From positions 124,001-188,000 of the forward strand of contig PPNB01000011.1 in assembly GCA_003707115.1 (NCBI GenBank): a stretch of 64,000 nucleotides of DNA, written 5' to 3'. A program made the translations under genes and the position numbers. Source of the stretch: Tortispora ganteri (taxonomy: Eukaryota). Below the pieces are notes generated by a model, which searched no databases, was not told where the DNA came from, and saw only the letters and a program-made list of their open reading frames with translations. How positions within the stretch are numbered: position 1 is the stretch's first letter; every line of letters starts with the position of its first letter. Shown here one piece after another: positions 1-64,000 of the stretch.

Positions 1-1
1 G

Positions 2-3000
2 AAGTATTTTGATATCTATATCAGCGTAGAGAATGACGACAAGTTACGGCACGATGCACAAGCGCAGCTCCTAGACTACAAACTGGCGAGGTTCAATACC
101 GCCGACGACAAACAGCAGCTCAAATTGGATTGCTACGACCTAATGTCTCACTTAATCCTTGTGAAGTTCCCTGATCAACGTATATGGGATCTTTATTTGC
201 AATGGTCTGATGCTTTCGATGTCGCTGAATACGATGCGGAACTACTGGCTACCTATGTTAAGCTGTTCCCCCGCGCGCCCTTCACCATGGCTCTCCACGA
301 GTACACTACTGCGTCTGACGCTTCCAATTCGTCATCAATGCCGCCTCAAAGCACTTACGATCTCACTCCATTGACCACAGAGACTACAGAAACCGACAAT
401 GACAGCATGGACAGCATGGATGGCCTTGACAACGATATGGAAGGCCTCAACTTTGACGACGACGACGACCCCACAGCATTCATTGATGTCATTACCAGCT
501 GCGCAGACGCGGACTCAGAAAATTTTAATATTGCGCTGATGCTTATAAGCTCAATGGTAGACCATTTACAGTACGAGGCTGCGTTTGAACGAGGGCAAAA
601 ACTCATTAAGCAGGTGAAGGCGTTCCAGAAGCGATATGACGTGTATTTACCGCGAAAATTTGCAGCCATTTCAATGTACGTTGGCCTGGCTGCGGTTTAC
701 TATCAAGCGCCTAAGAACCACAACTACGCGATAACGATGTTTAACAGAGCGATGGAAGTGCCTGAAGCTGCTGTGAGATGCCACAGAGGTAAAGCACTCA
801 TCTTTCGCTACAACAAGAAGTTGCAGGATTCTCAAAATGAACTCTCGAAAGCTTTAGAAATTGACCGTACAGACGCTGTTTTGGTGTCTGAGGTTTCTTG
901 GAATGAGTTCCTGCTTGAATTGTACACATCCGCGTTAAGTTTTGGTCAAGAAGCCGTAAGTTTACTTGATTCTGGCTCATATCGTGCCAACATTCGAGCT
1001 GAGGTGTTCTACAGAATTGGAAGAATCCAGTACGCAATGAACGATCTTGCGTCTGCGCATAATTATTATGTTAAAGCGATAAAAGAATCGTCTTCGTTTG
1101 CCGCTACTTTCACTCACCTTGGTATACTATACGACGATAAGCTGGGGAACAAAGAAGTAGCGCAGAAGTGCTATATTAAAGCCTTTGAACTAAGCGGGGC
1201 CGAGACAGAAGCCGGAAAGCGTCTTGCTAAAGTGTTTGCATTGCAGGACGAATGGGGTTTGGTGGAAGTAGTCGCTTCAAAAGCTGCAGATGCTCTGAGG
1301 ATGTTATCTTCAGATCCAGCAGAACTAACCTGGGCACATTTGGCTTTGTCCGTTGCCTGTCTTAAAAGAGGGGAATATGCGCCTGCAATACAGTTTGCTC
1401 AATCTGCTTTACGCACGCAAAAGGACAATAAAGAAGCCTGGATCAGTCTTGGCGAAGCTTATCTTGGTATTGGCCGATTCATTGCAGCAAAAAAGGTATT
1501 TGAGCGTGCATACGAGCTCGATTCTAGCGATATGACAATCCTATATTTTTACGGCTTCAGTTGCTATCAGTTGAGTGACTTAGAAACTGCTGAGACCATT
1601 TTGACAGGGTCCAAACAAGACATATACTCTCATCTGCCTATCGTCTCTCTTTTAGTGCATATATACACCAGTCTTGCAGATGATTTCAGGAAAAGAGGGT
1701 TTCATCACAGAGCTCTGCTGTCCATCTCTAACGCATGTGCTACCATAGAGAAAATTGGTGCTGATATTACTTCACACACGATATGGTCGTTAGTTTCGAG
1801 GCTGCTCGATACATGCCTTGATATAAGCACAGAGAAATCAGCATTCAAAGGTATTCTAGAGCTATTTTGTAAGCTGGCTTCTTCTGGAGCACAGTTCACT
1901 AAGTGGGATTCAACGGTTTGCATTGAAAACTACACTTCACTCTCTCTAGCAGAACTCTCCATATTGGCGAACATAGTGACCTTGGAAGATGTAAAGGACA
2001 TAAAACGGCTGGCTCCGACATACATGTACAACCTGGCAAGAGCATACATACGTGCGTATATATTGGACAGAACTGATGAAGACAAGCTGATTTCATCTGT
2101 TGCAATTATCAAAAAGGCGCTGATGCAGAGTCCTATGGAATCGCAGTTCTGGATGGTGTACGGATTAGCGGCAACGTTTAAGGATGCAAAACTTGCTCAG
2201 CATGCTTACATAAGAGCACTGTTGTACGACTCGAGACAGTTAGGAGTGTGGCCAAATTATGCGCTATTATGTATATTTTCCGGCGATCTTGAGCTTGCGA
2301 TGAAGTCTATCGAGAAAGGTCAGTCTCAGGATCCTGATGGTATTTCGAACTGGCTTTTAAAGGCGATAGTTGCACTGAAGAAAGGAGATTATTCCGGTTG
2401 TTACGATATTATGATTAATGTACGCTCGATTAACGAGTTCTCGAGTGATCCAACCGAGCAGCTGCTTTATCCGATTAGTCTTCTGCGATCCTATCCACAG
2501 AACGACAACTACTTGTTTGAGTCTGCATTTTATCTGATCCGCCAGCGGTTGAAGAGAGACCCGAAATCGATGCTAAATCATTTGGTGCTTGCACTACTGC
2601 TAGAAGTCGACGGCGCCCACAGTGCGAGCCTGGAAGAACTGCAGGCTTGCGAGGAGATGTTTGGTGACGGCCGAAAACACGATGCCATTGTTGAGCTGAT
2701 AGTAAGAGCCGCGACTGTCCGTGTGCTGCTGGCACTGGGTAGATACGAGGAGTGTGTTAAGAAAGGACTACTGTTAGTCGACCAGGTCGGCGACAGTGAA
2801 GTCGAGGGAGCGGCACAGATTCTCCTGTCGACATTGCTGTCGATAGGGTTAGCGCAAGTCATGGCCGGGCAAGTAAGCGAAGGTATTGGGTGCTTCCGGG
2901 AAGCGCTTGTGGTTTCTGAACATAGTGCATTGAGCCACAAAGATATAATTGTGGTACTTGCGCAGGTGCTTTCCAAAATTGGGGAGTATAGTATGGCAGT

Positions 3001-3409
3001 TGACCAGTTGCTGAACATATTTGACGAGGAGAAGCATATCGATACGACTGTACTCCTAGGGCTGTTGGCTGTGAAGACAGAGGATTCTGACCTATTAGAG
3101 GCTGTTGAGGAATCTCTGGAGCATTTCAACGAAGTTAGTGACGATAAATTTGGAGTCGAAAGGCTACGGTCGGTGCTGCACCTGCGCAACAAGCAAGACG
3201 ATTTAGCGGTCTGGCAGAAGGCGGTGTACCTGCGACCATGGGAGCGCACTGCGTGGGCGCATGTGAACGATAAGGTCGCAAATCGGTACGCGCGGTTGAC
3301 GGCGAGTCGAACAGCAGTTTCTGAGGCCCAACGACGAGTATTTTTCCGTCCAGGTGACGTCGAGAGCTGGAAATCACTAACTGCAACAGTTCGTGCGGCT
3401 GAAAGTTGA
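2..3409 (+). CDS. SKI3: Superkiller complex TPR protein Ski3 (5'-partial)
   Basis: The frame is open from position 2 (KYFDIYISVEND...), so the TTG at 125 is not the start. It has many TPR-like helices and Ski3-type segments (FAATFTHLGILY..AQKCYIKAFELS, EAWISLGEAYLGIGRF, KLAQHAYIRAL, QKAVYLRPW). Confidence 0.85.
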   Translation, partial: KYFDIYISVENDDKLRHDAQAQLLDYKLARFNTADDKQQLKLDCYDLMSHLILVKFPDQRIWDLYLQWSDAFDVAEYDAELLATYVKLFPRAPFTMALHEYTTASDASNSSSMPPQSTYDLTPLTTETTETDNDSMDSMDGLDNDMEGLNFDDDDDPTAFIDVITSCADADSENFNIALMLISSMVDHLQYEAAFERGQKLIKQVKAFQKRYDVYLPRKFAAISMYVGLAAVYYQAPKNHNYAITMFNRAMEVPEAAVRCHRGKALIFRYNKKLQDSQNELSKALEIDRTDAVLVSEVSWNEFLLELYTSALSFGQEAVSLLDSGSYRANIRAEVFYRIGRIQYAMNDLASAHNYYVKAIKESSSFAATFTHLGILYDDKLGNKEVAQKCYIKAFELSGAETEAGKRLAKVFALQDEWGLVEVVASKAADALRMLSSDPAELTWAHLALSVACLKRGEYAPAIQFAQSALRTQKDNKEAWISLGEAYLGIGRFIAAKKVFERAYELDSSDMTILYFYGFSCYQLSDLETAETILTGSKQDIYSHLPIVSLLVHIYTSLADDFRKRGFHHRALLSISNACATIEKIGADITSHTIWSLVSRLLDTCLDISTEKSAFKGILELFCKLASSGAQFTKWDSTVCIENYTSLSLAELSILANIVTLEDVKDIKRLAPTYMYNLARAYIRAYILDRTDEDKLISSVAIIKKALMQSPMESQFWMVYGLAATFKDAKLAQHAYIRALLYDSRQLGVWPNYALLCIFSGDLELAMKSIEKGQSQDPDGISNWLLKAIVALKKGDYSGCYDIMINVRSINEFSSDPTEQLLYPISLLRSYPQNDNYLFESAFYLIRQRLKRDPKSMLNHLVLALLLEVDGAHSASLEELQACEEMFGDGRKHDAIVELIVRAATVRVLLALGRYEECVKKGLLLVDQVGDSEVEGAAQILLSTLLSIGLAQVMAGQVSEGIGCFREALVVSEHSALSHKDIIVVLAQVLSKIGEYSMAVDQLLNIFDEEKHIDTTVLLGLLAVKTEDSDLLEAVEESLEHFNEVSDDKFGVERLRSVLHLRNKQDDLAVWQKAVYLRPWERTAWAHVNDKVANRYARLTASRTAVSEAQRRVFFRPGDVESWKSLTATVRAAES

Positions 3410-3521
3410 ATAGTCACGTGATTGGGAAACGGGCAACGTTTGTATCTAACGTGTTCGAACCCTTAGAGAACCCACAACTACAGAAAAAAAAAATTGGTGC
3501 ATTTTTGATGCCTGTAGACGC

Positions 3522-3983
3522 ATGAGAGCTGTACGGTATTTTCATAGAGCCTTGGTGGCACTGCGACCGAAGCGGTTGGAGACAGCTGCGGATATAGAGA
3601 AATGGATAAACAACCCGACGTGGTCGGTGAAGTCGTTGATAGAGGGTAAAACAGAACTGAGCAAGAACGATCTGCGGCGGTTGCTGCTACTTTCTGGGCT
3701 GAAAGTGCGGGACGAAGCCGATTTCGACAAACTGAAAGCGGATCTCGAGAAGCAGTTGCATTTTATAGAGAAGATCCAGCAGGTGGACGCCGGCGAAGAG
3801 ATGCTGAGCTCGTTAGAGCAAGAACTGCAAACGCCATTAGATCTGGCTCAACTAAAGAAAATGGTTGCAGAGTCTGAAGAAGTGCTTGAAAAAGAGCACG
3901 AGGATATACGCGGACTTAAATGGGATCCGTTTGCGAACAGCGCAAAAGTGTTGAAACCGCATTTTGTAACCACTAAGGGATAA
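3522..3983 (+). CDS. Mitochondrial Glu-tRNA(Gln) amidotransferase small subunit (fungal GatF/GatC-like)
   Basis: Arg-rich presequence-like N-terminus, then PTWSVKSLI, LRRLLLLSGL and DLEKQLHFIEKIQQVD motifs typical of this fungal family. Confidence 0.65.
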   Translation: MRAVRYFHRALVALRPKRLETAADIEKWINNPTWSVKSLIEGKTELSKNDLRRLLLLSGLKVRDEADFDKLKADLEKQLHFIEKIQQVDAGEEMLSSLEQELQTPLDLAQLKKMVAESEEVLEKEHEDIRGLKWDPFANSAKVLKPHFVTTKG

Positions 3984-4030
3984 ATGTCTAAATGTATGAT
4001 GCCGGCCTTATGGTTACGAGAACTAGTTGT

Positions 4031-5167
4031 TCACCAGTACGTGTTTCTTTTGTACCTTTGTGCGCCCTTACCTGGGGGTACAATGCCGAACCAGCGCGGC
4101 ATGCAGCTGTATTCGTCATACTCAAAGCTTTGTGAGCGGTCACACACACAGCGACCGGAAGTGTAGGACTCTTGATCGGAGGGGCAGCGACCCCAGGGTT
4201 CGTGTTTGTATCCGATGTCGTCGAAATGGTGTATCTCTTTTGTGGCAAGGAATATTGAGGCGGCAATGGTGTGAATGGGTGCGTCGCCCCAGCGCTCGTA
4301 GAAGAACCCCTGCGTGGCGTCTAGGTACTCGAAGTACTTCTGGTACGGTTCCGACCTATAGAAGTCCATGTCGGCAATTTCGAAATTAGTCCAAAAATGA
4401 CAGAGATTGTACACGTCATCCCAGCTGTCTAGGTCAGTGATGAACTTCAGGCTGTTCTTGTAGGCTATGTACTGTGGGTTTTCCATGGCGAAGTCCCTCG
4501 TGGTATTCCAGAGCGTAGGTATAGTCTCGACGTACTCTGGGACGGCCATAGTGAAACCATAACGCTTCTTGTTGACGCGCATGAATTCGAAGATATCGTA
4601 ATCTATGTCGCATGAGAATTCAATGTCAGGTTCCACACGCCAATAGTACTTATATTGCTGGAGGAGCGGCTGCTTGAAGAAGAAACCGGAGAAGAAGCGA
4701 CACATGTTACGGTAAGAGATCGAGTCACCATATAAAATGCCTTCCTTAGTCATGTTACTAATTACTTCGCCAAACCGGGTGAGGTTGACAGTTTCAGGTA
4801 CAGACCAGTGCTCCTTAGGAACCTGATCATAGTAAGTCGGGCTAGAAGCTATGGCTGTCGTATACTGGATGAATTCAGTTGTGAACAGCTCATCATTCAA
4901 GAACACCCACGGATAATGGAACTTTCTGTTAAACCTATCTTCTATCTGCCGCATACTATGTAAGGCTTCGCTCAGTTCCCAGTTTCGTACAAGCATAAAC
5001 AAGGTCGCATTTTCTTTACCGATCTGGATTGTTGGTGATACATCAACTATTGCATCCTTTACCCGGTAACACACCAATGCTCCAGTATACCAATCCTTCA
5101 GAAACGCTATAAAAATTCCTAATAATACATAGAAAAGTGTTTGTCGTAAAATCTCCAGCCACGTCAT
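4031..5167 (-). CDS. Alpha-1,2-mannosyltransferase, GT15 (KRE2/KTR family)
   Basis: N-terminal signal anchor; ENATLFMLVRN, SYRNMCRFFSGFF, YYWRVEP, YNLCHFWTNFEI and GFFYERWGDAP motifs. Confidence 0.95.
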   Translation of the reverse strand: MTWLEILRQTLFYVLLGIFIAFLKDWYTGALVCYRVKDAIVDVSPTIQIGKENATLFMLVRNWELSEALHSMRQIEDRFNRKFHYPWVFLNDELFTTEFIQYTTAIASSPTYYDQVPKEHWSVPETVNLTRFGEVISNMTKEGILYGDSISYRNMCRFFSGFFFKQPLLQQYKYYWRVEPDIEFSCDIDYDIFEFMRVNKKRYGFTMAVPEYVETIPTLWNTTRDFAMENPQYIAYKNSLKFITDLDSWDDVYNLCHFWTNFEIADMDFYRSEPYQKYFEYLDATQGFFYERWGDAPIHTIAASIFLATKEIHHFDDIGYKHEPWGRCPSDQESYTSGRCVCDRSQSFEYDEYSCMPRWFGIVPPGKGAQRYKRNTYW

Positions 5168-5339
5168 TCCTGCTGACGTTCGCTTGTGTGGTTCACTGTA
5201 GATTGTTGAAATAGAGTTTGTTTCCTTGATATAGTAGTCTACGGCGTTAAATACTTATAAAAATAATATTAAACACACAATAACAAATTGTCGCACTTTA
5301 CCATACACACTATTATTTTTACTGTCTCTTTTTCTGGAG

Positions 5340-6491
5340 TTACAGGCGCTGAAGTGCGGGACCACGACGTACTAGACGGTCTTTGGTGATCTCCCCCACA
5401 TTGCGACATCCGGACTGCGCCATCGCATGGAAAAACTCTGTTTCGAGAATCTCGCAAATATTCTCAGCACCCTGTTGGCCGTCATAGAATAGACCCCATA
5501 CAATAGGTCTGCCTACCCAAACAAAATCAGCGCCGAGGGCAATTGCTTTGTACGCGTCTAGTCCACGACGGACACCACCATCAAGGTGCACAGGGATACG
5601 GCCGTTCACAGCCGCTACAACTTCAGGTAGCGCATCGATCGTAGATATGGCTGAATCAAGCTGGCGGCCGCCGTGATTCGATACCCAAATACCATCAATA
5701 CCGGCATTTACAGCGTCGATAGCGTCTTCAGCAGTGGTTACACCTTTGGCCCAGATCTCCAAGTTCGTGATCGATTTAAGCCATGGGATGGTCTCATCCC
5801 AAGTCATGTTAGGGTCAAACCTGTTGGCATCTGTTGATGCACGAGTACGTACGCCATCAGGTCCTTCACTATTCTCTTCCTTCAGAGCGACCTCAATGGC
5901 ATTGGCGACCTCGCCGTCTTCGAAATTGCCCAGCTTCAGGTGCTTAGGCATAACGAATTTGTTACGGATCTCAGAATGTCGGTGACCGAAAAACGGAGTA
6001 TCCACTGTAAGCAGCAGCGCCTTGTATCCGGCCTTCTCGGCCTTTTTGATGAGTCTCTCGGTAGTTTTACGGTTTTCGAAGACGTAAAGTTGCAGGAACA
6101 CTAGGTGGTCTGTAGACCCACAAGCTTCGCGGCACTCCTCAAGTGAGTTGTTGGAGTACGACGAGACACCCATCGCCCAGTTCTTGGCCACAGCGGCACG
6201 AGTAGTGGCAATTTCACCATCAGGATGCGCAATCTTTTGAGTACCTGAAGGTGCAATACCAATAGGAAGTGCATATTGCTTTCCAAACAGCGGCTTGGAG
6301 CGAGTATCAAGATGCTTAACACCTTGCATAACTCGCGGACGAATAAGATACCGAGAGAATGCATTTATGTTTTCCGCAACTGTGTCTAGTCGCTCAGCTC
6401 CACCTGTCCAGTAGTCTCGGAACATTTTCGGTGCATTCTTCTCTGCGTACTCCTCGTATTCACGTAATTCTATCATTTTTGTGACTGACAT
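5340..6491 (-). CDS. FMN-dependent (S)-2-hydroxy-acid oxidase, probably peroxisomal
   Basis: FLQLY, LTVDTP, SNHGGRQLD and DGGVRRG motifs. There is no cytochrome b5 domain, so it is not CYB2. The C-terminus is -QRL (PTS1-like). Confidence 0.92.
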   Translation of the reverse strand: MSVTKMIELREYEEYAEKNAPKMFRDYWTGGAERLDTVAENINAFSRYLIRPRVMQGVKHLDTRSKPLFGKQYALPIGIAPSGTQKIAHPDGEIATTRAAVAKNWAMGVSSYSNNSLEECREACGSTDHLVFLQLYVFENRKTTERLIKKAEKAGYKALLLTVDTPFFGHRHSEIRNKFVMPKHLKLGNFEDGEVANAIEVALKEENSEGPDGVRTRASTDANRFDPNMTWDETIPWLKSITNLEIWAKGVTTAEDAIDAVNAGIDGIWVSNHGGRQLDSAISTIDALPEVVAAVNGRIPVHLDGGVRRGLDAYKAIALGADFVWVGRPIVWGLFYDGQQGAENICEILETEFFHAMAQSGCRNVGEITKDRLVRRGPALQRL

Positions 6492-6739
6492 TGTAGTAGG
6501 TTAAAGCGGATATTGAAGTCTCCCCGCATTTTTATCGCTCGTCGCGGAACCGTTTCGTGGGGTGAGTTAGTTAAAATAAGGTTTCGTTATTATGACTTTC
6601 CAAAGTCTATCTTCGACTCGTGAACTTGAGTCCAAGACAATCCCGATGGTTTATGGCCGCGTTAGTGTTTAATAATTTGCAAAATTCAGATGATAAGATT
6701 TATGGTCATTTAATAAGCAGCTGTAGCGATGCAGCCCGT

Positions 6740-6766
6740 ATGTGGACGATGTGGACAATGTGGATC
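6740..6766. repeat. Three tandem 9-bp units with core ATGTGGA
   Basis: ATGTGGACG ATGTGGACA ATGTGGATC, read directly in intergenic DNA. Confidence 0.7.
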
Positions 6767-6833
6767 GCCGAATAGTTGCTCTGTTCTTATAATTGTTCAT
6801 CTTCCCCCCGCACACCCCCACGCGCCCATCGCT

Positions 6834-7712
6834 CTACCAGATTGAAAGCACATCCCAAATCCACAGCCGGCCCGCAGAGGTTCCCGCGACAAGGTAGTTG
6901 TTATGCTGCGCAATCGCTGAAACAATATCGTGCTGTGAGTCGACGGGCAACCGCACAGTAGCGCTATCGGGAGACTCATAGGCTCTATGTGCAAACACTA
7001 AACCATTCTCACTGCCAGTGAAGAATGACGCACAATCATCTGAAAACGCCGATTGGATCTTGTATGTGGATGTGGTCCTCGCAGGGTCCGAAAAGGTGTA
7101 GTTAATTGAACCGTCGTCCAGATTCAATACAGATACTTTAGAATCTTGTGTTGTTACAAGCGCCTTTTGATTGTTGGTTGCCAGGTGCAGGATAGGCGAA
7201 CCCAGCGAATCTACTAATACTATAGCCTGACGTAGATCGTATTGTCGCAGCCGCCCATCATACGAACCCGTTATAACGCTATTAGTACCAAAATGGACCG
7301 TCGATAACACATCTGTAGCCTCAGAGAGCGTCTGCAATGGCTTATATGTGGTAGCCCTGAGATCCCACAGCTTTACGGTCCCATCGAGCGAACCTGAAGC
7401 CAATAGTGCACCGTTAGGTGCAAATGCCGTCGCGTATACGGGCCCATGGTGTTCTGTGAACCGTCTGATCTGCTGACCTGTCGCTGCATCCCACACAATA
7501 GCCGATCTATCGAGACTACCAGTGGCAATACGATCATCATGTAGATCAACTGCCAACACAGGCCTCGAGTGACCTTCCCATTTGTGTACTTCTTCACCGT
7601 CTCGCCGCCCCACCCGTACACACTGGTCCTGCCCAACAGATACCATCACCATACCCTTATCGTCTAATACTATACCATTTATTCCGCCTTTGTGCGCAGT
7701 AATTGCCACCAT
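6834..7712 (-). CDS. WD40 protein, WDR83/MORG1-like
   Basis: About 7 WD repeats; LASGSLDGTVKLWDLRA..KPLQTLSEATD and TGSYDGRLRQYDLR resemble MORG1. Confidence 0.75.
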   Translation of the reverse strand: MVAITAHKGGINGIVLDDKGMVMVSVGQDQCVRVGRRDGEEVHKWEGHSRPVLAVDLHDDRIATGSLDRSAIVWDAATGQQIRRFTEHHGPVYATAFAPNGALLASGSLDGTVKLWDLRATTYKPLQTLSEATDVLSTVHFGTNSVITGSYDGRLRQYDLRQAIVLVDSLGSPILHLATNNQKALVTTQDSKVSVLNLDDGSINYTFSDPARTTSTYKIQSAFSDDCASFFTGSENGLVFAHRAYESPDSATVRLPVDSQHDIVSAIAQHNNYLVAGTSAGRLWIWDVLSIW

Positions 7713-7746
7713 TTATATATATATATATTCATTTATTTATTTATTT
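7713..7746. repeat. (TA)n followed by (ATTT)n microsatellite
   Basis: ttatatatatatatattcatttatttatttattt lies immediately upstream of the WD40 gene ATG. Confidence 0.8.
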
Positions 7747-8000
7747 GTTTATTTTTTCTTTTGTTTTCACGTCATTCGCTGTGTGGCTCTCCTTCCTCCC
7801 GGTTCCCAAGTCTTACGGCCCTTTAACCCCCCCACCTCACGACCACTCCCATTGCAAAACCCTTAAAGAGCTAACTACCTTGACTTACACTTGATTGGCC
7901 CTTCCGTGACCTTGCTGCCACTAGCGTCTGCAAGGTCAGAATTTGGGCTCATACCTCCTCAGTTGCAACTATTTCGAGCAATAATAACCAATATAAACAC

Positions 8001-10430
8001 GTGTCGTCTCTTCTCCCACCATCGGGGGCGAGACGACCGTCTGAAACCGACGAAGCGGTCACCCGTAGACGATCCCATTTTGGCTCAAAGCTCGCTAGTC
8101 CATATACACCCAAAAACACCCTGTCCTCTTCTTCAAGTACCGCATTGCACCATTCGCCCTCTTCACCACTTGCCAGATCATCTTCTAGTAAGCGCAGAAA
8201 GCTCCTCGGCAACTCTCTAGTCACATTCAGCATCACATCCTGCCAATGCGGCGCAGCTTTCATTAAAGCGTTGCGCGGCCTAAACCTCGAAATTCGTATA
8301 AAACCTCGCAAAGAGGAAACTTTATGGCTCATTACGCGTAACGGATCTTCAGTACGCGAGTTTCAGCACGTCCAAAAAGATATAAGCACTGTATACTACA
8401 CCGAGACTGGCATGCTCGCTCTGAGGTTTAAACGGCGCTTTGAGATTTGCGGCACCTCTTCAACCGTCCTCTACTGCGTCTCCAATGAAGAGAGATTTCT
8501 AATGAAACTTAATATGATCCCTCAAGATGGCCTAACAGTTTCGCAGACTCACGACCAGACAATACGCGGCTGGTTCCCGCCAGAAACTATCGACGTCAAT
8601 GATATCAATAGTAACGCTGCGTTCGATTCCGATGATAGCGATGAACTCATTATATCTGGAGTTGATACTCATTCAGAGCCTCGTTTGTTTTCGCCCATAC
8701 AACTCGCAAAGCAACTTAATAAAGAACAAAAGTCAGTATGGGGAGACCACTACACCTCAACTCGCCCGGCGCTATCTGCTAACCGTCTTCGAGAAAACTC
8801 TCCAGGTATAATGGCTCCAGATCCTTTGACCCATGCTTCTTTAATAGCCATTGATAAAGCCGAAAAGACGGGATGGACTGATCACGCTGCAAGCATTGAT
8901 TCCCCGGATTCAATTGAATCCGCTAGCTCGCCGAAACGGAGAAGTAGGCGCATAAAGGCACTTTCGGAGGGAAAAGAGTCTTCTTTTCCTCAATATGACA
9001 TGTCCGCCGAGAAGTTTGGTTCTCCTCTACAGTACAAATTCGATCACAGATGGTACAGAGTTAGCGGAGAAGACGCCTCAAAGCTATCTGAAGGGGAGCT
9101 ACTGAACGACGAAATTATCAACTTTACTCTGCGATATTATCTGGATCAAGAAGAACAAAAGAACCCTAATATGAAAGGTCAGGTTCACCTTTTCAGCTCG
9201 TTCTTTTACAGCACGTACTGGAGAAAGGATCAGGATGGGAAACGATTTAATTATGTCAACGTCAAAAACTGGACTAACAAAGTGGATCTCTTTAAAACTA
9301 GATATGTCATTATTCCAGTTAATGAAAAAAGTCACTGGTATGTTGTGGTTATCTGCAACTTGTCTACAGTACTTGTTAAGGCTGCTGCTAATAAAGACGA
9401 TACGGACTGCAAAGTCGACAGCAAGCACTCTAGTTCGCGTTACTTTACCGCCGACGATCCACTCATCTTGGTATTTGATTCTTTGGGTATTGGGCATCAA
9501 AATATATACCGGCCAATACGCCAGTATATTTATGAAGAGGCTAAGGCACGGAAAGGAGTTGAGATCGATACTGATGATATTTGCGGCAGGAAAGTCCCTG
9601 TACCGCGACAGGACAATTTTAGCGATTGTGGAGTATACCTTCTTCATTATATGGAGGTATTTTTGTCTAAACCACGCCAGATTTTAGACGTTCTAATGAA
9701 CAAAGAGCACACTTCGAGAAAAATCCAAGCTGGTCTCATGAACCTGTGGGACCCTTCTTCGGTTTTAACTAAAAGAAAGCAAATTTGGGATCTCTTGGTG
9801 CATTTGAAAGAAGTTCAACCTGAAATTCCGGACACAGTGGACTCTTCTTCGGAAGAAGAAGACATAGAAGAGGTGTATCCTGAAACGTTTACCTCTAAGC
9901 CCAATGACGGAAGTGAAGATTCGGAAGCTGGATCTCGCAATGAAACCCGTCAACCGCAAAGAGAGTCTGACAATCATGATGACCAAGATAATCAGGGATC
10001 AGAAGAAGTTGCAGGTGATAGCGACGAACCTGGGTCTTCTGAATTGGATGACGGTGAATCATCCAGTAAGAGACGCTCTGAATCCGATGGTGACGAGTCA
10101 ATGCCGTGTAGTGAACCTGCAACTAAGGACGATAATGATGATACAATTTTGGATGAATCTGGCGATTATACTAATGACGAAGATATAGCATCAGAACCTG
10201 GAAGGTCTAAGCACGTAGCTTATGGAGACGCTACGCCTGTAACGGAGTCGTCCGATAGTGATGATATTGAGAGCGGCACGGGACAAACCGGCAACAGTGA
10301 AGATATTAGCCCTGCAGGTCTGTTGTCGCAAAATCTCAGCAGCTTGAAACAGTTTGTGGCTAGTGTTGTTGCGCCATCGTCGTTGCAAACGACGGAATCT
10401 TCGGAGAAAGATACTGTGAGCTACGAATAA
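8001..10430 (+). CDS. ULP2: SUMO-specific protease, Ulp2-like (C48 peptidase); start codon uncertain (GTG)
   Basis: LNDEIINF, FSSFFY, VKNWT.KVDLF and the catalytic HWY / FDSL / QDNFSDCG motifs, followed by a long acidic tail. The first in-frame ATG is at 8412. Confidence 0.85.
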   Translation: MSSLLPPSGARRPSETDEAVTRRRSHFGSKLASPYTPKNTLSSSSSTALHHSPSSPLARSSSSKRRKLLGNSLVTFSITSCQCGAAFIKALRGLNLEIRIKPRKEETLWLITRNGSSVREFQHVQKDISTVYYTETGMLALRFKRRFEICGTSSTVLYCVSNEERFLMKLNMIPQDGLTVSQTHDQTIRGWFPPETIDVNDINSNAAFDSDDSDELIISGVDTHSEPRLFSPIQLAKQLNKEQKSVWGDHYTSTRPALSANRLRENSPGIMAPDPLTHASLIAIDKAEKTGWTDHAASIDSPDSIESASSPKRRSRRIKALSEGKESSFPQYDMSAEKFGSPLQYKFDHRWYRVSGEDASKLSEGELLNDEIINFTLRYYLDQEEQKNPNMKGQVHLFSSFFYSTYWRKDQDGKRFNYVNVKNWTNKVDLFKTRYVIIPVNEKSHWYVVVICNLSTVLVKAAANKDDTDCKVDSKHSSSRYFTADDPLILVFDSLGIGHQNIYRPIRQYIYEEAKARKGVEIDTDDICGRKVPVPRQDNFSDCGVYLLHYMEVFLSKPRQILDVLMNKEHTSRKIQAGLMNLWDPSSVLTKRKQIWDLLVHLKEVQPEIPDTVDSSSEEEDIEEVYPETFTSKPNDGSEDSEAGSRNETRQPQRESDNHDDQDNQGSEEVAGDSDEPGSSELDDGESSSKRRSESDGDESMPCSEPATKDDNDDTILDESGDYTNDEDIASEPGRSKHVAYGDATPVTESSDSDDIESGTGQTGNSEDISPAGLLSQNLSSLKQFVASVVAPSSLQTTESSEKDTVSYE

Positions 10431-10533
10431 AGGACCGATTACGACTATGTAATGTAATAGCGTATAGAACTCGTGAGATATATCAGTAAAGTGCGATAGA
10501 AACTGTTATTGAGTAAGGTTGAGATGGATATTA

Positions 10534-11379
10534 TCATAAGGTCTTTAGACGCTTAGGGGTGAACTTCTGATCGAGGTCATTCGCTGCTGGAGCGGGTATG
10601 TCATAAACGTGGTTATCGGAGTCACAGGAATCGCGTGGTGCAACAGATATTTTTGCGGAGAAATTTGTATTGTCTGCGAGTTTATCTTTGGGTATAGGAG
10701 TTGGCTTCTGGACCGATTTAACGGGATCCGGTGTGAACGGAGATGTGCACTCAGTGTCGTTATGAGGGCAATCTGCGGGCTTTTCAGGTGGCGGGTCTGT
10801 TTGGTTTGAGCTGAGAAGGTCTGATAGATGTTCGGTGTCAATTTTGGTCGAAGAAAGCGTGTATACGGAAGATCTATTTGCCATTTTTATGTAGTACTCT
10901 GTAAGGACCTCTGGACGGGGTACTATCCGGAAATCGACCTGTTTCAGGAGCTCGAGTTCAAGGATGTTAAGCTCATGCACTGTAATACCACCGATCTTTG
11001 CGTAGTATTCATTAGAACAGAATGAATCGCAGAGGCCCTTGCTGGCTATTGTCGCGGCAGTAATGAGGAATCTGTGAATAGTGAGGCTGTTTAGGGAGAA
11101 GTGTGGACACTTCGAACAGAAGAGATCAACCAAAAATACAATAGATAAAAGTATAGACTTCTCTAAGGAGCAGAACCGATTTAGCCGCCAGAGATAGTCC
11201 CTGATAGAAATAGCAGGGGCGGCACGGGAATGAAATCTAGTCAACTGTGCTTCCTTGTTAACGAGCTGGTCATTAATGGAGACTAATTCTGTAAGCATTA
11301 ATGAAATGAGTTCTACAATATCAATTGACTCAGCTTCTGAGTAATCATTTGGTAATATTTTGGTCTCTTTATTGCTCAT
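10534..11379 (-). CDS. PHO80: Pho80-type cyclin (Pho85 partner)
   Basis: LTRFHSR..P.ISI.DYL and SLTIHRFLITAATIASKGLCDSF motifs. Start set at the first ATG (MSNKETK, 11379) instead of the TTG at 11451. Confidence 0.88.
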   Translation of the reverse strand: MSNKETKILPNDYSEAESIDIVELISLMLTELVSINDQLVNKEAQLTRFHSRAAPAISIRDYLWRLNRFCSLEKSILLSIVFLVDLFCSKCPHFSLNSLTIHRFLITAATIASKGLCDSFCSNEYYAKIGGITVHELNILELELLKQVDFRIVPRPEVLTEYYIKMANRSSVYTLSSTKIDTEHLSDLLSSNQTDPPPEKPADCPHNDTECTSPFTPDPVKSVQKPTPIPKDKLADNTNFSAKISVAPRDSCDSDNHVYDIPAPAANDLDQKFTPKRLKTL

Positions 11380-11525
11380 TTCTAGTTCCGCCACATGCAC
11401 ATCCTGCAGAACTATGATGTAGTCCAAAATGGGTGTGGGTGTATGATGCAAAAAAAGGTACTGTAACTGTTGCCTAAAAGGGTAATATGTGCGGCTGAAC
11501 CTTTACCTTTCGTCACCACCAAAAT

Positions 11526-11960
11526 ATGGATGCAGAACATGCCCGGTTTCTATTAGACGCTGCTAATCTTGTCGCATTTGAGTATCCGCATTTTATCGAC
11601 TATTCCTGTGAATTGATTTCTTGTGCATTAGAGGCTGCAAATGCATCAGGTTTGTCCGAGATCGATGCATACACTTTACAGGCATGTGCACGCTGTCGAG
11701 CACCTTTATTACCGGGCAAATCCTCTACGGTTCGTATACGGTCGACGAAGAAGGCCAGAGGGAAGAAGCAATTGGTTATAAAGTGCAGTAATTGTTCTTA
11801 CGATACAAGAATGTTGATCCCGTTAAAACTTTTACAAAAACCTCTCGTTCAAGAAATGAAATCTCGCAAGAGGAAGAAAAACAACTCTTTACAAGCTGCT
11901 ATGAACGCTAAACAAAAATCACAATCAGGATTATCATTACTCGATTTCATGAAAAAGTGA
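11526..11960 (+). CDS. RNase P/MRP zinc-ribbon subunit (Rpr2/Rpp21/Snm1 family)
   Basis: CARC...LLPG...CSNC zinc ribbon, basic tail, and a C-terminal LSLLDFMKK as in Snm1-like fungal proteins. Confidence 0.75.
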   Translation: MDAEHARFLLDAANLVAFEYPHFIDYSCELISCALEAANASGLSEIDAYTLQACARCRAPLLPGKSSTVRIRSTKKARGKKQLVIKCSNCSYDTRMLIPLKLLQKPLVQEMKSRKRKKNNSLQAAMNAKQKSQSGLSLLDFMKK

Positions 11961-11982
11961 TAGCATAAAATGTGCTATCTGA

Positions 11983-13566
11983 TTATTTTGTCTCGCTGAC
12001 AGACTCGTCGTCTGACTCAAATTCTAAGACCTCCATGTTGCTGAAATCTGAACTGTCAGAGTACTCAGTGACATCATCGTCGACTAGATACTCATCTAAC
12101 TCAGATTCACTGTTTTCATAATCTTTTGATTCAATGTATGGTGGTATAAGGTCCAGGGGAACAGTGTCGAACTGATAGTAAGGTGCGAACTTGTTTTCCA
12201 TATCCAGCTGCCTGCAGAACATCTCAGTCTGTAGACTTCTATTGAACAGCTTCAGCTCATTATCAATATAGTCTTTGACAATTTTTTTATGAACTTTGTT
12301 GACATTGCGGCCCTTTTTGACGGCCGGAAACACACCCTTACCTTGTGGCATGAGCTGGTCGCGATAGCTGATGACTCCAAGACGGCCCTTGTCGACGATA
12401 TTTGCGATAACCCACTCCTTGTTTTGCTTGAGCTTGCTTTGGAAATCGGCGCTGTTTGTGTCTGGGAGCAGCTGTGGGTCCATACTCAGCGACAGGTATT
12501 CGTTCATGGTTTTGGTAATTGCAAGCCACTCTGTATCGTAGAAGAGTTTCTTTGATCTGACTATTTTCGACTCAAATTCGTTCTTACCAATAAGACTTGC
12601 CATTTCTCTTCGTACTATAGTTGGATTTCTTTTCTGCATTTCTTTTGACACTCTCACAGACTTCGCGTGCGTTTTTAAGTGTTTATCGTAATCTGGACAT
12701 TCCAACGAAAGAATTTCGCTAAATTTGCGATTCGGTAAACACTTATCTAGCGCGAGGAACTTGGTCGTTGTATCTGTAGTATCTGAACGTATACATGCAC
12801 CACTATACAGATCTATTTCGTTTGGGTTTTGGCTAAAGCGGATATTAGGGTCATTGTGCGGGAACTCTGCAGTGAACCGGACATGCATGTGCGATCCGAG
12901 CCATAAGGATGGCCTAAGATGTTCCAGTAACAATCTGTGTGCGGGATTACCGAGCTTTCCGGTTTTTAAGTCTGTTTTAAAAAAGGGTTTCTCTTTTAGT
13001 AGCTGTTCAATGTCACCGAACTGCGCGATCCCCTGCGGCCAGTCATGGGCCATAAACACATCCATACGATCCTTTATTAGCAGCAATTTCATCACTTCGA
13101 ACTGTCTTGTGTGGTAGGCAGACCGCAGCGCGCCCCTCTGGAACTTTTCCGCGATCTCACCGTGACCCAAACGGTAGTGGTCCGGCTGCCATATACCTGA
13201 AATGCCACCGATCCGCAAACCTTTGAAGTTCACCACACCCGCAGCTCCAAGATAGTATATATTCTTAGCCAGCCATCCTCCGTAAAAAAGTTCCGACATA
13301 TGATTACTTGCCTCATGGTTCCCACCAATAACAATAGTCAGAACAGGTGCGGCTTTCGGTCCAATATAGTATTTCCTGAAGTCACCTCGTTTTAAGTATT
13401 TTGGTGGTACAGACATGCAACGAAGATCAATGTCGTTTCTGACAGCTTGGAAGTCACCATTGACAAGAATTAAATCAATACCCCGTTTTTTCTTCGCTAT
13501 TTCAAAAGCCCGGTCTAGTTCACCATGAACGCATCCCTGCGACATCACCTTTAATACTCGCGGCAT
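11983..13566 (-). CDS. DBR1: RNA lariat debranching enzyme
   Basis: GCVHG, GDFQAVRN, GGNHEAS, HDWP, HMH and TKFLALDKCLP motifs. Confidence 0.95.
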   Translation of the reverse strand: MPRVLKVMSQGCVHGELDRAFEIAKKKRGIDLILVNGDFQAVRNDIDLRCMSVPPKYLKRGDFRKYYIGPKAAPVLTIVIGGNHEASNHMSELFYGGWLAKNIYYLGAAGVVNFKGLRIGGISGIWQPDHYRLGHGEIAEKFQRGALRSAYHTRQFEVMKLLLIKDRMDVFMAHDWPQGIAQFGDIEQLLKEKPFFKTDLKTGKLGNPAHRLLLEHLRPSLWLGSHMHVRFTAEFPHNDPNIRFSQNPNEIDLYSGACIRSDTTDTTTKFLALDKCLPNRKFSEILSLECPDYDKHLKTHAKSVRVSKEMQKRNPTIVRREMASLIGKNEFESKIVRSKKLFYDTEWLAITKTMNEYLSLSMDPQLLPDTNSADFQSKLKQNKEWVIANIVDKGRLGVISYRDQLMPQGKGVFPAVKKGRNVNKVHKKIVKDYIDNELKLFNRSLQTEMFCRQLDMENKFAPYYQFDTVPLDLIPPYIESKDYENSESELDEYLVDDDVTEYSDSSDFSNMEVLEFESDDESVSETK

Positions 13567-13585
13567 TAGTGTAGTAATCTGTGAG

Positions 13586-13604
13586 TAGGTTTAGGTTAGG
13601 TTAG
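13586..13604. promoter_or_regulatory. TTAGG-type short repeat in the 58-bp DBR1/DFG10 bidirectional promoter
   Basis: TAGGT TTAGG TTAGG TTAG lies between ATGs at 13566 (-) and 13625 (+). Function is inferred. Confidence 0.4.
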
Positions 13605-13624
13605 TTCTTATACAACCTTCATAT

Positions 13625-14356
13625 ATGGACATATTGATACTGTTGATTAGGTCTTATTTCGTTATTGGTGCATTATCTGTACTTTTGGCTGTATTTATAC
13701 CACATCTTCAGTTTCTACTTGGCTATGGTAAAACAATCAACTTGTCGGAATCTACAAATGCCTCAAGACCTTGGTACCTTGCGATCCTGGCTCTACAAGT
13801 GCCAAAATCCTGGTTCGCGCACTTTTATGTTGTCGCTCTGCTTTTATCAGCTATATGTTTCTATTTATGTCAATCTGCCGCTACATTAATAATGCTAATT
13901 CAAAGTCTCAGGAGGTTTGCCGAAACTCATGGTTTCATACCATCTGCTCCTTCAAATGCACACATTTACCTGGTCCAGTACCTAGTCGCTTTGGGGTTCT
14001 ATGTCGCTACACCTCTGGCGGTCCTACTTTCCGTACCACATTGTACACTTTCTTCTATTAGTTCAATTTTCATCATTCCTGCGCTGGCAATGCAGTTATG
14101 GCAACATTCTCTCCACCGATACTTCGCTTCCCTCAAGAAATACTCCTGTCCTAACACCCTTGTCGCATGCCCGCACTACCTTGCCGAAATACTTATATAC
14201 ACCTTCATAACACTTTCAGCGCCCTCTCTCACTACTCTTTGTTGTTTGCTGTGGGTCGTTACTAATCTCTCTGCCTCGGCATATCAGTCATACACTTACT
14301 ACAAAAAACACTTCAAGAACCCTCCAGGATATGCATTGATTCCTGTTCTTTTCTAA
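13625..14356 (+). CDS. DFG10: Polyprenol reductase (SRD5A3 family)
   Basis: Hydrophobic protein with LLGYGKT, VPKSWFAHFY, ACPHYLAEILIY and WVVTNLSASA motifs. Confidence 0.9.
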   Translation: MDILILLIRSYFVIGALSVLLAVFIPHLQFLLGYGKTINLSESTNASRPWYLAILALQVPKSWFAHFYVVALLLSAICFYLCQSAATLIMLIQSLRRFAETHGFIPSAPSNAHIYLVQYLVALGFYVATPLAVLLSVPHCTLSSISSIFIIPALAMQLWQHSLHRYFASLKKYSCPNTLVACPHYLAEILIYTFITLSAPSLTTLCCLLWVVTNLSASAYQSYTYYKKHFKNPPGYALIPVLF

Positions 14357-16438
14357 TTAGCGGTATACACTGTCAGCAACCTTCACCACGTCTGTCATCG
14401 CATCTATCGCGTGTACCCGTACTATATCGAACCCCTTCTCGATACTTATTGTCACAGCAGCTCCGGTACCAAAGTCTCTCTCTGATGCTATCTCTTTCCT
14501 CGTGAGACTACCAATGAACCCCTTTCGGCTCGGTCCACTCAGCCATCCGGCCACGCCCTGCAGTCCCGGCCGGCTCTGCAGCTCCTTGTGTCGTCTAATT
14601 AGCTCTAGCGACTGCACGCCGTTCTTGGCAAACCCGTATCCGGGATCCAGGATGATATTCCATCTATAAATTCCATTCGCTTCAGCTTTCTTAATCTGTT
14701 CCTCAAGCTCTTCTCCGACTGCTTTCACCACGTCGTCGTAGTCCACTTGGTCCTTCATCGTCTGTGGCGTGCCCCGCATGTGCATGAGCACATAAGGACA
14801 GCCCGCAGTAGCAACTACATCCAAAATTGATGCATCCATTGTGCCGCCAGACACATCATTGACGATATCTGCGCCAGCCTCCAGCGCTTCCTTCGCCACT
14901 GCACCGTAGTAAGTATCAACAGATATTGGTAATTCTGGGAACGCTTCTCTGAGCGCCTTTATGACCGGCACAACGCGGTCTGACTCTTCTTCAGCTGAGA
15001 TCTGGGTCGACTTAGGGTGCGTAGACTGCCCTCCGACGTCGACAATGAGCGTATCACCGGCTTTGTCTATGTATTGCTGCACTGTGTCGCGTAAGTTTTC
15101 AATTTTGAGAGCTCCGCCGTCCGAAAACGAATCGGGGGTCGCGTTCAGTATAGCCATGATATACGTTTTATGTCCAAGCGACAGCACGCGTCCGTTTGAC
15201 AATCCAAGACTTTTGTTAGGCAGTGCGTCAGTAGATGTAGCTTTCAACTGTGCAGCGTATGCACTGTAGAGTCCACCTTCTATCGGATGTCTTCCGTTTG
15301 GACAGATATCCAGCAATGGGCACAAAACAAACAATCGTTCAAGCATGCGCTGGTGCGGTATAATGAGGTCGCCCTGCTCCGGTGGTAAATCGATTTTTAC
15401 GCCGTCGTAGAGCAGTATGTCCAGATCAACCGTTCTCGGACCGTTACGTATACTTTTCACACGAGAAAGCACATTAAATTCAACTGCTTTAAGAACTTTG
15501 AGTAGTTGCTGTGGCGTGAATGTGGTTTCGATCTTTGCGACACCATTTAAAAACGTTGGCTGGTCCAAGTAGTACATAGGCTTGGTTTCGTATAATGCTG
15601 AGACTTGCTTGACATTTATTTCTCCGTTAGTAAATGATTCATCGAACAATTTGGCAATATGTGGACTTTGGAGCGTGTCGAGAGCGCATTTGATGTTCTC
15701 GAACCTGTTGCCGAGATTTGATCCAAGTGCTAAGTACGCTATATGCCGGTCAGAATGTTTGTTCACAAGAGAATTTGGCCGTAAAATAGACACACCAGCA
15801 CAGTCTGCTTGTGCTACAGCGTTAGGTTTGCGTACAGATACTTGCACGTCGGTTGCAAGCGGGAATGGCTGAAGGCTGTCTGCTATGTGTTCAGCTAGAG
15901 CCTCAACGGTTTGAAATTCTGAAGACTCTACTAGTTCAAATACAGAGTCTGCTATTTGACAATGATCTGCGTATTCGTAAGCTAGCGATTTAAAGATCAC
16001 AGAGACCACAACAGGCTGTCTGCGGAGTCTCTCAAAAGAGTACACTCCGATAATTGTGTTGCAGAATATATCTGCGATCTCCAAGGTCATAGTTCCATCG
16101 GTGTACTTATGTAACTTAAGAGTACCATGTAGTAAAGCTTTTGGAAGTGTCAGAGACATGTTTGACTTCGTCACAGACGTCGAATATACGTTTTCCGACA
16201 CTTCCTTCACAAAAGTGTATGGTGAAGAGTACTGCTTGGTTTGTGCACCTTCGAGGATAGACTCAGCAAGTTCGCCATAGTGGACAGTGTGAGGAAGAGA
16301 ATCAGAGCTTGCTGCACGAGTCAGATCAGTTATAAGGCTGATATTTAAAGATACAGGTTGTGGAAGAGGTCTGGCCCAGCAATCAGGGCCTATATTAGCG
16401 GAAAACCGCAATTCTTCTAGTACGACTGCATCGTTCAT
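14357..16438 (-). CDS. FOL1: Trifunctional folate enzyme (dihydroneopterin aldolase x2 / HPPK / dihydropteroate synthase)
   Basis: Two aldolase repeats, HPPK (AYLALGSNLG, GPRTVDLDILLY) and DHPS (MAILNATPDSFSDGG, SRKGFIG, IVRVH). ATG at 16438; the frame stays open to at least 16624. Confidence 0.96.
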   Translation of the reverse strand: MNDAVVLEELRFSANIGPDCWARPLPQPVSLNISLITDLTRAASSDSLPHTVHYGELAESILEGAQTKQYSSPYTFVKEVSENVYSTSVTKSNMSLTLPKALLHGTLKLHKYTDGTMTLEIADIFCNTIIGVYSFERLRRQPVVVSVIFKSLAYEYADHCQIADSVFELVESSEFQTVEALAEHIADSLQPFPLATDVQVSVRKPNAVAQADCAGVSILRPNSLVNKHSDRHIAYLALGSNLGNRFENIKCALDTLQSPHIAKLFDESFTNGEINVKQVSALYETKPMYYLDQPTFLNGVAKIETTFTPQQLLKVLKAVEFNVLSRVKSIRNGPRTVDLDILLYDGVKIDLPPEQGDLIIPHQRMLERLFVLCPLLDICPNGRHPIEGGLYSAYAAQLKATSTDALPNKSLGLSNGRVLSLGHKTYIMAILNATPDSFSDGGALKIENLRDTVQQYIDKAGDTLIVDVGGQSTHPKSTQISAEEESDRVVPVIKALREAFPELPISVDTYYGAVAKEALEAGADIVNDVSGGTMDASILDVVATAGCPYVLMHMRGTPQTMKDQVDYDDVVKAVGEELEEQIKKAEANGIYRWNIILDPGYGFAKNGVQSLELIRRHKELQSRPGLQGVAGWLSGPSRKGFIGSLTRKEIASERDFGTGAAVTISIEKGFDIVRVHAIDAMTDVVKVADSVYR

Positions 16439-17029
16439 TCTATTGTGTAAGAACCTTAAATTCGATTTATAAAAAGTATTTCCAATATATTTACAAGTAT
16501 AGCCAAAATTGGCTGATTTGAATCGATTTAGCGCCAGTTTGTGCACTTTTCGCTGAGAGCACTTGTAAATAGTTAAGTAAGTAAAGTAGTAGAAAAGGTT
16601 ATTTTGATTACTACCTATTGTCAAACCTCAACTCACAGTACAATGCTCGAAAAATGAATTCTTATTCTACTGTAGTGAGTCTATTGATACGATTATTTTA
16701 CTTTTTTAAAATTATTCTTTTAAGACGATAATGGATCATTGCGGAACGTAACTTGCTGCAGAATAGCTGTCAGTGCACAATAATACTTCGTTGAGAGTTC
16801 AGCTAACAATATATATTTTGACGATCGCGAATAAAGGAAATGCAGAAACCTAGCTGTTGTTATAACTACAATCTCTTTGTTATTCTAATTATAGATGTTG
16901 CCGGTTGTTTCTTGTAATTGGATATCTCAATTGCTCTTTCGATCGCGCTTATAAAGGCAACCATTATGCATATTATACAATCTCCAGAACACGCTAAATG
17001 TATGCATGTGAAACAATAAACTCTGAAAA

Positions 17030-17161
17030 CCGAGGTAGATTATCTGATCTGACAATACTAACTAAAAATAAGAAAATCCGGGGTACCCTTTTAAAATATA
17101 AATTAAAGTTTTGCATTGCCTCGGTGTCAGTGCTATATTGGGGAGGGCAGATGTGGGGGAA
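17030..17161. promoter_or_regulatory. Putative FarA/Ctf1/Por1 sites (CCGAGG 17030-35, CCTCGG 17119-24) and TGTGGGGGAA (17152-61)
   Basis: Motifs read directly upstream of the SKL-ending gene. CCTCGG is the established core site of fungal FarA/FarB fatty-acid regulators. Confidence 0.55.
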
Positions 17162-17277
17162 AGAAAAAAGGCAAGGCCATTTTATATTTATATAAGGGGT
17201 ACTGAGCCTGCTTTTATTTGTTTTCCCCTCTTAATAATCTTAAGAAATTATAAGACTGCATTAAACAAAATATAACA

Positions 17278-18345
17278 ATGTCTATCTCAACTGAAATTAC
17301 ACAACTATTTAACATTAAAGCACCCGTAATCCTCGCGGGAATGAATGTAGCTGCCGGACCGCGTTTGGCCGCTGCTGTGACCAATGCAGGTGGACTTGGA
17401 GTCATCGGTGGTGTTGGTTACACTCCTGATATGCTTCGCGAGATGATCCGCGAATTGAAATCTGATCTAAAGGATAAGAATGCACCTTTCGGTGTCGACT
17501 TGCTTCTTCCTCAAGTCGGTGGCAGTGCCAGAAAAACTAATAAGGACTACACAAATGGCCAGCTCCCAGAACTTGTCGACATAATAATTGAAGAAAAAGC
17601 CGCTTTGTTCATATCGGCAGTTGGTGTTCCCCCTAAGTGGGTTGTTGACAAGCTACACGCTAATGGCATCTACGTCATGAACATGATCGGCGCACCCAAG
17701 CATGCCGCAAAAGCCCTCGCTGTTGGCGTCGACATCATTACCGCTCAAGGTGGTGAGGGTGGTGGTCATACCGGCTCAATTCCTACCAGTATCCTCATCC
17801 CTGCGGTTGTGGACGCCGTCAAGGGCCGCAAATCCCCGTTGTCCGGCAAACAGGTGCCGGTTGTCGCTGCTGGTGGTATGTACAACGGCCGCTCGCTGGC
17901 TGCTGCTCTTTCATTCGGTGCTCAGGGCGTCTGGGTGGGTACCAGATTCATCTGCGCTGAAGAAGCTGGCGCCTCTAAGATGCACCAGGAAAAGGTCCTC
18001 ACTGCCTCGTACGACGATACCATTCGTAGTGTCATCTTCACCGGCCGTCCCATGCGTATCAGAAAAAGCCCTTACATTGTTGACTGGAATGAGAACCGCC
18101 AGGACGAGATCAAGGCACTTACCGCGAAAGGTATTCTTCCCTGGGAATACGAGTATGAGCGTCTCGAGAAAGAGGGTAAGCTCACAGAGGAGATCGAGGA
18201 CCAGGCTGTCCCGTACCTCATGGGCGAGGTCGCAGCTGTTGTGAACGAGATCAAACCTGCTAAGCAGATTGTTGACGAAATGGTCGCCGAGGCCGTAGAG
18301 AGCATAAAGAAGCTGAACAGCTACATCGGTCGTTCTAAGCTTTAA
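17278..18345 (+). CDS. Nitronate monooxygenase / 2-nitropropane dioxygenase family flavoprotein, copy 1 (PTS1 -SKL)
   Basis: LAAAVTNAGGLGVIG, QGGEGGGHTG, AAGG and GVWVGTRF motifs; ends GRSKL. Confidence 0.92.
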   Translation: MSISTEITQLFNIKAPVILAGMNVAAGPRLAAAVTNAGGLGVIGGVGYTPDMLREMIRELKSDLKDKNAPFGVDLLLPQVGGSARKTNKDYTNGQLPELVDIIIEEKAALFISAVGVPPKWVVDKLHANGIYVMNMIGAPKHAAKALAVGVDIITAQGGEGGGHTGSIPTSILIPAVVDAVKGRKSPLSGKQVPVVAAGGMYNGRSLAAALSFGAQGVWVGTRFICAEEAGASKMHQEKVLTASYDDTIRSVIFTGRPMRIRKSPYIVDWNENRQDEIKALTAKGILPWEYEYERLEKEGKLTEEIEDQAVPYLMGEVAAVVNEIKPAKQIVDEMVAEAVESIKKLNSYIGRSKL

Positions 18346-18736
18346 ATGACAGCATTGGGCTAGGGTCGCAGTAGCACTATAATCTCTGAATCGATCAATT
18401 ATGCGTACCGTAGAAGCTAGGAAGTTATAGTGCTTCCCCGCATGCCGGAGATGAAAGAAGCATCTACTATTGCAGTGATCGGCCGATGTCGATGACGCTG
18501 TATCATCCAATTGAAAGAGGTTAGAGCGTTTTTTTTTGGCTGCAAAATCTCAGGCTATAGACGTATATGGCTCGTAGAGAGCAAAAATGAAAGAATCCGA
18601 CGCGGATTTAGCTTTAATAGGTATGCGGCACCAATCAATGTGCTCCCAGGCGGGCTCGCATGTGGAGGGGCAGGAATCGTGGAGAGACTATATAAGGCCA
18701 GATTGAGCGGGGATAGGTGCCGCACAAAAGAACATA

Positions 18737-19801
18737 ATGTCTATTTCGACGGAGATTACTAGAATATTCAAGATCCAGCACCCTATAGTGCTGGCAGGAA
18801 TGTATGTGGCTGCGGGGCCGTATCTTGCAGCTGCAGTAACGAACGCCGGCGGTTTAGGCGTAGTTGGTGGACTGGGGTATACCCCCGAGCTACTGCGAGA
18901 AACAATTCGTGAACTCAAGAGCGCACTTAATGACAAAAATGCTCCATTCGGCATTGACCTGCTACTTCCGCAAGTTGGAGGGAATGCACGCAAGACAAAC
19001 AAGGACTATACGGGGGGAACGCTGGGCCAACTGATCGACGTAATCATCGAGGAGAAGGCGACACTATTTGTCTCGGCAGTAGGTGTTCCACCTAAGTGGG
19101 TTGTCGATAAATTGCATGCCAACGGGATCTACGTGATGAATATGATCGGGAGCCCGCATCACGTCAAGAAGGCTGTCGAGGTCGGCGTTGACTTGGTGTG
19201 CGCGCAAGGCGGTGAAGGTGGTGGTCACACAGGCTCTATTCCCACGAGTATCCTTGTACCTGCGACTGTAGATGCAGTAAAGGGTACTAGGTCACCATTA
19301 ACTGGCAAAGAGGTAGTTGTGCTAGCAGGAGGCGGAATGTACTGCGGCAAATCGCTCGCAGCCGCACTGGCTTGGGGCGCGCAGGGCGTGTGGGTTGGCA
19401 CGAGGTTCGTCGCCGCAGAAGAGGCCGGTGCACCGACAATCCATAAAGAGAAGGTTCTGACCGCCGGGTTTGACGATACAATACGATCACTGATCTATAC
19501 GGGACGACCTGCACGTGTGCGCAAGAGCGACTATATCGTGAACTGGAACGAGAACCGGGTCGATGAGCTGCGTGAACTTACTTCAAAGGGAATTATACCA
19601 TGGGAGTACGATGAAGAGAGATTGTCAAATGAGAATAAACTGACTGAGGAGATCGAGGATCAAGCACGACCTTACCCAATGGGCGAGGTGGCTGCCGTTG
19701 TGAACGAGATCTTGCCTGCTAAGCAAATCATTGATGAGATGATCGCTGAAGCTATCAAGCATATCAAGGATGACGTCTCATATTTGCGTCCACGGCTCTA
19801 A
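18737..19801 (+). CDS. Nitronate monooxygenase family flavoprotein, tandem copy 2 (C-terminus -PRL)
   Basis: Colinear with copy 1 over the full length (39 of the first 50 residues identical); ends LRPRL. Confidence 0.92.
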   Translation: MSISTEITRIFKIQHPIVLAGMYVAAGPYLAAAVTNAGGLGVVGGLGYTPELLRETIRELKSALNDKNAPFGIDLLLPQVGGNARKTNKDYTGGTLGQLIDVIIEEKATLFVSAVGVPPKWVVDKLHANGIYVMNMIGSPHHVKKAVEVGVDLVCAQGGEGGGHTGSIPTSILVPATVDAVKGTRSPLTGKEVVVLAGGGMYCGKSLAAALAWGAQGVWVGTRFVAAEEAGAPTIHKEKVLTAGFDDTIRSLIYTGRPARVRKSDYIVNWNENRVDELRELTSKGIIPWEYDEERLSNENKLTEEIEDQARPYPMGEVAAVVNEILPAKQIIDEMIAEAIKHIKDDVSYLRPRL

Positions 19802-19978
19802 TAGTACTTTATATATGTATTGTGTATATAATATTTACTCGCTACAAACTAGAATTGTACAAATATCACCATTTGACCATTAAACAGGTGTTAATTATCC
19901 CCATAGTTGAAATTGCCCTCTTCTCCCGAAATGTTGTAATTTCCCATCCCCAATTGCTACTAAGTGACAACACATCTA

Positions 19979-21751
19979 ATGAGAGGATCAGAGGAAATCA
20001 GTTTACCGGCAGAATCAGCAGAAATCGAAGAAGTAGAAGCTGAAGCTTCACGAGATTTTGCTGCTGGCATACTAATAGCACAACATAATTATGGTGCAAT
20101 GCAGGATCATAGGTCTAGTATTGGCGCTGTGTCGTCAAAACCAATGACTGACGAGGATACCGTCTCATGGAATACTATAATCATTATATCATCCATGTAC
20201 CTCGGTACGTTTCTCGCTGCCTTTGACGGCACAATGGTTGCTGCTCTAGGTGGCGTTATATCGTCAGAATTTGGTGACTTCGGTGCTATTGCCTGGATCC
20301 AATCCTCTTTCCTTATAGCCTGTGCAGCCTTCCAGCCGCTCTTCGGCAAGCTCACCGACATATTCGGTCGTCGTTCAGGTCTCATATTTTGCAACATCTT
20401 TTTTGGAGTTGGTTGCGCTATATGCGGCATGGCAACTTCTGTCTGGTTCCTTGTTGCAGGTAGAGCCATCGCAGGTATTGGCGGTGGTGGTCTCACAGCA
20501 TTGAATACAATAACAACATCTGATCTTGTCTCACTCAGACAACGTGGCTTCTACCAGGGTATAGGCAATCTTGTATTTGGCGCTGGAGCAGCTCTAGGCG
20601 GAGTTATAGGCGGCTATCTCGCAGATATCATCGGCTGGCGCGCAGCTTTCCTGATCCAGGTGCCTCTCATCATTGTAAGTGGATTTATCGTTGCAATGAA
20701 GCTCCATATCCCCCCAGAAGTGACTGCAGCCCTTACAGGCCAAAACGTTCACGACGTAATTCATGCTACTCTTTCAACTCGGCTCCAAAGAGTTGACTTC
20801 CTCGGCTCCTTCACTCTCATCACTTCATTGCTACTCTTCCTTTACTCGCTTTCTTCTGGCGGCACTATCTACGCTTGGTCCTCTCCTGTCATCATAGCCT
20901 CCTTCTCAGCTTCTCTTATCGTACTCGCAGTGTTCGTATACTTGGAACTCTACGTCGCCAAAGAGCCCGTTCTGCCATTGCACCTGATGACTAATAGATC
21001 ACTACTAGGCGCAGCACTTATGAACTGGTTCACTACTATGGCAGTTTATGTCGTCTTGTTCTATACGCCAATCTACTTCATTGCTGTACTCGGAACCTCT
21101 ACCAAGGCAGCAGGCAGCCGTCTCATATCCAATTTTGTAGGCGCTTCCACAGGCTCACTTGGATCCGGTCTCTACATGCGCAAAACAGGAAAATACAGGA
21201 ACCTGAGCATCATAGCTTCTTTTTTGTACGTTATTGGCATGCTACCAATTATCTTCCTTGGTGAACATCCTAATATCTTCGTCGAATACACTGCGCTATT
21301 CCTTCCAGGACTCTGCTATGCATGTATTTTGACCACCACGCTAATTGCATTGATCGCAGCCGTGCCAGTAGAGTACCAGGCCACTACAACGTCTATTCAG
21401 TACGCGTTCCGTGGCACTGGTTCCTCAATTGGAGTGACGATCGCTGCATGCGTATTCCAAAACGTACTCAAGCGCCAGTTGTACGCTAGAGTTACAGGAC
21501 CCGATGCAGAGGGTATTATAGAATCAGCACTAAAGAGCATTGAGGTGGTATCCAAACTGCCCGAACCGGCCCACTCGCAGGTCGTTACCAGTTACTACAC
21601 TGGCTTGCAGAGTACATTTATCTGTGGCACATGTCTCGCAATCCTATCGTTCCTGTTCTCGTTTCTCATCAAGGACTACCACCTGCATACCACAGTGCAA
21701 AGATCGGAAGCACCCACAGAAGCCTCAGAAACCACACCGTTAACTGCCTAA
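19979..21751 (+). CDS. MFS transporter, DHA2/VBA-like (possibly vacuolar basic amino acid transporter)
   Basis: About 14 TM segments; FLAAFDGTMVA, QPLFGKLTDIFGRR and GRAIAGIGGGG motifs; C-terminal ETTPL. First ATG at 19979. Confidence 0.88.
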   Translation: MRGSEEISLPAESAEIEEVEAEASRDFAAGILIAQHNYGAMQDHRSSIGAVSSKPMTDEDTVSWNTIIIISSMYLGTFLAAFDGTMVAALGGVISSEFGDFGAIAWIQSSFLIACAAFQPLFGKLTDIFGRRSGLIFCNIFFGVGCAICGMATSVWFLVAGRAIAGIGGGGLTALNTITTSDLVSLRQRGFYQGIGNLVFGAGAALGGVIGGYLADIIGWRAAFLIQVPLIIVSGFIVAMKLHIPPEVTAALTGQNVHDVIHATLSTRLQRVDFLGSFTLITSLLLFLYSLSSGGTIYAWSSPVIIASFSASLIVLAVFVYLELYVAKEPVLPLHLMTNRSLLGAALMNWFTTMAVYVVLFYTPIYFIAVLGTSTKAAGSRLISNFVGASTGSLGSGLYMRKTGKYRNLSIIASFLYVIGMLPIIFLGEHPNIFVEYTALFLPGLCYACILTTTLIALIAAVPVEYQATTTSIQYAFRGTGSSIGVTIAACVFQNVLKRQLYARVTGPDAEGIIESALKSIEVVSKLPEPAHSQVVTSYYTGLQSTFICGTCLAILSFLFSFLIKDYHLHTTVQRSEAPTEASETTPLTA

Positions 21752-22401
21752 TTATACAGATATTCCCACTTATACTGTGGACTAAAAGTCACCGGACTAT
21801 TAAGTGAAACACTGCGGCTGTTAGACTTTATGAGGATATCACAGTTGCTCGGAGAAAGTACCAGGTTGCTGAACCAATCAGGTGTGGGGAGAATAATGAT
21901 GCGGGAATGACACTACCCCGCTCAATATATCGCAACTTTCTCTAGCAGAACCACCATCATATCAAATCACACGACGTTCGTCTCGATTGTACATATTGAG
22001 TTTACATAATTCAAATACTCGCTCGATGTTTTGGCTATTAAATTAACCGCGAAATCTGGCGTCGTGCCCCATTTCTGCAGGATGGTTTGATTCGGACAAA
22101 GGGCCATTTCAAAAGGTTAAGCGAATTACAGTTTGGTGGTACCCACTAATAAGCCCAATTGCTCAAGCGGAAATGTATATATAGACTAAAACTTCGAACG
22201 GTCACCAGGAATTTTATCTTTCTTTTACTTATTTCGCGCCATCTTTTGCTCGCGAGATTCTGTCGATTTTAATTTCTTATCATAGACGATAGTCGAGATC
22301 CTATAGACACCAGCTTTACTCTCGTCGCACTCTTTCCGGAAAATTGACTTCTGTATTATAAAGTCTGGCCGACACCGAATTCTGTATAGCCACCAGCCCC
22401 G

Positions 22402-23646
22402 ATGTCTCAATTTCACGTAAACGCCGCCCCGCCCGACCCGTTATTTGCACTAGTAACCGCTTACAAGCAAGATACCGCTCCGAATAAAGTCGATCTATCG
22501 ATTGGTGCATACCGCGATGACAATGGAAAGCCCTACATCCTTCCTGTCGTTCGCAAGGCTGAAGAACTTGTCAAGCACGATTCATCCTACAATCACGAGT
22601 ACTTGCCCATGTCTGGTCTTCCTGAGTTTACATCTGCTGCTGCAAAGCTGCTATTTGGCGCTGATGCCGCTGTCCTGGCCGAAAATCGTGTAGCTTCCGT
22701 CCAGACTGTTTCAGGTACCGGTGCCAACCACATTGCTGCCTTATTTATTAAAACTTATAAACCAGAAGCATATAAAGGCGAAAACATGGTCATTTACGTT
22801 TCAAATCCTACTTGGGCCAACCATAAGGCAATAATGAATCACGCTGGACTCGAAGTACGCGAGTACCGCTACTACGACTCAAAAACACTCCGCCTCGATA
22901 TCGATGCCATTCTCCACACTCTCGAGACAGCTCCTGCTGGCTCTGCTGTCCTTCTACATGCATGCGCCCACAATCCTACAGGAATAGACCCCACTCAGGA
23001 GGAATGGAAGCAGATCGCTGATGTCTGTGAACGTCGCAACCTTTTTCCCTTCTTCGATTCTGCCTACCAAGGGTTTGCCTCTGGCGATCTTGAAAAGGAT
23101 GCATGGGCCGTCAACTACTTTGTGTCACGCGGATTCGAAATGCTTGTCTGTCAATCATTTGCTAAGAACCTCGGCCTTTATGGGGAACGTACAGGTGCCC
23201 TACATGTCATACTCAAGGACCCTGTCGTCGCTTCGAATGTTAAAGGTCAACTCGCTAAGATGACGCGCTCTGAAATCTCAAATCCTCCGGCATACGGCGC
23301 TAGGGTGGCTGCTAAGATCCTCGCTGACCCTGAGCTATTTAAGCAATGGAAAGACGAAGACCTTCCCGCCATGTCTCATCGTATCATTAAGATGCGCAAA
23401 GAGCTGTACCAGAAGCTGGTCGATCTGAATACTCCCGGCACTTGGAATCACATTGTTGATCAAATCGGTATGTTCAGCTTTACAGGATTATCACCTGAAC
23501 AAGTCAAGAGACTCATCAATGAATTTCACGTCTACCTCGCTGCCAACGGACGAATTTCTATGGCCGGGTTGAATTCTCACAACGTCGACTACTTCGCTAA
23601 AGCGGTGCACGCTGTTGTTACAGATGAAGTCTCTGCGGCGCTCTAA
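22402..23646 (+). CDS. AAT2: Cytosolic aspartate aminotransferase
   Basis: KVDLSIGAYRD, LHACAHNPTG, FFDSAYQGFASG and the PLP lysine in QSFAKNLGLYGER. No presequence. Confidence 0.95.
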   Translation: MSQFHVNAAPPDPLFALVTAYKQDTAPNKVDLSIGAYRDDNGKPYILPVVRKAEELVKHDSSYNHEYLPMSGLPEFTSAAAKLLFGADAAVLAENRVASVQTVSGTGANHIAALFIKTYKPEAYKGENMVIYVSNPTWANHKAIMNHAGLEVREYRYYDSKTLRLDIDAILHTLETAPAGSAVLLHACAHNPTGIDPTQEEWKQIADVCERRNLFPFFDSAYQGFASGDLEKDAWAVNYFVSRGFEMLVCQSFAKNLGLYGERTGALHVILKDPVVASNVKGQLAKMTRSEISNPPAYGARVAAKILADPELFKQWKDEDLPAMSHRIIKMRKELYQKLVDLNTPGTWNHIVDQIGMFSFTGLSPEQVKRLINEFHVYLAANGRISMAGLNSHNVDYFAKAVHAVVTDEVSAAL

Positions 23647-23849
23647 TGACTGGTATGAAACTACCTTCCTCATTGCTCTAATATTTTCCTTCTTATGATT
23701 TATACACAGTAAAGTACAAGTCTGATAACAGTAAAAACATTTCTCGTATTGTACTTGCAACGTTCTTACATTGATTGATATACAATCTGCATTTGATCAT
23801 CAAACCAAATAATATTAATAGCTAAAATAGAAAACGCTACAATCATAGC

Positions 23850-25621
23850 CTACCGAGATTCCCAGGCAGGAAAAGATCGTCGAGACTCTTGATCAATCTT
23901 CCATTTTCCGATACCGTCATCCCAACCCACAACTAGTTCTGCACCTCCATCGCCAGCAAATGCAAGACCGCTAAGTTCCTTTTCCCTAGTATATACTGGA
24001 TGTCTGGATCTTGGGTTTGCAGGTGATGATCTAAACCCTCGCTGCCTTGAAACGTCCCTAAATTCGGCAACAGACTGAATCAGGTTAGAACCGCGACTAA
24101 CAAATTGTCTTGACTCAGACGACATACCTTCTCCTTCGTAAAACTGTGGAAATCTTCTTTGTGAAAATACAGAACCCCTACCAGGTGATACTACTTGCGC
24201 TCTTCGATCTAATTCGCTTTGCACATTGTTAGCAGAGTATGCAGTGAAAGGTGCTTCCGATGTTTCAGAGCTAGAACCGTTGGCATCGAGCACGGAACTA
24301 TTCGAAAAGTTGCGCGTGTCAATTAAATGTATGCGTCCAAACTGTTCAGTAATAGCCAGCAAATCAAGGTAAGAATTGCTAAATTTCAGACATCTGAATG
24401 CGCCACGAGGCTCATTGCGCGCTCTGCTGGACCTGATAACCGCTAATGGTTCGTAATTTATAGGTGGGAAATGCTCATTTGTGTAAATATTTGAATCCAA
24501 AAGCATTCTATCAGACAGAGATGCTCCGCCAGAATCGTAACGACCAGCAGACGCAGAGGTAGCATAGTTTTCAGACTCTCTTGCCGCAGCCAGATACGAT
24601 GTCGGAGGTTGCGAGGGCCTTCTCCTGTGCAAAGGAGGAGAAACGTGCAGAGAGTCCAAAACGCGAGACGTGTTGTCTGCAGGAACAGCCGTTAAAGAAG
24701 AAGGACGGCGAATCAAGGAGGGCATATAACGAGTATCGTATACAAATGCGAGGCCGTCCTGCGAGGAGATGGCCAAAAGGGAGCCCGAGGGCGAAAAGGC
24801 CGAAGAGAAGCCGCAGTCAGAATCGTTAACGCTCGCACCTACAGGAGTCCACTTGGTTGAGCTACAGCCGTGCGACCAGTTTGGTTTTTCCTCGGCATGC
24901 AGCAAATAGAGCTCAGAAGAGTCGCCGACGATAGCTATTGTCTTCTTGTCGGGTGAGATGGAGGCGTGATTAGGCGGTACTGGAACTTGAATAACCTGTT
25001 CTGGGGCATATGATTCAGAAGTGAGGCGAATAATATGCAGAGTTCGGTCATTATTGCATATAATTGCATTTGCCTCAGAAGGAGAGGTGGAGTAGAGGGT
25101 GATGGCGTTGTTAATGTAGCCACCAAGAGAGAAGCTATGATGTGGATGCGGACGACCATGATCAACAAGCGAGTTAGCACCTATACAATTTTTGTTATAT
25201 TCAGGGAACATGAGTTGATTGGACCGGTCGAATGAGTCAATTATTGGATCTTGTCGAACCTTCGAGAGGGCGAAATGGCCGTGGTTGACGCCCCCAGCCA
25301 AAACGTAGCCAAAACCGGAAGATATGCAGCGAGGTTCAAACGGTAAATCATTCATTAAAATATCAATTCGTCCATTTTTCAAATTCAACGCATTTATAGC
25401 GGTACCTGATACATAGTAGACCTCGTTCGGGTCATGGCACGACGGGGTTATCAGATTGCGCAACTGCCAGTGCTTTACGGTGAGTCTGGCTTCAAAGCTC
25501 TTGCCGCTTTCAGGTACAATAAACCCTGGAGCAGTTTGTCCGCTGCTACTAGATGTTAGTAAACAATTAAATCCACTTTATGCTTTAAAAGTCGTACATA
25601 CCTATCAAAATCTATCGTCAT
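23850..25621 (-). CDS. DUF2415 WD40-like protein; two exons (25621-25602, 25548-23850)
   Basis: The frame upstream of the TTG at 25463 encodes the family motif HWQLRNLI. Splicing a 53-nt intron joins it to MTIDFD. Also GAFRCLKFS and DLLAITEQFGRIHLIDTR. Confidence 0.85.
25549..25601 (-). other. Spliceosomal intron (53 nt) in the DUF2415 gene
   Basis: GTATGT donor, TACTAAC branch point, ATC, TAG acceptor; phase 2 restores the frame. Confidence 0.88.
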
Positions 25622-25836
25622 TAGCGCCAAATCAAGTGGCCAACTAACGCTCGGCTTTTACACAAATCGCTCGACAAGCAAATCCTATATCGTTCTCCAA
25701 ATAACTCAGACAGGTATAAAGCAACCGTCAAAAGTACCACGTAAAGAAAAAAAAATGCAACTTTGGTCAAAAAAGCAGTGGTAGCACGTAATCGCTGAGG
25801 CTGATTTACTGCTACTTGAAGGCAACGTCTATCTAG

Positions 25837-25846
25837 GTCACGTGAC
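25837..25846. promoter_or_regulatory. Palindromic E-box GTCACGTGAC (Cbf1/bHLH-type)
   Basis: Perfect 10-bp palindrome upstream of the DUF2415 gene. Related intergenic sites at 3413-3422, 42791-42800 and 30091-30102. Confidence 0.5.
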
Positions 25847-25983
25847 AATGAATAACCCGCATTTTGCGGGGTTAAGGTTCGGCCCCGAGGAAAGCGGGAA
25901 ACGTGTATATACAGGCCACTACTACTAGATAGATAACTTTTTAAACCTATTGGAATCGATATATACTAGATACTGTGAATATT

Positions 25984-28900
25984 TTAAAGCTTGTTTGAAC
26001 CGGATCCGGGTGTTCCGAGTTCGATTGCTCCACCAGTAATAGCGAAAACGTTGCGTTCAATAATGCGAGTTTGGAAAATGACCTTGTTGCCTTCTTGCCA
26101 GGCTTCAACACGAAGGGTATCGCCAGGAATAACCATGTTCGAGAAACGCACTTTGATGTTCTTGAACATGCCGTACTTGCGGTATAGCATCAGCCCAGAC
26201 ATACCGAACGAGCTCAAACCATGAAGAATAGGTTCCTTCAGACCTCCGCGTCGCGCAAACTCAGGATCAATGTGTAGAGGGTTCAAGTCTCCAGATAAGC
26301 GGTAAACAGCATTCTGGTCCATATCAACCTGCAGCGATGAAACAAAGTCAGGAGCACGACTAGGAGGCTTGTTAGCAGCAGTGGCATTTCCACGGTTGGA
26401 AAATTCCTTTTGTCCACCCCATCCGCCAGCACCTCGGCAGAATATGGAGCTCTGGTTGCGGAAGTACACTTTGCCGGTGTTTTTGTCCTTAGTTTCTGAT
26501 CCAACAACAATGACAGCGGCTTTGCCCTTGTCAACAGCCTCAGTGAGCTTTGGTGTAGACACCAAAGAACCGTTCTTGGGCAGAGGCCAGTTAACAATCT
26601 CAGCGTACTGCTCTCCGTGGAGCACCATATGCAAAGAGAAGTTCGGGACAATCTCCGAATAGTTTAGATTAGCAAGGAATGGAGGAATAACAGCAAATGT
26701 TGGAATAACAGTGAAGTTTTTGTTACCCTCATACACTAGATCGAGATCAGTCTTCTTAGCTCCAATACCCAAATTGTATAAGATAAGATCACGGAAGCTG
26801 TAGTCGTAGACAACTTGCTGGCCCTTGACAGGGCCCGGCTTAAAGTTCTTAGGGTCAACTTTCTTGCCATCTGATCCTAGTCCAGTGACTTCTTTAGGGA
26901 AAGGAATGTGAATGTGATTTGATCCGAAGTTGTGAAGTTCAACAGCACCGCCAGTTATGGCAAGTAAGTTACGCTCAACAATGCGGGTCTGGAAAATAAC
27001 CTTGTTACCTTCCTTCCATGCTTCAACTTGCAGGGTTTCACCAGGATATACCACATTAGAGAAGCGAACCTTGATGTTCTTGAACATTCCGAACTTCTCG
27101 TATAAAAGCTTGCCAGAAATTCCAAAAGAAGCAAGGCCATGAAGAATAGGCTGGGGAAACTTTCCAACAGCAGCAAAAGCAGGATCAATATGCAAAGGAT
27201 TATAGTCACCAGAAAGCCTGTAGATAGCAGCTTGGCTTTCTTTAGTCTTTTGCGACGCAACATAGTCAGGAGAGCGCTTTGGCGGCGTGTTAGCAGCAGT
27301 AGCAGCACCACGGTCAGAGAAGTTTCGTTGACCACCCCAGCCACCAGCACCTTTAATGAATGTAGTGCTTGAAGTCTTGAAGTAGACCTTTCCTGTGCTC
27401 TTGTCCTTAGTTTCACCGGCAGTAACTACAACACCTGCCTTGCCCTTGTCGACAGTTTCGACCAAACTGGGTGTTGTAACAAGAGTTGCAGAAGCTGGAA
27501 GAGGCCAGTTCACAATTTCGCAATATTGTTCACCGTGAAGTAGAAGGCGCATATCAAAGTTCGGCACAAGCTCTTGCATGTTAACGCTAGCGCCAAACGG
27601 AGGAATAACAACAAAAGTAGGGAGCACCTCAAAATCTTTATGATGTTCAAATACCCACTTCGTATCCACAGCACGAGCACCGATTCCTAGGTTGTATATA
27701 ATAAGATCTCTGAAATTATAAGAGTACTCCTTGGGGAATACCTTGACGGCGGCAGGTTTGAACTTGGCAGGATCTACTTTGGGGGCGACCAACAAGCCGC
27801 CTCCAGGAACTGCAGAGTTCGTATCTGGCCCGCTCAAAGATGCGTTTTTAGATCCGGCTTTTTTTTTTTGCGCCTGGTTCTCAAAAGCAAATAGTTTATG
27901 AGCGTTGGTCTCAGTGCTGAACTTAGGGTTCGAGGTGCGACCGTCGTCAAACGAAGCAATCTTCTTCCAGTTGGCTTGGACATCTTCCGGAGTGAAGAGC
28001 TTGTCAAAGTAGTGACCTCCAGATGATTGGTAGCGGGTAGCACCGGTCCATCCAGAGCCGACTTCGAACAAGTCTCCAGTGCAAGGGCACTTGTCGGAGC
28101 ACAACAGCACAGAAGTGGGAGCAACGTACTCAGGCTTAAATGCCTGTACCATTTCAGGAGGCATGATAGTAGCAGTCATTGCAGTACCAGCGTTTGGTGC
28201 AACAGTGTTGGCCAAAATGTTGTACTTCTTGCCCTCCAAAGCGAGGGTCTTGGTGAAGCCCAAAATACCCAATTTAGCAGCGGCGTAGTTGGCCTGACCA
28301 AAATTTCCGTAGATTCCAGAGGTAGAGGTAGTGTTGACAATACGGCCATACTTCTGTTTCAGCATGTAAGGCCAGGCAGCCTTGGTGACCTTGTAGGTTC
28401 CGTGGAGATGAACTCTGTAGACAGCTTCCCATTGAGCATCAGTCATGTTCTGGAAGGACTTGTCGCGAAGAATACCGGCGTTATTAATGACAATATGAAC
28501 AGTACCGAAGTTGTCAACGGCAGTCTTGACGACTGCATCACCGTCTTCGACGTTATTGCGGTCACCGACAGCTATACCGCCAGCAGCCTTGATCTCGTTA
28601 ACAGTATTGTCAGGGTTAGCGATATCGTTAACGACGACTTTAGCACCGAGCTTAGCTAAAAGAAGAGCATAAGCACGGCCCAAACCATTGCCACTACCAG
28701 TCACAATAGCGACCTTTCCAGTGAAGTCGATCTTCTCGCCTTGCTTGTTAGAGGGTGCATGCTTGGCATTCTCAAGTAACTTCAAGAAGTCATTAGGACC
28801 GTTGGGGTACTGAGGGTTAGAGAAATCGGTGATCTCAGCCCATTTGGCTTGGACAGCAGAAGGAGTAAGAGTATCGTCAGCCTTTAGAGTAGCGCCAGCA

Positions 28901-29652
28901 GAGCGTTCCCATCTGATCTTTCCGCAGTAGCCGGCACCGACCTCGTAGATGCCCCAAGTTTCCTTGCAGGACTCATGCGTGAGGTAAGCAACAAGAGGAA
29001 CGACGAATTCGGGTTTGAGACGCTTGAGGATCTCTGGAGGCATGACAGTCTCGGTGAGACGAGAAGCAGCAGTGGGTGCAATGGCGTTAGCAGTAATGTT
29101 GTACTTAGCACCTTCTTTGGCAAGAGTCTCAGCAAAACCGACAAGGGCAAGCTTAGCAGCAGAGTAGTTGGCTTGACCGAAAGATCCGTAGAGGCCAGAA
29201 GAGGAGGAGGTATTGATAATACGACCGAACTTCTGCTTACGGAAATAGGGCCAGGCGGCATGGCAAGTCTTATAGGCACCGAGGAGATGGACAGTGTAGA
29301 TGAGGTCCCAATCCTTGTCGGTCATATTTTTTAAGGATACATCGCGAAGGATACCGGCGTTATTAATAAGAACATGTACAGTGCCGAAAGCATTGACAGC
29401 AGTTTCGATAATCTTTTCGCCGAACTCGACAGAGTTGTAGTCGGCAACAGCGGTACCGCCGGCTTTCTTGATCTCGTCAACAACAGTGTCAGCGGCACGA
29501 GTACCGGCACCTTCACCATTGAACGAGCCACCCAAGTCGTTCACGACAACTTTGGCGCCTCTGGAGCCGTAGAACAGGGCATAGGCTCTGCCGAGACCTG
29601 CACCAGCGCCAGTGACGACTACAACTTTGCCGTCGTAGCGTAATTCAGACAT
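25984..29652 (-). CDS. FOX2: Peroxisomal multifunctional beta-oxidation enzyme MFE-2 with two SDR domains and two hydratase-2 modules
   Basis: SDR-A (TGAGAGLG, YSAAK), SDR-B (TGSGNGLG, YAAAK), then YRLSGDYNPLHIDP and YRLSGDLNPLHIDP. Ends -NKL. ATG at 29652 (MSELRYDGK). Confidence 0.96.
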   Translation of the reverse strand: MSELRYDGKVVVVTGAGAGLGRAYALFYGSRGAKVVVNDLGGSFNGEGAGTRAADTVVDEIKKAGGTAVADYNSVEFGEKIIETAVNAFGTVHVLINNAGILRDVSLKNMTDKDWDLIYTVHLLGAYKTCHAAWPYFRKQKFGRIINTSSSSGLYGSFGQANYSAAKLALVGFAETLAKEGAKYNITANAIAPTAASRLTETVMPPEILKRLKPEFVVPLVAYLTHESCKETWGIYEVGAGYCGKIRWERSAGATLKADDTLTPSAVQAKWAEITDFSNPQYPNGPNDFLKLLENAKHAPSNKQGEKIDFTGKVAIVTGSGNGLGRAYALLLAKLGAKVVVNDIANPDNTVNEIKAAGGIAVGDRNNVEDGDAVVKTAVDNFGTVHIVINNAGILRDKSFQNMTDAQWEAVYRVHLHGTYKVTKAAWPYMLKQKYGRIVNTTSTSGIYGNFGQANYAAAKLGILGFTKTLALEGKKYNILANTVAPNAGTAMTATIMPPEMVQAFKPEYVAPTSVLLCSDKCPCTGDLFEVGSGWTGATRYQSSGGHYFDKLFTPEDVQANWKKIASFDDGRTSNPKFSTETNAHKLFAFENQAQKKKAGSKNASLSGPDTNSAVPGGGLLVAPKVDPAKFKPAAVKVFPKEYSYNFRDLIIYNLGIGARAVDTKWVFEHHKDFEVLPTFVVIPPFGASVNMQELVPNFDMRLLLHGEQYCEIVNWPLPASATLVTTPSLVETVDKGKAGVVVTAGETKDKSTGKVYFKTSSTTFIKGAGGWGGQRNFSDRGAATAANTPPKRSPDYVASQKTKESQAAIYRLSGDYNPLHIDPAFAAVGKFPQPILHGLASFGISGKLLYEKFGMFKNIKVRFSNVVYPGETLQVEAWKEGNKVIFQTRIVERNLLAITGGAVELHNFGSNHIHIPFPKEVTGLGSDGKKVDPKNFKPGPVKGQQVVYDYSFRDLILYNLGIGAKKTDLDLVYEGNKNFTVIPTFAVIPPFLANLNYSEIVPNFSLHMVLHGEQYAEIVNWPLPKNGSLVSTPKLTEAVDKGKAAVIVVGSETKDKNTGKVYFRNQSSIFCRGAGGWGGQKEFSNRGNATAANKPPSRAPDFVSSLQVDMDQNAVYRLSGDLNPLHIDPEFARRGGLKEPILHGLSSFGMSGLMLYRKYGMFKNIKVRFSNMVIPGDTLRVEAWQEGNKVIFQTRIIERNVFAITGGAIELGTPGSGSNKL

Positions 29653-29825
29653 TGTTTCCTCTTCCAAGAATTCAATTACTTAAAAGTAGCAGGATTCGTA
29701 ATCGGAATGAACACGAACACACACAACTTCGGAAGGAGTAATGGAGAATAAGCGAACCGGCAGCTGATGATTATATATACCACCCCTCCAGGAAAAGTAA
29801 GAGGGGTAGGGTCAAGGGTTTACAA

Positions 29826-29877
29826 CCTCGGCTTTACCAAATCGGGAAAATTAACTATGCAGAAATCTGTGGGGGAA
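29826..29877. promoter_or_regulatory. FOX2 promoter: CCTCGG (29826-31) and TGTGGGGGAA (29868-77)
   Basis: Read directly. FarA-type core site plus a CreA/Mig1-like SYGGRG box; TATA-like run near 29770. Confidence 0.55.
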
Positions 29878-30213
29878 GTAGAAGAAGTAAGGTTTTTAAG
29901 GGGAAATCCGAGTGGTGTTTTTTTTGTGTGCTTGCAAGCTTTGCGGGGTGTGAGGGTTTAAGTGGCCGAAATCATTTTAACTAAAAACTTCAATAGTTAA
30001 TTCCCTATATATTATATGTTTGTCATACGATATGTGACTCAATTTGATGACTATGGCTTAGTTGGTCTGCTACCTGGGCTTGTTAATTGCTGTCATGTGA
30101 CAGGGAATAGGGTTGTAATCTTTAGTGCGCTGTAAACTCAAAAATGTGCGCAATTGACCCGTACCCCGTCCCCCACGGCCTTTCTGCGTTGATCGCTGGA
30201 TTCGAGCCTTGTC

Positions 30214-31140
30214 ATGCAAAAAGCGACCAGGTCAGTCGACAACCTGATCCGGCCTCTACTGAATACACGGCTAAAAGAATCGCGACCGCTTATTGTTGGA
30301 TTACACGACCCATCGAATGTACTTGGCCCGCAAATAGTGCGCGATCTATCGCGTACATTAGCCAACGCGATCTACCTTGATTTGGATGAGTTCTGCATGC
30401 CAAAGGCCAACCTCCAACGGCTTTACGCGAGTCTCCCCGATAATCCACTGATCCAATCGCCGGGGTTCATTGGTACCCACGATATCGATATGTGTCTGAT
30501 GACTCTCAGAGCGCTAGATGACCTCAAGCAAGGAACGCTTCCTCGTGTTGCGGTCCCTAGATTCACTCGACCTACCCACAAAGATCCGTACGGAAACCGC
30601 TTGAATATTCCCAGTTGGACATCTATAGAGTCTGCAGACATTGTTTTTGTCAGATCATGGTTCATGGGCTACCCTGCAGTAGAGCCCGCAGACATTGAAC
30701 AATGGTACACCGACGCCCTGCAAGGTGTACGACGCGCGCCGTTTCGAGCTACACCTATTGACCCATCTGCAGCCAGCCTCGAATCCTATTTCACAGTGAA
30801 CTCGTTTTTGTCAGAGTATATGTCGTTATTGTATCCGCGCATTGACGTACTCCTGTCCACAGAACCCATCGCATACTCTGCCATCTATACCTGGTTACTC
30901 GGCCCTAAATGGACCGCGTCACATCCAAGCAACCAATGGCAATACGCCTTTAAGCGTCTCAACACACAAATGACCCTCCACAGTCTCTACCTGCCGCATA
31001 TGCGCAAATACCCTCCTATCTTGCCATATTTACGCATGTCATTCACCACACAGCGGTCCTTCTACGCGCAGCAGCTTGTCCGCGAATCGCTGCATAATAT
31101 GCCTGCTGAGCCGCACGAGCTACAGTCGGCAGTAATGTAA
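30214..31140 (+). CDS. Divergent TDA10 / glycerate-3-kinase-like P-loop-fold protein, Walker A degenerate
   Basis: Family landmarks occur in order (PLIVGL, LDEF, DNPLIQ..G..GTHD, VPRF, DIVFVRSWFMGY), but the GxxGxGK[ST] motif is absent. Confidence 0.65.
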   Translation: MQKATRSVDNLIRPLLNTRLKESRPLIVGLHDPSNVLGPQIVRDLSRTLANAIYLDLDEFCMPKANLQRLYASLPDNPLIQSPGFIGTHDIDMCLMTLRALDDLKQGTLPRVAVPRFTRPTHKDPYGNRLNIPSWTSIESADIVFVRSWFMGYPAVEPADIEQWYTDALQGVRRAPFRATPIDPSAASLESYFTVNSFLSEYMSLLYPRIDVLLSTEPIAYSAIYTWLLGPKWTASHPSNQWQYAFKRLNTQMTLHSLYLPHMRKYPPILPYLRMSFTTQRSFYAQQLVRESLHNMPAEPHELQSAVM

Positions 31141-31224
31141 ATCCACAGATACGAAACAAATAGAAATAAGTTACGTGCTATATCATGAAAACCTTTTAGA
31201 CTTCTGTCTGTTACACAACCGGCA

Positions 31225-33504
31225 TCAATGGGCCACCGTCTCTACTCCGCGCTCGCGACATAGCGGACACGAGTTTCGTCCCGTAGTCAGCCATGTGTCA
31301 ATGCAATCGCGGTGGAAATAGTGCGCACATCCAGGCAGCTTGCGTAGCAGCTCTTCTTCCTCAAAATCAGACAAACACACAAGACATCTCCTCCCTTTGT
31401 CTATAGTCATATACTCCACGCCTTCTTCGGTAGATTCAATCATTCGCTCGTACCTCAAGTCGTCAGCATCAACAAGTCGTACTCTATACTCACCACCAGC
31501 AGCATTAACATCAGCCTCACCAGCAACTTCTGGCTTCGTGCTGCCAATGAAGTTGGCAAGAGTAACCATGTCTTCGTAGGTAGGGTTGTCAGTAAGCAGT
31601 GACGGCATAGAAAGAAGCGGATGCGACTCAGGGTATGATCCTCCAAGAACATATATAATCCAAGACCTCTGGCCTTGAACATTTCCACTGGCATTGTCAT
31701 TTAATACACCGTGATCGTGCGTATGCGCATCTTCCGACTCAGATATTGATTCTTCCTCATTTTCTGAGTCCGTGCTCTCCCCATCTTCCGAATCATGTCT
31801 AAAGAAACTGTTCGAAGAAGATGGCGCATAATCTGAGTCGCTGTCGCTGTCATTATCATTATCGTCAGATGTACGCGTGAGTTGAACCGTGTCTGTGGCA
31901 GTGCTAGCGCCAAGCTCCTCATGCTCAACGTTCACACTAGAGTCTGTAGACCGAACACCAATAATAATAACCGGAATCATACGGTCGGCATTGGCTCCAC
32001 CCTGCAGTTCAGATCTTCTAGCCAGTCTGAACATGCGGAATAAACTTAATGGAATAGCTTCGGGATCCGTCGCATTCACTTGACTAGTATCCGTTGTCGT
32101 TCCACCGCCATCTTCACGATCAGCAGTGTCATTAGCAGCGCTCCTAGGGCGTTCAGGAGTAGATTCTGCCAATGAAGTCATAAGCGAACTAAAAGGATTT
32201 GGAGTTCTTGCTTGAGCATTATCGGAGTCAAGACTTCCACGAGAATGTCTTTCTTGGTGCGCGGCAAAAGATCTTTCAACACCTCGCCTAAGATCTTCCA
32301 TTAGTCTGCCCGATTGGAGTTGTTCTAGGAACCCTTCAAAGGTTTGCAAATCACTTTGGTCTTCATTTCCGTCTTCAGCGACTGATGAGCTACCTTCATT
32401 CTCAGATTGCAAAGATCGAACCAAAGATTCGCGTGCTGCCGTAAATATAGAGTTGCCAGAGTCACCTATCAAAGAGGCCGCCGTTGCGGCAGCAGCAATA
32501 GAAAGCAGCCGTGATAATATTGTGGCCTGAACTGGACCGGTATTCGGGCGATTAAACTGAGAGGAGGAGATGCTAGATAGCAAATTGCGAATATTGGCAA
32601 CACTGTCATTAAGTGGAGGGTCTGAAGAAAGACCCAAGGGGGTAGCAGTAGCTGAAGCAGCAGAAGCAGTAGCGGCAGTAGCGGATGATGATGGTGATGC
32701 GTCGTCGTTGACCCAAGTAGAAGGTTGGTCGTAAGCACGCGAGGAGTCATCAGAGCGAGCGCTATTAAGACGGGAAGCAATGCCGCTCTGGGAAGAGCGT
32801 ACCCGTCTGAGGATATCTGGCATGCGGAACGGGGAATGGGTAGCTTGCTGGCTGCTAGACTGGGATCGAGTGGCGGTGGCTCCTGAAATCGAGGATCCAG
32901 TTCTCGATGAGTCAGGAGAGGATCGGTCATTCGAAGCAATACTTCTGGCTATCGAAGCAGAAAAATTGTTTTGGGTAGGTGAGGAGTTAGATCGAAAAGA
33001 GGACAGTCCTACTGAAGACGGTGAGGAGGACTGCATAGAACGGAAGCTGACAGAACGGCGAACGCCTGTGAAAGCGGACCTAAAGCTCCGAAACATGGAA
33101 TCTTGTCTAAGGGTGGTAGATAGAGTAGGCATTTCATCAGCAGTGGCTTCTTCAAAAGTCATATCGCGGAATGAAGGTCGGGAGGTAGCTAGGCGCGGAC
33201 GACGAGTCAAGGGAGGAGCGGTAGAGTCGTTTGATTCGATTGATGAGTCGTCATTTCTGTGAGATAAATCAACGCACACAGAAGAGTTCCGCGAGCCCCG
33301 AAGATTTTCTATATGGGAGCTTAAGCGGCGCTTTAGACGAGTTGTGCGTGAAAGAGAGCTAGTGTCTGGTGGTGTTACAGATGAAGAAGTGCAGGACGCA
33401 TCGGATGGTTGAGAGTGGCTACTATTCAAGGACGAGTCTGCTTGCGACTGATCAGCACCTCTTCGCCACGGACCATCTGATAGTACAGATACACTTTGTC
33501 CCAT
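31225..33504 (-). CDS. RING-H2 E3 ubiquitin ligase with long Ser-rich disordered region
   Basis: C-terminal CLVC...[20 protein letters not shown] and a conserved [22 protein letters not shown] block. MGQSVS start fits N-myristoylation. Confidence 0.88.
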
Positions 33505-33852
33505 TATTGGTAATGTATAGAGCTGCGACCTAGTAGAGATGATGACAGCTTAGGGGCCAGGTGTGCGGAAAGATGCAGGAATCAATAGGACGGATGGGTC
33601 AGGGCTGAGGGCCAAAAAGCGAGGGCTGGAGTTGAGCGGCTAACTTAGTCAAAAAGTACACCTACAGTAAACGTATGCAGAATGCAACACCAAAAGAGGT
33701 AGGAAAAGGGGACTCGCAGATGGTACAATAAATGGCAAAAAGGGTCCTGCTGGGGGGACTGTTACGCGGATGGGGGCTAGCTTTGTCAGCTGGTGCTGGT
33801 GCGCCTGGGTTGGAAAGACATAAATCAGGGTAAAGGGTTTATTGGAAATTTG

Positions 33853-33860
33853 ACCAATCA
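33853..33860. promoter_or_regulatory. CCAAT box (ACCAATCA, HAP complex type) upstream of QCR10
   Basis: Matches the TNATTGGT consensus. The same octamer lies upstream of DLD2 (43713-20), AAT2 (21873-80) and NMO copy 2 (18630-37). Confidence 0.5.
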
Positions 33861-33949
33861 TTGTACACCCAAAATTGCACCCGCTAAGTACATACCGGCT
33901 GTTTTTGTGCACACCACACTTACACACCATCTACATCTAATCTGCAAGA

Positions 33950-34195
33950 ATGTCTGTCACAAAGCAGTACCGATCAAAACCCACATACGTTGCTCTACCG
34001 CGATTTGCTGGCCTTTCATACCAGCGATACATACGCTGGGGCCCTACTCTTGGTTTGTGGGGAGGTGGAGCTGTACTCGCCCTGCTCTACTTCGCTGAGC
34101 CCATGCCCGACGTCCGCCGCGACCTGCTCAGCAAGATGCCTATCTTCGGCTCCTACTGGGACCGTCCTATTGCTCCCGAGGACAATCCTTACTAG
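33950..34195 (+). CDS. QCR10: Cytochrome bc1 complex subunit 10
   Basis: 81 aa with WGPTLGLWGGGA..ALLYF.E..P.VRRD.LSK.P.FGSYW....PEDNPY. Confidence 0.9.
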   Translation: MSVTKQYRSKPTYVALPRFAGLSYQRYIRWGPTLGLWGGGAVLALLYFAEPMPDVRRDLLSKMPIFGSYWDRPIAPEDNPY

Positions 34196-34294
34196 ACGCT
34201 ATACGATTCACGTAGTTATTCATTCCTGTGTTATTCAGCAGGTATTGCAACTGCAAGGGTCAGCCAAACCACTGGCCCGGCTGTAGCCTAATCT

Positions 34295-36316
34295 TTATAG
34301 AAATTGGACTGCCGGTTTCGAGAGGATCCGGAATCGCAATGCGATCTCCACGCCCTCGACAAATAATGAAACAACAATCAGCAGAATAATAATCCATGTG
34401 ATCTTCTGCATGTTGATATCCGCAATTGAGTCCTGGATGATGTCGGTCAATTCTAGAAACACCTTACATCGCTCATTTAGCACGAGGATTCGTTGGTCGA
34501 TCTCCAGGTACTCTCTCACCGCCGTATACAGCGGATGCAGAGTAGGTTCTGCCTCCCAGAAAAAGTCTGGAGTGTCGAGCACGTTCGACGATAGGTTCAC
34601 GTCCACTCGTAGCTTAAACAGTTTACCGGTCAGCTTCATTACTTGCTCGCGGTCCATGCCCAGCTTCCCCAATAGCGCCAAAGTCTTCGGAATGTGCTGG
34701 ATCTCTCTCATAGTAGATGCCATCCTCGCTTCAAACCGGCACAGTTTTGTAGACTGAGCGATAGCGTGCGACATCGTTAGTTTGATCATGTGGTCCCCTG
34801 ACCGCAGTGTGATCATGTCATTGTATATCCTCGGTCGCCGCGTGTACGGCAAGTACTCAAAGTTGAACTCCTCCGTCTCAATTTCCTGGTCCGAAATAGG
34901 ACGAACAATAAGCTTGACGCCTTCAGCCAGCTTCGGTACTCCAGTGTTTTCCAGCGCTGGGTTCCGCCAGTTGGCAAAAGCAAGATCGGCAAGGATATCT
35001 TTCTCTTGGATTTCGCTGAAGTTCCAAAACACAACAACACCGTAAGAAAATATAAACAGTTCTGCCATCTTGGTCATTTCCGGTGTTGACCAGGATTTAC
35101 GTCGGGCCGTACCTGAGACAAGGTCTGGCTGCTGTTCGTCTTCGTTATCTCGTGTAGCGGGCGAATGCTGCCGCGGAATAGATTCTGATCTGCTAGTATT
35201 CGTCTGACGTGGTGGAGACCGCGAGTTCCGTGCCTTATTAATGGCATTGAACGGCGTGATCGCAGCAGAGCTTCGAACTCTACATCCACTGATACCTGGT
35301 AGTAGTGGCAGCGCATAACAAACGTATGCAACTTCCTCGAACACCTTAGGAAGAACGTTGTGATTAGCGTGCAAAAACTTCGCGGAATCCAGCAACCTGT
35401 ATCCCTCTGCAGTGCAATATGCAGTGACTCGAGGCAGCTTCTCGGCTCTGAAGGCCTTAGGCATTTTCTCAGCATAAGTTCTTTTCGGCGCTGCGGCATG
35501 ATCTTGGCTTTGTAATGCTTCTTGTTGTTGGTACATATGCTCGCGGGCAATTTTGCGCTGAATTGCTTCGTCATCCCACATGGGCGACATGTCGTCATCG
35601 TATTCGTCCATATCCTCATAAGCGTAGCCGTACTGGTCGTAGTCCTCGTCGCTGTCCTCGTCGAGTACAGCGTAGCTACTTTCACCATCTGAGAAGCGTC
35701 TGCCTCTTTGACGAAGCCGTGATGGGTCATTATGTTCAGAGGTGATTGTTCGTGAGGGTGCAGCAGATGATTCTGGAAGTAAGACTAGTTTCTGAGAGAC
35801 TTTGGATGTTCTACCTTGAAGAGCAGGCTGTGGTGCTAATTTACGTGCAATTGCCCTCGTTCCAATTCTTTTCAGTGATCCAGATTGCGCAGTAGCTAGA
35901 GATGCATATGTTGAAGAGCCCTGTGGAGGGGCTAAACGTGTAGGAGAGGTGTTTAAGCTTCTTTCAGTATATGAAGGAGTACGGGCTTGCGAAGAAGGGA
36001 TATCACTAACATTAGACAAGATTCTATCAATCGATATATTACGAAACCTGCTTGGTTCAGGCTGAGATAGGCGCTGGACTCTAGGTGCAGTAAGTGGTTG
36101 ATTATTTGGGTTTGGTCTTAGTTTTTGAGGTGACAGAGACCGGGGCTGGTTTGCAACATTCTGGATTTGATCTGATGAAGTTTGATTGCCACTAGAGGAA
36201 TTGTCAACAGCATGCAGTGATTCATTTTCAGTAGCAGTAGACGAATCTGATAAAGGTCTACTAGATATTTTTTGATCCACTTGTTGATTAGAACGTACAG
36301 GTTTCTGTTCGCTCAT
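34295..36316 (-). CDS. RMD8: DUF155 family protein, Rmd8/Sif3-like
   Basis: RTSKVSQKLVLLPE, LPRVTAYCTA, FSYGVVVFWNF and RIYNDMITLRSGDHMIKL motifs plus a C-terminal TM. First ATG at 36316. Confidence 0.75.
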   Translation of the reverse strand: MSEQKPVRSNQQVDQKISSRPLSDSSTATENESLHAVDNSSSGNQTSSDQIQNVANQPRSLSPQKLRPNPNNQPLTAPRVQRLSQPEPSRFRNISIDRILSNVSDIPSSQARTPSYTERSLNTSPTRLAPPQGSSTYASLATAQSGSLKRIGTRAIARKLAPQPALQGRTSKVSQKLVLLPESSAAPSRTITSEHNDPSRLRQRGRRFSDGESSYAVLDEDSDEDYDQYGYAYEDMDEYDDDMSPMWDDEAIQRKIAREHMYQQQEALQSQDHAAAPKRTYAEKMPKAFRAEKLPRVTAYCTAEGYRLLDSAKFLHANHNVLPKVFEEVAYVCYALPLLPGISGCRVRSSAAITPFNAINKARNSRSPPRQTNTSRSESIPRQHSPATRDNEDEQQPDLVSGTARRKSWSTPEMTKMAELFIFSYGVVVFWNFSEIQEKDILADLAFANWRNPALENTGVPKLAEGVKLIVRPISDQEIETEEFNFEYLPYTRRPRIYNDMITLRSGDHMIKLTMSHAIAQSTKLCRFEARMASTMREIQHIPKTLALLGKLGMDREQVMKLTGKLFKLRVDVNLSSNVLDTPDFFWEAEPTLHPLYTAVREYLEIDQRILVLNERCKVFLELTDIIQDSIADINMQKITWIIILLIVVSLFVEGVEIALRFRILSKPAVQFL

Positions 36317-36463
36317 TTTTTTCCTCGTAGCGGTGGTGAAGTTAAGTGGAGCAAAGGGTTGAAAAAGGCTAGAAGCTCCCAGGGGGTCCAACCAAAGGGC
36401 TTCTAGTACGAATGATACTACAGTTTTTAAAAGTATAAAAATCTATTAAAAGAATGTTTAAAA

Positions 36464-38482
36464 CTACTTTTTCAGTGAATTCGTTTCTGAAATGTCACGT
36501 GAAGGGGTTTCAATGACCGAAGCAGGCGATAAGATGGTGGTATGGTGGATTGGTTTACCCCGCAGATCGCCCAATATGCCTTTAAATGAATGCGCAATTG
36601 CATGACGTCCTTCCCATAATGGCACAATACCTACACAAATAACCGAGCAGAACATCCAGATGATACCGACGACGACCCATCCGGTAAAGAATTTCTCAGA
36701 AAACACATAGGACGTTCCGTACATAGGCATCGGCCATAGTACAAGGAAACACACAGCCATTGTTATACAGACATAACGTGCGATCTTTGAAGCTTTTTGC
36801 ATTTGTTTTGCGCCTTCAATAGCCTTCTCGTGCATTATATCCTCATTCACAGGCACACCTTCGTCGTCCGTGAACCCAGAATCATCTGCAGATCGGATGT
36901 TCGCCATACTCTTCCAGTTATAATTATCTGGCTTGAATATCAGCGTAAGTATTGGCACGAATACCATTGGCGATAATAGTGCCGTTATATTACCTGCGAG
37001 CATAGGAATGTTGGATCCGGTGCTTTCGATAGTTAACTCACCGTATTTCAGCTTCGTCGTGACGAGCCACGCAGTCAAAGAGCATGCAAGCCCCATCGGT
37101 GGCGATAGACATGCAGCATAAATGTTCTGACCCTTCCACATTAGTGTGAGTACCGCAGGAATCACACCTGCCGAGACAATAATTCCCATGAACAGGTACA
37201 GCCATCCCATAGAGACACCTCCATAGTACAACCCGACTGCAAACGAACTCAGAATCAGGCCGTACAAGACAACTGACACGTGTGCAGCCACGATTAGCTT
37301 TTTTCCAGAAGCCCGCGGATTAATGTACGTCTGATATATGTCGTACGTGCAAATTGTCGACACAGCAATGAGTTCAGAGGATGCAGCTGACGTGACGGCC
37401 ATGAACACTAAAATAAGTGCAGCCGTAGCACCGCCTTTACCAAGCAGCGCAACTGCGGCATTAGGCAAAACTAGACCAGCCTCTACCTGTGCGCTGGTCA
37501 TTAGATTTGGGTACGTAGGGAACACTGGTGTGTTCTCTAGCGCTCGGCATGCCAGCCCCATAGTAGTAGCACACAACCAAGGGATTGCGAACCACGACAG
37601 CCCACCAGCTATGTATCCGGGAAGTGCTGCAGCGGGTTGAGCGGCAATAGCTTTGTTCCAGTATCCGTTGTCGAGGAAAACGGTGCCGAAATTTCCAATG
37701 ATATTTATGACAAAGAATATGGCGCCGTCTTGAGATCGCATTGTGAGATACGACCCGTCGGCGTTACCAGGAACTGGGTTTTCAGCTGATAATGCAGTAA
37801 GGAGACTGTACATTTTTGAGGTTGAACCAATAACGCTGCCGTTCACGTACGCTGCAATGGCGAATACAAGGAGAATAATGATCAGACCAACAGTGTGGAC
37901 GTAATCCGTCAAGAATGTCGCTTTAATACCACCAAAGAGCGTGTAGATAACGACACCGAGCGGCAAGAGGTAGCAACCGGCTACAGGACTGATACCAGTG
38001 AGGTCAGTAATAGTAGCAGACCCGCCAGCGAGGAGCATGACCGTGACCAGGATGTTGGTAAAGAGCCCGAATACCATATAGGTGATATGGCCCCATGCGC
38101 CGTACCGCGCACGAACAACCTCAAGGAACGTGTGTGCGAGAGGGGCTTTCTTTTTTAGTTCAATTGCTATTGTTGCGAATAGAATGATCTGCACGGTCGC
38201 ACCTGAAGCGTACCAGAAAGGCCCGCTGACGCCGTACTTGTAGGCGACTGTGGACGACTGGAGCAATGTGGCGGACCATGTCCAGGACGAGACCACTGCA
38301 GAAGCAATTAGCCCCGTCTTCACGGAGTGCCCGGCAGTTGAGAATTCTTCAGAGGTTACAACCTCATGCTGATATCGTTTCAGGACGATAGTGGTGAGGA
38401 CCATGCCCGCGGCAAAGGCCAGGCCGAGACCGATCAGTACGCCGTATCCTGCGCCCTGTGGAAGTGGAGCAGCATCAGACAT
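36464..38482 (-). CDS. DUR3: Urea/polyamine active transporter (sodium:solute symporter family)
   Basis: LPQGAGYG, ASAVVSSWTWSATLLQS, GGIKATFLTDYVHT and GNFGTVFLDNGYW motifs. Confidence 0.96.
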   Translation of the reverse strand: MSDAAPLPQGAGYGVLIGLGLAFAAGMVLTTIVLKRYQHEVVTSEEFSTAGHSVKTGLIASAVVSSWTWSATLLQSSTVAYKYGVSGPFWYASGATVQIILFATIAIELKKKAPLAHTFLEVVRARYGAWGHITYMVFGLFTNILVTVMLLAGGSATITDLTGISPVAGCYLLPLGVVIYTLFGGIKATFLTDYVHTVGLIIILLVFAIAAYVNGSVIGSTSKMYSLLTALSAENPVPGNADGSYLTMRSQDGAIFFVINIIGNFGTVFLDNGYWNKAIAAQPAAALPGYIAGGLSWFAIPWLCATTMGLACRALENTPVFPTYPNLMTSAQVEAGLVLPNAAVALLGKGGATAALILVFMAVTSAASSELIAVSTICTYDIYQTYINPRASGKKLIVAAHVSVVLYGLILSSFAVGLYYGGVSMGWLYLFMGIIVSAGVIPAVLTLMWKGQNIYAACLSPPMGLACSLTAWLVTTKLKYGELTIESTGSNIPMLAGNITALLSPMVFVPILTLIFKPDNYNWKSMANIRSADDSGFTDDEGVPVNEDIMHEKAIEGAKQMQKASKIARYVCITMAVCFLVLWPMPMYGTSYVFSEKFFTGWVVVGIIWMFCSVICVGIVPLWEGRHAIAHSFKGILGDLRGKPIHHTTILSPASVIETPSRDISETNSLKK

Positions 38483-38535
38483 GTTGGTTTTAGTTAGAAG
38501 TGGTGTGAGAGGACAGCGTGCTAGTGTTTTAATAC

Positions 38536-38901
38536 GATAAGACTAGTAGGCCGTTGATAGCTGATTAAAATTTAGACAGTTGAAAATGCCTAGTCTGTTA
38601 TTAAATATAGTGGACGCCAACACTTCGCCGGTCCGCTGTTGCACCAGCGCGCGCGGTAGAGCTGCCCAAAACAGGCTTATCAGAGTTTACACTGTGATAA
38701 AATCTCTTTAAAAATGTTCATGATGTAAGGATCCGAGCTGATTCCTAAGTACTATCACTGAACATCGAGGGAGTCTTATAACCTTGATCTGCGATCCATA
38801 TTTGTATAAGGTTTAGATGAACTTGTTGGAACCGTGTGATTGGCTGGATTATCTGCAACACTTATTTTAATATGATGCCGCACGGATACAGTTTAGATAA
38901 G
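38536..38901. promoter_or_regulatory. GATA sites (nitrogen catabolite regulation) upstream of DUR3
   Basis: GATAAG 38536-41, CTTATC 38676-81, GATAAA 38696-701 and GATAAG 38896-901. DUR3 is an established GATA-factor target. Confidence 0.6.
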
Positions 38902-39501
38902 AACAACATAGTCCAATAGCGACTAATCAATGGGTAACTGGAAAATGCTTTTTCAGGAACGCCAGTTGGCCGTAAAAGACCATGGTATGATGAAAGAATT
39001 GCTGTATAGGTGCGGCCGAAGTTAGATCGATCGGTATGATAATGGATCGGAGGGAACATAGCAGTTCAATGAAACAAGAAACGTGACAGGTTGAATAGAA
39101 CAAGATCTAATTTGTATATGACAACCGAATGGGTCTGTTTGAGGTATTGTAGAGCGCTAACAGGGCAAAAGTATGGGGAAAGCTGCATTGCGGTATATAC
39201 ATTTAAGTTTTAAGGGCTATTGGAAAGTGTAACACAGACTCGAGAAGTATTCCAATTCTCACATCGAAGTACGTAGAATGTAAAAGATCAGCAAATAGAT
39301 TATAAATTGAATCGACTATTACAATTTATTATAATCGTTTAAATCGAAACATTAAGCGTCGAGCATAGAATCATCAATCACTCCCCTACATCTACAGCTA
39401 ACTCAATAAAAAGAATAAGGCTTCATAGAGAGGCATAACCAACAGACCTGTTGGGTGGTTCGTACACTAAGTGGGTTCTTTTCGGAGGGGTAAAGCGAGA
39501 T

Positions 39502-39876
39502 TTACTCTTCATCATCATGTTGCTCGATAGCCTGAGTCTGAAGACCCTTGAAGGTGTCAACAGAAACGGACTGAACGTAAGCAAAGAGTTTCTCTTTTGC
39601 GTCTTCGTCATCGTTGCGTTTGCGGGATATACGCAGACGTAGACGGTGAGGAACACCCTTAATTCCATGGCCCCAGACGGCCTTGTTAAGAGCGGGATCT
39701 AAACGAACATCAGTAGTTCCCATGTGCTTCTCGGCAAACTTGCGAATCTCCTTGATGGCACGGGGAGCACGGCGCTTGAATTGAACACCGTGAATGCGTT
39801 TGTGCAAATTCAAGGTATATTCACGAGTAACTACAGCCCGTAAGGCGTCCACGTTGTCTTTTCTTGATGAAGCCAT
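39502..39876 (-). CDS. RPL31: 60S ribosomal protein L31 (eL31), intronless
   Basis: [29 protein letters not shown] and DVRLDP.LNKAVW motifs. Confidence 0.98.
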
Positions 39877-39979
39877 CTATTTCTGTGTGGATATTAATGT
39901 GAATGGTAGAAAGGTAAATGGGTTTACTTGTTGCTTCCCAAATGGTTGCGTCTTTGCTGGGTCTCGTTCATTACACAAA

Positions 39980-39995
39980 CAGTCACAAAACCCTA
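39980..39995. promoter_or_regulatory. Homol-D box (CAGTCACA) with adjacent Homol-E-like ACCCTA
   Basis: Exact CAGTCACA at 39980-87 and ACCCTA at 39990-95, about 105 bp upstream of RPL31. Confidence 0.65.
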
Positions 39996-40120
39996 TAGTT
40001 TCTATGACAACACTCTTCAGCCCTCACACAGCCGCACCCGGGTCGTCCACTCTTACACAGGTTTTTTTCGAACCACTCTGCCGAGACCGTCTTTTTACTT
40101 CTCAACATCTCTTCTCACCC

Positions 40121-40720
40121 ATGAGATTCACACCGCGTACTGTTGCATCGCGATATTGCATACATGGTGCTAGATGCAAATCTACAACTGCACCTGCATC
40201 ACCTTTTGAACCGAGTCGCCCGTTACCTACCAAGTTCAATCAACGACACTCTTCAAAATCTGAACCTATCTTTCCACCAGGAAAACTCACATATTACCCT
40301 TCTCCTACTATAGCTAATCCTCTGTATACTCCTGCATTGTTTATACCTGGCTCAGAAGCGCGTCAAAAAAATCAAGCTATAAAGAAACTATGTCTACAGA
40401 ACGATGTCCGCTTCGAAGACCCTACTCTTCCACCACTGCTCTCATCGAGTAAGTATACTAAGTATAACGTCACCGCTGATCACGTCGAGCAAATCAGGAA
40501 ACTGCGCGCTGAGAACCCAGAAATAAATACTGTACAGACTCTCTCTCGTCAGTTTAACTGTTCTCCTGTATTCATATCAATGGTCGCACCTGCCCCTGAC
40601 TCCTGGAAATCGAAACTCGAACAAAAACTCGCAAAAACGAAATCACTTTGGACAAAAGAACGTATGTTGGCAGATATTCATCGTCAAGCTCAAAAACAGA
40701 ATTGGTTACAGGATAGTTAA
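40121..40720 (+). CDS. MRPL20: Mitochondrial ribosomal protein mL58
   Basis: Presequence-like MRFTPRTVASR; YNVTADHVEQIRKLRAENP...LSRQFNCSPVFISMVAP matches the MRP-L20 family. Start at 40121 is inferred. Confidence 0.8.
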   Translation: MRFTPRTVASRYCIHGARCKSTTAPASPFEPSRPLPTKFNQRHSSKSEPIFPPGKLTYYPSPTIANPLYTPALFIPGSEARQKNQAIKKLCLQNDVRFEDPTLPPLLSSSKYTKYNVTADHVEQIRKLRAENPEINTVQTLSRQFNCSPVFISMVAPAPDSWKSKLEQKLAKTKSLWTKERMLADIHRQAQKQNWLQDS

Positions 40721-40922
40721 CCAGTCAACTAAAAGACAGAAACATTCGCATACTCATGGACTAATGATCTTTGTCCTTGCGCTTTGTAAATATCATCGGA
40801 CCCACCTCTTCCTCCACAATATCTCTATCATTTCTCTAATGACATATATCTATTTTTAACAGTAAAATAAAATTGTAAATGTAGTCATTTTGTCATTTAA
40901 ATATAATAGATCAATAAGTTGA

Positions 40923-42647
40923 TTATAATCTACCTCCACCAGTAGACATCAGTACAACCCGTTTCTGCTTTCTTCCTTTCCGCATTTTGGTTTCCACAAC
41001 TGGAGGTCGTGTATCGTCTCGAAAAAGCAAATCACTGTACTCCGGAACTTCGTAAGTGCCCGGCGGAGCATACCATTCAGGAACTACCGACGAACCGTTT
41101 CGTGCAACATCTGAGAATGCCACAGGCGGCATGTGCAGGCTTGATGCAACACTGCTTCCACCGTTGCCATCACCTATATCTTCCTTAGAAAGCTCTAGCG
41201 CTAGAGTCAAGTCTGAATCGTCAATTGAAAATCTGGAGAATGTCGTCTCATCAATTTGCACTTCTTTCCGATTCTTAGATTCCTCCGCGGCAATCCATCG
41301 CGCCCTTTGTCGATCTTCCCGACGTTCTTTTTCTCTTCTGACTTTCACTCGCTTTACGAGCTCTTTCTCGTGAAGTTTTAAAGTCTCAGGCGACACTATT
41401 CCGCGCCAATCACACTCCAAAAACGAAACCTCCGCACCGAGTGGTAAGTTACGCAAAAAGCGTCTATGTGACCGCATCTCTTCTGTCACTATATGCCCAG
41501 AGGATATGTGTTGAACACGTACTAAAAGCGAAGTAGGAAATTTGGAGTAGTCTTGAAACTCAGATTTGAGCACTTTCAAATCAATATTAGAGAGGAAACA
41601 TCTGCTTCCATCTTTAGGCTGATAGAAATACATCATGTTCTCATTCTCAGGCACACTGTCAGAATTGTTAACCTTAAGCTTCTCACTCTGTTCAATTGCC
41701 GCAAGCTCCACAATAGCGGCTTCAACATTAGCAACCGCTTTGTCGGCCCAAAAAGTTGTGTCAAGGTCCGGATATAAAACGAGGTCTGCTTCCGCGACGG
41801 ATTTAATGTGAGAAATGTCATGCTCAAGCTGCGTACACATGTACTGAGGCGAGCCGATCAACAACCGGGACGTCAAAATGCATTCAGCATCTTCTACAGC
41901 AGGCAGAGCGCTTTGCAAAGGTGTGTCAGCGGGGAATGTCACAGAACATGGGTTCTTCCAGGCCATAAGTCGGAGTCTAATGTCTGCCCCTGGATGTGGG
42001 TGATCTGACCGGTTGGTCTCAATAAATCTGACAGGTTTCAGATCTTTCGGGTGAATGCGATCCGCACATTGCGGGCAGCTTCTATGCAGCGACTTGGCTT
42101 CCGGATCAGAGGCAAAAAGTTTTAATGAGCAGGTTAAACACATTATATGGCCGCATCGAGCCATCCGCGGCGCAGTAGCGGGTTCAACCAAACATATTGG
42201 GCAGGGACCGGCCTGCTGAGGTAGTGCCAACACTTGCAGAACTAATGCCCACGGAACAGGCTCATCCGGCGCATTCGCAAGGAGAGATAGCGAAGGATCA
42301 GCTCTCAAAACAAATCGGTAGTTCGCAGATACGATCTCAGCGTTATCGCGATACCATTTAGCGATCCGCGGCCGGGGGTCTTGATGCGCAGGTCTTGCAT
42401 CATAATAACCACTAAACGAGTAGTAGTCATCCAGCGCCGATTGAGTAGAGACCTTGGACTTAGTAGCACTGTCTCGTCTACGGCCTTCAGGTCTGGGCTT
42501 GCGTTTACTTGTGTTTACAGGATTAAGTGGAGCTCTGGCGGAGGGGCGAGGTTGCGTATGTGTCGGCATCGCGCGCGGAGGCGGGGAGTCTAATGGAGGC
42601 GGAAGAGGCGGCAAAACACGTCTTTGAGAATCACGTTTGTTATTCAT
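40923..42647 (-). CDS. MAG2: RING finger protein RNF10/Mag2-like
   Basis: ANYRFVL, CPICL..P.TAPRMARCGHIMC..C, RFLRNLPLGAEVSFLECD and a C-terminal VVLMSTGG. Confidence 0.8.
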   Translation of the reverse strand: MNNKRDSQRRVLPPLPPPLDSPPPRAMPTHTQPRPSARAPLNPVNTSKRKPRPEGRRRDSATKSKVSTQSALDDYYSFSGYYDARPAHQDPRPRIAKWYRDNAEIVSANYRFVLRADPSLSLLANAPDEPVPWALVLQVLALPQQAGPCPICLVEPATAPRMARCGHIMCLTCSLKLFASDPEAKSLHRSCPQCADRIHPKDLKPVRFIETNRSDHPHPGADIRLRLMAWKNPCSVTFPADTPLQSALPAVEDAECILTSRLLIGSPQYMCTQLEHDISHIKSVAEADLVLYPDLDTTFWADKAVANVEAAIVELAAIEQSEKLKVNNSDSVPENENMMYFYQPKDGSRCFLSNIDLKVLKSEFQDYSKFPTSLLVRVQHISSGHIVTEEMRSHRRFLRNLPLGAEVSFLECDWRGIVSPETLKLHEKELVKRVKVRREKERREDRQRARWIAAEESKNRKEVQIDETTFSRFSIDDSDLTLALELSKEDIGDGNGGSSVASSLHMPPVAFSDVARNGSSVVPEWYAPPGTYEVPEYSDLLFRDDTRPPVVETKMRKGRKQKRVVLMSTGGGRL

Positions 42648-42852
42648 GACAAAATAAAACAGGAAACAGCTTTGTTTGCCACCCAGCCGATCCAGTCAAA
42701 GGCTACAAGCGCCTTCCAGAAACTGGTGTTAGCAGAGTAGAGGCTAAGAGAGGTACAGGGTATTCTCCCAGTGAATGGTGGCTAACACGAATCACGTGAT
42801 CTACAGCGTTTGAAGATTCTAGCGAGGATTTATATAGCAGAGATAGGAATGT

Positions 42853-43617
42853 TCAGTGAGCGGCTGCAGCTTCAGACTGGGGACGTCGACGAACTGATTC
42901 TGCTTCTTTTTCTTCTTCAATTAGTTTGACCACTTTTTCAATTTCAGATGCTTCTAGAGTTTCGAGCGTTTTGCCTGGGCTCATTAAGACGATTTCAATG
43001 TTATTTGAGCCAGTTTGCACGATTTCTAGTAGCGCTTTAACTGTGAGCTTTATGCTTTCGTCACGATCCAGATCTGGTTTGTAGTGTTTCTCCAGGAATT
43101 CTCTCACGGTCTTGGAGGATCTTCCCACGGCATTGGCTTTCCATGCGGAATAGATGCCTGAAGGTTCTGTAAGGTACAATCTTGGGGTAGAATCGTTCGG
43201 GTCAAAGCCAGCAATGAGAGTTGATATGCCGAACGGCCTGACGCCGCCACTCTGTGTATATCGCTGCTGGACGCCAGCTACAAATCGAGTTAGATATTCG
43301 ACAGTGACAGGGTCTTCTACCTGCAGACGATGCGATTGAGCTTCAACTCGCGCTTTGTCCAGAAGAATTCTGGCATCCGCATGAAGTCCAGCAAATGCGA
43401 GTACAACATGTTTATCTACAACGCCGATTTTTGATGGCGTGGTGCGCTCGTCTTGCAGTTTGACTGCTGCGCGGCGTTCGCATCCCAGCACGACAATGTC
43501 TTTACCCTTCACGCCTACAGCACACGTTCCCCTCTTTACAGCTTCGTGTGCATATTCTACTTGAAACACGTGTCCATCGGGACTGAATACCGACAATGCC
43601 CGATCGTATCCGCTCAT
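42853..43617 (-). CDS. PRE6: 20S proteasome subunit alpha-4
   Basis: [23 protein letters not shown] and [13 protein letters not shown] motifs. Confidence 0.97.
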
Positions 43618-44004
43618 TGATTATTATTTGCGGTTCTGGTAAGTTGTTAAGAGGCAATCTTCACAACCGTACCTGTGAGGTGTGTCTCCATCCCAAGGCT
43701 CGACGGCGCTTCTGATTGGTCAGCAATGAATACTTCAGTAAACACTTGAAGCAATTAGAAATTGATTCAGACTTATGAAATTTACCTTTTAAATTGTCAA
43801 ACTGCTTATAATAAAAAAAATACATGTTATTAGGGTGACAAAAGCGACTAATTAGACAGCTGAAGGTACACTCCACCATCGGTAGTATATTACCCTTTCG
43901 AGTTTCACCTGAACCTTATTCTTTTCATACCTCCACACTACCGCAATTTCTTTCTTTCTGTCATATTTCTCGCAAGACGTGGACATAAGAGCCTATCAGA
44001 CAGT

Positions 44005-45576
44005 ATGTTTACTTTGAGGATATTAGCGAGGAATTTGCGGAAGTTACAGACAGTAAACCAGCTACGGGCGCGCGTTTCTGTTAACAGATTCTCCTCATAC
44101 ACACCTACTCGCTCAGGGTTAACGGCTGAATCATACCCTGAGCTGCGCCGCGGTCCTTTCTCCAGGCTTACAGACGCCGATATTCAGTATTTTGAGTCGA
44201 TTCTACCAAAAAACGCGGTCATTACTGACCCTTCAGATATTGAACCGTGGAATGAAGACTGGATGCATAAGTACAAGGGCCAGTCAAAACTGATGCTCAA
44301 ACCAAAAACTACCGAACAAGTAAGTGCTATTCTCAAGTACTGCAATGACAAATCACTTGCTGTTGTCCCACAAGCTGGTAATACGGGATTAGTTGGTGGC
44401 TCAGTGCCTGTATTCGACGAGATCATTGTCTCGGTCGCTGCTATGAATAACATCCGTTCGTTTGATCCTATCTCCGGAACGCTGATCGCAGACGCTGGCT
44501 GTATTCTCGAAACCACAGATTCCTATCTTGCTGAACGAGGATTTATTTTCCCGCTTGATTTAGGAGCAAAAGGGTCTTGCCAAATTGGTGGCAATGTCTC
44601 CACGAACGCCGGAGGTTTGCGTCTACTGCGCTACGGATCGCTTCACGGAACTGTTCTAGGAATCGAAGCTGTGCTGGCCGATGGCCGCATCATTTCTACG
44701 ATCGATTCTATGCGTAAAGACAATACTGGTCTTGACGTGAAACAACTTTTTATTGGTGCCGAAGGTATACTGGGCGTCGTCACTGGTGTTTCTATCTTGT
44801 GTCCTGCCCGCCCCAAAGCTGTCAATGTTGGCTATTTTGCGGTATCGTCATTTGACTCTGTACGCAAGGTATTTGGACGAGCAAAAGAGGAACTTGGAGA
44901 GATTCTGTCAGCATTTGAGTTTATGGACAGACAATCACAGATCATTGTAGGTGAACAACTCGATCATCTTGTCTGGCCTCTTGAATCGAATGAGCACCCG
45001 TTCTACCTTGTCATTGAAACATCTGGTTCTAACAAGGAGCACGACGATGCAAAACTAGAAAAATTCTTAGAGGATATTATGGAAAGTGGCGATGTTGTTG
45101 ACGGAGTAGTTGCTCAAGACGAGACACAACTCCTTAACCTTTGGTCGTGGCGTGAAGGTATTGCCGAAGCCATGGGAAAGGCCGGTGGAGTTTATAAATA
45201 TGACGTGTCAATTCCTTTGTCACACTTTTACGATCTTGTAATTGATGTGAGGCAAAGATTAGGTGAAAAACAACTCTACGGAACAGAAGGAGCACCTGTT
45301 ATGGAAGCTGTGGGCTATGGACACATTGGAGACGGAAACCTGCATTTGAACGTCGGAGTTAAGCAGTATACTAAAGATGTTGAAAAGGCGCTTGAACCAT
45401 ATGTATTTGAATGGATTCAAGAGCATAAGGGATCTATTTCTGCTGAACATGGACTTGGATTTGCAAAACGTCCGTTCCTTCGTTACAACAAATCACCAGA
45501 AATGATCGAATTCATGAAATCTATAAAGAATCTACTGGATCCGAAGGGGATTATGAACCCATACAAATATATGTGA
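44005..45576 (+). CDS. DLD2: Mitochondrial D-2-hydroxyglutarate / D-lactate dehydrogenase (FAD-linked)
   Basis: Presequence; [33 protein letters not shown] and SISAEHGLG motifs. Confidence 0.93.
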
Positions 45577-45612
45577 AAAGTCGTTATTTTGTCATAAAAG
45601 AGAATATTCACA

Positions 45613-48141
45613 CTAAGCGCTAATATATCTTAGCGTATATATATTTTCATCAGTAGGACGAACAATGTCTTTCTGCAAGCCAGTTACATTTTGCTGGATC
45701 TTTCTGCAAATTCGCGTAAATATTGACCGGTTAGAACGAATGTATGGCCCATGTGAAATAAACAGCGCCTTTATCCAAAGTAAGTAAAATTCCACATGAT
45801 GCGTAGTCTCCATTTCCTTGCCAATATATTGCAGAAAGTTCTCAAGGTACACCACCGGCACGCTTTGAGCAATCAGGTTGATGATTTTGTAAGGAATGTT
45901 TTCACAGACCTGTCTGATCAGATAATCCTCATTTAATCTGAAAGCCATCACAAGCGCCTGGATATAGTTCTTTTCTTTGAGCACTTCTAGCGTGGACGCA
46001 GGGGACACTGTTATGTCGAGATCAAAGGGGTCAAATAAAAGAATATTGTCTAGCGAGTACATTAAAAGACCTTCAGTAGCACATACGGCAAAAGATCTGC
46101 CAGTAGGGTCAAATTTGACTGAAGATACTCTGATTGCTGGTTGAGTTTTGCGTTTGGACAGATCACCACGCGAAGCCCCTGGTAAAGTGTTGTCTATTCG
46201 GTCTTCAAGGTCCGACGCATCACCTGTAGTATCGATAGAATCCACAGGTCCAGCTTCAGTCAACAGGCTGGAGTTCAAATACTTCTGTGTACCCTGGAGT
46301 TGCATATTCATAGACACCGTGTACTGTTTTACAAGCACAGAGGATGCGATATCGTAGAGACAGACATAGTTGGCGTTTCCACCACCAATAATGCACGAGC
46401 CGTCAGGAGAGTAAGCAATAGTCGAGAAGAACTTGGCTCGTGAAGAATTCTTAGCAGTGAATCGATCTCCAGAGTGTCGGCCGCCTGCTATATCTTTGCG
46501 GCCATCGATCATTCCCATTTGTTTACCCTCTGCGACATCGTAGAACACGATCTGACCGTCTAGCGTTGAGACAGCCAGTTCCTTAGAGTCTGGACGCATG
46601 TCGATGGCCAGAACATCGGAAGACATCTGAATTGGCTCTACGTCATGCGCACGACTGAACACGTTCCATAAACGGACAGTGCGGTCCCAGCTTCCAGAAG
46701 CCAGAACACCCGAAATGTCACCAAATGCTAGAGAAACCACTGGACCTTCATGGCCCTGCAGTGAGTCGAGATATTGACCGGTTTGCACAGACCAGACATG
46801 GATGTCATAATTGTTCAGAGAACCTGCACAGACGATTTCACCGGATGGATCGACAGCGAGACTACTGAACTGGACCCTATCCGGGGCTGTGAAAGTTCTA
46901 AAATTGCGGTAACGGATAAGATCGTAGGCTCGAATTGAGCCATCAAGTGACGCGGTAAATACTACGTCACCACGTCTGGAGAAAGCGAGCGCAGTAACAG
47001 CAGACGAATGTTCAGAAAAGGTCACAATCGAGAAGCCTGTTAAAGTGTCCCAGACTTTGACCTTGCCGTCGTCAGAGGCAGTTATAAGCTTAGAACCATC
47101 AGGCGAGTAGACCAGCGCGCTCATGGCATCATAATGGCCCTGCTGTTTCAGGATGTACGATTCAGATTGCCACTCCCATACGAGCAGCTGGCCGAGTTTG
47201 CTAGATCCAAAAGCAAGCCATTCTCCGGAACTGTTTATTGTGACAGAATCGATATTGTGTTGTGAGATGGATATTGTGTGGAAGGTCGAGAACGCAGGAA
47301 GCTCTACGAGCGAGAACACGCCGTCAGCAAACCCTGCGACGAGCATATTAGACGTTGGCCGGAATGCCGCGCAAACTATTTTTGAAGATCTGTTGAAGTA
47401 GTGTTTGTCAGTAATACTCCAAGTGGCGGGTATTTCATCGTCGGGCATATCGTCGAGCATATCGTCTGCAGCTTCTGGTTGGATATAGTTCCAGACAAAT
47501 AAAGCGCCGTCCTGACTGAGTGTGTATATAGTTTCCTGGTCGTCAGAAAAAAATGCTGCAACAAGTGGCTCGCGATGGCCGTAAAGTGCAGCCGCTGCTA
47601 GAACATCCTCGGTATACAACGAATAGATCCGCGCAGACAAGTCCTTGGACGCCGTGAGGAAAAATCGTGTATCTGCAGACCACTGAATATGGACAACATC
47701 GTCGTAATGGCCAGTATAAATTCTGTGACGTACAAAGGGCGCAAATGAAACGCTTGTCACAGATACAGGCGTCTTCCAGACCTCTATGTGTCTACCAGTA
47801 GCAGCTGCGAATACGGTACCATCAGGAGAGAACTCGATTCGTGTGACTTTCTGCTTGAATGTAAAGTGATAAAGCACTGCCCGGGTAACGAAATTGACCA
47901 AAATACCTCGACCGTCAACGTCTACAGATAAAAGTAGCGTAGCTTGTGGGTTCAAGGCGATACAGCTGATATTCTTTCTGTGCTCGTAGGCGAAGGTATA
48001 GGAGCGGTTACCGACAAGATCAAAGTACGATACCCTGTTGCCGACGGGACTGAGAATACCTTTACCATCTGGCACAAAGACAAGATTTCCCTGCTTATAC
48101 ACGGTACCGAGAAGGTTCGATAGGTGGAAATTGGTCTTCAT
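45613..48141 (-). CDS. PWP2: Periodic tryptophan protein 2 (SSU processome UTP-B)
   Basis: MKTNFHLSNLLGTVYKQGN start (ATG 48141), GQLLVWEWQSESYILKQQGH and YDLIRYRNFRTF. Confidence 0.97.
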   Translation of the reverse strand: MKTNFHLSNLLGTVYKQGNLVFVPDGKGILSPVGNRVSYFDLVGNRSYTFAYEHRKNISCIALNPQATLLLSVDVDGRGILVNFVTRAVLYHFTFKQKVTRIEFSPDGTVFAAATGRHIEVWKTPVSVTSVSFAPFVRHRIYTGHYDDVVHIQWSADTRFFLTASKDLSARIYSLYTEDVLAAAALYGHREPLVAAFFSDDQETIYTLSQDGALFVWNYIQPEAADDMLDDMPDDEIPATWSITDKHYFNRSSKIVCAAFRPTSNMLVAGFADGVFSLVELPAFSTFHTISISQHNIDSVTINSSGEWLAFGSSKLGQLLVWEWQSESYILKQQGHYDAMSALVYSPDGSKLITASDDGKVKVWDTLTGFSIVTFSEHSSAVTALAFSRRGDVVFTASLDGSIRAYDLIRYRNFRTFTAPDRVQFSSLAVDPSGEIVCAGSLNNYDIHVWSVQTGQYLDSLQGHEGPVVSLAFGDISGVLASGSWDRTVRLWNVFSRAHDVEPIQMSSDVLAIDMRPDSKELAVSTLDGQIVFYDVAEGKQMGMIDGRKDIAGGRHSGDRFTAKNSSRAKFFSTIAYSPDGSCIIGGGNANYVCLYDIASSVLVKQYTVSMNMQLQGTQKYLNSSLLTEAGPVDSIDTTGDASDLEDRIDNTLPGASRGDLSKRKTQPAIRVSSVKFDPTGRSFAVCATEGLLMYSLDNILLFDPFDLDITVSPASTLEVLKEKNYIQALVMAFRLNEDYLIRQVCENIPYKIINLIAQSVPVVYLENFLQYIGKEMETTHHVEFYLLWIKALFISHGPYIRSNRSIFTRICRKIQQNVTGLQKDIVRPTDENIYTLRYISA

Positions 48142-48240
48142 TTTTATATGTAAAAGGTACAAATGACTTAGAGGTATAAGAAAAAAATAGTGTTCGAAGA
48201 AGTGTGAAAAAGTCTTGTTTCCTAAAAGGGTAAGTCCCAC

Positions 48241-48250
48241 AAAATTTTCA
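48241..48250. promoter_or_regulatory. RRPE-like element AAAATTTTCA in the PWP2/MPP6 divergent promoter
   Basis: Matches the ribosome-biogenesis RRPE consensus and lies between two RNA-processing genes. Confidence 0.45.
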
Positions 48251-48328
48251 TCTAACTACAGAAATACATAGGCAGTAGTAGCAAAAAACCAGCCTCGACA
48301 GCGACATAATTGTCCCTTTCTGCCGAAA

Positions 48329-48982
48329 ATGTCGTCGCGGCTTATGACAATGAAGTTTATGCAGAAGGCGGAGGCACGGGAAAAGAAGGCTGATTATAGT
48401 ATACCTGAAATTGTACCGGTTAGTCAAACGGATACAGAAACAAAGTCAATAGATGGATCTGAACATTGGGGATCAAGTCCTGTTCCAATAACAAAGAATA
48501 TTAATCATATAACTTATGTAGGGTATAGTGATCCAATATTTGGTAATCAGAGTATTGGAAGACGCAGCTACGGCATTACTGCAAAGAAACGGAAGCTTGA
48601 TGAGTTTAATGCGGATATAGATACACATACTGATGATGAACAGTCTGATCATCGCTCATCTAAACATACACCTAAACACTCAAAAATATTCTCTTTATTG
48701 GCATCTAGAGACTCTCCGGATCCTTCTTCTGACAACTTTAAGAGCATTATGGATAAAGTAGATAAGGAGTTCATCTCGAATGCCCAACATATGAAACAAT
48801 TATCTGGCGGTGCATCTACATTACATCGATCTAGTCAGTTTCAGTCAAAGAAAGGTATATCTAAACCCCAAAGAGCACCTAAAAAGAGAAAACAGCTCTT
48901 ACAGTACGAGAAATCACAGCGGCAGAAGGCAAAAAAGGAAAAGCGGTTTGAGAAACGAGCTAACCTCGTTTCGCACGAATAA
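48329..48982 (+). CDS. MPP6-like nuclear exosome cofactor (tentative)
   Basis: N-terminal SSRLMTMKFMQ and downstream GRRSYG motifs; basic low-complexity tail. Confidence 0.6.
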   Translation: MSSRLMTMKFMQKAEAREKKADYSIPEIVPVSQTDTETKSIDGSEHWGSSPVPITKNINHITYVGYSDPIFGNQSIGRRSYGITAKKRKLDEFNADIDTHTDDEQSDHRSSKHTPKHSKIFSLLASRDSPDPSSDNFKSIMDKVDKEFISNAQHMKQLSGGASTLHRSSQFQSKKGISKPQRAPKKRKQLLQYEKSQRQKAKKEKRFEKRANLVSHE

Positions 48983-48999
48983 CTTTTCTTTTTCTCTCG

Positions 49000-49968
49000 T
49001 TACTTCTTTTTTTTGCCCGAAAGGAACTTACCTGCTTCTAGAGCGCTTCTAGTTGCTATATTAATGTCTTTAAATCGATCAGGTCCTAACAATGTTCCTC
49101 CAAACCAGCGGGAAACAACTACAAGAACGTTCTCGACACCCTATTTGTTAGTATCACTCAACGGTTAGTGTCGAGTTACTTACCGTGATCTAGTCGTTAG
49201 TATGTCAGAAGAGAATAGTTAACAGTTGACTGGTAAATTGTTGATTCGGGCAACATTACTTACCGATAGAAGATGAAGCATTCGAGAACCAGCTGCAGTT
49301 TCACCGTCGTCGTCGCAATCTTGAGCCATCATACCGTTAGCGAGCTTTATACGATATGCGTACATATTGTGAGTTGCTCTGCCAACTTTTTTGTCAAGTT
49401 TTAAAACTTCGAGTCGCTGCTGCGCTTCTTCCACCGAATGAACTTCAACCGCGAACCCGAGGAATGTACTCTTACGATCCACTACCGGCTCGCCGATGCT
49501 CCAGCCCTTTTTGGGGTCATCGTCCGGCTTCCAGTCTATGAGATCATAATTTCCAATCTCTTTCCTGCGTGTCTGGTAAATGTCAGAATTCGTTTCGGCT
49601 TCATTGTCGTCTCCGTGATAAGACACGGGCGCGACAGACTCCTCGAGCGCAGCCAGGGCCACAGGATCATAGGAATCCAGTTCTACCCGCGCTCTAAGAG
49701 CGTCAATCAGTTCAAATACGCACACTTCGCCTTCTCGAAAAACATCGTTTTCCAAAATCGCCTGGATATCTGCTACCGAGTATTTGTCGGGTCGCACTGA
49801 TACTACACGCGGGCCCACTTCCGGGTACGTGGGGGCGAAGTCCAGCATCACCTCCATATCCTCGCAATCTGGCGGTCGCAGAACATATCGCCCACCTGAA
49901 ACTTCTACTAAGCATTCTGGATAAATCGAATTTGTCGCCAGAACCTCGTCTGCAAGTTCACTAGCCAT
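49000..49968 (-). CDS. YIH1: IMPACT family Gcn2 regulator; three exons (49968-49264, 49189-49184, 49140-49000)
   Basis: RWD domain, DRKSTF, ATHNMYAYR and DDDGETAAG. Splicing gives HLLS-IT-GVENVLVVVSRWFGGTLLGPDRFKDIN...SGKKKK*. Confidence 0.92.
49141..49183 (-). other. YIH1 intron 2 (43 nt)
   Basis: GTAAGT ... CACTAAC ... TACTAAC AAA TAG, phase 0. Confidence 0.85.
49190..49263 (-). other. YIH1 intron 1 (74 nt)
   Basis: GTAAGT ... TACTAAC GAC TAG, phase 0. Confidence 0.88.
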
Positions 49969-50359
49969 ATGCTGCTATTGTATGTCGAAATCTACCTTTC
50001 GCGTATTTGGGACTACTGCCTTTGTACCTGGGCTGAATTTCTACGGTTATATTATATAACCCTTACTTCCTCGAAAACGCGCAATTCGCTTAAATAACAA
50101 TAATATTCTATAATAACAATCATACTTTACAATTGGTAGCACATCTCTAACGGTATCGCAGTAAACCATAGTACACTATGCTACGCTGGTACCACATAGT
50201 CGCATACACTACCTAATTAGGCAATGAGGCTCATATAGAGAATAAATTTTCTGTCCAGCAGCAACAACACCAATCGAACCACTGTATTTTTTTCTTTTTT
50301 TCGTCCTACAGTTAGCCCTAACTAGCTTCAAACACTTTCTGTACACACTAAATAAAGAA

Positions 50360-51550
50360 ATGAGAATAATAGCTTTAACAGACAGCAGTTGCGGGCTGAA
50401 AGATGTGACTTTTGAGCCTGGAACTGACACTTCTGTGAAGTCACAGACTGATTCTAAGCTGCAGATCATGAAACACGAATACGCAATGACTGAACCAGTA
50501 ACAGCAGCTGCGTATGCTCCAGTGACTGCATATGGACCGCGATTGGCTGTGATTACTGCTAGTACGTTTCAGCTGTTCACTCTTGACCAACTTGACCAAC
50601 CAGAACGCGTCTTTCATTTAACAAGCAAGGACACCTACTTCACACTTCAATACACGCAATACCAGTGCCTCTTTGCATGCGGTGTAAACGGCACGATTGT
50701 GCATTCTGATGTGTCGAATGAAGATACACCAGTTAAGGAGTTGTACTCTAAAAGGACGAAATCGCGGCATGGACTGTCGGCATTCCGGGCGCACCCCGTT
50801 CAGCAAAGAGTGATCGCATATGGCGGTAAAGAGACCGAACTAACATTGACCACTGTGGATGGACTTGAATCGGGGGTTAGCAGATTTAAAGCCAAAAATG
50901 TCAAGAACGACGAGCTTGATCTGCGTGTGCCTGTATGGGTCAGCGATATCCAATTCCTAGATGTCAATAGACCTGCCTCTGAAGGTTACAGAATAGCTAT
51001 CTCTACGCGTTACGGACAAATACGCATATATGAAACGAATGTATCTCGCCGTCCTATACGCGACATCGAGGCATCAGAGTACCCTATAGTTGCACTTACG
51101 ATGGGTTTAGCGGACGACTTCTTAATATTCTCTAATGCACAGGCTGAGACGTGTATGTTCAACGCGGCAACTGGTCAGATCGGCGGCAAGTTCAGGGGTG
51201 CATCAGGGTCAACGTTAACCCTAGAATCTGGATATGTTTATGGTACAGATTCAGAAGCAGAAGACTCTCGGCGTGCTCAGTGCGTGCCTGTTCGGGGAAT
51301 TATCGCTACAGGATCATTAGACCGCGTGCTTCGCGTGTACAATGTGGAGACACGATCAAAGATTGCGCATATTTATCTTAATAGCCGCATCATATCTCTC
51401 TGTATTATTGATCCGGACTTCTCTAAGGCTACTGATGCTAAAATTGAAGGAACAGGTTCGCCAGAACAGGGTAAAGACGAGCAGGACGAACAGGAAGGTA
51501 ACGATTCAGACGATGAACTGTGGAATTCTATTCCTGAGTCGCGCACATAA
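50360..51550 (+). CDS. NSA1: 60S biogenesis factor Nsa1 (WDR74)
   Basis: AYGGKE, FKAKNVKNDELDLRVPVWVSDI, TRYGQIRIY..RRP and GSLDRVLRVY motifs. Confidence 0.92.
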   Translation: MRIIALTDSSCGLKDVTFEPGTDTSVKSQTDSKLQIMKHEYAMTEPVTAAAYAPVTAYGPRLAVITASTFQLFTLDQLDQPERVFHLTSKDTYFTLQYTQYQCLFACGVNGTIVHSDVSNEDTPVKELYSKRTKSRHGLSAFRAHPVQQRVIAYGGKETELTLTTVDGLESGVSRFKAKNVKNDELDLRVPVWVSDIQFLDVNRPASEGYRIAISTRYGQIRIYETNVSRRPIRDIEASEYPIVALTMGLADDFLIFSNAQAETCMFNAATGQIGGKFRGASGSTLTLESGYVYGTDSEAEDSRRAQCVPVRGIIATGSLDRVLRVYNVETRSKIAHIYLNSRIISLCIIDPDFSKATDAKIEGTGSPEQGKDEQDEQEGNDSDDELWNSIPESRT

Positions 51551-51658
51551 AGCGATTTTTTGCTTAAGAAAGACTAGTGAAACTTGCCTTTCTTTTTTTA
51601 ATTAGTGGAACAACTGCATTTAATTACCTGAAAGCGTCTATTAAAACGCTATTCTTCT

Positions 51659-52402
51659 GGACCCTTGAACCATCAGAAAACGACCAACCAATTTACTAGG
51701 TGCAATTAAGAAACTTTTCGTTGCCGCAGTTTATGTAACTGGGCATATTGCTCACACATATTGCTCAGACGAGTCAGTATATGCTTTGCGGCCTGCGCCA
51801 CTTGGATGTTTCAGAATTGCTCAGCGGTTTAAGATTAGCAGCTTATTTTGCGCACTAAGAGTTGCATGTGTTCAGCGCTTATACCATTCAATCTATACTG
51901 CTGCACTACCCTTTATTGATACCAATAAACCACAACCTTTCTGCCAGCAATTCTGACCCTTTCAACTGATATGTTTAATTTATCATTTGACAGAATATAG
52001 GGACTTCATATCGATATGTCCTGACAGAACCCCTCTGTCTGCTGCCCGTTTCCCCTGGGTGTTCATTGGACCCTTCCTTTTTCTGCAGCCGAAGGACCCT
52101 GAGTCGCTTCTCGCCTAGTCTGGCGCAGTAATTGTGCCATACAGTTTTTTCCTTGCTAATATAATAAGACGCAGCTGCAAGGATATTCCCCGGCTTTGTT
52201 GCTTTTCCTTTGTTCTACATACACAGACTGTTCGGTTACGCCGTTACTACTAGCCATTAGCTAAAGGGCCTCCGCTGTTTGTTGTCGTTTTTGTTGTCTT
52301 TTTCGTTATCGTTTTGTTGTTATTATATTGCTTCACTTAATTGACCGCATCAGAACTTTTTCCAAATTTACGTCCAACTATACGCTGTTCTTGCCCGACC
52401 CT
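51659..52402 (+). promoter_or_regulatory. Cluster of Nrg1-type sites (GGACCCT x3, GACCCT x2)
   Basis: GGACCCT at 51659, 52068 and 52094; TGACCCT at 51954; CGACCCT at 52396. All are on the same strand. Confidence 0.55.
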
Positions 52403-52800
52403 CCAAGGCACGCTTCTCAAGGGCATAAGGGGCCCAATCTCATCTCAACCACCTTTACCGCCATACCCTTCGGGTACTTATACGGATCGATTCCCTGTGT
52501 TTAGCATACTTCCCTTTACTTTCTTTCTTACATCTACAAACAACGAATATCGTCTGTAGATCTGCTTTTCAGGCTTCCTGCATTAACACACCTATCACTT
52601 GGGAGACTATACAGATACTGCCAAGATTCATCACTTTCCTAATTAGGCACTGACGTGAACTGCTTATACTCTATTAGAGACCGCATACACAGTTCTCATC
52701 CAAACCATTATTGTCATTAGAAGACCGTTTTTTTAATCTTTATCTGTTTTTATCTTCTGTGGCGTTTATTATACTGCCATTTTTGGACGACACTGCTACC

Positions 52801-54309
52801 ATGTCCCGCTCAGATACGCTTGCACACCTTTCTCAGTATACAGCCAGCATGTCTATGCCTAACCTGACTTCCATTACCGGTCTAGTTGACGATTTTGCCA
52901 GCCCAAAGACTCAAAATGGACCAATAACGGAAAATAACTCGCCTATGCCCGAGACCACCTCTCTCTACCGGGACATGGCCACGTCGAGCAATACACTGGG
53001 CGCGCGTGCTGATGAGGACGCTTCTATATCCTCTTACAACAACTCTTCCAGAGACATATCTATGTCTCCGGGCATTGATAATGCGGCTGTACTGCAGAAA
53101 ACCGAGCCGCAGATGGTAGTCACTGCGCAACTCCATTCTGAATCATCTGGAGTGGACGTCGTGCAAACTTCCACCCCGCTTCACCGTGTCGACGATCTTG
53201 ACCGTTCAGCAAACTATTCAAGCACTGTCGATAGTCCTGAGTACTTAGACAGCCAACAGCCTATTGCTGGTCGCTCATACTTTCTTCCTGTTGGCTACAA
53301 CTCTCAAGGATCGTTTACCAGCGGCGCTAGTAGTCAGCCTTACTCTTCGGCATCCCCAAAGACCGCCCCGTCCTATAGGAGCCAGTTGCAAAAGAGTAAC
53401 ACATTGGATATGAACCGAGATACACATATTGACGCCAACCCATATTCTAACAGTTATTTCTCTTACGAATCTGGATCTCAGTTGAACGGCAATTATGGCA
53501 GTACCGGTAACCTGCTCGACTATTCAAACTACAACTCGTATTCACGCCTCTCGGACACCATGGACCGTAATATTGCCTATACATCATTGCAAAGCCCTAC
53601 AAATGGATTACAATCGAGCGCCTTATATCATAGCCACGGTATGTCGCAGATGCTTGGCTCGCCTATCGATTCTGCATACAGCTGGACAGGCCGTGATCTG
53701 TCATCGTCCAGCGTACCTATGCAGACGCTTTCTGGAGGTGCAACGTATGATATTCGGCCATACACCTCTTATTACCCGCGGTCCATGGACTCGCGCGTAC
53801 CTTCGCGTGCTACTCATAGCTCGCGCTGCAATTCGCCAGCGACTAGGCTACCAAACTCCATTATCGTTGCGCGAAATAGACGTGATTCAATCAACAGGCC
53901 GTTGAGCGCCGCTGGAGCAGCCGCAAAACGCTCCCGCAGATACCAGTGCGAGGTAGAAGGTTGTGGTAAAACTTTTACTACATCTGGACATTTGGCACGT
54001 CATCGTCGTATACATACAGGTGAAAAGAAGTTTGTATGTAATGTGAACGGTTGTACTGCTAGGTTTTCACGTCAGGATAACTGCAACCAGCATAGACGGA
54101 CTCATGAGAAGCACCAGCAGCGTCGTAGAATCCATGATGATTCTTTAGAGACTAACACGCAGCTGTCGTATTCGTTCAGTCAACAGACACCTTCTGGTGG
54201 TAGCATGTCTTTTGCACTTCCGCAATTACGAAATGGTGCACGTTTTGACAAACAAACAGATTCTGCATTGAGCTTTCAGGGTAGCTCAGCTGGACCGTAC
54301 ATTAACTGA
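52801..54309 (+). CDS. C2H2 zinc-finger transcription factor, Nrg1-like
   Basis: Two fingers with FTTSGHLARH..IHTGEK and C.ARFSRQDNC.QH..TH, the Nrg1 signature, after a long Ser-rich N-terminus. ATG at 52801. Confidence 0.85.
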   Translation: MSRSDTLAHLSQYTASMSMPNLTSITGLVDDFASPKTQNGPITENNSPMPETTSLYRDMATSSNTLGARADEDASISSYNNSSRDISMSPGIDNAAVLQKTEPQMVVTAQLHSESSGVDVVQTSTPLHRVDDLDRSANYSSTVDSPEYLDSQQPIAGRSYFLPVGYNSQGSFTSGASSQPYSSASPKTAPSYRSQLQKSNTLDMNRDTHIDANPYSNSYFSYESGSQLNGNYGSTGNLLDYSNYNSYSRLSDTMDRNIAYTSLQSPTNGLQSSALYHSHGMSQMLGSPIDSAYSWTGRDLSSSSVPMQTLSGGATYDIRPYTSYYPRSMDSRVPSRATHSSRCNSPATRLPNSIIVARNRRDSINRPLSAAGAAAKRSRRYQCEVEGCGKTFTTSGHLARHRRIHTGEKKFVCNVNGCTARFSRQDNCNQHRRTHEKHQQRRRIHDDSLETNTQLSYSFSQQTPSGGSMSFALPQLRNGARFDKQTDSALSFQGSSAGPYIN

Positions 54310-54471
54310 CAGAAAAATATGTAAGAATGCATATGCTTTCTAATTTTCGCATTCTTTTATTAATGACCTTGAATATGTAGATACTGTCCGCTATTATTTC
54401 TTTAAAGATTAATTCAAATACTACTCACAGATACATACACACCAAAGGATTTTCATGAAAATAAAGCACAT

Positions 54472-57400
54472 CTATATGTACAAAGAACCCGCAGAAACTA
54501 AGTCACGTTTAGACAGGCGTAGTACTTCCTCCATTTTACTCTGTAAGTCAGAACTGCCAATTACTTTCGCAGCTTCAATCATCTGGTTCACAAGCTCTTC
54601 CATGCGTCTGAATACACGAATAAGCGATCCTTCATAAACTTCTGTCATTTTGCAGATCTGACTGAACGTAGCACCCTTACACCAGCTGTAAACGACATCC
54701 ATAAGCTCTGAGTGAAAGCTGTCCACGTATTCATTTTCGATTGTTTCTAGTTGACATTCGATCTCCACTTTCGCAACTTTGCGCGCCGTTTCCTGTAATA
54801 GTCGCAGCGGTTCAGACAATTCAGCAGGCAATCTGGGCGCGTCTTTCACTTTCTCATCAAACACAAAGCACGAAAGAAGAGCAGCACACTGTTCAGGAGT
54901 CAAATCGTTAAACATACCGTTAAATATTAGCTCAGTAAGAACAAGCTCATCACCCGCATTAATCTCACAGGCTACACGGCCTTTCAATTCAATAATCTCA
55001 TTATCAGCAGTGAACTCAAGCTGTCGTAAAACCCTGTTCCTCTTCTTCAATTCCTCCAGCTGAATAATCGATTTCGTATCCTTCAAGGACTTCAAAATGG
55101 CTTCGTATTTCTTCTCCAGAGCAACTTTCTTAGAGAACTCATCGTATATGCGTGATAGTTCTGCCGAATGTGCCAGAGGATTAGAATCTAGTCTTTCTTT
55201 AAGGGCTTCCTTCCGTGAAAGAATAGTTTTGAGTTCAGGATCGTCGATGTTCATGTTATCCACAGGATCCAGCAGCGGAATACCTTCAGTATAGTTATCT
55301 AGAGCCTTCTTCACAGCTTTCCATGCCAGTGACTTGTGTACAGGAGACTTCACCTCTTTAGGCATCTGGATACGCACTTTGCTAATAGCCACAACACTGT
55401 CCAATACCACAGGGAAGATTTCTGCTTTTCCAGAAATTAGATCTTTAGGAACATCTACTCTCGAGAGAGCAGATATGTTGGATTTACTTGATAACGGCGG
55501 TGTAGCTACAGGTACCCACACCAACACATCCAAGAAATAAGCTTCCATTGGCGGATACTCGGGGTTTCGCGGGTTCGTAGGACGTTTGAAGTATTTGATC
55601 AATGCACACCAGCCGAAATCCTTTTCGCCAACTTTTATCTTCAAAAGACGTCCGGGTTGTAAAAATTTGAGCGAGTTTCCAGGATGAATAACGATCTTTC
55701 TCACATCATTGTCGTAAGACTCCATTTTGTTCTTGATTTCGTAATAGTTTCTGATTTCAGCTTCAGACTCAACTTTAGTGTTTTCTATTTCCTTCGCCAG
55801 AGTCTCCTTTTCGGCCTCCAGTTGTGGCACTTCTGTAATTTTCTGAAACTGGTAAAAACACCTCTCGAGCATAAACTCAGAGGAGATGCCCCCGACTCGA
55901 AGTAAATTGAGAATCATGTTGTATGTCAGATGAAACGCAGAGTCCAGTCTGTCAGCCTGGCCTTTTACCATTCCTTTAGCCACACTTGGTTCCATTTGCG
56001 AGTCGACCATCATTATAACAATACCGCGATCGTCAAGACCACGACGTCCAGCGCGACCACTCATTTGAATATATTCACCTCCAGAAACCCAGCGCAGCTC
56101 TTTGCCGTCAAACTTTTGAACGCTTGTGAACACGACAGTTTTAGCAGGCATATTCAGTCCAATAGAGAAAGTCTCAGTGGCAAAAAGAACTTTGATGTAG
56201 CCCTCTTGAAAAAGAATCTCTATGACTTCCTTCAGGATCGGCAGCATACCGCTGTGGTGAATACCAATACCACGACGCAGAAGCACCAAAATATGTCTGA
56301 TCTGAGGCAGTTCGCGGTCGTCATCGCTAAGCTGACTGATCGCATTCATAAACACTTTTGTAACCATTTCGTGCTCTTCTTCGTTATTGAAGTCCAGTTT
56401 GCTCATTTTAAGCGCTAAAGCTTCACATTCGCGTTTGCTGAAACTGAAAACAATTACTGGATCGTATTTTCTTGTCATTATAAGCTTGATAATTTTGTAA
56501 ATGTCACTGGGCTGGTTAGAATTACCACCCTTATAGGTTTTGCCTTTCTTTGATCTCTTCGAAGGTAAATCCGAAGGGTCATCGCCGGCCTTAGCAGAAA
56601 TGAGGCCCATGGCTTTCTGGAAGTTCTCTTCGCGGAACGTCCCCTTTTCATCGACAACAAGAAATATTCCGTCGCTTCCAGCGGGAAACAGGTAGTGCTG
56701 CAGCGGGGTTGGGCGGAAGTCTGTGTACACGATATGACAGGGTTGGTTGTGGATCTTACAGATCCACTCGGCAAATTGCATGGCATTGGGGATCGTTGCA
56801 GAAAGGAATACAAATCGGACTTTGTCAGGTAACAGAATAATTGCTTCCTCCCATACCACACCTCTTTCGCGGTCGCGCATATAATGGATCTCGTCGAAGA
56901 TGACCCATGACACCTCGCGCATGACCTCAGAGCCCTTGTAGAGCATTGATCGCAGAATTTCCGTAGTCATGACTAAACAGCCGGCATTAGGATTGATAGT
57001 AACATCACCAGTCATGAGACCAACGTCTCCAAAACAGTCATTGAGTTCTCTGTACTTCTGGTTACTTAGCGCCTTGATCGGCGAAGTGTAAATAACGCGT
57101 TGCTTCTCTCTAAGCGCCTGGGCAATGGCGTATTCGGCCACAACAGTTTTACCTGCACTAGTATGTGCAGAGACGAGAACGCTTTCGTTTCTGTCGATAG
57201 ATTTCACTGCTGCATCCTGGAACGGATCAAGAGTGAACGGATACGTTCGCGCCGGATCTTTAACGACGTGTGTGTTCAAAGAAACGTAGTCGTAGTCTTT
57301 TGGAAGCGCAACCTGGTGACGAATCTGATGAGAAAGTTTGACCTTGTGTTCTGCTTCTGACGTCGATTGCGTCTGCAGTCCAGCCGAGTAGTCTACTTCA

Positions 57401-57705
57401 CGAGAAGCTTCAGTCTCAAAGGAATCTGCAACAACAGGAATAGACTGATCGTCCTTTGAATCAAGACCTTCATGGACCTCTAGTTTACCGTTTGTATGTT
57501 TTTGTTTTCCGTTCTCTGCCTTACGTGCTTCTTTCTTTGCTTGTTTGTGCAATTTACGTTTTTGGTTCTTCGTCAGCGCCTTGCCTTGTTGATCGCTATC
57601 CGGTCCATATTCCTGGCGGTCTCGTTTCGTGCCCACACTGGCAAGTAGATCCTCAGACGCGTCTTCGTTAAACGCCGAAAACAGGTCGGCACCAAGATTC
57701 GACAT
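54472..57705 (-). CDS. MTR4: Ski2-like RNA helicase Mtr4 (TRAMP/exosome)
   Basis: [25 protein letters not shown], arch/KOW insertion and C-terminal SLYI. Confidence 0.97.
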
Positions 57706-58223
57706 CGTTTCTGCGCCCTGTTTGGCTTTTCGGCGACTGCAAGTACAAAAAATTATTCTTGAACGCTTTTCATTTAAAGTTTAGACAAGTTACCCGACCC
57801 AACTTTTTTCGTCAAACTCAAGACATTATATTCTTTACTTCTTTCTGCTCGATGAACGCTTTCTATTTATAAATGCCTTGTCACAAAAGAAGTAGATCAC
57901 TAAATATATACAGTACATTATATTATATAACAAAGAGTAACAGCTGATATAATAGGCGAATTATAAATCGACATTGTTTTCGCAGATCAATTGTAGTAAC
58001 TGCAAGACATTGTTGGCACAGCAACCACATTTAAGTTTAGAAAAATCTGGCCATTGACCGACCGGCTGTTTTCCTCCTTCTTCTCTTATACCACTCCATT
58101 ATCTTACTATAATTTCTAGTTAGCGGTTGTATAACAGATTGTTATTCGCTGAACAAGAGACTATATTTGTATTTTGCACATAATTAACTGCTAAACGATC
58201 TATTTTTACAAGTTACAAGAACA

Positions 58224-58481
58224 ATGATCCGATCAATCGCAAAGAACAACTTCCCGAGAATGTTTCGTGCCGGCCGCGCCTCCGGAAACAGACAATTCTC
58301 TTCGAATGCTGTCAGACGGTCTACCCACTACGAAGAAGGTGTCTATTCCAACATTCCTTTCAAGATTCATAACCGCCGGTTCGTTCCCTACTGGGTTCTA
58401 CACTTCGGATTTCTTGGTCTTGGATTCTTTGCTCCCTTCATTGTTGCCTACATTCAAATGAAGAGAAGCGGTAGCATCTAA
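58224..58481 (+). CDS. COX8: Cytochrome c oxidase subunit VIIc (yeast Cox8)
   Basis: Presequence followed by HYEEGVYSNIPFKI...GLGFFAPF. Confidence 0.9.
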   Translation: MIRSIAKNNFPRMFRAGRASGNRQFSSNAVRRSTHYEEGVYSNIPFKIHNRRFVPYWVLHFGFLGLGFFAPFIVAYIQMKRSGSI

Positions 58482-58680
58482 ATGCTATAAAGGTTTTGAA
58501 ACATTTGCCGAACCATTTTCTGGAACTGTTGACTGAATACATTATATGACTTTCAAAATCTTAAGAGGTCGTCATTCCTATCTATTTCGTAAATTGTGGT
58601 TCCTTTGTAGGCCCTACCCAAGTAACCTTTACTCCACCTAATTGGGACTTCCATTATAACTTCAAAATTTTCCTTTAACA

Positions 58681-61600
58681 ATGAGGAACCTCATTTCAAT
58701 ACGCCGCACTTGCTTCACTTCAACCGATGACAAGCTATCTCATTGCCTGTACGATGAAATGAACCAAGCTGTATTGGCTGTATCTGCACCAGCAAATGGG
58801 TACTTACTCCTAGAGGTGATTCTAGACGCTGATCCACACAGTCCAATAGTCCACATGCTCGAAATTGATCCGGCTGTTACTTCAATCATAGACTTCCATG
58901 CTCTTCCTGACGAGTCCACTGTTATTTTCTGCACAAATTCTGGCCACATATACACAATGACTTACCAGACTGCACCAGAAGTCCCTGCTTTGGACTCGTT
59001 TGCTGTTCTTGTAGGAACTATCGATAATGGGATCAGCGCAGTTGCATGGTCGCCAGATGACGAAATGATCACTCTTGTGTCTTGCAGAAACGAAGTAACT
59101 CTACTTACGCGGTCGTTTGATTTGGTAGCTGAAACTAACATGACATCTGATGATCTATCATTGTCTCGCGGCGTGTCTGTGGGATGGGGCAAGAAGGAAA
59201 CGCAGTTCGAAGGTAAAGGCGTCAAAGGTATGCGTGATCCGACTATGCCAGAGTATGTAGATACTGGTGTGGCAAGTCCACAGGATTCATACACTACTGT
59301 TGTCTCTTGGCGTGGAGACAGCCAGTATTTTGCGGTATCCACACACAGAAAAGAAGACAACAGGCGTGCTATACGAGTGTACTCAAGAGAATTATCGCTG
59401 GATAGCATCTCTGAAGCTACGGACGGCTTAGAAGCACCTCTTGCATGGAGGCCTTCTGGAAATGTGATCTGTTCCATCAAACGGTCTGACTCTCAACTTA
59501 TAGTTGCATTCTTTGAACGTAACGGCTTACGTCACGGTGAGTTTGACTTGCTTTTGGACTCTTCATGCCCGATCCAATCTCTCGCTTGGAATTTTTCTTC
59601 TACTATTTTGGCCGTTCACTTAGAGCGATCTGTTCAGCTATGGACTGTATCAAACTACAAATGGCATTTGAAAATGGAGGTATCATTGCTTTCTGGGGAC
59701 TATATTCGATCAATATCCTGGGACAGTTCAGACGATAGACTAGTACTGACTGGAATCTCTTCTATTGAAGTGCATGAATTTGCGTTCACTATAATATCTG
59801 GATCGTTGTCTATGCCACATGATATTGGTCTTGTTGCTGTACTTAATGGCCGCAGAATTGCATTGACGCCCTTGAAGATAGCTAATGTTCCTCCTCCAAT
59901 GTGTTTTCGTCAAATAGACGTAACTGAAACGCCTAAAAGCGTTGATATAAGCAATGACAACAAACGTATTTGCGTTTTGGCTGGTACTTCTTTGTATATT
60001 TACGAATGGACTCCAGCCAGTGCCAAATCAGCTGCTCCAGTGCTTGTCGGGTCTACTGAACTAAACCTGGAAGGTCGTCTAGTTGCAGCTTGTTTCCTTA
60101 AAAACAATATTGTTGTTTTATCGGAGAATATCACCAGTTGCATGATTTCTATCTACTCTAACGAGTTGTCATTCACGCACTCAATAGAGACACCAACTAA
60201 ACTCTCGCAGCTACACTCGTCTGAAACAGCTATAGTAGCGATAGACATGAATAATGCAGTCTATTTGTTGCACGAAAAAGCCACCGAATTTCCTTCACCC
60301 CAACATGTTCTTCCTTTTGTGCCTATATGGGTTGACGAACACGCTGGACAGGTATTTGCGTTAACTAAATCAGGTAAGCTTTATGTTGACGAAATACAGA
60401 TTGACAAACAGGTGACTTCTGCCTGTGTATCTTATCCGTATATTGCTGTCACAAACATGCGCAATATGCTTAAATTTGCGCCGCTTTCTGACCCGCAGTC
60501 TTTGCCGACGGACGACTCGTCAGACGAACGCTGCAGAGCTATAGAAACTGGCGCCAAACTGATCACTATAATTCCGTCTAAAACAGCAGTTGTTCTTCAA
60601 ATGCCGCGCGGGAACCTCGAGACTATCTTTCCGCGTCTGTTGGTAGTAGCTGAAATTCGAAGATGCATTGACGCAAAGAATTATGCGCAAGCCTGGAGAC
60701 TCAGTCTGATAAACAGGGTCGACTTGAACTTTCTTTATGATTACAACCCTGTTTTATTCTTGGAGAACGTTGACTCCGTGATTACAGCTGTTGGTTCTGG
60801 TGAAAATCTTGACATTCTCATGGCTTCTCTCAATGACGAAAATACAGCTGCGACGAAATTCAGAGACACAATCACCACACCGACTCAAGAACTCCCCCTG
60901 AAATACGAGGACAAGCAAAACATTGTTTGTGAAGCAATTTTGAAATCGCTTACTACAACTTATGCTAATGATCCTGATTATTCGCTTTCTGTGCTTACTG
61001 CGCATCTTTCTATGAAACCGCCAAAAGTCGAAACCGCTCTTGCGCTAGTATCAAAGAAGTTTGGCGATCAATTAGAGGAAGCCGTACAACATTTGTGCTT
61101 CTTGCAGGATGTCAACGTCCTGTATGACTTTGCTCTAGGCCTGTATGATTTGCCGCTGACGCTACTCATTGCGCAGAAATCTACTAAAGACCCTAAAGAG
61201 TACGTGCCGTTTTTACAGGGACTTGAACAACTGTCTGAATTGCGTAGGAAATACCAGATTGACGATTTTCTGAAACGCTATAGTAAGGCGCTGGCCAGTT
61301 TAGTGAAAATTGACACTGCATTTAATGAAGCATGCGACTATATAGTGCTGCATGAGCTTTATCAGGAAGGTCTGAAACTTCTGGGTGCAGATAAAGATAA
61401 AGTCCGCCGCATTCAACACTTATATGCTGACTTCCTCTACGCAAAGAAGGACTATGCGCTCGCTGGTATAACTTATGAAATGTTGCACGACTACAACTCT
61501 GCTGTTCAGTCTTATAAGTCCAAAGGTTTGTGGAGAGAGGCACTAGCCGTTGCCCGCAAGGCTTCTTACTCGGCAAATGAGTTACGTGTGCTAGCAGTAG

Positions 61601-62310
61601 ACCTTGCCTCGTTTTTGACTGAAAGTCACCAATATTCGGAATCTGCGATTATCTACAAAGACTACTTAGATGATTACGAGAACTCTATACTGATGTTCTG
61701 CAAGGCATACCAGTTCTCTGATGCCTTAAGAGTTGCAGCTGCTTATGACATGGAGTCTATAGCTAAAGATAGTATTGCAGATGGGTATCGCCATATTGCT
61801 GAGTTTGTTTCGGAGTGCAAGGCGCAGGTTGAGTCTCAAACAAGAAGGTTAGCAGAACTCAGGATAAAGAAAGAACAAGATCCATTAGCATTCTATGAGG
61901 GAGATGAGGCGGACGGCCCGGACAACGTTTCTGTTGCAAGTGAGTCTACACGTTCAATATATACGCGGTACACGGGACTTACGAGCCAAACCGCGGGAAC
62001 TGACGCTACTAGGCGTACATCAAAGAACAGACGACGAGAAGAACGAAAGCGCGCGCGTGGAAAGAAAGGATCGGCGTACGAGGAAGAATATCTTGTCAAT
62101 TCACTAGGCAGACTTTTCGCTCGTGTAGAAGACACACGTAAAGACGTGAATTCGTTGATTGAAGCTTTAGTACGTGTTGCCGAAGTAGATAAAGCTCAAA
62201 AGATACAAAAATTGATGGTGGAGTTGATATCTACTCTTAACGCTAGAACTAGTGATCTTGAACAGCCACTGATGCAAGATTTCCAAGGTCTAAAGATCTT
62301 GGATTTTTAA
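58681..62310 (+). CDS. IKI3: Elongator complex subunit 1
   Basis: VSVGWGKKETQF, SWRGDSQYF, FFERNGLRHGEF, LQMPRGNLE, QKSTKDPKEY and basic RRREERKRARGKKGS motifs. Confidence 0.96.
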   Translation: MRNLISIRRTCFTSTDDKLSHCLYDEMNQAVLAVSAPANGYLLLEVILDADPHSPIVHMLEIDPAVTSIIDFHALPDESTVIFCTNSGHIYTMTYQTAPEVPALDSFAVLVGTIDNGISAVAWSPDDEMITLVSCRNEVTLLTRSFDLVAETNMTSDDLSLSRGVSVGWGKKETQFEGKGVKGMRDPTMPEYVDTGVASPQDSYTTVVSWRGDSQYFAVSTHRKEDNRRAIRVYSRELSLDSISEATDGLEAPLAWRPSGNVICSIKRSDSQLIVAFFERNGLRHGEFDLLLDSSCPIQSLAWNFSSTILAVHLERSVQLWTVSNYKWHLKMEVSLLSGDYIRSISWDSSDDRLVLTGISSIEVHEFAFTIISGSLSMPHDIGLVAVLNGRRIALTPLKIANVPPPMCFRQIDVTETPKSVDISNDNKRICVLAGTSLYIYEWTPASAKSAAPVLVGSTELNLEGRLVAACFLKNNIVVLSENITSCMISIYSNELSFTHSIETPTKLSQLHSSETAIVAIDMNNAVYLLHEKATEFPSPQHVLPFVPIWVDEHAGQVFALTKSGKLYVDEIQIDKQVTSACVSYPYIAVTNMRNMLKFAPLSDPQSLPTDDSSDERCRAIETGAKLITIIPSKTAVVLQMPRGNLETIFPRLLVVAEIRRCIDAKNYAQAWRLSLINRVDLNFLYDYNPVLFLENVDSVITAVGSGENLDILMASLNDENTAATKFRDTITTPTQELPLKYEDKQNIVCEAILKSLTTTYANDPDYSLSVLTAHLSMKPPKVETALALVSKKFGDQLEEAVQHLCFLQDVNVLYDFALGLYDLPLTLLIAQKSTKDPKEYVPFLQGLEQLSELRRKYQIDDFLKRYSKALASLVKIDTAFNEACDYIVLHELYQEGLKLLGADKDKVRRIQHLYADFLYAKKDYALAGITYEMLHDYNSAVQSYKSKGLWREALAVARKASYSANELRVLAVDLASFLTESHQYSESAIIYKDYLDDYENSILMFCKAYQFSDALRVAAAYDMESIAKDSIADGYRHIAEFVSECKAQVESQTRRLAELRIKKEQDPLAFYEGDEADGPDNVSVASESTRSIYTRYTGLTSQTAGTDATRRTSKNRRREERKRARGKKGSAYEEEYLVNSLGRLFARVEDTRKDVNSLIEALVRVAEVDKAQKIQKLMVELISTLNARTSDLEQPLMQDFQGLKILDF

Positions 62311-62350
62311 TTTACTTTATTATGATTAATGATATGTTTTATGTGATTAG

Positions 62351-63505
62351 TTACTCCACTGGAGGGAAGTCCAGATGTTCTTCAGTAGATACTGGAGCAT
62401 CACCAATACTAGTGAGTATGACTTGAGTGACAGCATCATCCAGGCCGGCAAAAAAGTCAGTGTTGTAACCGGACAAAAGAGAGGCTGAAGTATTGGTATT
62501 GACCCATTTGTCGGCACATGGTACGGCTGTACGCAGCATTCCGAGAACTGCTTTCTCATCCTCCTGCTGGTAGTAGATGACACAATTTGGGCCTGCATCA
62601 AACGTATATGCAGCTATTATCTTGCCAGCGGCCCTGTTGAGCTCTTCGACGGCGCGAATGGCTTGCCTAGAGGCGTCGGTCATGTAGAAGATAGGTGGCA
62701 TTGAATCCAGACATACAGCATGGAATTGGTTGGAGTCGGCCATTGTGAGGGTAGCGAAAAGCTCAAAATCGTGATTCAATATGGCGTTTTTCATTTCTTC
62801 GTAACGTCTAGGGACAACGTTTTGGATTCTATGTTGGAACAATGACGAAGTTTTTACAGTTGTTTGCATGCCAGATGTCGAAGATATGTCTTTCTTCTGC
62901 GCCGATATGACAAGAATAGCAGCTTTTATAGTCGGCCAGTGTGATTTTGGCGCAATTTGAACTGCAAGAGAGTCTGAGCCATCATCTTTTGTGCCCATTT
63001 CCCAGCCCACGAAGCCTCCCATAAGTGACCTACAGGCAGAACCTGATCCCTGACGGGCGATACGCGAGAGTTCCTCTGGGGACTGTGGAAGCTCATAGAG
63101 GTTTGCGACGGCGCGCACAAGGGCGGCAAATCCAGCAGCGGATGATGCAAGTCCTGCAGCGGTGGGGAAATTGTTCTTGGAAAATATGTGGACATGGTAA
63201 GTAGACAGTGGAGGGAGACTGGAATTTGATTGTTCGAGCGTTGCACGCAAAGCACGCAGTTCGCGCATACATGCAGACAGCCTTGTAGATTGTTCTATGG
63301 GTTCCGGGACGCCGTTCAGGACAAGACTGTCGTCTTTGTAGGCAGGAGAAGCTGTAGCGGTGGTGTAAGCTGCCAGGTCATCTGTAGACAACGTTACGGA
63401 GATAGATGAGTTAGTGGGCAGGTTCAATTTGGTATCACGTTTGCCCCAGTATTTAAGGGTGGCAATATTGACCGGTGCCTTTGCGGAGGCGACATATACG
63501 GGCAT
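62351..63505 (-). CDS. MVD1: Diphosphomevalonate decarboxylase
   Basis: APVNIATLKYWGKRD, NNFPTAAGLASSAAG, RQGSGSACRS and YTFDAGPN motifs. Confidence 0.97.
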   Translation of the reverse strand: MPVYVASAKAPVNIATLKYWGKRDTKLNLPTNSSISVTLSTDDLAAYTTATASPAYKDDSLVLNGVPEPIEQSTRLSACMRELRALRATLEQSNSSLPPLSTYHVHIFSKNNFPTAAGLASSAAGFAALVRAVANLYELPQSPEELSRIARQGSGSACRSLMGGFVGWEMGTKDDGSDSLAVQIAPKSHWPTIKAAILVISAQKKDISSTSGMQTTVKTSSLFQHRIQNVVPRRYEEMKNAILNHDFELFATLTMADSNQFHAVCLDSMPPIFYMTDASRQAIRAVEELNRAAGKIIAAYTFDAGPNCVIYYQQEDEKAVLGMLRTAVPCADKWVNTNTSASLLSGYNTDFFAGLDDAVTQVILTSIGDAPVSTEEHLDFPPVE

Positions 63506-63614
63506 TGTAGGTGTTTTAAGGCAAGAAAGGAAGCGTCCACGCGGAGGTTGGTGAGAAGGAAATAAGGTTTTTGCACGAGAAGAAGAAAAAAATAGTCTTT
63601 AGACTGAGACGTTC

Positions 63615-64000
63615 ATGATGGTTGAGGAGGATCATGCGGTTAAACGGGTGAAGACAGATGGATATACACCTGGTATTGCGCCAATCAGGAAGGAGTATTT
63701 ATTGGATCGGCCAGTTGATGATATTGTGGAGATCGACGACGACGCTGCCGAGGGTATCATCGAGGGTAAACCAGAGAAGAAGAAGAAGAAAGCTCGAGGT
63801 CAGAATAAGGCTAGAACATTTACGAATATAAGAGAGAAGATCCAGTTATGTGACAAAATTGTTAATGGTGAGGAGTGTCAATTTGGTGGATCTTGTAAGT
63901 TTGAGCACGATGTCGAAAAGTATCTGGCGAACAAGTCGCCTGATCTAGAAGGACCATGCCCCGTAGAGGCAGATCTGGGTCGTTGTAGACAAGGCGTCAA
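63615..64000 (+). CDS. DUS3: tRNA-dihydrouridine(47) synthase, 3'-partial (absent from ORF track)
   Basis: My translation from ATG 63615 stays open to the window end: GIAPIRKEYL, DDDAAE, RGQNKAR, CCCH finger (C..CQFGGSCKFEHD) and GPCPV. Confidence 0.88.
   Translation, partial: MMVEEDHAVKRVKTDGYTPGIAPIRKEYLLDRPVDDIVEIDDDAAEGIIEGKPEKKKKKARGQNKARTFTNIREKIQLCDKIVNGEECQFGGSCKFEHDVEKYLANKSPDLEGPCPVEADLGRCRQGV

Follow-up and report, generated by a model that had tools for sequence, protein, structure and literature searches.

A FOX2 gene with two tandem hydratase-2 modules in Tortispora

The FOX2 (MFE-2) protein of Tortispora ganteri has the unit order SDR-SDR-hydratase-hydratase, a genuine variant of a textbook enzyme that is conserved within, and specific to, its lineage. 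We analysed its gene within a window of 64,000 nucleotides, to which all coordinates given below refer. The explanation that we favour as a whole, on balance, is a duplicated FOX2 with two working hydratase modules that are paired within one chain. Long ago, a 306-codon unit made up of the hydratase-2 module and about 15 preceding residues was duplicated in tandem and in frame, which converted an SDR-SDR-hydratase chain into the four-unit chain. Its hydratase modules would pair through the canonical hydratase interface, as SDR domains A and B of fungal Fox2 reportedly do. The product would be one 132-kDa chain with two dehydrogenase and two hydratase sites, in which a second chain would no longer be needed for the hydratase dimer.

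Gene structure and geometry of the repeat

FOX2 occupies the minus strand of the window (25984..29652) as a single unbroken reading frame of 1222 codons plus stop, from an ATG at 29652 to a chain end -NKL, and the predicted mass of the protein is 132.3 kDa. The CDS displays no intron signals, and no TACTAAC-type branch site was found across its whole length. Pfam detects adh_short, MFE-2_hydrat-2_N and MaoC_dehydratas in two stretches apiece (E 4e-85, 7e-87 and 2e-64). As in fungal Fox2, the chain starts with two SDR domains of the (3R)-hydroxyacyl-CoA dehydrogenase type, each with an NAD-binding and a YxxxK motif, namely domain A (aa 1-300, 28753..29652, minus strand; TGAGAGLG at aa 14 and YSAAK at aa 163) and domain B (aa 301-600, 27853..28752, minus strand; TGSGNGLG at aa 318 and YAAAK at aa 456), and aa 1-584 align with the Candida tropicalis dehydrogenase A+B structure (PDB 2et6) at E 3.4e-196. 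SDR-B is joined to the first hydratase module by a linker (aa 601-624, 27781..27852, minus strand) that lies outside the repeat and, in register, shows no similarity to aa 907-930.

The two hydratase-2 modules follow on the same strand, module 1 at aa 625-930 (26863..27780), with an N-terminal hot dog and a MaoC hot dog, and module 2 at aa 931-1222 (25987..26862). The original prediction of an in-frame 306-codon (918-nt) repeat after the two SDR domains is right to the base: the first unit opens with KVDPAKFK (aa 625, window 27780) and the second with KVDPKNFK (aa 931, 26862), which puts them exactly 306 codons, or 918 nt, apart, and the repeat register starts exactly at K625. The modules align without gaps over 292 residues, 186 of which are identical (63.7%); at the DNA level 554 of 876 nt are identical (63.2%), with 70.5, 76.4 and 42.8% identity at the first, second and third codon positions, and the longest identical run in register is 17 nt. 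That both modules are complete is borne out by the doubled Pfam stretches and by a module HMM built here, with scores of 339.7 bits (aa 634-907) and 316.8 bits (aa 944-1212); the two-module match is far beyond chance. Between the folded parts lies an unstructured stretch of about 43 residues (approximately aa 907-949), since the alignment with PDB 1pn2 stops at residue 282 of the tandem query and the fold of the second module begins at about residue 326. Its flexible core (aa 911-927, 26872..26922, minus strand) corresponds to residues 287-303 of the tandem model and has pLDDT below 50.

At the C terminus, the tripeptide -NKL (25987..25995, minus strand) is a PTS1-like sequence and, judged by its letters, a putative signal for peroxisomal import. 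It is non-canonical at -3, where a classical PTS1 has S, A or C and Tortispora FOX2 has Asn, but the -KL agrees with the fungal Fox2 consensus and the same -NKL ends the Tortispora caseinolytica orthologue. The upstream intergenic region (29653..30213, minus strand), common to a divergent ORF, has TATATA at -127 and a single CCGAGG at -179; with 20 CCTCGG/CCGAGG sites as the background in the 64 kb, the latter is a weak hint at most.

Probable catalytic competence and predicted pairing of the modules

The full hydratase-2 motif, defined in the available portion of PMC3823801 as Y-R-L-S-G-D-x-N-x-L-H-I-D-P-x-x-A, is present in module 1 as YRLSGDYNPLHIDP (27181..27222, minus strand, Tyr811 numbering) and in module 2 as YRLSGDLNPLHIDP (26263..26304, minus strand, Tyr1117 numbering), and these positions, predicted to lie 918 nt apart, agree with the amino acid numbering. 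The same portion gives the catalytic triad as Asp182/His187/Gly205 in C. tropicalis numbering. Its counterparts are Asp816/His821/Gly839 in module 1, which also has Arg812, and Asp1122/His1127/Gly1145 in module 2, which also has Arg1118; the triad columns are invariant in 47-sequence alignments, and both modules likewise retain the seven columns that do not vary among 46 diverse short homologues. Among 83 columns conserved to at least 90% in 27 non-Tortispora sequences, the family residue is present at 72 in module 1 and at 73 in module 2, with seven departures common to both modules, three to four private to each and none in the motif. For comparison, PDB 1pn4 differs from 1pn2 by a His to Gln change exactly at the aligned catalytic His.

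The hydratase part aligns with 1pn2 at E 1.5e-66. Folded alone with an alignment, module 2 reached a pLDDT of 93.9 and a pTM of 0.92, and the best Foldseek match of this model is 1pn2 (TM 0.92 on the target and 0.86 on the query, rmsd 2.0), with 1s9c and 3oml matched at E of at most 1e-30. In the tandem model (pTM 0.79, with a 17-residue disordered linker) the order of secondary-structure elements is the same in the two halves; module 1 mostly exceeds a pLDDT of 90, and module 2 stays lower because all alignment depth (46 of 46 homologues) fell on module 1. The models thus predict the double hot-dog fold for both modules. Both modules are probably catalytic, as (R)-specific enoyl-CoA hydratases each with an Asp/His/Gly site of its own; the earlier view that the two are apparently active holds in that both keep the Asp/His pair and the residues known to be needed for catalysis, the word active resting here on sequence and fold.

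Hydratase 2 is active only as a two-fold dimer, so that pairing of the two modules within one chain through the canonical interface seems the most likely arrangement, and the modelling inclines us, by a little, to accept it. In a complex prediction, module 1 with module 2 scored 0.92, the best of three controls scoring 0.00; of solved complexes 51 of 78 attain this mark, and of mismatched pairs 2 of 108, although the calibration shows that a close relative of a true partner passes too, and the pairing of module 1 with module 2 is not separated from those of module 1 with module 1' or module 2 with module 2'. The score may also reflect model memory of the solved hydratase-2 homodimer. Contact agreement between the runs was 100%, with a partner pLDDT of at least 90, and the predicted interface is the canonical two-fold one, formed by positions 24, 27-28, 31, 35-47, 180-186, 189 and 198-200 of both chains. 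It takes in the interface positions whose mutation renders a Phytophthora MaoC protein monomeric and inactive, as described in the excerpt of PMC3823801 on that protein. Covariation in the family (234 modules) backs a contact between positions 36 and 182 across the interface, with a MIp of 0.127 and each column among the top five partners of the other. The original prediction had proposed an intramolecular pseudo-dimer. Its geometry stood, in that module 1 is predicted on module 2 through the canonical interface; its intramolecular part did not gain the same backing, as the prediction does not separate pairing within from pairing between chains.

The residues that differ between the modules would give this interface an asymmetric character. 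Near-invariant interface residues are replaced in module 1 at I28, T40 and S182 and in module 2 at N184. The usual pair at two of these positions, L40/A184 in 205 of 230 other modules, is T40/A184 in module 1 and L40/N184 in module 2. For the 36-182 salt bridge, an interface of module 1 with module 2 keeps R36:D182 and loses K36:S182, while a homodimer of module 2 would keep the pair on both sides; taken together, the 36-182 pair favours neither arrangement. Departures at 40 and 184 in opposite modules, with a presumed contact between the two positions, would fit a co-adapted asymmetric interface, which we regard as suggestive.

A less probable reading, which we nevertheless take seriously, is that both modules are active and pair between chains, each with its own counterpart (module 1:module 1' and module 2:module 2') or in a swap of module 1 with module 2'. 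The enzyme would then form either a homodimer, in which dehydrogenase and hydratase sites number four apiece, or an open-ended oligomer. The canonical MFE-2, called a 'double-dimeric' enzyme in the part of PMC3538638 available, offers a precedent, and 15 of the 29 predicted interface positions are the same in both modules, including R24, I27, L31, A185, L189, I198 and D199. A homodimer of module 2, which holds both partners of the K36-D182 pair, looks sound, the complex prediction does not discriminate against pairing between chains, and the linker of about 43 residues, long enough for either arrangement, sets no geometric limit. However, a homodimer of module 1 would put S182 opposite R36 twice, T40 and I28 of module 1 replace a Leu that 205-210 of 230 other modules have there, and departures located in opposite modules are left unexplained by symmetric homodimers. 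In addition, a tethered partner is present at high local concentration, which as a rule would favour pairing within a chain. Pairing of module 1 with module 2 within the chain remains our preferred reading.

Origin, selection and authenticity of the duplication

In a tree of hydratase units (31 rows, 268 columns), modules 1 and 2 of both Tortispora organisms form one clade with support 100/99, with branch lengths of 0.30 for the stem, 0.18 for module 1 and 0.38 for module 2. Since the modules are sisters in this tree, the duplication arose within the Tortispora lineage and is old; it predates the split of the sequenced Tortispora forms. Both modules nest among the Fox2 hydratase units of Saccharomycotina and are 57-64% identical to the Lipomyces and Yarrowia units by BLAST. 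A horizontal origin of module 2 was considered and is ruled out by the sister relationship.

Between the modules, pS is 0.736, which is saturated, and pN is 0.257, so that dN/dS is about 0.10 or less, and both copies have been retained under purifying selection. By branch length (0.38 against 0.18) and by differences between the two organisms (19 against 10) alike, module 2 has changed at about twice the rate of module 1, which could mean relaxed constraint. This rate, together with the three to four private departures of each module at family-conserved columns, would be in line with one module being a non-catalytic scaffold that merely completes the dimer, as does the N-terminal hot dog in every eukaryotic hydratase-2 module. 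We consider this improbable: a scaffold copy is expected to lose its catalytic residues, as the N-terminal hot dog did, but the motif, the Asp/His/Gly triad and all seven invariant columns are kept in both modules, and they are kept despite synonymous saturation, at a dN/dS of about 0.1 or less.

The duplication is almost certainly real and lineage-specific. The orthologue of T. caseinolytica (P0002), which is public under the source name 'hypothetical protein', also has 1222 aa. The two proteins differ at 48 aa, distributed as 13 of 300 in SDR-A, 5 of 300 in SDR-B, 1 of 24 in the linker, 10 of 306 in module 1 and 19 of 292 in module 2. Read support near 26860-26940 had been named as a check on the prediction, and single contigs bridge the module junction in all four coded runs examined (three studies), one of which, X1, is possibly the source of the window and so not independent. 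In the contigs of the other runs, X3, X4 and X6, there are 295-303 letters that do not match the window. In X4 and X6, from which the intactness of the frame was read, all eight gap letters apiece fall outside the FOX2 CDS; X3 has 24 gap letters against the window, 14 of them among those listed. Among the 40 of 419 run differences listed, five lie in the CDS, four of them synonymous and one an Asp to Glu change. With the modules only 64% identical and no identical run longer than 17 nt, the repeat is not a collapsed or duplicated stretch of the assembly, and the earlier statement that it is no simple assembly duplication agrees with this identity, with the junction-spanning contigs and with the orthologue of the same length. 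An artefact (a mis-assembly, a mis-join of two paralogous genes, or one module absent from the mature mRNA) is thus very improbable, given that modules only 63% identical in nucleotides leave an assembler nothing to collapse or duplicate, that independent contigs from runs of two further studies bridge the junction, that an independently annotated orthologue shares length and register, and that the frame is open throughout without a branch-site consensus.

Two complete modules were observed only in the Tortispora protein, among 270 other homologues and a representative search of 1.84 billion proteins, which speaks against the concern that the architecture might be common in fungal Fox2. As had been assumed, the normal fungal Fox2 has one hydratase module and about 900 aa: 119 of the 120 matches listed cover only 41-49% of the tandem query. 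In the ESM Atlas (large clusters only), 30 of 30 matches are single-module clusters of about 300 aa. A Panagrolaimus protein (P0134, 394 aa) was considered as a second two-module case and rejected, as it contains an internal partial repeat of one module. No paper describing a two-hydratase Fox2 architecture was found in the literature searchable here; the earlier claim of an undescribed architecture stands to that extent, but the T. caseinolytica orthologue is already public.

Implications and comparison with known systems

MFE-2/Fox2 is a textbook enzyme of beta-oxidation, the human counterpart of which underlies D-bifunctional protein deficiency, and its quaternary logic, in which two catalytic units dimerise independently, has been well studied. 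A bolder possibility, which we put forward tentatively and hold to be rather unlikely in full, is that Tortispora FOX2 is a self-sufficient single-chain MFE-2, a 132-kDa monomer with two intramolecular pseudo-dimers and four active sites, in which the interface would be co-adapting asymmetrically (T40/R36 facing N184/D182) and the hydratases would diverge in chain-length preference. Tortispora lives on fatty-acid-rich cactus rots, and a link between a single-chain MFE-2 and this way of life is speculative. If the hydratase dimer is fused in one chain and both sites are alive, as they seem to be, the protein would test whether dimerisation is structural or also couples the sites, and it would be an early-stage case of a symmetric homodimer interface turning into an asymmetric pseudo-dimer interface. 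It might then serve as a monomeric scaffold for engineered (R)-specific hydratase/dehydrogenase pathways, for instance towards PHA precursors. The shift of the dehydrogenase to hydratase ratio in one lineage, from 2:1 to 2:2, bears on the rate-limiting step of peroxisomal beta-oxidation in yeasts.

With animal MFE-2 (Drosophila 3oml; the hydratase of human HSD17B4, 1s9c), the Tortispora protein shares the hydratase fold and a dehydrogenase to hydratase ratio of 1:1. In the animal enzyme, whose dehydrogenase and hydratase units are both dimeric in the 'double-dimeric' structure (PMC3538638, in the part available), two SDR and two hydratase units are brought together by two chains, whereas in Tortispora all four lie in one chain; unlike animal MFE-2, Tortispora FOX2 has no SCP2 domain.

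Covalent fusion of otherwise dimeric hot-dog units has precedents in the eukaryotic hydratase-2 double hot dog and in the triple hot-dog dehydratase of fungal FAS (PMC2698920, as far as its available text goes). In those fusions no catalytic site is left in the additional hot dog, and identity has dropped to about 10%, whereas in Tortispora the whole double hot dog was duplicated, both sites are kept and the copies are 64% identical. Foldseek found no solved chain that spans both modules, the best query TM of 0.43 corresponding to one module. The ciliate Pseudocohnilembus persalinus has a protein (KRX00734.1, P0186, 596 aa) that is alone among the other proteins found in sharing tandem hydratase-2 units with Tortispora FOX2, one truncated and one complete, with MFE-2_hydrat-2_N and MaoC in two stretches each. 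It differs in having no SDR, and its first copy ends after NPLHID, without the PILHG segment and the C-terminal sheet; this copy may be degenerate or reflect a gene-model problem, and the origin of the repeat is unrelated to the Tortispora duplication.

The closest parallel lies within the same gene. The SDR domains A and B of fungal Fox2 reportedly prefer different chain lengths and are arranged as in the SDR homodimer of animals, and 2et6 is a single chain spanning both. In the SDR pair as in the Tortispora hydratase pair, a catalytic unit that forms homodimers has been duplicated in tandem within the gene; the SDR duplication is common to fungi in general, while that of the hydratase was seen only in Tortispora. 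The canonical fungal Fox2 of C. tropicalis (2et6, 1pn2/1pn4) has the same unit order, the same catalytic motifs and an -xKL end. Fox2 is described, in the available part of PMC4259357, as a hydratase and two dehydrogenases, three catalytic domains in all. The usual length is about 900 aa; Tortispora adds a fourth catalytic domain, the second hydratase-2 module, for a total of 1222 aa. This second hydratase unit makes the Tortispora protein a variant of the Fox2 family, not a stranger to it.

Structure and authenticity of the FOX2 repeat

By ORF reading, FOX2, which encodes the peroxisomal multifunctional enzyme type 2 (MFE-2), is a single unbroken frame of 1222 codons on the minus strand of the window (25984..29652), with its ATG at 29652 and a product ending in -NKL. 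The first 600 residues match the dehydrogenase A+B chain of C. tropicalis (PDB 2et6, E 3.4e-196) and contain both NAD motifs and both YxxxK motifs, and Pfam places adh_short, MFE-2_hydrat-2_N and MaoC_dehydratas on two stretches of the protein apiece. The frame, the Pfam matches and a gap-free alignment confirm the in-frame repeat of 306 codons originally noted after the two SDR domains, and its anchors proved exact: KVDPAKFK opens module 1 at aa 625 (27780) and KVDPKNFK opens module 2 at aa 931 (26862), 918 nt apart. From there to the C terminus the modules are identical at 186/292 residues and 554/876 nucleotides, with an identity of only 42.8% at third codon positions. In-register comparison showed that the repeat opens exactly at K625, the 24 residues preceding it being unrelated to the 24 preceding K931. 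The inter-module linker may hold a relic of an ancestral C-terminal targeting signal: the tail of module 1 (…GSNHI…, aa 907-929, 26866-26934) can be aligned, over a very short stretch, with …GSGSNKL at the C terminus of module 2. We also observed an unexplained difference in codon composition within this one gene, the GC content at third codon positions being 0.395 in module 1 (26863-27780), as against 0.490 in module 2 (25987-26862) and 0.53 in both SDR domains (27853-29652).

The modules cannot be an assembler's duplication, since their nucleotide identity is 63% and they have no common run longer than 17 nt. The claim that the repeat is not a simple assembly artefact is further upheld by an orthologue and by junction-spanning contigs. 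The closest database protein, the 'hypothetical protein CANCADRAFT_33032' of Tortispora caseinolytica NRRL Y-17796, has 1222 aa in identical register and 48 residue differences (SDR-A 13, SDR-B 5, linker 1, module 1 10, module 2 19). The module junction, which reads had been expected to leave unspanned if the repeat were false, is crossed together with the gene by one contig in 4/4 sequencing runs from three studies (contigs on 25700-29900). Run X1, possibly the window's own source, differs from it at 2 positions, both synonymous, and X3 at 295; X4 and X6 differ at 303 each and, having an identical change spectrum, were counted as one sequence. None of the eight gap letters in X4 and X6 falls within the CDS, nor do at least 14 of the 24 in X3, whose frame may be intact. 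No branch-site consensus able to remove a module was found in the FOX2 CDS, and the exact protein of the window is absent from a collection of 15 billion proteins. In the 3' flank of FOX2 (25832-25944), X1 gave two alternative 113-nt contigs at depths of 67.9 and 71.1, one with 4 differences, between adjoining contigs at about 117-122; this stretch looks like a two-allele bubble, from heterozygosity or a mixed culture.

Age and distribution of the duplication

An IQ-TREE phylogeny (LG+C20, 268 columns) was built from 31 hydratase units: 23 from fungal Fox2 proteins, the four Tortispora modules and 4 short proteins. Both module 1 and both module 2 sequences fell into one clade (support 100/99), with branch lengths of 0.30 substitutions per site for the stem, 0.18 for module 1 and 0.38 for module 2. 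Because all four modules group together, the duplication is intragenic and occurred on the lineage of Tortispora, a genus of Trigonopsidaceae, later than its separation from the other yeast orders sampled and earlier than the split among the sequenced forms; the sample contains no Trigonopsis or Botryozyma sequence, which leaves the upper age bound loose. Between the modules synonymous sites are saturated (pS 0.736), pN is 0.257 and dN/dS about 0.10 or less, values that identify, at the level of sequence, an old duplicate pair under purifying selection.

Among the proteins compared, the architecture is not common in fungal Fox2. Of 271 proteins scanned with a module HMM, none but the window protein and its T. 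caseinolytica orthologue had two complete modules, and among the best 120 of 4514 matches in 5.8 billion proteins (lengths 672-2139 aa) only the Tortispora protein spans the tandem query in full, while the remaining 119 (690-1037 aa) cover 41-49% of it. Among the matches listed from 1.84 billion representatives of all lengths, the top score, 325 bits, is one module's worth; variants can go unseen behind representatives chosen at 50% identity, and the Tortispora protein is not its own representative in this set. The nearest other case, KRX00734.1 of the ciliate Pseudocohnilembus persalinus (596 aa), lacks SDR domains. Behind its first hydratase-2 copy, which is truncated just past the motif (NPLHID), comes a complete copy; the protein may represent a tandem duplicate in decay or a faulty gene model. 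A structure search found no solved chain covering both modules, and the ESM Atlas matches listed were all single-module clusters. In keeping with the earlier statement that the arrangement was not known to be described, no description of a two-hydratase Fox2 was found in the literature searched on Tortispora, MFE-2, hydratase 2 or domain duplication in fungi.

Catalytic residues and pairing of the modules

The hydratase-2 motif defined in one account (PMC3823801) is full in both modules, and the catalytic residues that it gives for C. tropicalis hydratase 2, Asp182/His187/Gly205, have as counterparts D816/H821/G839 in module 1 and D1122/H1127/G1145 in module 2, the His aligning with the position that a mutation has turned into Gln in the hydratase 2 structure 1pn4. 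Conservation of at least 90% in 27 units from outside Tortispora defines 83 columns, of which 72 are retained in module 1 and 73 in module 2; seven departures, none in the motif, are common to both and are therefore older than the duplication, and three or four are private to each module. The two modules also retain all seven columns that do not vary among 46 diverse short homologues. Folded alone, module 2 is predicted at pLDDT 93.9 and pTM 0.92 and superposes on hydratase 2 (1pn2) with TM 0.92 and rmsd 2.0; module 1 in the tandem model is mostly above pLDDT 90. Of the predicted two complete, apparently active modules, completeness and the intact motif and triad thus stood, and sequence and models suggest that both are probably catalytic, odds tempered by the private departures and by the roughly twofold faster evolution of module 2.

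MFE-2 is described as 'double-dimeric' (PMC3538638), and PMC3823801 reports that mutating the interface of a Phytophthora homologue leaves it monomeric and inactive. Complex prediction for module 1 with module 2 scored 0.92, compared to 0.00 for the best of 3 controls, a mark attained by 51/78 solved complexes and 2/108 mismatched pairs; contacts agreed 100% between runs, with partner pLDDT of at least 90. The predicted interface is two-fold symmetric (module positions 24, 27-28, 31, 35-47, 180-186, 189 and 198-200 in both chains) and takes in equivalents of the Phytophthora interface residues, counted from the catalytic Asp, the N-terminal ones being mapped by pattern and not by alignment. 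Such a modelled pass is a likeness to the solved homodimer and, by the tool's calibration, does not discriminate between members of the family as partners. The tandem chain model (pTM 0.79) has a 17-residue stretch between modules at pLDDT below 50, and since about 43 unstructured residues separate the folded parts, modelled geometry allows pairing both within a chain and between chains.

Covariation was examined in 234 modules from the 271 proteins, with at least 80% HMM coverage required of each domain hit. Covariation links columns 36 and 182 (MIp 0.127, each among the five strongest partners of the other), consistent with the predicted contact across the interface; this pair is retained in only one half of the module 1:module 2 interface. 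L40 and A184 occur together in 205/230 non-Tortispora modules; Tortispora has T40/A184 in module 1 and L40/N184 in module 2 (T184 in T. caseinolytica). Rare departures in opposite modules, at a putative 40-184 contact, are what an asymmetric module 1:module 2 interface would produce, and hint at one. With this contact putative and the 36-182 pair kept in one half only, we consider the predicted intra-chain pairing to have about an even chance or slightly better, and pairing between modules of separate chains to be appreciably less probable. The proposed intramolecular pseudo-dimer is thus plausible, with predictive support that does not single out the same-chain partner.

Genomic setting and relation to known MFE-2 enzymes

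FOX2 shares a 561-bp upstream region with a divergent plus-strand ORF of 308 aa (30214-31140) that, like a 574-aa minus-strand ORF at 40923-42647, has no Pfam match at E 1e-5. A tandem pair of ORFs matching nitronate monooxygenase lies about 8 kb away from the gene, on the plus strand (17278-18345, 355 aa, and 18737-19801, 354 aa; Pfam NMO, E 3e-58 and 9e-55). A lone CCGAGG stands at 29831 (-179 relative to the ATG of FOX2), with TATATA at -127. We take CCTCGG/CCGAGG to be the site of FarA/Ctf1-type fatty-acid regulators; as the 64-kb window has 20 such sites, this candidate is a weak hint.

In all features tested, the FOX2 of the window belongs to the Fox2/MFE-2 family, the one exception being how many hydratase units it has: three catalytic domains are described for Fox2 (PMC4259357), whereas the window protein has four. 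Its modules are built from hydratase 2 and would work like it. The hydratase duplication in this textbook enzyme is real, conserved, old and lineage-specific; its closest conceptual precedent is the fungal duplication of SDR A and B, which adopt the packing of the animal SDR homodimer and have different chain-length preferences. Were the hydratase copies to behave in the same way, one chain would amount to a complete animal dimer, having two units each of dehydrogenase and hydratase.
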